DNA of 32,000 nt from Mycolicibacterium smegmatis (GCF_001457595.1 NZ_LN831039.1:1800001-1832000), one strand, 5' to 3'. Positions 1 through 32,000 are shown, numbered from the stretch's first letter. The notes: generated from the letters alone by a model not told the origin. Numbers and translations are program-made.

Positions 1-90
1 CTGTTCCCGATCGCCTACACCATCGGCACCGATTTCAAGAAGGCCAAGCGACTGCCCGCCGAGCAGTTCGCGCACTGGGACACCTGGTGA
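1..90 (+). CDS. 3' end of an upstream CDS (last 29 codons plus TGA); product not assignable from this fragment
   Basis: Frame 1 is open from the window edge: LFPIAYTIGTDFKKAKRLPAEQFAHWDTW*, with mostly G/C third positions. Stop TGA at 88-90. Convergent with trmL, 17 nt away. Confidence 0.5.
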   Translation: MFPIAYTIGTDFKKAKRLPAEQFAHWDTW

Positions 91-107
91 GCTGACGCCC
101 GGCGGCG

Positions 108-572
108 TCACACCGCGCCGGGGAAGCCGTGCTGGCGCCAGGCCTCATAGGCGGCGACGGCGGCCGCGTTGGACAGGTTCAGCGACCGCCGTCCCGCCAG
201 CATGGGAATGCGGATCTGCTCGGTGATGTGCGGGTCGGCCAGCGTCTGCTCGTCGAGCCCGGTGGGTTCCGGCCCGAACATCAATACGTCGCCCGGCCGA
301 TAGGCGATGTCGGTGAACGGCGTGGACGCGTGCGCGGTGAACGCGTAGACGCGTGCCGGCATGAGGGCCTGCCACGCCGACGGCAGATCGTCGTGCACCG
401 TGACCGACGCCAGGTCGTGATAGTCCAGACCGGCACGGCGCAGCTTGGGTTCGGACAGATCGAATCCCAGCGGATGCACGAGATGCAATTCGCATCCCGT
501 CGCCGCGACCATCCGGATCGCGTTACCGGTATTCGGCGCGATCCGCGGCGAGAAGAACATCACCCTGAACAT
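108..572 (-). CDS. trmL: tRNA (cytidine/uridine-2'-O)-methyltransferase, SpoU/TrmL family (Rv3366-like)
   Basis: ORF 108..611. I start it at the internal ATG at 572 because MFRVMFFSPRIAPNTGNAIRMVAATGCELHLVHPLGF aligns from residue 1 with E. coli TrmL ([21 protein letters not shown]...). The C-terminal SPOUT knot motif LNLSNAAAVAAYEAWRQ is present. Confidence 0.85.
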   Translation of the reverse strand: MFRVMFFSPRIAPNTGNAIRMVAATGCELHLVHPLGFDLSEPKLRRAGLDYHDLASVTVHDDLPSAWQALMPARVYAFTAHASTPFTDIAYRPGDVLMFGPEPTGLDEQTLADPHITEQIRIPMLAGRRSLNLSNAAAVAAYEAWRQHGFPGAV

Positions 573-851
573 CGCGACGATCGTACGGCCGCCATACGCA
601 CGGCCAACCACATTTCGCCGCAGCGATCAATGAGCGCTTTGCTCAATTACCACACAACTGCGCTACGGCTCGGTCACGAACTCTGTCTGTTCAGTAAGAA
701 TTGTGGAAACGCTCGCGCGTGGCTGTCATACTCGTGCAATTGCCAGGCGTTTGACGCCCGTCCCAGCGTGGGCGGAAACAGCAGGAAGCCCTATGACTCT
801 CGCCCTAGTACTGAACTGCGGCCCCGCCGCCGATGGCACGGTTGGGCGCCG

Positions 852-3746
852 ATGACCGCCTTCACACAGCTGAAACAGGCAGACGGGACGCTCGTCGATT
901 TCGCGCCGTCCTCATCACCTCCGGTGAAGCGGCCGTCCCGCTGGTCGCCGGCGAACTGGCCCGTGAGCCGGAAAGTTCTCGCGATCGTCCTCGTTCCGTT
1001 GATCCTCGCCGCGACATTCGGCGGATTGCGCATTTACGCGTCCGTCACCGAGGCGGCGGATCTGCGACTGGCCGCCGACCGTGCCGAACTGATCCCCGAC
1101 ATCAACAACTACATGGCGGCATTGGAAGGTGTTCTGGTCGCCAGTAGCGGGGCCGGGGACGGACAGGCCGCATTGGCCACATTCGATTCGCGCAAATCCG
1201 AATTGCAGCAGCGGGTGGATTCCACCGATGTTCTCGGCGACGTCCGCGAGGCGGTGGGCACGATGCTCGACAAGGGGCAGACCCTCGTCGACGCCTCGAT
1301 GGCCAACACGGTCGGGTTGCGCCAGCGCATCCTGGATTACGCGCCGCTGCTGCTGACCGCCGAGGCCGCGGTCACCGGGTCGACGCACAGTGCCGATCAG
1401 AGGGTGCAGACCGAGGCAGAAGCGCTCGGGCGGGCCATCGGCGCCCGTGGCCAGATGACCATCCAGGAGATGATGGTCAACCGCGGCGCCGAGGAACCCG
1501 AACCGGTGCTGCGCAAGTCGATGATCACGATGGCGGGCACCGAGCCGTCCACCGTCGCCGCGCTCACCAAGGTGCTGGGCAGCGCGTCCGACGACGCGAC
1601 GACGCTGCGCGACGAGATGGTCAAGCGCATGGCCATCATGGCCAACCCCGGAATCCCGTTGGTGGGCAACCCGGTCCTGCTGGAGTCGCTTGAGAACACC
1701 CGCAAGATCGCCGAGCAGATCATCACCGACAACACCTCGGCGATCCCGGCCGCGGTCGAGGCCGAGGCCGCCGACGCGCGCAACGACGCCATCCGCGATT
1801 CCGTGCTCGTGGCGCTCGCGGTGATCAGCGCGCTGGTGGTCGTGTTGCTGGTGGCCCGCTCGCTCGTGCGTCCGCTGCGGACCCTGCGCGACGGCGCGCT
1901 CAAGGTCGCCCACGAGGATCTGGCGAAGGAGATCGAACGGGTCCGCGCGGGTGGCGAGCCCGGGCCGATCACCCCGCTGCCCGTGTACACCTCGGAGGAG
2001 GTCGGCCAGGTCGCGCACGCCGTCGACGAACTGCACGAGCAGGCCGTGTTCCTCGCCGGTGAGCAGGCGCAGCTGCAGCTGCAGGTGGCCGACATGTTCG
2101 AGACGCTGTCGCGGCGCAGCCGGTCGCTGGTGGACCAGCAGCTTTCGCTCATCGACGAACTCGAACGCAACGAGGACGACCCGCAGCGGCTCAACAGCCT
2201 GTTCCGGCTCGACCACCTCGCGGCCCGTATGCGCCGCAACGGCGCCAACCTGCTGGTGCTCTCGGGTGCGAAGGTCACCCGCGAGAAGAGCGAGCCCGTC
2301 GCGGTCGCGACGGTCATCAACGCCGCGGCCTCCGAGGTCGAGGACTACACGCGCGTCGTCACCTCCGACGTGGCCGACGCCGACGTCGTCGGCTCGGCGG
2401 CCGGTGACCTGATCCACCTGCTCGCCGAACTGCTCGACAACGCGCTCCGGTACTCGCCGCCGACCTCACAGGTGCGGGTCTCGGCGGTGTTCGCCGGCAA
2501 CGGTGCGCTGGTCATCGAGGTGGCCGACGTGGGTCTCGGCATGACCGAGTCGGACCTGCGGGTCGCCAACATCCGTCTGAAGTCCGGTGGCGAGGTCAAC
2601 CCGTACACCGCGCGCCACATGGGTCTGTTCGTAGTGGGGCGGCTGGCCGACCAGCACGGTCTGGTGGTCCGGCTGCGCAGCACCATCCCCGACGAACCCG
2701 GCTCCGGCACCACGGCCGGGGTGTACGTCCCGGCTCAGCTGCTCGTCACCGAGGCCGGCACGGCAGGTGCGCCCGCGTTCGATCAGTTCGACGCGCAACC
2801 CGAGGACGCCGCCACGGCACCCGGCCATCCGACCGGGTATCCGAACGTGGTGTCGCTGGACACCCGCTTCGTGACCACAGGCTCCGAGCACGACGACGAC
2901 CTCGCGGCGGGCCTGCTGCCGCAGCGCAACCCGGGCGCGTCCGGCATCTCCGAGATGCCGGGGGTGTTCGCCGAGCCCGAACCCGCTGCCGAGGTGTCCG
3001 GGGACGCCCAGGGCGAGTGGCCGCAGCAGTGGCCCGCCCCTCAGGAAGCCGCTGCGCCCGAGGAGGTTGCGCCGCAGGCCAACGGCAGGCCCACCGACAC
3101 GTCGTCGTTCTTCGCGTCGCGGGCACAGGCCGCGGGCGGCACGCAGAACGGCGCCCAGGTCAACGGTGTCCACCTCGACGGAGCCCACACCAACGGCGCC
3201 GCCAACGGGACCGCGGACAGCTTCACGGGGTTCTTCGGCAGCAGCGACGACCAGCTCGACCAGCGCGAACCGGCGGGCGATCCCGGCGACTCGATCTACC
3301 AGTCGATGGTCTCGGAGTTTGCGATCGACCCGACCACCCACGCGCGCAGCGCCGATCTCGACTGGCAGACGGTGTGGGAGAAGGGCTGGTCGGTGGCGGC
3401 CGCCGCGCAGGACGCGCCCGTGGACCGGCACACCGAGGAAGGCCTGCCGATGCGTACGCCCGGCGCGCGTCTGGTGCCCGGTGGCGTGGCCGCGGCCGCG
3501 GGCCGCACCAACGGCGCCAACGGCCACCACCACAGCGATCTGAACGGCGGCGTCAACGGCGAAATTCACGGAAACGACAACGGTGCCGAGGCGGTAGCAT
3601 CTGCCAACGAAGCTGACAACGGCATGTTCGCGGCGTTCAAGCCGCGCGATCCCGAGGCCGTCCGCGCAAGCATCAGCAGCCACTTCGGCGGCGTGCACGC
3701 CGGGCGCTCACATGCCCGTGAGACCAGAGGAACCGATAACGAATGA
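852..3746 (+). CDS. Conservon component A: membrane sensor histidine-kinase-like ATPase (CvnA family, Rv3365c-like), 964 aa with a long low-complexity C-terminal tail
   Basis: Part of ORF 129..3746. ATG at 852 gives an N-terminal TM helix ([18 protein letters not shown]), an extracytoplasmic sensor region, a second TM ([18 protein letters not shown]), a HAMP-like segment and HATPase boxes ([28 protein letters not shown]). Upstream in-frame codons 129-851 run antisense through trmL and an AT-richer spacer with poor third-position bias. Confidence 0.85.
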
Positions 3747-4150
3747 CCCGTCCGACGCAGCGCGATTCCCTGGACTGGCTGGTGTCCAAGTTCGCCCGCG
3801 AGGTTTCCGGGGTGTCCCATGCGGTGCTGGTGTCGGCCGACGGCCTGCTGATGGCTGCCAGTGAGAACATGCCGGTCGAACGCGCCGACCAGCTCGCCGC
3901 GGTGGCCTCCGGCCTGGCGAGCCTCGCGACCGGCGCCGCGCAACTGTTCGACGGCGGCTACGTGCTGCAATCGGTGGTCGAGATGGAGAACGGCTACCTG
4001 CTGCTGATGCGCGTGGGCGACGGATCCAACCTCGCGACGCTGGCCGGCCGCTCGTGCGACATCGGCCAGATCGGCTACGAGATGGCGATCCTCGTCGAAC
4101 GCGTCGGCGCCGTCGTGCAGTCGTCGCGCCGCGCGCCCCAACCGTCTTGA
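3743..4150 (+). CDS. Conservon component B: Roadblock/LC7 (MglB-like) domain protein (Rv3364c-like)
   Basis: 135 aa. [31 protein letters not shown] ... [18 protein letters not shown] is the typical Roadblock/LC7 pattern. The ATG overlaps the upstream stop (ATGA at 3743-3746). Confidence 0.85.
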
Positions 4151-4166
4151 TCCGAGAACCGATGCC

Positions 4167-4532
4167 GTGGACGAACTCGAGCGCACCGACGAGCCGAACC
4201 TGGTACGGCCGTACACGCTGACGGCGGGCCGCACGGCGCCTCCGGTGAACCTGCCGCTGGAAGCGCCCGTGGAAACTCTCGACACACCCAACGCGCCGAC
4301 GTGGCCAGGGCGCGATGTGCGCGGACAGATCGTAGAGTTATGCACCGGCAGCCCGTCGGTGGCGGAGATCGCAGCACATTTGTCCCTACCTCTCGGCGTG
4401 GCGAGAGTGCTGATCGGGGACTTGGTGAAGCAGGGTTATCTACGGGTGCACACGACACTCGAGGATTCGGCGAGCTTTGACGAGCGCCGCGAACTGATAG
4501 GAAGGACCCTGCGTGGCCTACGAGCACTCTGA
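4167..4532 (+). CDS. Conservon component C: DUF742 protein (Rv3363c-like)
   Basis: 121 aa with a GTG start. The hallmark LVRPYTLTAGRT motif is near the N-terminus and a C-terminal HTH-like segment is present (VAEIAAHLSLPLGVARVLIGDLVKQGYL). Confidence 0.8.
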   Translation: MDELERTDEPNLVRPYTLTAGRTAPPVNLPLEAPVETLDTPNAPTWPGRDVRGQIVELCTGSPSVAEIAAHLSLPLGVARVLIGDLVKQGYLRVHTTLEDSASFDERRELIGRTLRGLRAL

Positions 4533-5094
4533 AAAGCGCTCGGCCGCTTCGACGAAGATCGTGATCTCCGGGGGATTCGGCGCCGGCAAGACGACATTCG
4601 TCGGCGCGGTTTCGGAGATCATGCCGCTGCGGACAGAGGCGTTGGTGACCAACGTGTCCGAGGGCATCGACCCGCTAGAAGGAACACCCGACAAACGCAC
4701 CACCACGGTCGCGATGGACTTCGGCCGCATCACCCTCGCCGAGGATCTGGTGCTGTACCTGTTCGGCACTCCCGGTCAGCGCAGGTTCTGGTTCATGTGG
4801 GACGACCTGGTGCGCGGCGCCATCGGCGCGATCATCCTCGTCGACGTGCGCCGGTTGCAGGACAGCTTCGCCGCGGTCGACTTCTTCGAGGCGCGCAAAC
4901 TGCCGTTCATCGTCGCGGTCAACGAGTTCGACGGTGCGCCAAAGCATCCCACGCACGCCGTGCGCAAGGCCCTGGCGCTACCCGAGCACATCCCGGTCAT
5001 CACCGTCGATGCGCGCGACCGCAACTCGGCCAAGGCCGCGCTGATCGCGGTCACCGAGTACTCGCTGAGCACCCTGACCCCGCTGCCCGGCTGA
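4513..5094 (+). CDS. mfpB: Conservon component D: small Ras-like GTPase (CvnD/MfpB, Rv3362c-like)
   Basis: 193 aa. P-loop GGFGAGKTTF, switch II FGTPGQRRFWFMWD and G4-like VNEFD are present. The GTG start overlaps the DUF742 gene by 20 nt. Confidence 0.85.
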   Translation: MAYEHSEKRSAASTKIVISGGFGAGKTTFVGAVSEIMPLRTEALVTNVSEGIDPLEGTPDKRTTTVAMDFGRITLAEDLVLYLFGTPGQRRFWFMWDDLVRGAIGAIILVDVRRLQDSFAAVDFFEARKLPFIVAVNEFDGAPKHPTHAVRKALALPEHIPVITVDARDRNSAKAALIAVTEYSLSTLTPLPG

Positions 5095-5099
5095 GGCTT

Positions 5100-5675
5100 G
5101 TGCGTATAGGGGCAAACGGCGACGAAACGGTATGGGCGGACGAAGAGTTCGCCGGGCGTGACTTCCGCGACGAGGATCTGAGCCGCATCCGCACCGAACG
5201 CGTCGTGTTCACCGAATGCGATTTCAGCGGCGTCGACCTCTCGGAGTCCGAGCATCATGGATCGGCGTTCCGCAACTGCACGTTCCGCCGCAGCACCATC
5301 TGGCACAGCACGTTCACCAACTGCAGCCTGCTCGGGTCGGTGTTCACCGAATGCCGCATCCGCCCTGTCACATTCGTCGAGTGCGACTTCACGCTCGCGG
5401 TGCTCGGCGGCTGTGATCTGCGTGCCGTCGACCTGTCGGACTGCCGGTTGCGTGAGGTCTCGCTCGTCGGTGCGGATCTGCGTAAGGCAGTGCTGCGGCG
5501 GGCCGATCTGACGGGCTCACGCGTGCAGGACGCACGCCTGGAGGAGGCCGATCTGCGCGGTACGCGCGTCGACCCCACGTTCTGGACCACGGCCAAGGTG
5601 CGCGGCGCCAAGATCGACATCGAACAGGCGCTCGCGTACGCCGCCGCGCACGGTCTGGCCGTCCACGGCGGCTAG
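5100..5675 (+). CDS. mfpA: Pentapeptide-repeat DNA-mimic protein MfpA (gyrase protection, fluoroquinolone resistance; Rv3361c-like)
   Basis: In frame with ORF 4797..5675. GTG at 5100 lies 5 nt after the mfpB stop. The product VRIGANGDETVWADEEFAGRDFRDEDLSRIRTERVVFTECDFSGVDLSES... is nearly continuous A(D/N)LXX pentapeptide repeats. It is collinear with M. tuberculosis MfpA as I remember it, including the C-terminal AAAHGL. Confidence 0.9.
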   Translation: MRIGANGDETVWADEEFAGRDFRDEDLSRIRTERVVFTECDFSGVDLSESEHHGSAFRNCTFRRSTIWHSTFTNCSLLGSVFTECRIRPVTFVECDFTLAVLGGCDLRAVDLSDCRLREVSLVGADLRKAVLRRADLTGSRVQDARLEEADLRGTRVDPTFWTTAKVRGAKIDIEQALAYAAAHGLAVHGG

Positions 5676-5718
5676 GTTTCTCACCGCGAGCAGTCCCCAG
5701 CAAGCGGGAGTGCCCCCA

Positions 5719-5758
5719 ACAAAACTGCGCCTTTTCGCGTGAAAAGGCGCAGTTTTGT
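5719..5758. terminator. Bidirectional intrinsic terminator between convergent mfpA and the FHA-ABC gene
   Basis: Perfect 17-bp inverted repeat ACAAAACTGCGCCTTTT (5719-5735), loop CGCGTG, AAAAGGCGCAGTTTTGT (5742-5758). A GC-rich core is flanked by A4/T4, so a U-rich tail follows the stem on either strand. Confidence 0.75.
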
Positions 5759-5777
5759 GTCTGCTCGGCAGAGGAAC

Positions 5778-8477
5778 TCAGCCGGCTTTGAGACGGATCT
5801 TCCAGCGCACGAAGGTCACGTAGAACACCGACAGCACGCCGAGCATGGCCATGTCGAACAACCACGTGCCCGATGTGTGCTCCCAGTGCGAGTCCTTCGG
5901 CGTCAGCGGGCCGGGCACCAACCGGATCAGGTCGACCGTGGACGCCGAGGCCGCGAAACCCCAACGGGCCGGGGTGATCCACGACAACTGGTCCAGGCCG
6001 ATGCGCCCGGTCACCGGGATCATGCCGCCGGAGAACACCAACTGGCTCATGATCGCGACGACCAGCAGCGGCATGATCTGCTCGCTGGTCTTGGCCAGCG
6101 CCGACAGTGCCAGGCCCACCATCGCGGCGGTCACGGTGGTGGCGGCCATGCTGAGGAACAGTTCCAGCGAACGGTTGGGGATCACCACACCGCGTTCCAC
6201 CGCGCCCTCACCCCAGCCTTTACCGCTGATGGTGATGACGGTGACGATCGCCGACTGCACCACGGCGAACACCGAATACACGCACACCTTGGCCAGCAGG
6301 TAGGCCGTGGTGGACAGGCCGACGGCCTGTTCGCGGCGGAAGATCGCGCGTTCGCCGATGAGATCGCGGATGGTCAGCGCGGTGCCCATGAAGATGGCGC
6401 CGACGTTGAGCAGCACCAGGATCTGGCCCGGTTCGTTGGGTGCGTCACCCATCGGGTTGGGTACGCCGAAGCCGACGGTCCCCGGCACCGACAGTGACAG
6501 CGTGCCCATGATGAACGGCAGCAACGCCAGGAAGATGAAATAGCCGCGGTCGGAGATGATCAGCCGCAGCTGTCTTCGCCCGATCGTGGAGAACTGCCGT
6601 CGCAGGCTGGTTTTCGCCGGCGCGCCCAGATCGGCCGGCGCCTCGGACGACGCCGAGGCCGGTGGGGCTTCAGGTGTGCGCGCGAGGTAGCGACGGTTGG
6701 CCTCGGCCGGATCGTCCGCGACTGTGCTGAAGATGTCGGCCCAGTTGGTGGTGCCGAGTTCGGGGCCGATCTGGCTGGGCGGCCCGAAGAACGCGGTCTT
6801 GCCGCCGGGTGCGAGCAGCAGCACCTGATCGCACACGTCCAGGTAGGTCAGCGAGTGTGTGACCACCAGCACCACACGGCCCGCGTCGGCCAACTGGCGC
6901 AGCATCGTCATGACCTGCCGGTCCAGCGCCGGGTCCAGGCCCGAGGTGGGCTCGTCGAGGATCAGCAGCGACGGGCCGGTCAGCAGCTCGAGCGCCACCG
7001 AGGCGCGCTTGCGCTGACCACCGGAGAGCTTGTCGACGCGGGTGTCGAGGTGCTTGGTCATCTCGAGCTCTTCGAGGACCTGCATGACGACCTGCTCGCG
7101 GTCTTCCTTGGTGGTGTCCGGGGGCAGGCGCAGCTCGGCGGCGTACATCAGCGCCTGGCGCACCGTCAGCTGACCGTGGACCACGTCGTCCTGGGGAACC
7201 ATGCCGATACGGCTTCTCAGCGAGGCGTATTCGGCGTGGACGTCGTGGCCCTCGAACTTGATGGTGCCGCTGGTCGGATGCGTGTAGCCGGCGACCTGCC
7301 GCGCGAACGTCGACTTGCCTGCGCCGGACGGGCCGATCACGGCGGTCAGCGTGCCCGGCCGCGCGTCGATCGAGATGTTGTCCAGCAGGGTCTTGTTGCC
7401 CTCGATGGTCCACGTCAGGCCGCGGACCTCGAGACCGCCGGTGCGGGTGTCGGCCTCGGTCTCGGAGCGGCGCGCAAGCGTGCCGCCGCTGAACACGAGG
7501 TCGACGTTGCCGATGGTGACGACGTCGCCGTCGTGCAGCACCGCCGAGTCGACGCGTGTGCCGTTGACGAACGTGCCGTTGATGCTGCGCTCGTCACGGA
7601 TCTCGGTGCCGCCGGGCAGCGGGATCAGCGTCGCGTGGTGACGTGACGCCAGCACGTCGGGGATCACGATGTCGTTGTCGGTCGCGCGGCCGATCTTGAC
7701 CGCACCTGCCGGGGCGGGCGCGCTGCGGCCGGGCCGCAGGATCTTGAGCATGCTCGTCGCGAGGTTGCTCGCGGGCTCGGCGCCGCCGCGCGGTGCCGCG
7801 GCAGGTCCCATGGTGGTGGGTGCCTGCGACGAGTTGGCCGGAGCGGGCGGGGGTGTGCGCACCGGCTGCGACTGATAGGACTGCGGTGCGCCGGCCGGCC
7901 CGTTGGTGGGGTAGCCGGTCTGCGGCCCACTCGGGTAGCCGCGCTGCGGCCCGCTGGGATATCCGGTCTGCGGGCCGTTCGGATACCCGTGCTGCGGCGC
8001 CGACGGGTACCGCTGCTGCGTGCCGGTGGTCTGCGGATACTGCGTGCGCGGGGGCTGGGTGTAGGGCTGCTGCCAGCCGCCGCCGGTCGGGGCCTGTGTG
8101 GGCCACGACGTGCCGGTGTGGCCCGCGACGGGGACCGCGGCGGTGGGGGTGCGGCCCGCGGATCCCTGGTGGCGGCCGACCTCGAAGCTCAGTTGCGGGC
8201 CGTCGGGGTTACCGATGTTGAGGACCTGGCCGTCCTGTAGGTCGACCGACGACACGCGGCGTCCGTTGACGTACATGCCGTTGAGGCTGCCGTTGTCGAT
8301 CGCGACCCACCGGCCCTGGTCGAAGCGCAGCACGAGGTGCGCACGCGAGATCAGCGGGTGGGCGATGCGGACGTCGGCGCGCAGATCGCGTCCGATGACG
8401 ACATCGCTGCCGGGGGCGAAGGTACGGGTCGACCCCTCGTAACGGACGGTCAGCGCAGGTGGGGATGGTCGGCTCAT
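5778..8477 (-). CDS. ABC exporter with two N-terminal FHA domains fused to an NBD and an ABC-2 type permease (Rv1747-like), 899 aa
   Basis: Part of ORF 5778..8864, with ATG at 8477 (MSRPSPPALTVRYEGSTRTF...). FHA1 is VVIGRDLRADVRIAHPLISRAHLVL...NGSLNGMYVNG and FHA2 is VKIGRATDNDIVIPDVLASRHHATL...SINGTFVNG. The NBD has Walker A GPSGAGKST, signature LSGGQRKR and Walker B LLILDEPTSGLD. Six C-terminal TM helices follow. Confidence 0.9.
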   Translation of the reverse strand: MSRPSPPALTVRYEGSTRTFAPGSDVVIGRDLRADVRIAHPLISRAHLVLRFDQGRWVAIDNGSLNGMYVNGRRVSSVDLQDGQVLNIGNPDGPQLSFEVGRHQGSAGRTPTAAVPVAGHTGTSWPTQAPTGGGWQQPYTQPPRTQYPQTTGTQQRYPSAPQHGYPNGPQTGYPSGPQRGYPSGPQTGYPTNGPAGAPQSYQSQPVRTPPPAPANSSQAPTTMGPAAAPRGGAEPASNLATSMLKILRPGRSAPAPAGAVKIGRATDNDIVIPDVLASRHHATLIPLPGGTEIRDERSINGTFVNGTRVDSAVLHDGDVVTIGNVDLVFSGGTLARRSETEADTRTGGLEVRGLTWTIEGNKTLLDNISIDARPGTLTAVIGPSGAGKSTFARQVAGYTHPTSGTIKFEGHDVHAEYASLRSRIGMVPQDDVVHGQLTVRQALMYAAELRLPPDTTKEDREQVVMQVLEELEMTKHLDTRVDKLSGGQRKRASVALELLTGPSLLILDEPTSGLDPALDRQVMTMLRQLADAGRVVLVVTHSLTYLDVCDQVLLLAPGGKTAFFGPPSQIGPELGTTNWADIFSTVADDPAEANRRYLARTPEAPPASASSEAPADLGAPAKTSLRRQFSTIGRRQLRLIISDRGYFIFLALLPFIMGTLSLSVPGTVGFGVPNPMGDAPNEPGQILVLLNVGAIFMGTALTIRDLIGERAIFRREQAVGLSTTAYLLAKVCVYSVFAVVQSAIVTVITISGKGWGEGAVERGVVIPNRSLELFLSMAATTVTAAMVGLALSALAKTSEQIMPLLVVAIMSQLVFSGGMIPVTGRIGLDQLSWITPARWGFAASASTVDLIRLVPGPLTPKDSHWEHTSGTWLFDMAMLGVLSVFYVTFVRWKIRLKAG
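7909..8028 (-). repeat. About five imperfect 24-bp tandem repeats encoding the (G-Y-P-x-G-P-Q-x)n inter-FHA linker
   Basis: Plus-strand units start at 7909, 7933, 7957, 7981 and 8005 (GGGTAGCCGGTCTGCGGCCCACTC / GGGTAGCCGCGCTGCGGCCCGCTG / GGATATCCGGTCTGCGGGCCGTTC ...). The translated minus strand reads QHGYPNGPQTGYPSGPQRGYPSGPQTGYP. Confidence 0.8.
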
Positions 8478-8557
8478 CGCGGTCAACTCTATCGGTACTT
8501 CCCCCGGGCGCCGCTGCGCCGCAGCGGTGTCGTCCGACGTATCGGGTTCATGTGAAT

Positions 8558-10336
8558 ATGGCCCGCGTGGGTCGCGAAGAGATAGCCGATCGGATACGTA
8601 CCGTGCTGCGGCCGGTGGCGACGGTTTCCGCCGGTGCCGCGCTGGTGTTGCTGGTGTGGGCGGCCCTGCTGGGTCTGTGGAGCCGGCTGGTCTCGCCGCG
8701 CAGCATGGCCGAGCAGGACTGGTACCCCACCGGGCTGCACCGCTGGGGCGAGTCGCTGCCCAACGGTCTGGCGATTGCGACGACGGGGGTGGCGCTTGTC
8801 CTGCTCGGCGCCATCGCCTACAGCATCCGTCGAGGTCGCACGGATGGTTACCGGCCCGCCGCACCCGCGGTGTGGGCGGCGGTTCTGGCGTTGCTGTTCT
8901 TCGCGTTCTTCACGCGCGGCATCCCCGAGTACTACAGCGTGGTGATGGGCAACTACCCGGTGACCACCGCGCTGCCGTTCGGCGTCACGGCGTGGTTCCT
9001 CAGCGTCGCGGGCGCGGTTGCCACGTTGCTGGGCGCGGGTGCGTTCTGGCGGTTGCGGCGCGAGCATGTGCGGCTGGTGGCCGTGGGTGCGGTGATCGCC
9101 GTCGTCGCGGCCGCGGGTGTGACCGTCGGCGCATTGCGATCCGGTGACGACGGGCGGTTCGTCGACGCAACCCGCGCGCCCGGTGCCCCGGGGGACAGCG
9201 CTCCCGCGTTTCCCGGCGAACTGGGAACACGCTCGTTCACCGTGAGCGTCCCCGACGCGTTCACCGACAACCCGGCGCAGCCGGTCTACTCCATCGCCCC
9301 GGGTGGTCAGGGGTTCGTGGTCTACCACGCCGGTCGCGTGACGGCCTACGGCGCCGACGGCGCCGAGCGCTGGCACTACAACCGCACCGGACCGGGCGGG
9401 GTCTCGGTCGCCGGCATGCGGGTGTTCGACGACGGCCAGACGGTGGTGATGTTCGTCGACGACGCGCTTGTGGCCCTCGACGCCACGACCGGTGAACAGT
9501 TGTGGTCGAGCATGGACCCCGGGCTGGTGTACGCGGTGTCGCAGCAGTCGGGCTTCAACCTGGACTCGCCGTTCGCGATCGTCCGCGAGGCCGCGGCGTG
9601 GACGCGCTACGACACGCGCACCGGCACGCGGATGTGGACCGTGCCGGTCCCCGACGAGCGGTGCGAGTACCCGCCGCGCGAGGCGGACACCCGCAACTGG
9701 GTGGTGACGGTGTCGCGCTGCCGGTCCGGGGAGGACGTGGGCATCCGCGTCTACGTGCTGGATCCCGAGACCGGCCAGATCCGCTCGGACCGCGAGATCA
9801 TGCGTGGCGGTGAGGATCTGATGGCCATCGCCACCCCGGCCAACGACGACGGAATCTTCATGCAGTTCGCGGGCGCCGGCGCTCCCGCATCGGCGTTGTC
9901 GGCCATGTCGTACGTCAACGTCGCCGACGACACCGTCACCGCGCTGCCCGAGGAGTTCGCGGGCGAACCGTCGTTCGGTCCGTCCGGGGACTTCCTGGCG
10001 ACCGGGCCGCGGGGGCGGGAGGTCACCCGCTTCGGCGTCGACGGCAGGCGACTCTGCACGGTCACCGACGACGTCCGCGGCGCCCGCACCGAGGTGCCCG
10101 GCGAGGGACGCGGGCTGGCCTATGCGTCGTTCGACTCCGGCTTCGTCATCGCCGACCGGCTGGGTGGCCTGCGCACCTTCGACGCGACGTGTGCGCAGAC
10201 GGGAGGGATCCCGGAGGCCGCTGCCGATATCGCGACCGATGTCGCGGTCAGCGGATTCCTGCCGGTTCCCGGTGCGGTGCTGGTGCTGCGGCGCGACGGT
10301 TCCGCGCTGCAGATCGACGGTTACACGGCAGGCTGA
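8558..10336 (+). CDS. Integral membrane protein (about 5 N-terminal TM helices) with a C-terminal PQQ/BamB-like beta-propeller repeat domain; function unknown
   Basis: Part of ORF 8459..10336; ATG at 8558, with GTG alternatives at 8552 and 8567. TM segments include AGAALVLLVWAALLGLW, GLAIATTGVALVLLGAIAY and VWAAVLALLFFAFF. The C-terminal half has repeated beta-propeller-type motifs (GRVTAYGADGAERWHY, ALVALDATTGEQLWSS, TRYDTRTGTRMWTV, VYVLDPETGQIRS). Confidence 0.7.
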   Translation: MARVGREEIADRIRTVLRPVATVSAGAALVLLVWAALLGLWSRLVSPRSMAEQDWYPTGLHRWGESLPNGLAIATTGVALVLLGAIAYSIRRGRTDGYRPAAPAVWAAVLALLFFAFFTRGIPEYYSVVMGNYPVTTALPFGVTAWFLSVAGAVATLLGAGAFWRLRREHVRLVAVGAVIAVVAAAGVTVGALRSGDDGRFVDATRAPGAPGDSAPAFPGELGTRSFTVSVPDAFTDNPAQPVYSIAPGGQGFVVYHAGRVTAYGADGAERWHYNRTGPGGVSVAGMRVFDDGQTVVMFVDDALVALDATTGEQLWSSMDPGLVYAVSQQSGFNLDSPFAIVREAAAWTRYDTRTGTRMWTVPVPDERCEYPPREADTRNWVVTVSRCRSGEDVGIRVYVLDPETGQIRSDREIMRGGEDLMAIATPANDDGIFMQFAGAGAPASALSAMSYVNVADDTVTALPEEFAGEPSFGPSGDFLATGPRGREVTRFGVDGRRLCTVTDDVRGARTEVPGEGRGLAYASFDSGFVIADRLGGLRTFDATCAQTGGIPEAAADIATDVAVSGFLPVPGAVLVLRRDGSALQIDGYTAG

Positions 10337-10340
10337 GCGC

Positions 10341-11246
10341 TCACGCGGCCGGCGTCGGGTCGGCCAGGGTGGGCACGGCCGCGGCGGGGTAGCGGTCGTC
10401 GAAATCCCAGACGTCCCAGGTCTGTACGCCCCAGAAGATGCCGAACAGCACGATGAGCACGATCTCGACCGTGAGCACTCCGTAGGGGACGTGGGCGAAC
10501 AGGAACACGACCGACAGCACCACGGTCGCCAGCATCAGCGCCGCGATCGTGGCGTAGAACCGCGCGCGGTGCGGGCGCACCGCGGCCCGCGCGTAGCACG
10601 CGTGGTACACGGCCACGAGCGTGATGGCCAGGAACATCGCCGACGCGGCGAATGCGTGCGCGCGCACCGCAAACCAGTCCCACAACATCAGGAACGCGCC
10701 GAGGAACGCGACCACCAACAGGCCCGCGGGAAGCCACTTCTCGATGCTCAGCAGCACGGTGGCGACGTGCTTCCACGGCGTGGCCGCCTCGGCGCAGGCA
10801 CGCGGGGACGCCGTCGGGTGCGGCTGTTCGCGGCGTCGGTGCTGCAGGCCCAGATACAACGCCGCGCCCGCGGCCGTCGCGACGAACAACGCCGTGATGT
10901 TGTTGGCCACCGCTCCGAACGGATCGGCCTCGGTGGGCAGCCACGGCCGGCACAGCCCTTCGGCGTCGGCCGGGATCAGCGCCACGACGAACGCCATGAA
11001 CCCGGAGAAGTTCAGCAGCGCGTCCTCGCCGATGCGGCTGCCCTTGTAGGCGATCAGGCACACGCCCATGGCCGCGAGCGCGGCCACGAACACTGTGTGC
11101 GTGCGCGTGTAGAAGAACGCGCTGATCGATCCCTGCGGGCAGCTCTGCCACCACGTGATGCCCAGCGACACGAGCAGGAACACCGCGAGCGCCACGAGGC
11201 TGACGCGAACGTAGCGGTAGGTGACCTCCGGATCGCTGGGCCGCAT
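10341..11246 (-). CDS. Polytopic integral membrane protein, function unknown (301 aa)
   Basis: Part of ORF 10341..11732. ATG at 11246 lies 5 nt downstream of the stop of the OYE gene. At least 7 hydrophobic helices (VSLVALAVFLLVSLGI, VFVAALAAMGVCLIAY, FSGFMAFVVALI, ...). Strong G/C third-position bias. Confidence 0.7.
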   Translation of the reverse strand: MRPSDPEVTYRYVRVSLVALAVFLLVSLGITWWQSCPQGSISAFFYTRTHTVFVAALAAMGVCLIAYKGSRIGEDALLNFSGFMAFVVALIPADAEGLCRPWLPTEADPFGAVANNITALFVATAAGAALYLGLQHRRREQPHPTASPRACAEAATPWKHVATVLLSIEKWLPAGLLVVAFLGAFLMLWDWFAVRAHAFAASAMFLAITLVAVYHACYARAAVRPHRARFYATIAALMLATVVLSVVFLFAHVPYGVLTVEIVLIVLFGIFWGVQTWDVWDFDDRYPAAAVPTLADPTPAA

Positions 11247-11251
11247 GGCCG

Positions 11252-12472
11252 TCAGCGTACGAGGGCGTCCGGTGCTCCGGTGAGAACGCAGTGGGTGTGG
11301 GTGTAGATCGTCGGCATGCACTTGTTGCAGTGCGTGCACAGCGATCTCACCGAGTGTGCGTCGCCGTCGGCCTTGATCCGGTTGATCAGATCCGGTTCGG
11401 CCAGCAGCGCGCGGCCCATCGCGACGAACTCGAACCCCTCGGCCATGGCCTGATCCATGGTGTCGCGGTTGGTGATGCCGCCGAGCAGGATCAGCGGCAG
11501 CTTCAGCTCGGCGCGGAACTGCTTGGCCTCCCGCAGCAGATACGCCTCGCGGTAGGGGTATTCGCGCAGAAAACCCTTGCCCACGGTCCGCATGCCCCAG
11601 CTGATCGGCGGCTTGAACGCCCCGGCGAACTCCTTGACCGGTGCGTCGCCACGGAACAGGTACATCGGGTTGACCAGCGAGCTGCCCGCGGTCAGCTCGA
11701 TCGCGTCGAGCCCGCCGTCCTCCTCGAGCCACTTGGCGGTCTGCAGCGACTCCTCCAGCGAGATGCCGCCGCGGATGCCGTCGCTCATGTTCAGCTTGGC
11801 CGTCACCGCGATCGTGCCGCCGGCCTTGTCGACCGCGTCGCGCACCGCGCGCACCACGCCGCGGGCCACCTTGGCGCGGTTCTCCAGCGAGCCGCCGAAC
11901 TCGTCGATGCGACGGTTGATCAGCGGGCTCAGGAACGAACTCGCGAGATAGTTGTGGCCCAGGTGGATCTCGACGGCGTCGAACCCGGAATCGATGGCCA
12001 GCCGCGCGGCGTTGGCGTGCGCTGCCGTCACCTCCCGGATGTCGTCGATCGTGGCTTTCTTGGCGAAGCGCATCGACAGCGGGTTGAAGAACCGCACCGG
12101 CGCCAGCGCCTTGGCCTTGTTGGTCCTGGCGTTCGCCACCGGCCCGGCATGCCCGATCTGCGCGCTGATCGCGGCACCTTCGGCGTGTACGGCCTCGGTG
12201 AGCTTCTGCAGGCCCGGCACGGCCTCCGGGCGCATCCAGATCTGCCAGCCGTCGGTGCGCCCGCCCGGTGCCACGGCGCAGTAGGCCACCGTGGTCATGC
12301 CGACGCCGCCTGCCGCGGGCAGCCGGTGGTAGTTGATCAGGTCCTCGGTGACCAGGGCGTCCGGTGTCGAGGCCTCGAACGTGGCGGCCTTGATGATCCG
12401 GTTCCGCAGGGTGATGGGCCCGAGCTTCGCCTCACTGAAAACATCAGTGAACACATTGGGCTGAGTGTTCAT
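11252..12472 (-). CDS. NADH:flavin oxidoreductase, Old Yellow Enzyme family (Rv3359-like)
   Basis: Part of ORF 11252..12544, with ATG at 12472 ([31 protein letters not shown]...). TIM-barrel OYE motifs are present: [38 protein letters not shown]. Confidence 0.85.
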
Positions 12473-12543
12473 ACCGTGGAGCTTGCCACAGGTCCGGTTG
12501 CTGCGGACCGTCGCGGTGCTCGTCTTCGCGAGGTCCTGACACA

Positions 12544-13404
12544 ATGGCAGCCGTGGGTGCGATATCGCTGGACGGGAAGACCACGCGCGACGAGATCTTC
12601 GTCGACCTCAAGGAGCGGGTGGCGGCGCTGACCGCCGCGGGCCGCACACCGGGCCTCGGCACGGTCCTGGTCGGTGACGACCCCGGCTCACAGGCGTACG
12701 TGCGCGGCAAGCACGCCGACTGCGCCAAGGTGGGCATCAACTCGATCCGGCGCGACCTGCCCGCCGACATCACCACCGAACAGCTCAACGAGACCATCGA
12801 CGAGCTCAACGCCAACCCCGACTGCACGGGCTACATCGTGCAGCTGCCGCTGCCCAAGCATCTCGACGAGAACGCGGCGCTCGAGCGCATCGACCCGGCC
12901 AAGGACGCCGACGGTCTGCACCCCACCAACCTCGGGCGCCTCGTGCTGGGCAAGCAGGCCGCGTTGCCGTGCACGCCGCGGGGCATCGTGCACCTGCTGC
13001 GCCGCTTCGACGTGCCGATTGCAGGCGCCCACGTGGTGGTCATCGGTCGCGGCGTCACGGTCGGCAGGCCCATGGGCCTGCTGCTCACCAGGCGTTCGGA
13101 GAACGCGACGGTGACGTTGTGCCACACCGGGACCCGTGACCTGCCTGCGCTGACCCGGCAGGCCGACATCATCATCGCGGCTGTCGGTGTGCCGCACATG
13201 GTCACCGCGGACATGGTCAAGCCCGGCGCGGCCGTGGTCGATGTGGGCGTCAGCCGCGTCGACGGCAAGCTCACCGGTGACGTCGCCCCCGGCGTGTGGG
13301 AGGTGGCCGGTCACGTGTCGCCCAACCCCGGTGGCGTGGGCCCGTTGACCCGCGCCTTCCTGCTGACCAACGTCGTCGAAGCCGAAGAGTCGAAACTGGC
13401 GTGA
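12544..13404 (+). CDS. folD: Bifunctional 5,10-methylene-tetrahydrofolate dehydrogenase / methenyl-THF cyclohydrolase
   Basis: 286 aa, nearly collinear with M. tuberculosis FolD as remembered ([11 protein letters not shown]..., [61 protein letters not shown]). The start could be the GTG at 12553. Confidence 0.95.
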
Positions 13405-14471
13405 CGCCAAAGGAATTCGCCCGCAAGGTGTTCGCCGGTCAATGGCCGATCCTGGTGGTCGGCCTGATCTTCATCGCGGCGTTCGCCCTGGTGGTGGCGG
13501 GTTACTGGCGGCGCGGTGCGCTGGTCATCGGGATCGGCGTCGGCGTCGCGGCCGCGCTGCGGTTGGCGCTGACCGACGACCGGGCCGGTCTGCTTGTGGT
13601 GCGTAGCCGGGCGATCGACTTCGCCACCACGGCGACGGTGAGCGCGGCCGTGCTGTACATCGCGTGGACGATCGACCCGTTGGGCACCAGTTAGACGCGT
13701 CTGCTCGAACAGCGCCGCCCACTGCGCCGCGGACAACTGGCGGGGCAGGGAGTTCGGTGCTATCCCGTTGGCCCGCAACCAAGTGCGGGGCACCGGCGTG
13801 GGCAACCGTTGCAGGATCTGCGCCATGCCGTGTCCGCGTCCGGTGAACACGCGGTGCACCAGCGCCTGGTAACGCGCCCGGTCCGCGACGTCGACCAGCG
13901 GCCGGCTGCGGCGCGTGATGGTGAGCAGTCCGGCGTCGACCGCGGGCCGCGGCGTGAAGCTCGCCGCGGAAACCTTTCGGGCAAGGCCGAATTCGAACCA
14001 CGGCCACCACTGGGAGGTCATCATGGTGGCGCCGCCCACCGCGGCGCGTCGGCGGGCCACCTCCCACTGCATGAGCAGCACGGCCGTGGTCCAGCCCGGA
14101 CCGTGCAGCAGTCGCCGCAGGATCGCGGTGGTGAGGTGGAACGGCAGGTTGCCCACGACCACGTGGGGTGAGCGGGGCAGTGGGTAGCGCAGGAAGTCGG
14201 CGGCGACGACCTCGGTGGGCCGCGAGGCAGGCCCCGGGGCGGATCTCGCGGTGCGCTGCGCCAACCGCCGCGCGCGCCGCGCGTCGACCTCGACGGCGGT
14301 GAGCGGGCGGGCGAGTCGTTGCAAGGGTATGGTCAGCGCGCCGTCGCCCGCCCCGATCTCGATGATCGGACCGTTTGTGCGCGAGACGATTTCGACGATA
14401 TCGGCGATGACGCGCCGATCGGACAGGAAGTTCTGGCCGAGCTCGTGCCGGCCGTGATGTGGTGTGGACAC
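13311..14471 (-). CDS. erm(38): 23S rRNA (adenine-N6)-methyltransferase Erm(38), macrolide-lincosamide resistance; 386 aa including an about 126-aa non-homologous C-terminal extension
   Basis: Part of ORF 13311..14630. GTG at 14471, preceded by GGAGAA, gives exactly the 386 aa reported for Erm(38). Erm motifs present: [18 protein letters not shown] (SAM site), VVGNLPFH (catalytic N-x-P-aromatic), and a C-terminal [12 protein letters not shown] helix. Homology ends near 13692; the ORF stays open to 13311. Confidence 0.9.
13401..13694 (+). CDS. Small membrane protein, DUF3017 family (Rv3355c-like), 97 aa
   Basis: The GTG overlaps the folD stop (GTGA at 13401-13404). Three hydrophobic helices ([55 protein letters not shown]). 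Very strong G/C third-position bias in this frame. Confidence 0.75.
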
Positions 14472-14600
14472 GGTTCTCCGCGATCGCAGGGGCAAGGGCT
14501 GCGGCGGCGGAAGTGTCTGACGCAGATCCGCCGCTAGGCGGTGCGGGGCCGGATGAAGGCCGCGACCGGGGCGGCCATCGAAGTGATCGACATGACGGCC

Positions 14601-14640
14601 AGGGTAGGGACGGCGCACAGCGAGGCTCAAGCGAATTTTT
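14601..14640 (-). promoter_or_regulatory. Candidate WhiB7-type promoter of erm(38): AT tract, -35 TTGAGC, -10 TACCCT
   Basis: Minus strand reads AAAAATT (14640-14634) - CGC - TTGAGC (14630-14625) - 18 nt - TACCCT (14606-14601) - 7 nt - ATG (14593). An AT-rich tract 3 nt upstream of the -35 is the architecture described for WhiB7-dependent promoters. Confidence 0.4.
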
Positions 14641-14664
14641 CAGGAAATTGCCTGCTGGGAAATA

Positions 14665-14693
14665 TTGCCCGATGGGCAACAATTCTTTACGGT
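14665..14693 (+). promoter_or_regulatory. Candidate tetR promoter with overlapping palindromic operator
   Basis: -35-like TTGCCC (14665-14670), 17-nt spacer, -10 TACGGT (14688-14693, fits TANNNT), then 7 nt to GTG at 14701. The perfect palindrome TTGCCC-GAT-GGGCAA (14665-14679) covers the -35 and spacer. A related half-site GAAATTGCC lies at 14644-14652. Confidence 0.4.
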
Positions 14694-14700
14694 GGGCGGT

Positions 14701-15318
14701 GTGGGGCTCCGTGAACGCAAGAAACTCGACACCCGCAGGGCGCTCAGCGACGCCGCGCTGCACCTGATGTTCAAGCGCGGGGGACTGGAGAACGTGACCC
14801 GCGAGGACATCGCGGCCATGGCAGGCGTGTCGGTGCGGACGTTCAACAACTACTTCACCGGCAAGTACGAGGCGCTGGCGTACCGGCAGACCGAACGCAT
14901 GCGGCGCAGCATCGAACTCCTGCGGGAACGTCCCGCCGACGAACCGCTGTGGACCGCGATCACCGAGGCCGTGATCGCGCCGCTGCAAGAGGATATGGAT
15001 GACGTGTACGGCCAGGAGAACGCACTGCCCACACGTCGGCAACTCGTCGAGGTCCGCAAGATCCTGACGATCCCGCAGATCCGCGACGTCACCTTCAGGG
15101 GAATGTTCGACGAGTGGGTCGCGGTGATCGCCGAACGCACCGGCACCGACCCCGGCGACCGCTACCCGCGTCTGGTGGCCGCGGTGGTGCGCGCCGTGGG
15201 CGACGTCGCCATGGACGAGTACGCAGGCGCTGACCCACCGGTGTCGTTTCCGTCGTTACTCCGTGAGGGTTTCGCGGCAGTCGCCGCGGGACTTCCCGAA
15301 CCGAAGGCACGAGTATGA
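14701..15318 (+). CDS. TetR/AcrR family transcriptional regulator
   Basis: In frame with ORF 14665..15318. I prefer GTG at 14701 (VGLRERKKLDTRRALSDAAL...) because the TTG at 14665 and GTG at 14692 fall inside the putative operator and -10. HTH is TREDIAAMAGVSVRTFNNYF. The stop overlaps the next gene's ATG (ATGA at 15315-15318). Confidence 0.8.
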   Translation: MGLRERKKLDTRRALSDAALHLMFKRGGLENVTREDIAAMAGVSVRTFNNYFTGKYEALAYRQTERMRRSIELLRERPADEPLWTAITEAVIAPLQEDMDDVYGQENALPTRRQLVEVRKILTIPQIRDVTFRGMFDEWVAVIAERTGTDPGDRYPRLVAAVVRAVGDVAMDEYAGADPPVSFPSLLREGFAAVAAGLPEPKARV

Positions 15319-16859
15319 ACAGTTCAACGCACACAGATGTCGTCATCGTCGGGGCCGGGCCCAACGGCCTGCTGCTGGCCGGCGAACTGGCGCTGGCCGG
15401 AGTACGCCCCGTGGTGCTCGAGCGCCTGCCACAGCCCAGTCCCGAGTTGAAGGCCAACGGAATCGTCGGCCAGGTGCACCGGATCCTCGACATGCGGGGC
15501 CTGTACCAGTTGCTGACCGGATCCAGCGCCCCGCCCCAGCCGTTGGACGGCTACATCTTCGCCGGCATGCGCGTGCCGTTCACCGGTGTGGACGACAACC
15601 CGATGTACGGCATGTTCATCAAACAACCGCAGGTCGTGCGCCAACTCGCGGACTGGGTACGGGATCTGGGCGTGGAGATCCGGTGGGGCCACGGACTGGC
15701 CGATATGGCGCCGCGGCCCGACGGGGTGACGCTGAACGTCACCTCACCCACGGGGAATCACCGTCTGCACGCCACATACCTGGTCGGTGCGGACGGTGGG
15801 CGCTCCACGGTCCGCAAGGCCATGGGTGTCGGGTTCCCCGGCGTCACCTCTCCGGTCGTCGCGCGCGTGGCGCATGTCAGCATCCCCGACCGGCTGCGTG
15901 GAAGCGGCGCGTTGGAGGTCCCCGGATTCGGCCGTATCCCGTTCGGCCACAACCGTTTCGACCACGGGGTGTTCATGTACATGGAGTTCGAGCCGGGACG
16001 CCCGCTGGTCGGCACGCTCGAGTACGGCGCGCTGCTGCCCGCTGACGCTCCCGCGGTGACCGTGGACGAACTTCGGGACAGCGTGACGCGCATCCTCGGT
16101 GTCGAGGTGCCGATCGGACCGCCATCCGGGCCAGGGCCACACGCGTTGCGCCGCATCAACGGTCAGAACACCCGCCAGGCCGAGCAATATCGCGTCGGCA
16201 ACGTGTTCCTGATCGGCGACGCGGCGCACGTGCACTCCGCGGTGGGCGGCCCCGGGCTCAACCTCGGGATGCAGGACGCGACGAACCTCGGGTGGAAACT
16301 GGCCGCGGCCGTGCACGGTTGGGCGCCGTCAGGTTTGCTCGACACCTACCACGGTGAGCGGCACCCGGCCGGCGAGCGCGTGCTGATGCAGTCCATGGCG
16401 CAGACCGCGCTGCTGGCCGGCGGACCCGAAGTCGGCGCGCTGCGAACACTTTTCGGTGAGCTGCTCGCCACGACGGACGGTGCGGAACACATTGCGCACG
16501 TGCTCGCCGGTGCCGACGTCCGCTACGACGTGGGGGATGGGCATCCGCTGTCGGGGCGTCTGGTGCCCGAGGTGGTGTTCGACGACGGCCGCAGGCTCGC
16601 CGACCTCATGCGGGCCGCGCGGCCCGTGTTGCTCGATCTCGACGGCGGAGCGTACGCCGCAGCGGCGATCGATTGGCGTGACCGGGTCGACGTCATCACC
16701 GCGGCGGCTGCGGAACGTCCTGCGCCCGCGCTGCTGATCCGTCCGGACGGGTATCTCGCCTGGGCCGCAACGGGGTCGGGCGCCGATGAGCACCAGCGCA
16801 TGCGCCGCGCGCTCGGACGCTGGTTCGGCGAGGCGCACGCCAGCCTCGCGCACGCCTGA
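15315..16859 (+). CDS. FAD-dependent group A aromatic-ring/antibiotic monooxygenase with a C-terminal thioredoxin-like domain (PgaE/RdmE/Rox-like), 514 aa
   Basis: GxGxxG (DVVIVGAGPNGLLLAGEL), DG motif (LVGADGGRSTVRK), GD motif (FLIGDAAHVHSAVGGPGLNLGMQDATNLGWKLA), then GWAPSGLLDTYHGERHP and a C-terminal LLIRPDGYLAWAA segment typical of this subfamily. Confidence 0.8.
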   Translation: MNSSTHTDVVIVGAGPNGLLLAGELALAGVRPVVLERLPQPSPELKANGIVGQVHRILDMRGLYQLLTGSSAPPQPLDGYIFAGMRVPFTGVDDNPMYGMFIKQPQVVRQLADWVRDLGVEIRWGHGLADMAPRPDGVTLNVTSPTGNHRLHATYLVGADGGRSTVRKAMGVGFPGVTSPVVARVAHVSIPDRLRGSGALEVPGFGRIPFGHNRFDHGVFMYMEFEPGRPLVGTLEYGALLPADAPAVTVDELRDSVTRILGVEVPIGPPSGPGPHALRRINGQNTRQAEQYRVGNVFLIGDAAHVHSAVGGPGLNLGMQDATNLGWKLAAAVHGWAPSGLLDTYHGERHPAGERVLMQSMAQTALLAGGPEVGALRTLFGELLATTDGAEHIAHVLAGADVRYDVGDGHPLSGRLVPEVVFDDGRRLADLMRAARPVLLDLDGGAYAAAAIDWRDRVDVITAAAAERPAPALLIRPDGYLAWAATGSGADEHQRMRRALGRWFGEAHASLAHA

Positions 16860-16862
16860 GAA

Positions 16863-17600
16863 CTAGGCCAGGGTGGCCCGCATGCACACGGTCACGTACG
16901 GCAGCGCCAGGCCGTTCGAGTTGGCCAGGGCCGGGTGGGTGGACAGCAGTTCCCGCACCTGCCCGAGCGTGCGTGTGCGCACCTGCTCGGGTGAGGTGAT
17001 GCAGTAGCTGCGGGAGGCCACCAGGTCGATGAGCGCCTGCGGCGTCAGGTAACTGGTCCACTCGACGTGGTGGCGTTCGAGGTCGGTGAACGGTGCGGGC
17101 AGCGTCACCTCGTGGGCGAACGGGTCCTCGTGACCGATGATGTTGCCCAGGTCCTTGACCCAGCCCAGACGTTCGTCGCGGACGTTCCACACCAGGCCCA
17201 GGCGGCCGCCGGGCCGCAGCACGCGGCTGACCTCCTTGACCGCGAGTTCCGGGTCGAACCAGTGCCACGCCTGCGCCACCAGCACCGCGTCGACGCTGTT
17301 GTCCGGCAACGGGATCTCTTCGGCGGTGCCCAGCAGGGCCGGGGTGTCGGGCAGTGAGTTGGACAGCAACTCGAGCATCTCGGCGAGCGGGTCGACCGCG
17401 ATGACGTTGAGCCCGCGCTCCACCAGGCGCGTGGTGAGTTTGCCGGTGCCCGCCCCCAGGTCCAGCACGTCGTGCGCGCCATCCGGAAGCAGCCAGTCGA
17501 TGGCCTCCGGGGGATAGGAGGGCCTGCCGCGTTCGTAGGCCGCCGCTTCGGAACCGAACGACAGGGAACGTTGCTGCTTCAAGGGGTCGGATGGCGTCAC
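16863..17600 (-). CDS. Class I SAM-dependent methyltransferase (Rv3342-like), 245 aa
   Basis: Part of ORF 16863..17798. The GTG at 17600 overlaps the metX stop (GTGA). SAM-binding motif is [12 protein letters not shown], followed by AVDPLAEML and [13 protein letters not shown]. Confidence 0.8.
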
Positions 17601-18763
17601 CGTTGTGCAAGCTCCAATGTTCTCCGGATGAGCTTGCCGACCAGCTCGGTCTCGACGAGGAATCCGTCGTGTCCGTAGATCGAGTCGACCACGTCCAGGC
17701 CCTGACAGCCGGGGAGCAGTTCGGCGAGCTCTTGCTGTAAACGGATCGGGTACAACCGGTCCGACGTGATCCCACCGACCACGACCGGTACCGGACAACT
17801 GCGCAGCGCGGCCTCGACGCCGCCCCGGCCGCGACCCACGTCATGGCTGGACAGCGCGTCGCTGAGCACCACGTAGGTTCCCGGGTCGAACCGGCGCGCG
17901 AGCTTGCCGCCCTGGTACTCCAGGTAGCTCTGCACGGCGTACCGGCCCCCGGTGAGGGGATCCTCGTCGTCCTGGGGGGTGTTGGCGAAGCGGTCGTCGA
18001 GTTCCTCTTCGCCGCGGTAGGTCAGATGCGCGAACCGGCGGGCGATCTCCATGCCCTCGGTGGGCGCGCGACCGGTGCCGTGGTAGTCGCCGCCCTGCCA
18101 GTCCGGATCGGCCTTGATCGCGGCCACCTGGGTGCTCTGCGTGCCGATCTGGTCGGCCGTGGCACGGGCGCCGACCGCCAGCACCAGGCCCGCGCGCACG
18201 TCGTCGGGGTGCGTGACGAGCCACTCCAGCGCGCGTGCGCCGCCCATCGAGCCGCCGACCACAGCTGCGACCTCGGTGATGCCCAGCGCCGCGAGCGCGG
18301 CGCGGTCGGCGGCCACCTGGTCGCGGATGGTGATCTGGGGAAACCGTGAGCCCCACGGCTTTCCGTCCGGCGCGAGCGATCCGGGACCAGTCGAGCCGCG
18401 GCAGCCGCCCAGCACGTTGGTCGCGATCGCGCACCAGTGGTCGGTGTCGATCGGGGCGCCGGGCCCCGCGACGCCGTCCCACCATCCCGCGGTCGGGTGT
18501 CCGTCGCCGGCCGGCCCGGTGACGTGGGAGTCGCCGGTGAGCGCGTGCAGAACCATCACCACGTTGCCGCGGTCGGGTGCGAGTTCGCCCCACCGCTGCA
18601 CCGCGATCGTGACGTCCGGCAGCACGGTGCCGTTCTCAAGCGTCAGCGCGCCGATGTGGACCAGGCCGATCTCACCTTCGGCGGGCAGGGGGACGGTGGC
18701 CATGCCGGTGTCCGTGGCTCGTTCTTCGATGATCGTCACAACATTTCTTCCCGCCCGGCTCAC
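17597..18763 (-). CDS. metX: Homoserine O-acetyltransferase (Rv3341-like)
   Basis: Alpha/beta hydrolase with the nucleophile elbow GGSMGGA, collinear with M. tuberculosis MetA/MetX (LPAEGEIGL..., [31 protein letters not shown]). The GTG at 18763 overlaps the metY stop (GTGA). GTG at 18739 or ATG at 18703 are possible alternative starts. Confidence 0.9.
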
Positions 18764-20091
18764 ACCGTCTGGGCCGTCTGGGCCGCGCCGCTGAACGGGC
18801 GCGCGGCGGCGAACCCCTGCTCCAGGTCGGCGATGATGTCGTCGATGCCTTCGAGGCCGACCGCCAGGCGCACCAGGCCCGGCGTGACACCCGTCGACAG
18901 CTGCTCCTCGGGGCTCAGCTGCTGGTGCGTCGTCGACGCCGGGTGGATCACCAGCGACCGCACGTCGCCGATGTTGGCGACGTGACTGTGCAGCGTCAGC
19001 GCGTTCACGAAGGCCTTACCGGCCTCCAGGCCGCCCGACAGCTCGAACGCGAGCACCGCGCCGGTGCCCTTGGGGGCGAGTTTGCGGCCCAGCTCGTACC
19101 ACGGCGAGGACGGCAGGCCCGCGTAGTTCACCGACGACACGTCGGGGTGGTTCTCCAGGAACTCGGCGACCTTCTGCGCGTTGGCGACATGGCGCTCGAC
19201 GCGCAGCGACAGGGTCTCCAGACCCTGCGCGATCAGGAACGCGTTGAACGGGGCGGCCGCCGAGCCCAGGTCACGCAGCAGTTGCACGCGTGCCTTCAGG
19301 GCGTAGGCCGGCGCACCGAGCTCGGCGAACACCACACCGTGGTAGCTGGGATCCGGTTCGGTGAAGCCGGGGAACTTGCCGTTGGTCCAGTCGAACGTGC
19401 CGCCGTCGACGATGACGCCCGCGATCGCCGATCCGTGCCCGCCCAGGTACTTGGTGGCCGAGTGCACGACGATGTCGGCGCCGTGGGCGATCGGCTGGAT
19501 CAGGTACGGCGTGGCGATCGTGTTGTCGACGATCAACGGGACGCCCGCCTCGTGCGCGATCGCGGCGACGTTCGGGATGTCGAGGATGTCGATCTGGGGG
19601 TTGGAGATCGTCTCGGCGAAGAACGCCTTGGTGTTCGGGCGTACCGCCGCGCGCCACGACTCCAGATCGTCGGGGTTCTCGACGAACGTGGTCTCGATGC
19701 CCAGCTTGGGCAGCGTGTAGTGCAGTAGGTTGTAGGTGCCGCCGTACAGGCGCGGGCTGGACACGATGTGGTCGCCGGCCTTGGCGATGTTGAGGATCGC
19801 GAACGTCTCGGCGGCCTGCCCTGAGGACAGGAACAGCGCCGCGACGCCACCCTCGAGTGCGGCGATGCGCTGCTCGACGACGTCGGTGGTGGGGTTGCCG
19901 ATGCGGGTGTAGATGTTGCCGGGAACCTCAAGGCCGAACAGGGCCGCGGCATGGCTGGTGTCGTCGAAGGTGTACGACGTGGTCTGGTAGATCGGCAGCG
20001 CACGGGCGTGGGTCGCGCTGTCGGGCGACTGACCCGCGTGGATCTGCTTGGTCTCGAACGACCAGTTCTCGGTGGGATCGGGGGTGGTCAT
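18760..20091 (-). CDS. metY: O-acetylhomoserine sulfhydrylase / aminocarboxypropyltransferase (Rv3340-like), 443 aa
   Basis: Part of ORF 18760..20325. ATG at 20091 is preceded by [28 protein letters not shown] is the typical N-terminus, and the PLP-lysine motif [11 protein letters not shown] is present. The upstream in-frame extension would run into the riboswitch. Confidence 0.9.
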
Positions 20092-20280
20092 AGAGGGTCT
20101 CCTCCGCGAGCTCGGGGGCGAATGAGGGGTGAAAGCGGCTGGACGGCCGGCGCCTAGGGCGAGCCGGACCCGGGTGCGCACATACAGATGAACACCGCGG
20201 GTGGGTGTGAACGATTCACGAACAACGACACATGGTTGGCCTCCATCAGGTTTCCCTGTCTCTCTGGGGCCCGAACCTGC

Positions 20281-20411
20281 GGACCCGCGCTTGCCTTGCG
20301 GCCGACGGAGGAATCCGTCAACCACTCAACCTGGTCATCACCCGGGGCACCCCACCGCGGTTGGAGGGTTGCCGGCCAGCAAGCCGGGGCTTGTCGCTGG
20401 CGCTCATGACC
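20281..20411 (-). promoter_or_regulatory. SAM-IV riboswitch aptamer in the metY-metX leader
   Basis: Minus-strand RNA: GGUCAUGAGCGCCAGCGACAAGCCCCGGCUUGCUGGCCGGCAACCCUCCAACCGCGGUGGGGUGCCCCGGGUGAUGACCAGGUUGAGUGGUUGACGGAUUCCUCCGUCGGCCGCAAGGCAAGCGCGGGUCC. P1 is GGUCAU/AUGACC; P2 is GCCAGC/GCUGGC enclosing AAGCC/GGCUU; P3 lies around CCGCGG; the 3' hairpin is GACGGA/UCCGUC. The core is almost identical to the mycobacterial SAM-IV aptamer as I remember it, and the gene context is canonical. A -10-like TAGTCT (20424-20419) lies 7 nt upstream of the first G. Confidence 0.9.
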
Positions 20412-20560
20412 GACAAAGAGACTATCCCACCGCTCACAGTCGGTGCCACCGGGTTCACCCCGCGGCCCAGCCCGCGTTGGAGCCCCGACCGGCTCAGCGG
20501 CCCGCGCGATAAGGTCTTTACCGACGAGAAAAGACCGACAGTGACGTTCGGAGAGGAACC

Positions 20561-22792
<2,232 letters not shown>

Positions 22793-22799
22793 CCCGATC

Positions 22800-22857
22800 C
22801 CGAGATTGCACTGAGGGACAGGATCCGCGTGGATCCTGTCCCTCTTTGCAATCTCGG
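22800..22857. terminator. Nested long hairpin between convergent icd and the hydrolase gene (probable bidirectional terminator without a U tract)
   Basis: Outer stem CCGAGATTGCA (22800-22810) pairs with TGCAATCTCGG (22847-22857). Inner perfect 12-bp stem GGGACAGGATCC (22815-22826) pairs with GGATCCTGTCCC (22831-22842), loop GCGT. A symmetric 4x4 internal loop separates the stems. Confidence 0.55.
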
Positions 22858-22868
22858 CGTCCTAGGCG

Positions 22869-23708
22869 TCAGCCGGCCGCGCGGCCCCGCTCGGTATGGC
22901 GGTCGACGAACTCGGTGATCAGTTCGGTGACGCGGCCGGGCGCCTCGAACATCGGCACGTGGCCCACCCCGTCGAGATGGGTGACCTCGGCGTTGGCAGG
23001 CAGGTGCCGGGTGAAGTGCCGGGTGAACCGGGGGTGGGGGAGCACGCGGTCCTTCTCGCAGATCACCAGGTGTGTCGGCGTGCACGAGTTGGGCAGCTCC
23101 ATCAGGCCCGCGGTGGTCAGCGACTTGAGCAGGAGCTTGTGGTAGGCCGGGCAGTGCGCGAGGTCGTCGATGAGGTCGCGGCGGTCATCGTCGGTGAGCG
23201 AGTCGGCCGTCGCGGCGACCGCCACGTAGGAGATGTGGCGGGTGAACGGCAGCCGGTGCACGCGCTGGCCCAGCAGTTTCGTGGCCAGCACGATCGGCAG
23301 ACCGCCGACGAACTTCGCGACGATCTCGTACTTGGCCGGTGTGAAGCGCGTCCACCCGCCCGCGGGCGCGATGCCGGTCAGCGTCCGCGCGCGGCCGCGA
23401 CGCTCCAGTTCGAACGCCACCCAGCCGCCCAGCGAGTTGCCGACGATGTGGGCGGTGGTCCAGCCGACCTCGTCCATACGGCGCTCGATGTCGTCGGCCA
23501 GATGCGCGACGTCCAGCAGGAACGGCCCGCGGGGCCCGCCGTTGTGGTCGGCCATCGTGGGGGCGAACACCTCGTAGCGGCCGGTGTCGGCGAGTTGCGG
23601 AGCGACGTACTTCCACACGCTCTGCGACAGCAGGAACGGGTGCAGCAGCAGGATCGGCTCGGTGTTGCCGTCGCGGGAGCCCAGGTGGATGGGTGCACGT
23701 TCAACCAT
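22869..23708 (-). CDS. Alpha/beta-fold hydrolase, 279 aa
   Basis: C-terminal part of ORF 22869..25103, with ATG at 23708 (MVERAPIHLGSRDGNTEPILLLHPF...). Oxyanion HPF motif, nucleophile elbow GNSLGG and a C-terminal GHVPMFE histidine motif are present. The remainder of the 744-aa ORF is antisense to xthA and trpS. Confidence 0.8.
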   Translation of the reverse strand: MVERAPIHLGSRDGNTEPILLLHPFLLSQSVWKYVAPQLADTGRYEVFAPTMADHNGGPRGPFLLDVAHLADDIERRMDEVGWTTAHIVGNSLGGWVAFELERRGRARTLTGIAPAGGWTRFTPAKYEIVAKFVGGLPIVLATKLLGQRVHRLPFTRHISYVAVAATADSLTDDDRRDLIDDLAHCPAYHKLLLKSLTTAGLMELPNSCTPTHLVICEKDRVLPHPRFTRHFTRHLPANAEVTHLDGVGHVPMFEAPGRVTELITEFVDRHTERGRAAG

Positions 23709-23762
23709 GAGGCCCGAGGTTAAGGTGATACCGCCGGTACCGCAAGGTCGGCCCTGCCGGCG

Positions 23763-24614
23763 GTGTCGGGCCGTATCGGTAGGGTCTCGGCCGTGGCTTC
23801 CCCGCAGACTCTGACCGTCACCACCATCAACGTCAACGGCGCCCGCGCGGCCTGCAAGGAGCGCTCCACCGAGAACCTGGGCATGCTGGCCTGGCTCAAG
23901 CAGACGCGCGCGGACGTGATCTGCATGCAGGAGACCCGCTGCGAGGACGATCAACTGGCGGCCACATTCGAGACCGCGTTCGCCGACGGGTGGCACCTGG
24001 CATCGGCCCCGTCTGAGCGCAAGGGTCGCAACGGTGTCGCGGTGCTGTCGCGCACGCCGTTCGACGACATCCGGATCGGCTGCGGCGCCGAGGAATTCGA
24101 CACCCACGGGCGCTGGATCGAGGTCGACACCGCGGGCATCACCGTGGTCAGCGTGTACGTCCCCACCGGCGAGGCCGAGACCGAGCGGCAACTGGAGAAA
24201 GAGCGGTTCATGGCCGGGGTCTCCAAGCGCATGGCGCAATTGCAGGCCGGTGACCGTGAGGCGCTGGTGTGCGGTGACTGGAACATCGGTCACACCGAGA
24301 ACGACATCAAGAACTGGAAGGGCAACGTCAAGAAGTCCGGTTTCCTGCCCGAGGAGCGGGCGTGGGTCAGCGGCCTGCTGGCCTCCGGGTGGGTCGACGC
24401 CGTGCGCCAGTTGCACGGGGACGTGCCCGGCCCCTACTCGTGGTGGTCGTGGCGCGGCAAGGCGTTCGACAACGACGCCGGATGGCGCATCGACTACCAC
24501 CTGGTCACGCCGGGCCTCGCGGACCGGCTCGTGGCGGGCGGCACCGAACGCCCCGAGGCGTACGCCCTGCGCTGGTCCGACCACGCCCCGGTCACGGTGG
24601 AGTTCAGCGCATGA
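23763..24614 (+). CDS. xthA: Exodeoxyribonuclease III / AP endonuclease (ExoIII family)
   Basis: TINVNG, ICMQETR, GRNGVAVLS, VCGDWNIGH, WRIDYHL and WSDHAPV motifs are all present. GTG start at 23763; GTG at 23793 is an alternative. Confidence 0.85.
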   Translation: MSGRIGRVSAVASPQTLTVTTINVNGARAACKERSTENLGMLAWLKQTRADVICMQETRCEDDQLAATFETAFADGWHLASAPSERKGRNGVAVLSRTPFDDIRIGCGAEEFDTHGRWIEVDTAGITVVSVYVPTGEAETERQLEKERFMAGVSKRMAQLQAGDREALVCGDWNIGHTENDIKNWKGNVKKSGFLPEERAWVSGLLASGWVDAVRQLHGDVPGPYSWWSWRGKAFDNDAGWRIDYHLVTPGLADRLVAGGTERPEAYALRWSDHAPVTVEFSA

Positions 24615-25646
<1,032 letters not shown>

Positions 25647-25660
25647 CGCCAGGAGGTGGC

Positions 25661-26698
25661 ATGACCGAACCCGCCGACGAGTCGGCCAAACCCGGCCTGC
25701 TGGACCGGCTGAAGGCCAGGTGGCCGTGGTTCGACCATGTCATGCGCGCCCAGGAGCGCTACAACGACAGCAAAGGCGACTTCTACGCCGCGGGGATCAC
25801 CTATTTCACGATCTTCGCGTTGTTCCCTCTGCTCATGGTGGGCTTCGCGGTCGGCGGGTTCGTCCTGGCGAGCCAGCCGGAACTGATGGACCAGCTCGAG
25901 GACAGGATCCGCCAGGCCGTCAGCGGTGACCTCGGCGCGCAACTCGTCCAGTTGATGGATTCGGCGATCGATTCGCGCACGTCGGTCGGCGTGATCGGTC
26001 TGGCCACCGCGGCGTGGGCCGGGCTGGGCTGGATGGCCAACCTGCGCGAGGCCCTGTCGCAGATGTGGGGGCTGTTCCGCGAGGAGAAGCCCGGATTCGT
26101 GCGGACCAAGCTCTCGGACCTGTTGGCGCTGCTGTCGGCGTTCGTCGCGATCATCCTGACGATCGGTCTGACCGCGCTGGGCAGTTCGACGGCGATCGAG
26201 AACGTGCTCACCCGCATCGGCATGCCGGATTCCGTCGGACTGTCGATATTGCTGTGGGTGCTGTCGGTGCTGATGTCGCTGTTCGTGTCATGGCTGCTGT
26301 TCACGTGGATGATCGCGCGGCTGCCCCGGGAGTCGGTCACCTTCCGCAGCAGTCTGCGGGCCGGCCTGCTCGCAGCCGTCGGATTCGAGATCTTCAAACA
26401 ACTCGCGTCGATCTACCTGAAGTCGGTGATCACCGGACCGGCCGGTGCCACATTCGGTCCGGTGCTGGGCCTCATGGTGTTCGCCTACATCACCGCGCGG
26501 CTCGTGCTGTTCGCCACGGCATGGGCCGCCACGGCCGAGGAGAACCTGGAGGCCGCTCGCGTGCTGCCGCCCGAGCCCGTGCAGATCACCACACGTGTGC
26601 AGGTCCGTGAAGGCGCCGGGGTGCCCGCGATGCTGACGGCCGCGGCTGCCGGGGCGGTGGGCGGATTCGGGTTGTCGCGGTTGCGGTTCCGGCAGTGA
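25661..26698 (+). CDS. YihY/BrkB family membrane protein (formerly called ribonuclease BN-like; Rv3335c-like)
   Basis: 345 aa. DSKGDFYAAGITYFTIFALFPLLMV is the family N-terminal signature, followed by about 6 TM helices. A weak hairpin plus T4 lies at the stop (26689-26707). Confidence 0.8.
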   Translation: MTEPADESAKPGLLDRLKARWPWFDHVMRAQERYNDSKGDFYAAGITYFTIFALFPLLMVGFAVGGFVLASQPELMDQLEDRIRQAVSGDLGAQLVQLMDSAIDSRTSVGVIGLATAAWAGLGWMANLREALSQMWGLFREEKPGFVRTKLSDLLALLSAFVAIILTIGLTALGSSTAIENVLTRIGMPDSVGLSILLWVLSVLMSLFVSWLLFTWMIARLPRESVTFRSSLRAGLLAAVGFEIFKQLASIYLKSVITGPAGATFGPVLGLMVFAYITARLVLFATAWAATAEENLEAARVLPPEPVQITTRVQVREGAGVPAMLTAAAAGAVGGFGLSRLRFRQ

Positions 26699-26719
26699 GC
26701 CGGTTTTCAGCCGAGCCGG

Positions 26720-27037
26720 TCAGTGGGAGACGAGCTTGAGCCCGATGACGCAGCCGACCACGCCGAGGATCAGCAGGATCTTGATCAGTGACGTCGACTC
26801 GGCGCCCGTGAGCATCGCGTAGCCGACCGTGAGCGACGCGCCGATGCCCACCCACACCGAATAGCTGGTGCCCGGCGGCAGCGTGCGCATCGCGACGGCG
26901 AGCCCGACCAACGACACCGGCGCCGAGATCAGGAAGATCACCGACGGCCACAGCCGCGTGAACGCCTCGCTCTTGCTCAGCGCGGAGGCCCAGACGGCTT
27001 CCATCACACCCGAGACAACAAGAATCAACCAAGCCAT
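26720..27037 (-). CDS. gdx: SMR family exporter of the SugE/Gdx (guanidinium exporter) subtype, 105 aa
   Basis: C-terminal part of ORF 26720..27967, with ATG at 27037. The product MAWLILVVSGVMEAVWASALSKS... has four TM helices and the conserved membrane-embedded Glu (VMEAVWA). It is preceded by a guanidine-III riboswitch. Confidence 0.85.
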   Translation of the reverse strand: MAWLILVVSGVMEAVWASALSKSEAFTRLWPSVIFLISAPVSLVGLAVAMRTLPPGTSYSVWVGIGASLTVGYAMLTGAESTSLIKILLILGVVGCVIGLKLVSH

Positions 27038-27053
27038 TGAGATCTCTCTTTGA

Positions 27054-27096
27054 GGCCCGTCTTGTCGCTGGCCGGGTACGGGCGCCCCTCGTCCGG
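27054..27096 (-). promoter_or_regulatory. Guanidine-III (ykkC-III) riboswitch
   Basis: Minus-strand RNA CCGGACGAGGGGCGCCCGUACCCGGCCAGCGACAAGACGGGCC matches the remembered 41-nt Thermobifida fusca guanidine-III RNA (CCGGACGAGGUGCGCCGUACCCGGUCAGGACAAGACGGCGC). The invariant CCGGACGAGG, ACCCGG and GACAAGACGG blocks are kept, and the pseudoknot stem covaries (GCCCGU:ACGGGC). It ends 16 nt before the gdx ATG. Confidence 0.85.
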
Positions 27097-27146
27097 TGCC
27101 ATGTGCTGGCGTCGCAAAGTTTAACAACGCCGTAAGCTCGCTGGTT

Positions 27147-28016
27147 GTGAGCCTGGCAACGACGTGGTCGAAGGCGATGGGTATCGACGTCCCGATCGTC
27201 AACGCCCCCATGGGTGGTGCGGCGGGCGCCCGGTTGGCCGCCGCGGTGTCGGAAGCGGGCGGTCTCGGGATGGTCGGCATGGGCAGTTCGGCGACGCCTG
27301 AGCAGTTGCGCCGCGAACTCGCGGATCTCGCAAAACCGTCCCGGCCGTTCGGTATCGGGCTGGTGCACTGGGTGATGACCGAGCGGCCCGACCTCTTCGA
27401 CATCGCACTGGAGGCCAGGCCCGCGCTCTTGAGCGTGAGCTTCGGCGACGACTGGGCGTGGGTGCGTCGCGCACACGACGTGGGGGTGACCGTCGCGACC
27501 CAGGTCGCCACGGTCGGTGACGCGTTGCGGGCCGCCGAGGCCGGGGTCGACGTGCTCGTGGCCCGCGGCGCGGAGGCAGGCGGGCACGGCCGCCCGGCGC
27601 TGGGCACCCTGCCGCTCTTGACCCAGGTGCTCGACGCGGTGGAACTGCCCGTCCTGGCGGCGGGTGGAGTCGCCTCACCGCGGGGGCTGGCCGCGGTGCT
27701 GGCCGCGGGGGCGGCCGCTGCGTGGCTGGGCACGGTGTTCACCACGTGCGTCGAGGCGTCGACACCGGCGGCGGCCCGTGACCGACTGCTCGCGGCCAAC
27801 GGTGAGAACACCATGCTCACCAGCGAATTCGACATCCGGGCCGGATACCGTTGGCCCGCGGACGTCCCCGAGCGGGTCCTCACCGACGAAAACGGCGCCG
27901 CCACACCGGTGAACGCCGGGCAGGGGGTCGGCATGGTGAACCAGTCGCTGACCGTCGCCGAGACCATGTCGCGGTTGTGCTGGGGTGCCGAGGCGCTGCT
28001 GCGGCGCTGGTCTTGA
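27147..28016 (+). CDS. Nitronate monooxygenase (2-nitropropane dioxygenase, FMN-dependent NMO family)
   Basis: Part of ORF 27096..28016. Motifs: GIDVPIVNAPMGG, GGLGMVG, VDVLVARGAEAGGHG. The start is uncertain. GTG at 27147 gives a family-typical N-terminal length, and ATG at 27177 is the alternative. GTG at 27096 would overlap the riboswitch. Confidence 0.75.
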   Translation: MSLATTWSKAMGIDVPIVNAPMGGAAGARLAAAVSEAGGLGMVGMGSSATPEQLRRELADLAKPSRPFGIGLVHWVMTERPDLFDIALEARPALLSVSFGDDWAWVRRAHDVGVTVATQVATVGDALRAAEAGVDVLVARGAEAGGHGRPALGTLPLLTQVLDAVELPVLAAGGVASPRGLAAVLAAGAAAAWLGTVFTTCVEASTPAAARDRLLAANGENTMLTSEFDIRAGYRWPADVPERVLTDENGAATPVNAGQGVGMVNQSLTVAETMSRLCWGAEALLRRWS

Positions 28017-28018
28017 CC

Positions 28019-29230
28019 TCAGTGCTGCGGGCGCTGATTGAGTTGGCGCGCACCGAGAATCAGCATGAACACGATGATCGCGCCCACCACGGCCACGCCC
28101 ACCCGCACGGGCATGGCATCGGCGGGCGGTAGCACCGACGCGGCCTGCGCGGGTGAGGGCTCCTCGGCCTGCTTGGGCGCCAGCGACGGATCCGGGTCGA
28201 CGAGCGTGCCGACCTTGGTGCCGGGCGGCGTGGCGAAGCCGTAGTCGAGCAGGCGCGCGGCCTGCTCCCACGGCGCAATCGGCACGCGGGTTCCCTTGAG
28301 CAACACCGCGATGAGCCTGCGGCCGTCGCGTTCGGCGGCGCCGACGAACGTCTGCCCGGCGTCGTCGGTGTAACCGGTCTTGCCGCCCAGCGCACCCGGA
28401 TAGTTCGCCAGCAGCTTGTTGTCGTTCTCGATCGGGTACGAACCGCCGTCGCGCCCGGGGAACTGGTAGCTCTGGGTGTGGACGATGTCGGCGAACACCG
28501 GGTTCTGCCAGGCGTACCGGTAGAACAGCGCGATGTCGTAGGCCGACGTGCTCATGCCGGGCCCGTCGAGGCCCGACGGTGTGGCGGCCCTGGTGTCGCG
28601 GCCGCCGAGTTTGGCGGCCAGCGTGTTGAGCTTCTGCAGCGCGGGGTCCCACCCGCCGAGTTGCATGGCGAGTGCGTGCGCGGCGTCGTTGCCCGAGTAC
28701 ATGAGCAGGCCGTGCAGCAGATCGTTGATCGTGTACTGGCCGCCGGGGCCCACGCCGACACGGGTGCCCTCGGCGTTGGCGTCATCCTGCGTGCCCGCGA
28801 CGCGCTTGTTGAGGTTGAGTTCGTTCAGCGCCGCGGTGGCCGTGAGGACCTTGATGATGCTCGCGGGGCGGTGGCGTCCGTGCGGGTCGCGCGCGGCGAT
28901 GACGTCGCCGGTGTCCATGTCGGCGACGATCCACGCCTCGGCGGAGACGTCCTCGGGAACCGGCGGGGTGTTCGGTGCGGTGATCACGCCACACCCGGAC
29001 AGCGCCTCGCCGCCGATCGCCTTGGGCGGCACCGGTAGTGGGCCGGGGGCGGCCTCACCGGGCTTGGGTACCTCGGATGCGTCGACCGCGGGTGGCGTCG
29101 TCTCGCGGTATGGGCAGTCCACGCCGGGCTCGGCGCCGGCCACACCGGCGGTCATCAGGGGTGCGGTCAGCAACGCCAGTGCCCCGACCGCGGTCACCGC
29201 GCGTCGCGTCATCGTCCGGAAGGTCACCAT
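28019..29230 (-). CDS. dacB: D-alanyl-D-alanine carboxypeptidase (low-molecular-weight PBP, peptidase S11; Rv3330 DacB1-like)
   Basis: 403 aa. Signal peptide [25 protein letters not shown]. SxxK ([10 protein letters not shown]), SxN (YSGND) and KTG (GGKTGYT) motifs are present, with a C-terminal TM anchor ([18 protein letters not shown]). Confidence 0.9.
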
Positions 29231-29275
29231 CGTGACGGAAGGTTAAGCGAAATCCGCCCCGAAACCGCTGCGCCA

Positions 29276-29310
29276 CGCTGTGACAGTTGTGACTCGTGTG
29301 AATCTTGTGA
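29276..29310 (-). promoter_or_regulatory. Four phased 9-bp direct repeats (TCACA core) 46-80 nt upstream of the dacB start; candidate response-regulator (MtrA-box-like) site
   Basis: Plus strand has TGTGA at 29279, 29288, 29297 and 29306, exactly 9 bp apart. In the dacB sense it reads ATCACAaga TTCACAcga GTCACAact GTCACAgcg. Confidence 0.45.
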
Positions 29311-29323
29311 TTCCCCCGAAACG

Positions 29324-29382
29324 CCGAAACGGCATTCCGTCAGGGCGTTACTCGAACTTCTCCTGACGGCATGCCGTTTCGG
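29324..29382 (-). terminator. Long imperfect hairpin immediately downstream of the aminotransferase gene (candidate terminator without a U tract)
   Basis: CCGAAACGGCATTCCGTCAGG (29324-29344) and CCTGACGGCATGCCGTTTCGG (29362-29382) are complementary at 20 of 21 positions, with a 17-nt loop. The hairpin starts 9 nt after the stop at 29391. Confidence 0.45.
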
Positions 29383-29390
29383 CGGATGAT

Positions 29391-30776
29391 CTAGAGCCTG
29401 TTGCCGGCCTCGGTGAGGACGTTGTGCAGGATGTCGTAGATCGCGTCGAACTCGGCCTGACCGCTGATCAGCGGCGGCGCGAGCTGCACGACTGGGTCGC
29501 CACGGTCGTCGGCGCGGCAGTACAGACCGGCCTCCCACAGGGCGGGGGTGAGGAACCCGCGCAGCAGACGCTCGGACTCTTCGTCGTTGAACGTCTCCTT
29601 GGTGGTCTTGTCCTTCACCAGCTCGATGCCGTAGAAGAAGCCCTCACCGCGGACGTCACCGACGATCGGCAGGTCGTAGAGCTTCTCCAGCGTCGCGCGG
29701 AAGGCCGGAGCCATGGTCTTGACGTGGTCGTTGATGCCCTCACGCTCGAAGATGTCGAGGTTGGCCATCGCGACAGCGGCCGAAACCGGGTGCCCGCCAA
29801 AGGTGTAGCCGTGCCCGAACACGGTCTTGCCGTCGTTGAACGGCTCGAACAGCCGGTCGCTGGCGACCATCGCGCCCAGCGGCGAGTAGCCCGACGTCAG
29901 GCCCTTGGCGCTGGTGATGATGTCGGGAACGTAACCGAAGTCGTTGCACGCGAACATCGATCCGATCCGGCCGTAGGCACAGATCACCTCGTCGGAGACC
30001 AGCAGCACGTCGTACTCGTCGCAGATCTCGCGGACACGCTCGAAGTACCCGGGCGGCGGCGGGAAGCAGCCACCGGCGTTCTGCACGGGCTCGAGGAACA
30101 CCGCGGCGACGGTGTCGGGGCCCTCGAACTCGATGGCCTCGGCGATCCGGTCGGCGCAGTAGCGGCCGAAAGCCTTTTCGTCGTGGGCATATTCGGCAGG
30201 TGCACGGTAGAAGTTGGTGTTCGGTGCGCGGAACCCGCCGGGGGTCAGCGGCTCGAACGGCGCCTTGAAGGCCGGGATGCCGGTGATCGCCAGCGCACCC
30301 TGCGGCGTGCCGTGGTAGGCGATCGAGCGCGAGACGACCTTGTGCTTGCCGGGCTTGCCGGTCAGCTTGAAGTACTGCTTGGCCAGCTTCCACGCGCTCT
30401 CGACGGCCTCGCCGCCGCCGGTGGTGAAGAAGACGCGGTTGAGGTCGCCCGGTGCGAAACTCGCGACGCGCTCGGCCAGTTCGATGGCAGGCGGGGTGGC
30501 GTAGGACCACAGCGGGAAGAACGACAGCTTCTCGGCCTGCTTGGCGGCGGCCTCGGCGAGTTCCTTGCGGCCGTGGCCGACCTGGACGACGAACAGGCCG
30601 CTCAGGCCGTCGATGTAGCTCTTGCCGGAGTCGTCGAAGATCTTGACGCCCTCGCCGCGCGTGATGATCGGCGGGGTGATGCCGTCACCATGGCGGGCGA
30701 AGTGGCCCCACAGGTGCCGGTTCGCCTTGGCGCCGAGGTCCGTCGGCGCTGTTTGAGTGATATCTGCGGTTGTCAT
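29391..30776 (-). CDS. Class III (omega) pyridoxal-phosphate aminotransferase (Rv3329-like), 461 aa
   Basis: Part of ORF 29391..30788. ATG at 30776 (SD GGGGAA) overlaps the Lrp stop (ATGA). Motifs: GLSGLFVVQVGHGR, FFTTGGGEAVESAWK, LLVSDEVICAYGR, and PLP-lysine DIITSAKGLTSGY. Confidence 0.9.
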   Translation of the reverse strand: MTTADITQTAPTDLGAKANRHLWGHFARHGDGITPPIITRGEGVKIFDDSGKSYIDGLSGLFVVQVGHGRKELAEAAAKQAEKLSFFPLWSYATPPAIELAERVASFAPGDLNRVFFTTGGGEAVESAWKLAKQYFKLTGKPGKHKVVSRSIAYHGTPQGALAITGIPAFKAPFEPLTPGGFRAPNTNFYRAPAEYAHDEKAFGRYCADRIAEAIEFEGPDTVAAVFLEPVQNAGGCFPPPPGYFERVREICDEYDVLLVSDEVICAYGRIGSMFACNDFGYVPDIITSAKGLTSGYSPLGAMVASDRLFEPFNDGKTVFGHGYTFGGHPVSAAVAMANLDIFEREGINDHVKTMAPAFRATLEKLYDLPIVGDVRGEGFFYGIELVKDKTTKETFNDEESERLLRGFLTPALWEAGLYCRADDRGDPVVQLAPPLISGQAEFDAIYDILHNVLTEAGNRL

Positions 30777-31291
30777 CTGGTTCCCCAATTGTATTGCTGT
30801 TTAACAAGTTTCAAATAAACGAGGGTCTCGGTGGATATCACTCCCGGTAATGCGCGAATCTTGGTGTTGAGTAGTTCCAGCAGGCTATCGTCGTCCTCGC
30901 AGACAACCTCGACGATCGCGTCGAACGAGCCCGCGGTCAGCACCACGTAGTCGACGGATTCGATCTGGGCGAGTTTCTCGGCCAGCTTGGTGGTGTCGCC
31001 GGTGCAACGGATCCCGATCATCGCCTGACGCGCGAAGCCCAACTGCAACGGGTCGGTGACCGCGACGATCTGCATGACGCCGGCGTCGACCATGCGTTGC
31101 ACACGCTGTCGCACGGCGGCCTCGGACAGGCCGACGGCCTTGCCGATGCCGGCGTAGGACCGCCTGCCGTCGGCCTGCAGCTTCTCGATGATTGCCTTGG
31201 ACAATTCATCGAGCTGAAATGCACCGGGACGAGAATGGTTCACCCGTAGCGACGGCACGGGTGCCAGCTCGTGACCATCGGGGTTGGTCAT
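30773..31291 (-). CDS. Lrp/AsnC family transcriptional regulator
   Basis: Part of ORF 30773..31327 (whose first codon is TTG). ATG at 31291; GTG at 31243 is an alternative. HTH is LDELSKAIIEKLQADGRRSYAGIGKAVGLSEAAVRQRVQRM, followed by a C-terminal RAM/AsnC ligand domain. Confidence 0.85.
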   Translation of the reverse strand: MTNPDGHELAPVPSLRVNHSRPGAFQLDELSKAIIEKLQADGRRSYAGIGKAVGLSEAAVRQRVQRMVDAGVMQIVAVTDPLQLGFARQAMIGIRCTGDTTKLAEKLAQIESVDYVVLTAGSFDAIVEVVCEDDDSLLELLNTKIRALPGVISTETLVYLKLVKQQYNWGTR

Positions 31292-31368
31292 GCCACGATT
31301 GTGCACGGAATCCGTTGTTTGGGGCAACAGTATCGATGAAATCGCTCGTTTGAAGGCACCTCGACTGC

Positions 31369-31391
31369 GGGATTGCGTAGGGATTGCGTAG
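31369..31391. repeat. Perfect tandem duplication of an 11-bp unit (GGGATTGCGTA x2) in the lrp / aldehyde dehydrogenase divergent intergenic region
   Basis: Sequence ctgcGGGATTGCGTAGGGATTGCGTAGccg. The units are 31369-31379 and 31380-31390, plus a G at 31391. Confidence 0.85.
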
Positions 31392-31424
31392 CCGAACCGG
31401 GCTCCGATCGGTTAGCGTTGGCCC

Positions 31425-32000
31425 ATGAGTGTGGCAGTAAAAGTCGCGAGCAGTTGGATCAATGGTGCCTCGGTGGAGACCTCCGGGGAAACCCACCAGA
31501 TCATCGACCCGGCAACGGGCAAATCGGTCTCCGAGTACAACCTGGCCACCGCGGCCGACGTGGACACCGCCGTCGCCGCTGCACGCGCCGCATTTCCCGC
31601 GTGGGCGGGCGCAACCCCGGCCGAGCGTTCGGCCGTTCTGGCGAAGCTGGCCAAGCTGGCCGACGAGCACGCCGAGCAGTTCGTGGCCGAAGAGGTCAGC
31701 CAGACCGGCAAACCCGTCCGCCTGGCCACTGAGTTCGACGTACCCGGCAGCGTCGACAACATCGATTTCTTTGCCGGCGCGGCCCGGCACCTCGAAGGCA
31801 AGGCGACCGCCGAATACTCCGGTGACCACACGTCGAGCATCCGCCGCGAGGCCGTCGGTGTGGTCGCGACCATCACCCCGTGGAACTACCCGCTGCAGAT
31901 GGCCGTGTGGAAGGTGATCCCGGCACTGGCCGCGGGCTGCGCCGTGGTGATCAAACCCGCCGAGATCACGCCGCTGACCACACTGACCCTGGCCAGGCTG
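31425..32000 (+). CDS. NAD(P)-dependent aldehyde dehydrogenase, 5' part (runs off the window)
   Basis: Not in the ORF track because there is no stop before the window end. ATG at 31425 gives MSVAVKVASSWINGASVETSGETHQIIDPATGK...AAFPAWAG...QTGKP...ATITPWNYPLQMAVWKVIPALAAGCAVVIKPAEITPLT. This is the classical ALDH N-terminal half with the PWN(Y/F)P motif. Confidence 0.85.
   Translation, partial: MSVAVKVASSWINGASVETSGETHQIIDPATGKSVSEYNLATAADVDTAVAAARAAFPAWAGATPAERSAVLAKLAKLADEHAEQFVAEEVSQTGKPVRLATEFDVPGSVDNIDFFAGAARHLEGKATAEYSGDHTSSIRREAVGVVATITPWNYPLQMAVWKVIPALAAGCAVVIKPAEITPLTTLTLARL

Follow-up and report, generated by a model that had tools for sequence, protein, structure and literature searches.

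Upstream of erm(38) in Mycolicibacterium smegmatis: a WhiB7-type promoter and a leaderless leader peptide of the ErmDL (+x+) class as two likely inputs to macrolide resistance

Is the methyltransferase gene erm(38) of Mycolicibacterium smegmatis switched on by WhiB7 alone, or does it also respond to the drug at the ribosome, through a leader peptide? A sequence-only reading of the stretch of DNA analysed here (32,000 nucleotides, hereafter the window) had proposed a translational layer on top of WhiB7, to which the induction of mycobacterial erm genes is usually credited; on the latter point the reading agrees with the literature (Dinan et al. 2014 among others). Mycobacterial erm(37) has been called 'a notable exception' to control by upstream ORFs (uORFs) (Dinan et al. 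2014), and the regulation of erm(38-40) was described as "poorly characterised" in the erm(55)P preprint (July 2026). The analysis presented here indicates that erm(38) probably senses macrolides directly at the ribosome as well as via WhiB7, and we consider it likely that its regulatory leader has two stacked inputs, WhiB7-type transcription and leader-peptide translation.

All features described below lie on the minus strand and are given in window coordinates. The erm(38) coding sequence (13311..14471, GTG start at 14471, 386 aa) was taken from the ORF list and is identical with MSMEG_1646; residues 6-257 of its product match the Pfam family RrnaAD (rRNA adenine dimethylase) with E = 2.5e-35. 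The region upstream begins with the AT-rich tract AAAAATT (14634..14640), a candidate WhiB7 AT-hook site. It is followed by CGC (14633-14631), the -35 hexamer TTGAGC (14625..14630), a spacer of 18 nt (14624-14607), the -10 hexamer TACCCT (14601..14606) and the 7 nt GGCCGTC (14600-14594). Next comes the ATG (14593-14591) of a leader ORF of 19 codons, MSITSMAAPVAAFIRPRTA* (14534..14593), which terminates with TAG (14536-14534) and contains near its end R-P-R (14543..14551, Pro16 codon at 14548-14546), a candidate macrolide-arrest motif of the +x+ type. Segment B (GCGGCGGA, 14527..14534) begins at the G of the TAG, resembles a Shine-Dalgarno (SD) region and constitutes the 5' arm of a hairpin with an 8-bp stem and a 15-nt loop. 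The 3' arm, the anti-SD-like segment C (TCCGCCGC, also read as UCCGCCGC; 14504..14511), can pair with B or with the SD region. Between C and the SD region there is a middle hairpin, CGCAG-9 nt-CUGCG (14485..14503), which was predicted in all folds and is enclosed when C pairs with the SD region; its sequence differs between relatives. The SD region of erm(38) itself is segment D (GCGGAGAA, 14474..14481), with GCGGAG at 14481-14476 and GGAG at 14479-14476. The leader RNA 3' of the uORF stop is C-rich, and 62 nt separate the end of the leader ORF from the erm(38) GTG. All promoter, ORF and hairpin elements of the sequence-only reading were found where it had placed them, and reading the sequence again gave the same 19-codon uORF from 14593 to 14534, with R-P-R at 14551-14543.

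For MSMEG_1646 (1741293..1742453, minus strand) a single transcription start site (TSS), at 1742575, has been mapped (Martini et al. 2019, PMC6448022, supplementary table). Because the annotated start of MSMEG_1646 is window position 14471, genome coordinates equal window coordinates plus 1727982, an offset with which the neighbouring folD and TetR genes agree. The mapped TSS corresponds to 14593, that is to the A of the uORF ATG, 7 nt after the -10 hexamer and 122 nt upstream of the erm start. The ATG had been judged leaderless from its distance to the promoter, and in the published M. smegmatis TSS map it does form the first base of the transcript. As this is the sole mapped TSS of MSMEG_1646, the uORF and erm(38) are on one transcript. 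A scan of positions 14300-14900 with a generic sigma-70 consensus found no promoter; this null result is uninformative, the consensus being stricter than mycobacterial promoters allow, and it is superseded by the mapped TSS. No intrinsic terminator (stem plus U-tract) was detected in the leader, which speaks against attenuation by intrinsic termination, and this mode of control was rejected for erm(38).

WhiB7 sites determined by ChIP-seq consist of an AT-rich sequence 3 bp upstream of the -35 element (PMC10727445), and an AT-hook requirement has been described for WhiB7 promoters (PMC3905903). The sequence AAAAATT-CGC-TTGAGC matches the published site exactly, the AT tract ending 3 bp short of a SigA-type -35, so the interpretation as a WhiB7-type promoter is in agreement with the published motif in both spacing and AT tract. 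In M. tuberculosis and M. abscessus 'erm' is counted in the WhiB7 regulon (PMC10727445, PMC3905903). From the motif and from this general regulon membership of erm genes we infer that the erm(38) promoter is under WhiB7.

The uORF is occupied by ribosomes in cells grown without drug. In the published ribosome profiling of an untreated M. smegmatis culture (Shell et al. 2015, S2 Table) a ribosome-footprint 5' boundary was assigned to the uORF ATG, with the label 'leaderless ATG Novel ORF', which means that ribosome-protected fragments start at the ATG at 14593. The footprints sought on 14534-14593 thus have their 5' boundary at the predicted start codon, in the untreated state. Shell et al. catalogued 130 unannotated leaderless starts, among which the uORF is anonymous, and the words 'erm' and 'macrolide' are absent from their text; the uORF has been on record since 2015, without a name or a link to erm. 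With a TSS on the first base of its ATG and ribosomes starting from that base, it fits the class of leaderless short ORFs.

Relatives of Erm(38) were collected by scanning one genome per species, which yielded 80 loci encoding proteins 54-76% identical to it; M. smegmatis itself is not among these loci. Nearly all 80 have an upstream short ORF ending in x-R-x-R-(R/T/I)-x-stop, with TAG then CGGCGG. When the leaders were anchored on the -10 box, the module was complete in 73 of 81: an A-rich tract, 3-4 nt, a TTG -35, about 17-18 nt, TAnnnT, 6-8 nt (mode 7) and ATG or GTG, the TTG at an equivalent distance from the -10 being common to the family. At four consecutive positions of the A-rich tract, A accounts for 62-85% of the bases in the 73 aligned leaders, whose genomes have a GC content of about 70%. 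The leaderless arrangement is kept in Mycobacterium, Streptomyces, Amycolatopsis, Actinomadura, Microbispora, Rothia, Kocuria and Leucobacter. One leader (L049) carries an IS insertion. Conservation of the reading frame in related erm loci, which the sequence-only reading had made a test of its proposal, was found at the peptide level: in the printed upstream sequences erm(39) encodes MSVTYIRLRIT and erm(40) encodes MSAACFFIRIRIS, and the frame with its R-x-R ending is also kept in 11 loci of mycobacteria and in about 60 of other actinobacteria.

The homologous uORFs (71 distinct ones) have 11-25 codons, with a median of 13. R/K-x-R/K is located exactly 5 codons before the stop in 73 of 75 leaders; its middle residue is Leu, Ile, Thr or Pro, and the two residues ahead of it are hydrophobic or Thr/Met. 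The closest relatives encode MLVSSMRLRTA (four loci) or the variants MLVSGMRLRTA, MLTSSMRLRTA and MLVSSVRLRTA, and further close relatives MSVTYIRLRIT, MSAATFFIRIRIA and MCACSMKLRSA. Within its clade, M. smegmatis has the peptide that diverges most, with 8 extra N-terminal codons and F-I-R-P-R, not S-M-R-L-R; R-P-R is also present in three Streptomyces leaders (L019, L032, L069). The Bacillus leader peptide ErmDL (MTHSMRLR...) arrests the ribosome with Leu7 in the P site and Arg8 in the A site, as established by cryo-EM and inverse toeprinting; arrest was seen with erythromycin or telithromycin, Ser4 and Met5 contribute to it, and +x+ arrest varies with sequence context (PMC8298421). By analogy, the candidate stall in the erm(38) leader is predicted to occur with Pro16 in the P site and Arg17 in the A site. 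The assignment of R-P-R to the +x+ class, made by sequence, is consistent with the presence of R/K-x-R/K in 69 of the 71 uORFs and with the SMRLR of ErmDL in relatives. Taking together the TSS, the footprint, the family signature and this SMRLR likeness, we identify the sequence upstream of erm(38) as a genuine erm leader that belongs, by its motif, to the ErmDL (+x+) class, has a leaderless start and stands behind a WhiB7-type promoter; on its stalling and its RNA switch we offer a model below.

The RNA downstream of the arrest motif was analysed for alternative pairing. Folded alone, the hairpin that embeds the uORF stop (14534..14504) has a predicted energy of -17.7 kcal/mol (z = -4.1), and 0 of 200 shuffled sequences were as stable. 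When B was left out, C was predicted to pair with the SD region (UCCGC:GCGGA) at -14.1 kcal/mol (z = -1.7), which is the alternative pairing of the 3' arm that had been proposed. Conservation follows the same segments: in the 12 mycobacterial leaders TAG-CGGCGGA, TCCGCCG, the GCG of GCGGAG and the erm GTG are invariant, whereas the B-C loop and the C-D stretch vary freely, with a 23-nt insertion in L009. In the family as a whole TAG serves as the stop in 65 of 71 leaders, and CGGCGG follows the stop directly in 54 of 71; the SD context (C)GCGGAG is found in nearly all 75 leaders, and segment C is mostly CUCCGCCGC, a sequence complementary to B (GCGGCGGA/G) as well as to D (GCGGAG). Judged by its sequence, B is in effect an SD mimic. 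A search of Rfam returned no family for the leader; the only match, sub-threshold and to radC (E = 0.21), lies inside the erm coding sequence and was taken as chance.

Duplex energies were compared over the 75 leaders. The mean for B:C was -18.5 kcal/mol. Of all windows of the leader, C pairs best with the SD region (rank 0); the C:D mean was -11.8 kcal/mol, as against -8.6 for other windows and -8.8 for shuffled C. Segment A, which consists of the last uORF codons (Arg-Arg) and reads CGC-CGC in most species, pairs with B at a mean of -16.9 kcal/mol, as against -11.2 for shuffled A. The Wilcoxon p values of these comparisons, about 1e-11 to 1e-13 (about 1e-11 for C:D), are uncorrected for phylogeny and overstate independence because the leaders are related. 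RNAalifold and pair counting, applied to 12 mycobacterial and 29 other leaders, recovered B:C, together with a second helix in the long leaders. With the helices in register, 79-89% of the cells were paired (B:C 84%, C:D 89%), as against 34-61% when they were slid by 1-3 columns. Covariation was not significant for A:B, B:C or C:D in these alignments, shuffles reaching the observed score in 59-419 of 500 cases; the helix cores are invariant, so that the argument for pairing is one from complementarity only.

A four-segment attenuator of the ermC type needs alternative helices that are iso-energetic. Outside the mycobacteria this applies to A:B (-18.2 kcal/mol) and B:C (-18.6 kcal/mol). It also accounts for the almost exclusive use of CGC-CGC and, as the stem begins with the G of TAG, for the prevalence of TAG as the stop. 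In the mycobacterial clade A:B has -10.1 kcal/mol, as against -9.1 for shuffles, and in the window itself A:B is no better than shuffles (z = 0.17); the classical four-segment model was therefore rejected, as it stands, for the window. This decay of A:B suggests that the mycobacterial switch may be weak or may work differently. In 10 of the 12 mycobacterial leaders 62-71 nt lie between the uORF stop and the erm start, and in the other two (L009, L011) 94 nt; elsewhere this distance is about 100 nt.

Equilibrium folding was also run with ribosome footprints imposed at R-x-R or at the stop codon. In the family the mean unpaired probability of GCGGAG was 0.14 in the free RNA, 0.20 with the ribosome at R-x-R and 0.13 with the ribosome at the stop (p = 8e-4 and 4e-6); GCGGAG was thus more accessible in the stalled than in the terminating state (p = 3.6e-6), by a small shift. 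For GGAG of the window the corresponding values were 0.46 in the free RNA, 0.50 when the ribosome was placed at R-P-R and 0.08 when it was placed on the stop codon, the last one because C then pairs with D. The ribosome-free RNA of the window already contains B:C, and the OFF state would consequently depend on a kinetic argument, with ribosomes on the stop codon. These modelled equilibrium shifts go in the predicted direction and are too small to settle the ON/OFF logic.

The following model would accommodate these observations. As the first input, a SigA-type promoter with the WhiB7 signature sets the 5' end of the mRNA on the first base of the ATG at 14593. As the second, 70S ribosomes begin at this first base, because the mRNA is leaderless, and translate the 19-codon leader peptide. 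Without drug, the ribosome would reach the TAG and cover all of segment B; C would then be free to pair with D as both emerge, the SD would be masked and initiation at erm(38) hindered. When a macrolide or ketolide occupies the exit tunnel, translation would be arrested at R15-P16-R17, with Pro in the P site and the Arg-tRNA not accommodated, as in ErmDL. Since the arrest site is exactly three sense codons short of the stop, the front of the stalled ribosome (about +15 nt) would reach about as far as the stop codon, leaving six or seven bases of B free, so that B:C could form and the SD would stay open. The fixed spacing between R-x-R and the stop suggests that the position of the ribosome decides the partner of C. 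In the long leaders, A:B would re-form after release of the ribosome and keep B from C; with this latch missing in the mycobacterial clade, the OFF state would rest on continued translation of the uORF. The dynamic range of the mycobacterial switch may thus be modest. The output would approximate an AND gate, in which general translation stress, acting through WhiB7, would increase the mRNA and a stall specific to macrolides would permit it to be translated. In this scheme the promoter layout, the TSS, the translated and conserved uORF with selection on its peptide, and the complementarity of B, C and D are observed; stalling of mycobacterial ribosomes upon drug, the direction and size of the switch, and the WhiB7 dependence of this promoter are what we infer.

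Among the alternatives, the one that survives best keeps the same sensor and places its output in RNA abundance: the stalled ribosome would protect the leaderless 5' end or block Rho-dependent termination. Stalled ribosomes stabilise ermC and ermA mRNA, and a ribosome stalled in the erm(38) leader would lie less than 50 nt from the 5'-triphosphate end. The C-rich character of the leader 3' of the stop would suit Rho, induction of erm(38) was reported at the mRNA level (as cited in the erm(55)P preprint), and the thermodynamic support for SD unmasking is weak. Control of initiation is favoured instead by the anti-SD-like CUCC/UCCGC, which is complementary to GCGGAG in nearly all members, and the leader is devoid of an intrinsic-terminator-like site. 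On balance we regard an output by RNA abundance as unlikely, while taking it more seriously than the explanations that follow.

The uORF could also be translated without being a drug sensor, as one of hundreds of leaderless short ORFs of mycobacteria that only load ribosomes on the operon or owe their existence to a TSS that by chance is an ATG, with WhiB7 alone responsible for induction. It is one of 130 such unannotated leaderless starts in Shell et al., the prevailing literature credits WhiB7 with the induction of mycobacterial erm genes, and the reported more than tenfold rise of erm(38) mRNA with macrolide, cited in the erm(55)P preprint, is explicable by WhiB7 alone. A chance ORF would, however, hardly possess the constraints seen in the family. 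Counting the stop as position -1, position -6 is Arg or Lys in 69 of 71 uORFs, encoded by AGG (40), CGC (13), CGG (10), CGT (2) or the Lys codon AAG (4), and position -4 is Arg in 69 of 71, nearly always as CGC. The use of four Arg codons and of Lys at the first basic site means that selection acts on the peptide, not on the nucleotides only; the uORF peptide is, on this comparison of sequences, under selection, with the amino-acid class kept at the first basic residue. R-x-R-x-x-stop with synonymous turnover of its Arg codons is kept across actinobacterial orders, the distance from motif to stop is fixed, the flanking segments B, C and D are invariant, and the SMRLR of the close relatives is that of ErmDL. 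In addition, a composite signature (an ORF of 8-30 codons that starts 6-8 nt after TAnnnT and ends in [RK]x[RK]xx-stop) was found, by fixed criteria, in 68 of 79 orthologous upstream regions and in none of 385 controls (79 reverse complements, 152 far-upstream and 154 downstream windows). In the 32-kb window, searched on both strands (64 kb), its single match is the ORF at 14593. Taking this evidence into account, a uORF without sensor function seems to us quite improbable.

Still less probable is a leader that senses arginine supply or general translation stress, in the manner of the whiB7 uORF attenuator. Most family peptides end in R-x-R-R, which places three Arg codons in four positions, and mycobacterial uORF attenuators that sense amino-acid supply exist. 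Against an arginine or stress sensor it can be noted that the regulated gene encodes a macrolide-resistance methyltransferase, that the mycobacterial clade has only two Arg residues, that Lys in place of the first Arg in 4 leaders suits a +x+ motif and not Arg sensing, and that motif and context match a structurally characterised macrolide/ketolide arrest peptide. That the 19-residue peptide is a trans-acting small protein, for which its translation can be cited, is very improbable: neither length (11-25 codons) nor sequence is kept in the N-terminal two thirds of the peptides, and conservation is limited to the ending and to the RNA surrounding the stop.

The preferred reading, a macrolide-sensing leader under a WhiB7-type promoter, places erm(38) close to several known systems. 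As in the leader of Bacillus ermD, a short ORF with R-x-R near its end lies directly upstream of the erm gene, the S-M-R-L-R of the erm(38) relatives equals residues 4-8 of ErmDL, and the predicted alternative hairpins downstream involve the erm SD. Unlike ErmDL, the erm(38) leader peptide starts leaderless, without an SD1, from a WhiB7-type promoter; its arrest motif keeps a constant distance of 5 codons to a stop that itself belongs to the putative switch helix, and the candidate arrest site of M. smegmatis is R-P-R in an F-I context. The design thus differs from the classical erm systems in its leaderless start, its WhiB7-type promoter, the fixed spacing from arrest site to stop and the SD mimic. 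The whiB7 uORF attenuator of mycobacteria is similar in that a uORF senses ribosome stalling within the same resistance network; it controls a Rho-independent terminator and answers to many drugs and to amino-acid starvation, whereas the erm(38) leader has no terminator-like site and its candidate motif is macrolide-specific. The leaderless polycysteine sORF attenuators (Canestrari et al. 2020) sense the supply of Cys-tRNA, and their peptide and RNA are unrelated to those of erm(38).

Closer relatives are the leaders reported or proposed for other actinobacterial erm genes. That of erm(36) of Micrococcus luteus encodes MGSPSIAVTRFRRF, followed by TAGCGGCGG exactly as in erm(38), the erm(X) leader is MLISGTAFLRLRTNR, and the putative erm(55)P leader is MGITSVAVIRIRRF* (July 2026 preprint). 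The erm(36) and erm(55) peptides share the family ending x-R-x-R-R-x-stop, and three leaders of our collection (L021, L025, L034) encode peptides near-identical to reported leaders of the erm(36)/erm(X)/erm(55)P group. Unlike these, the erm(38-40) clade has replaced the third Arg (R-L-R-T-A), has lost the A:B helix and has shortened the stretch from stop to erm from about 100 nt to 62-71 nt. The reports on these three leaders take the uORF to be preceded by an SD and make no link to WhiB7 or to a leaderless start.

A description of an erm(38) leader was not found when the literature was searched for the peptide strings or for 'Erm38L', a search outside which lay Ramu et al. 2009, a review that reportedly catalogues erm leader peptides, and Nash 2003, said to be the original erm(38) paper; 'MSMEG_1646' is absent from the main texts of the literature searched. 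In a 2024 survey of erm leaders the entry for erm38 is 'n/a', because GenBank AY154657.2 starts just after the uORF stop, and the ORFs given there are over-long for erm39 and wrong for erm40. The novelty claimed by the sequence-only reading therefore holds in part: no earlier account of an erm(38) leader came to light, but the ORF was catalogued in 2015, and homologous leaders have been described or proposed for erm(36), erm(X) and erm(55).

A wider interpretation, which we put forward tentatively and hold to be somewhat more doubtful than not, is that the erm(38) leader represents the mycobacterial form of an ancient, pan-actinobacterial module. This module would consist of a WhiB7/WblC-type promoter, a leaderless arrest peptide with its +x+ site at a constant five codons from a TAG stop, and a switch made of SD mimic, anti-SD and SD that starts within this stop codon, which together would act as a two-input gate, and remnants of it might be present before erm(37) and erm(41). 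The sequences of these two loci were taken from those printed in the supplement of a paper: erm(37) of M. tuberculosis has a TSS at -28 and a leaderless GTG encoding VGIYAVTVRR..., and upstream of erm(41) of M. abscessus the sequence reads MGIFMMVLRRVRP.... If such a module exists, the rRNA methylase, which is costly, would be made only when it is a macrolide that causes the translation stress.

Inducible macrolide resistance limits therapy in the M. fortuitum group (erm(39)) and in M. mageritense (erm(40)). If the leader senses the drug, this would explain the presence of a macrolide-preferential methylase within a regulon that is switched on by many antibiotics, and would make it possible to predict which macrolides or ketolides induce. 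Mutations to constitutive resistance would be expected to be deletions in the leader, alterations of B, C or D, and insertions of an IS (compare L049). The comparison across the family further indicates that leaderless mRNAs can carry erm attenuators. For the mycobacteria, it would revise the 'WhiB7 only' picture of macrolide resistance: a clinically important inducible resistance would have an overlooked translational layer.

The uORF ends in TAG in 65 of the 71 distinct leaders that were compared across the family of loci encoding Erm(38) relatives. Five leaders end in TGA, and in these mostly a G has been added (TGAGCGGCGG or TGAGCGCCGG), so that segment B, the hairpin arm that begins with the G of the stop codon TAG, is retained. 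Judged from the sequences, the preference for TAG and the compensating G fit a constraint imposed by the stem. At the other end of the peptide, Cys occupies codon 2 in 23/71 leaders of the family. Longer leader peptides, of 23-25 codons, were seen in the Streptomyces loci L014, L019, L022, L031, L032 and L069; their N-terminal parts are rich in Cys and Ala, as exemplified by MSACSCACAACCCAACCAITRIRRS.

Inserted or foreign sequence occurs in two loci. L009 has roughly 23 nt (CCTCCCCCGCAAGCGGGAGG) inserted between segment C, the second arm of the hairpin, and the Shine-Dalgarno (SD) sequence. The insertion forms a perfect hairpin by itself within the leader, and all conserved segments are unaltered. 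Some 200-300 nt ahead of the erm start in L049, a metagenome-assembled genome, foreign coding-like sequence ending in ...GCTTGACAACTTATGCACCTGGGATGTC stands in place of the promoter and the entire uORF as far as the TAG; the hairpin and the SD are intact. The replacement looks like a mobile-element insertion, after which erm would no longer be coupled to the leader peptide.

The region upstream of M. tuberculosis erm(37) (Rv1988), AAATT-GGA-TTGATC-18 nt-TACGGT-7 nt-GTG (sequence printed in PMC11264731 Table S1), has the same promoter architecture as the erm(38) leader. Shell et al. mapped the erm(37) TSS to -28, with G as the first base (PMC4633059 S3 Table), and this G is the G of the GTG that follows the -10 element TACGGT. 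The leaderless frame starting there, VGIYAVTVRR..., is similar to the VGITSIAVT.IRR leaders and differs in reading frame from erm(37) as annotated; it may represent a truncated or overlapping leader remnant. Approximately 65 nt upstream of M. abscessus erm(41) lies the ORF MGIFMMVLRRVRPTVATPVGLVSAH, terminated by a stop codon (sequence printed in PMC11264731 Table S1), whose beginning resembles the erm(37) frame (MGIF..V.RRVRP) and which contains R-V-R.

In the annotated Erm(38) of 386 amino acids, the methyltransferase domain stops at residue 257 (Pfam), leaving about 129 residues beyond it. The segment encoding this extension (13311-13700, minus strand) is antisense to a gene for a DUF3017 membrane protein of 97 amino acids (13401-13694, plus strand; Pfam E = 3e-19) and to the 3' end of folD. 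Disorder has been predicted for the C-terminal 124 residues (structure paper). Rather than forming a functional domain, these residues may result from read-through into a convergent gene.

Divergently from erm(38), a TetR gene is encoded on the plus strand (14701-15318), followed by an FAD monooxygenase gene (15315-16859). The TetR gene is also leaderless, its TSS at 1742683 in the published table (PMC6448022) corresponding to window position 14701. It is found in only part of the loci encoding Erm(38) relatives. The stretch separating the TetR gene from the erm promoter contains two operator-like palindromes, TTGCCCATCGGGCAA (14665-14679) and a degenerate version of it (around 14648-14661). 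Since the degenerate palindrome adjoins the erm promoter's AT tract, the TetR protein might influence erm(38) as well.
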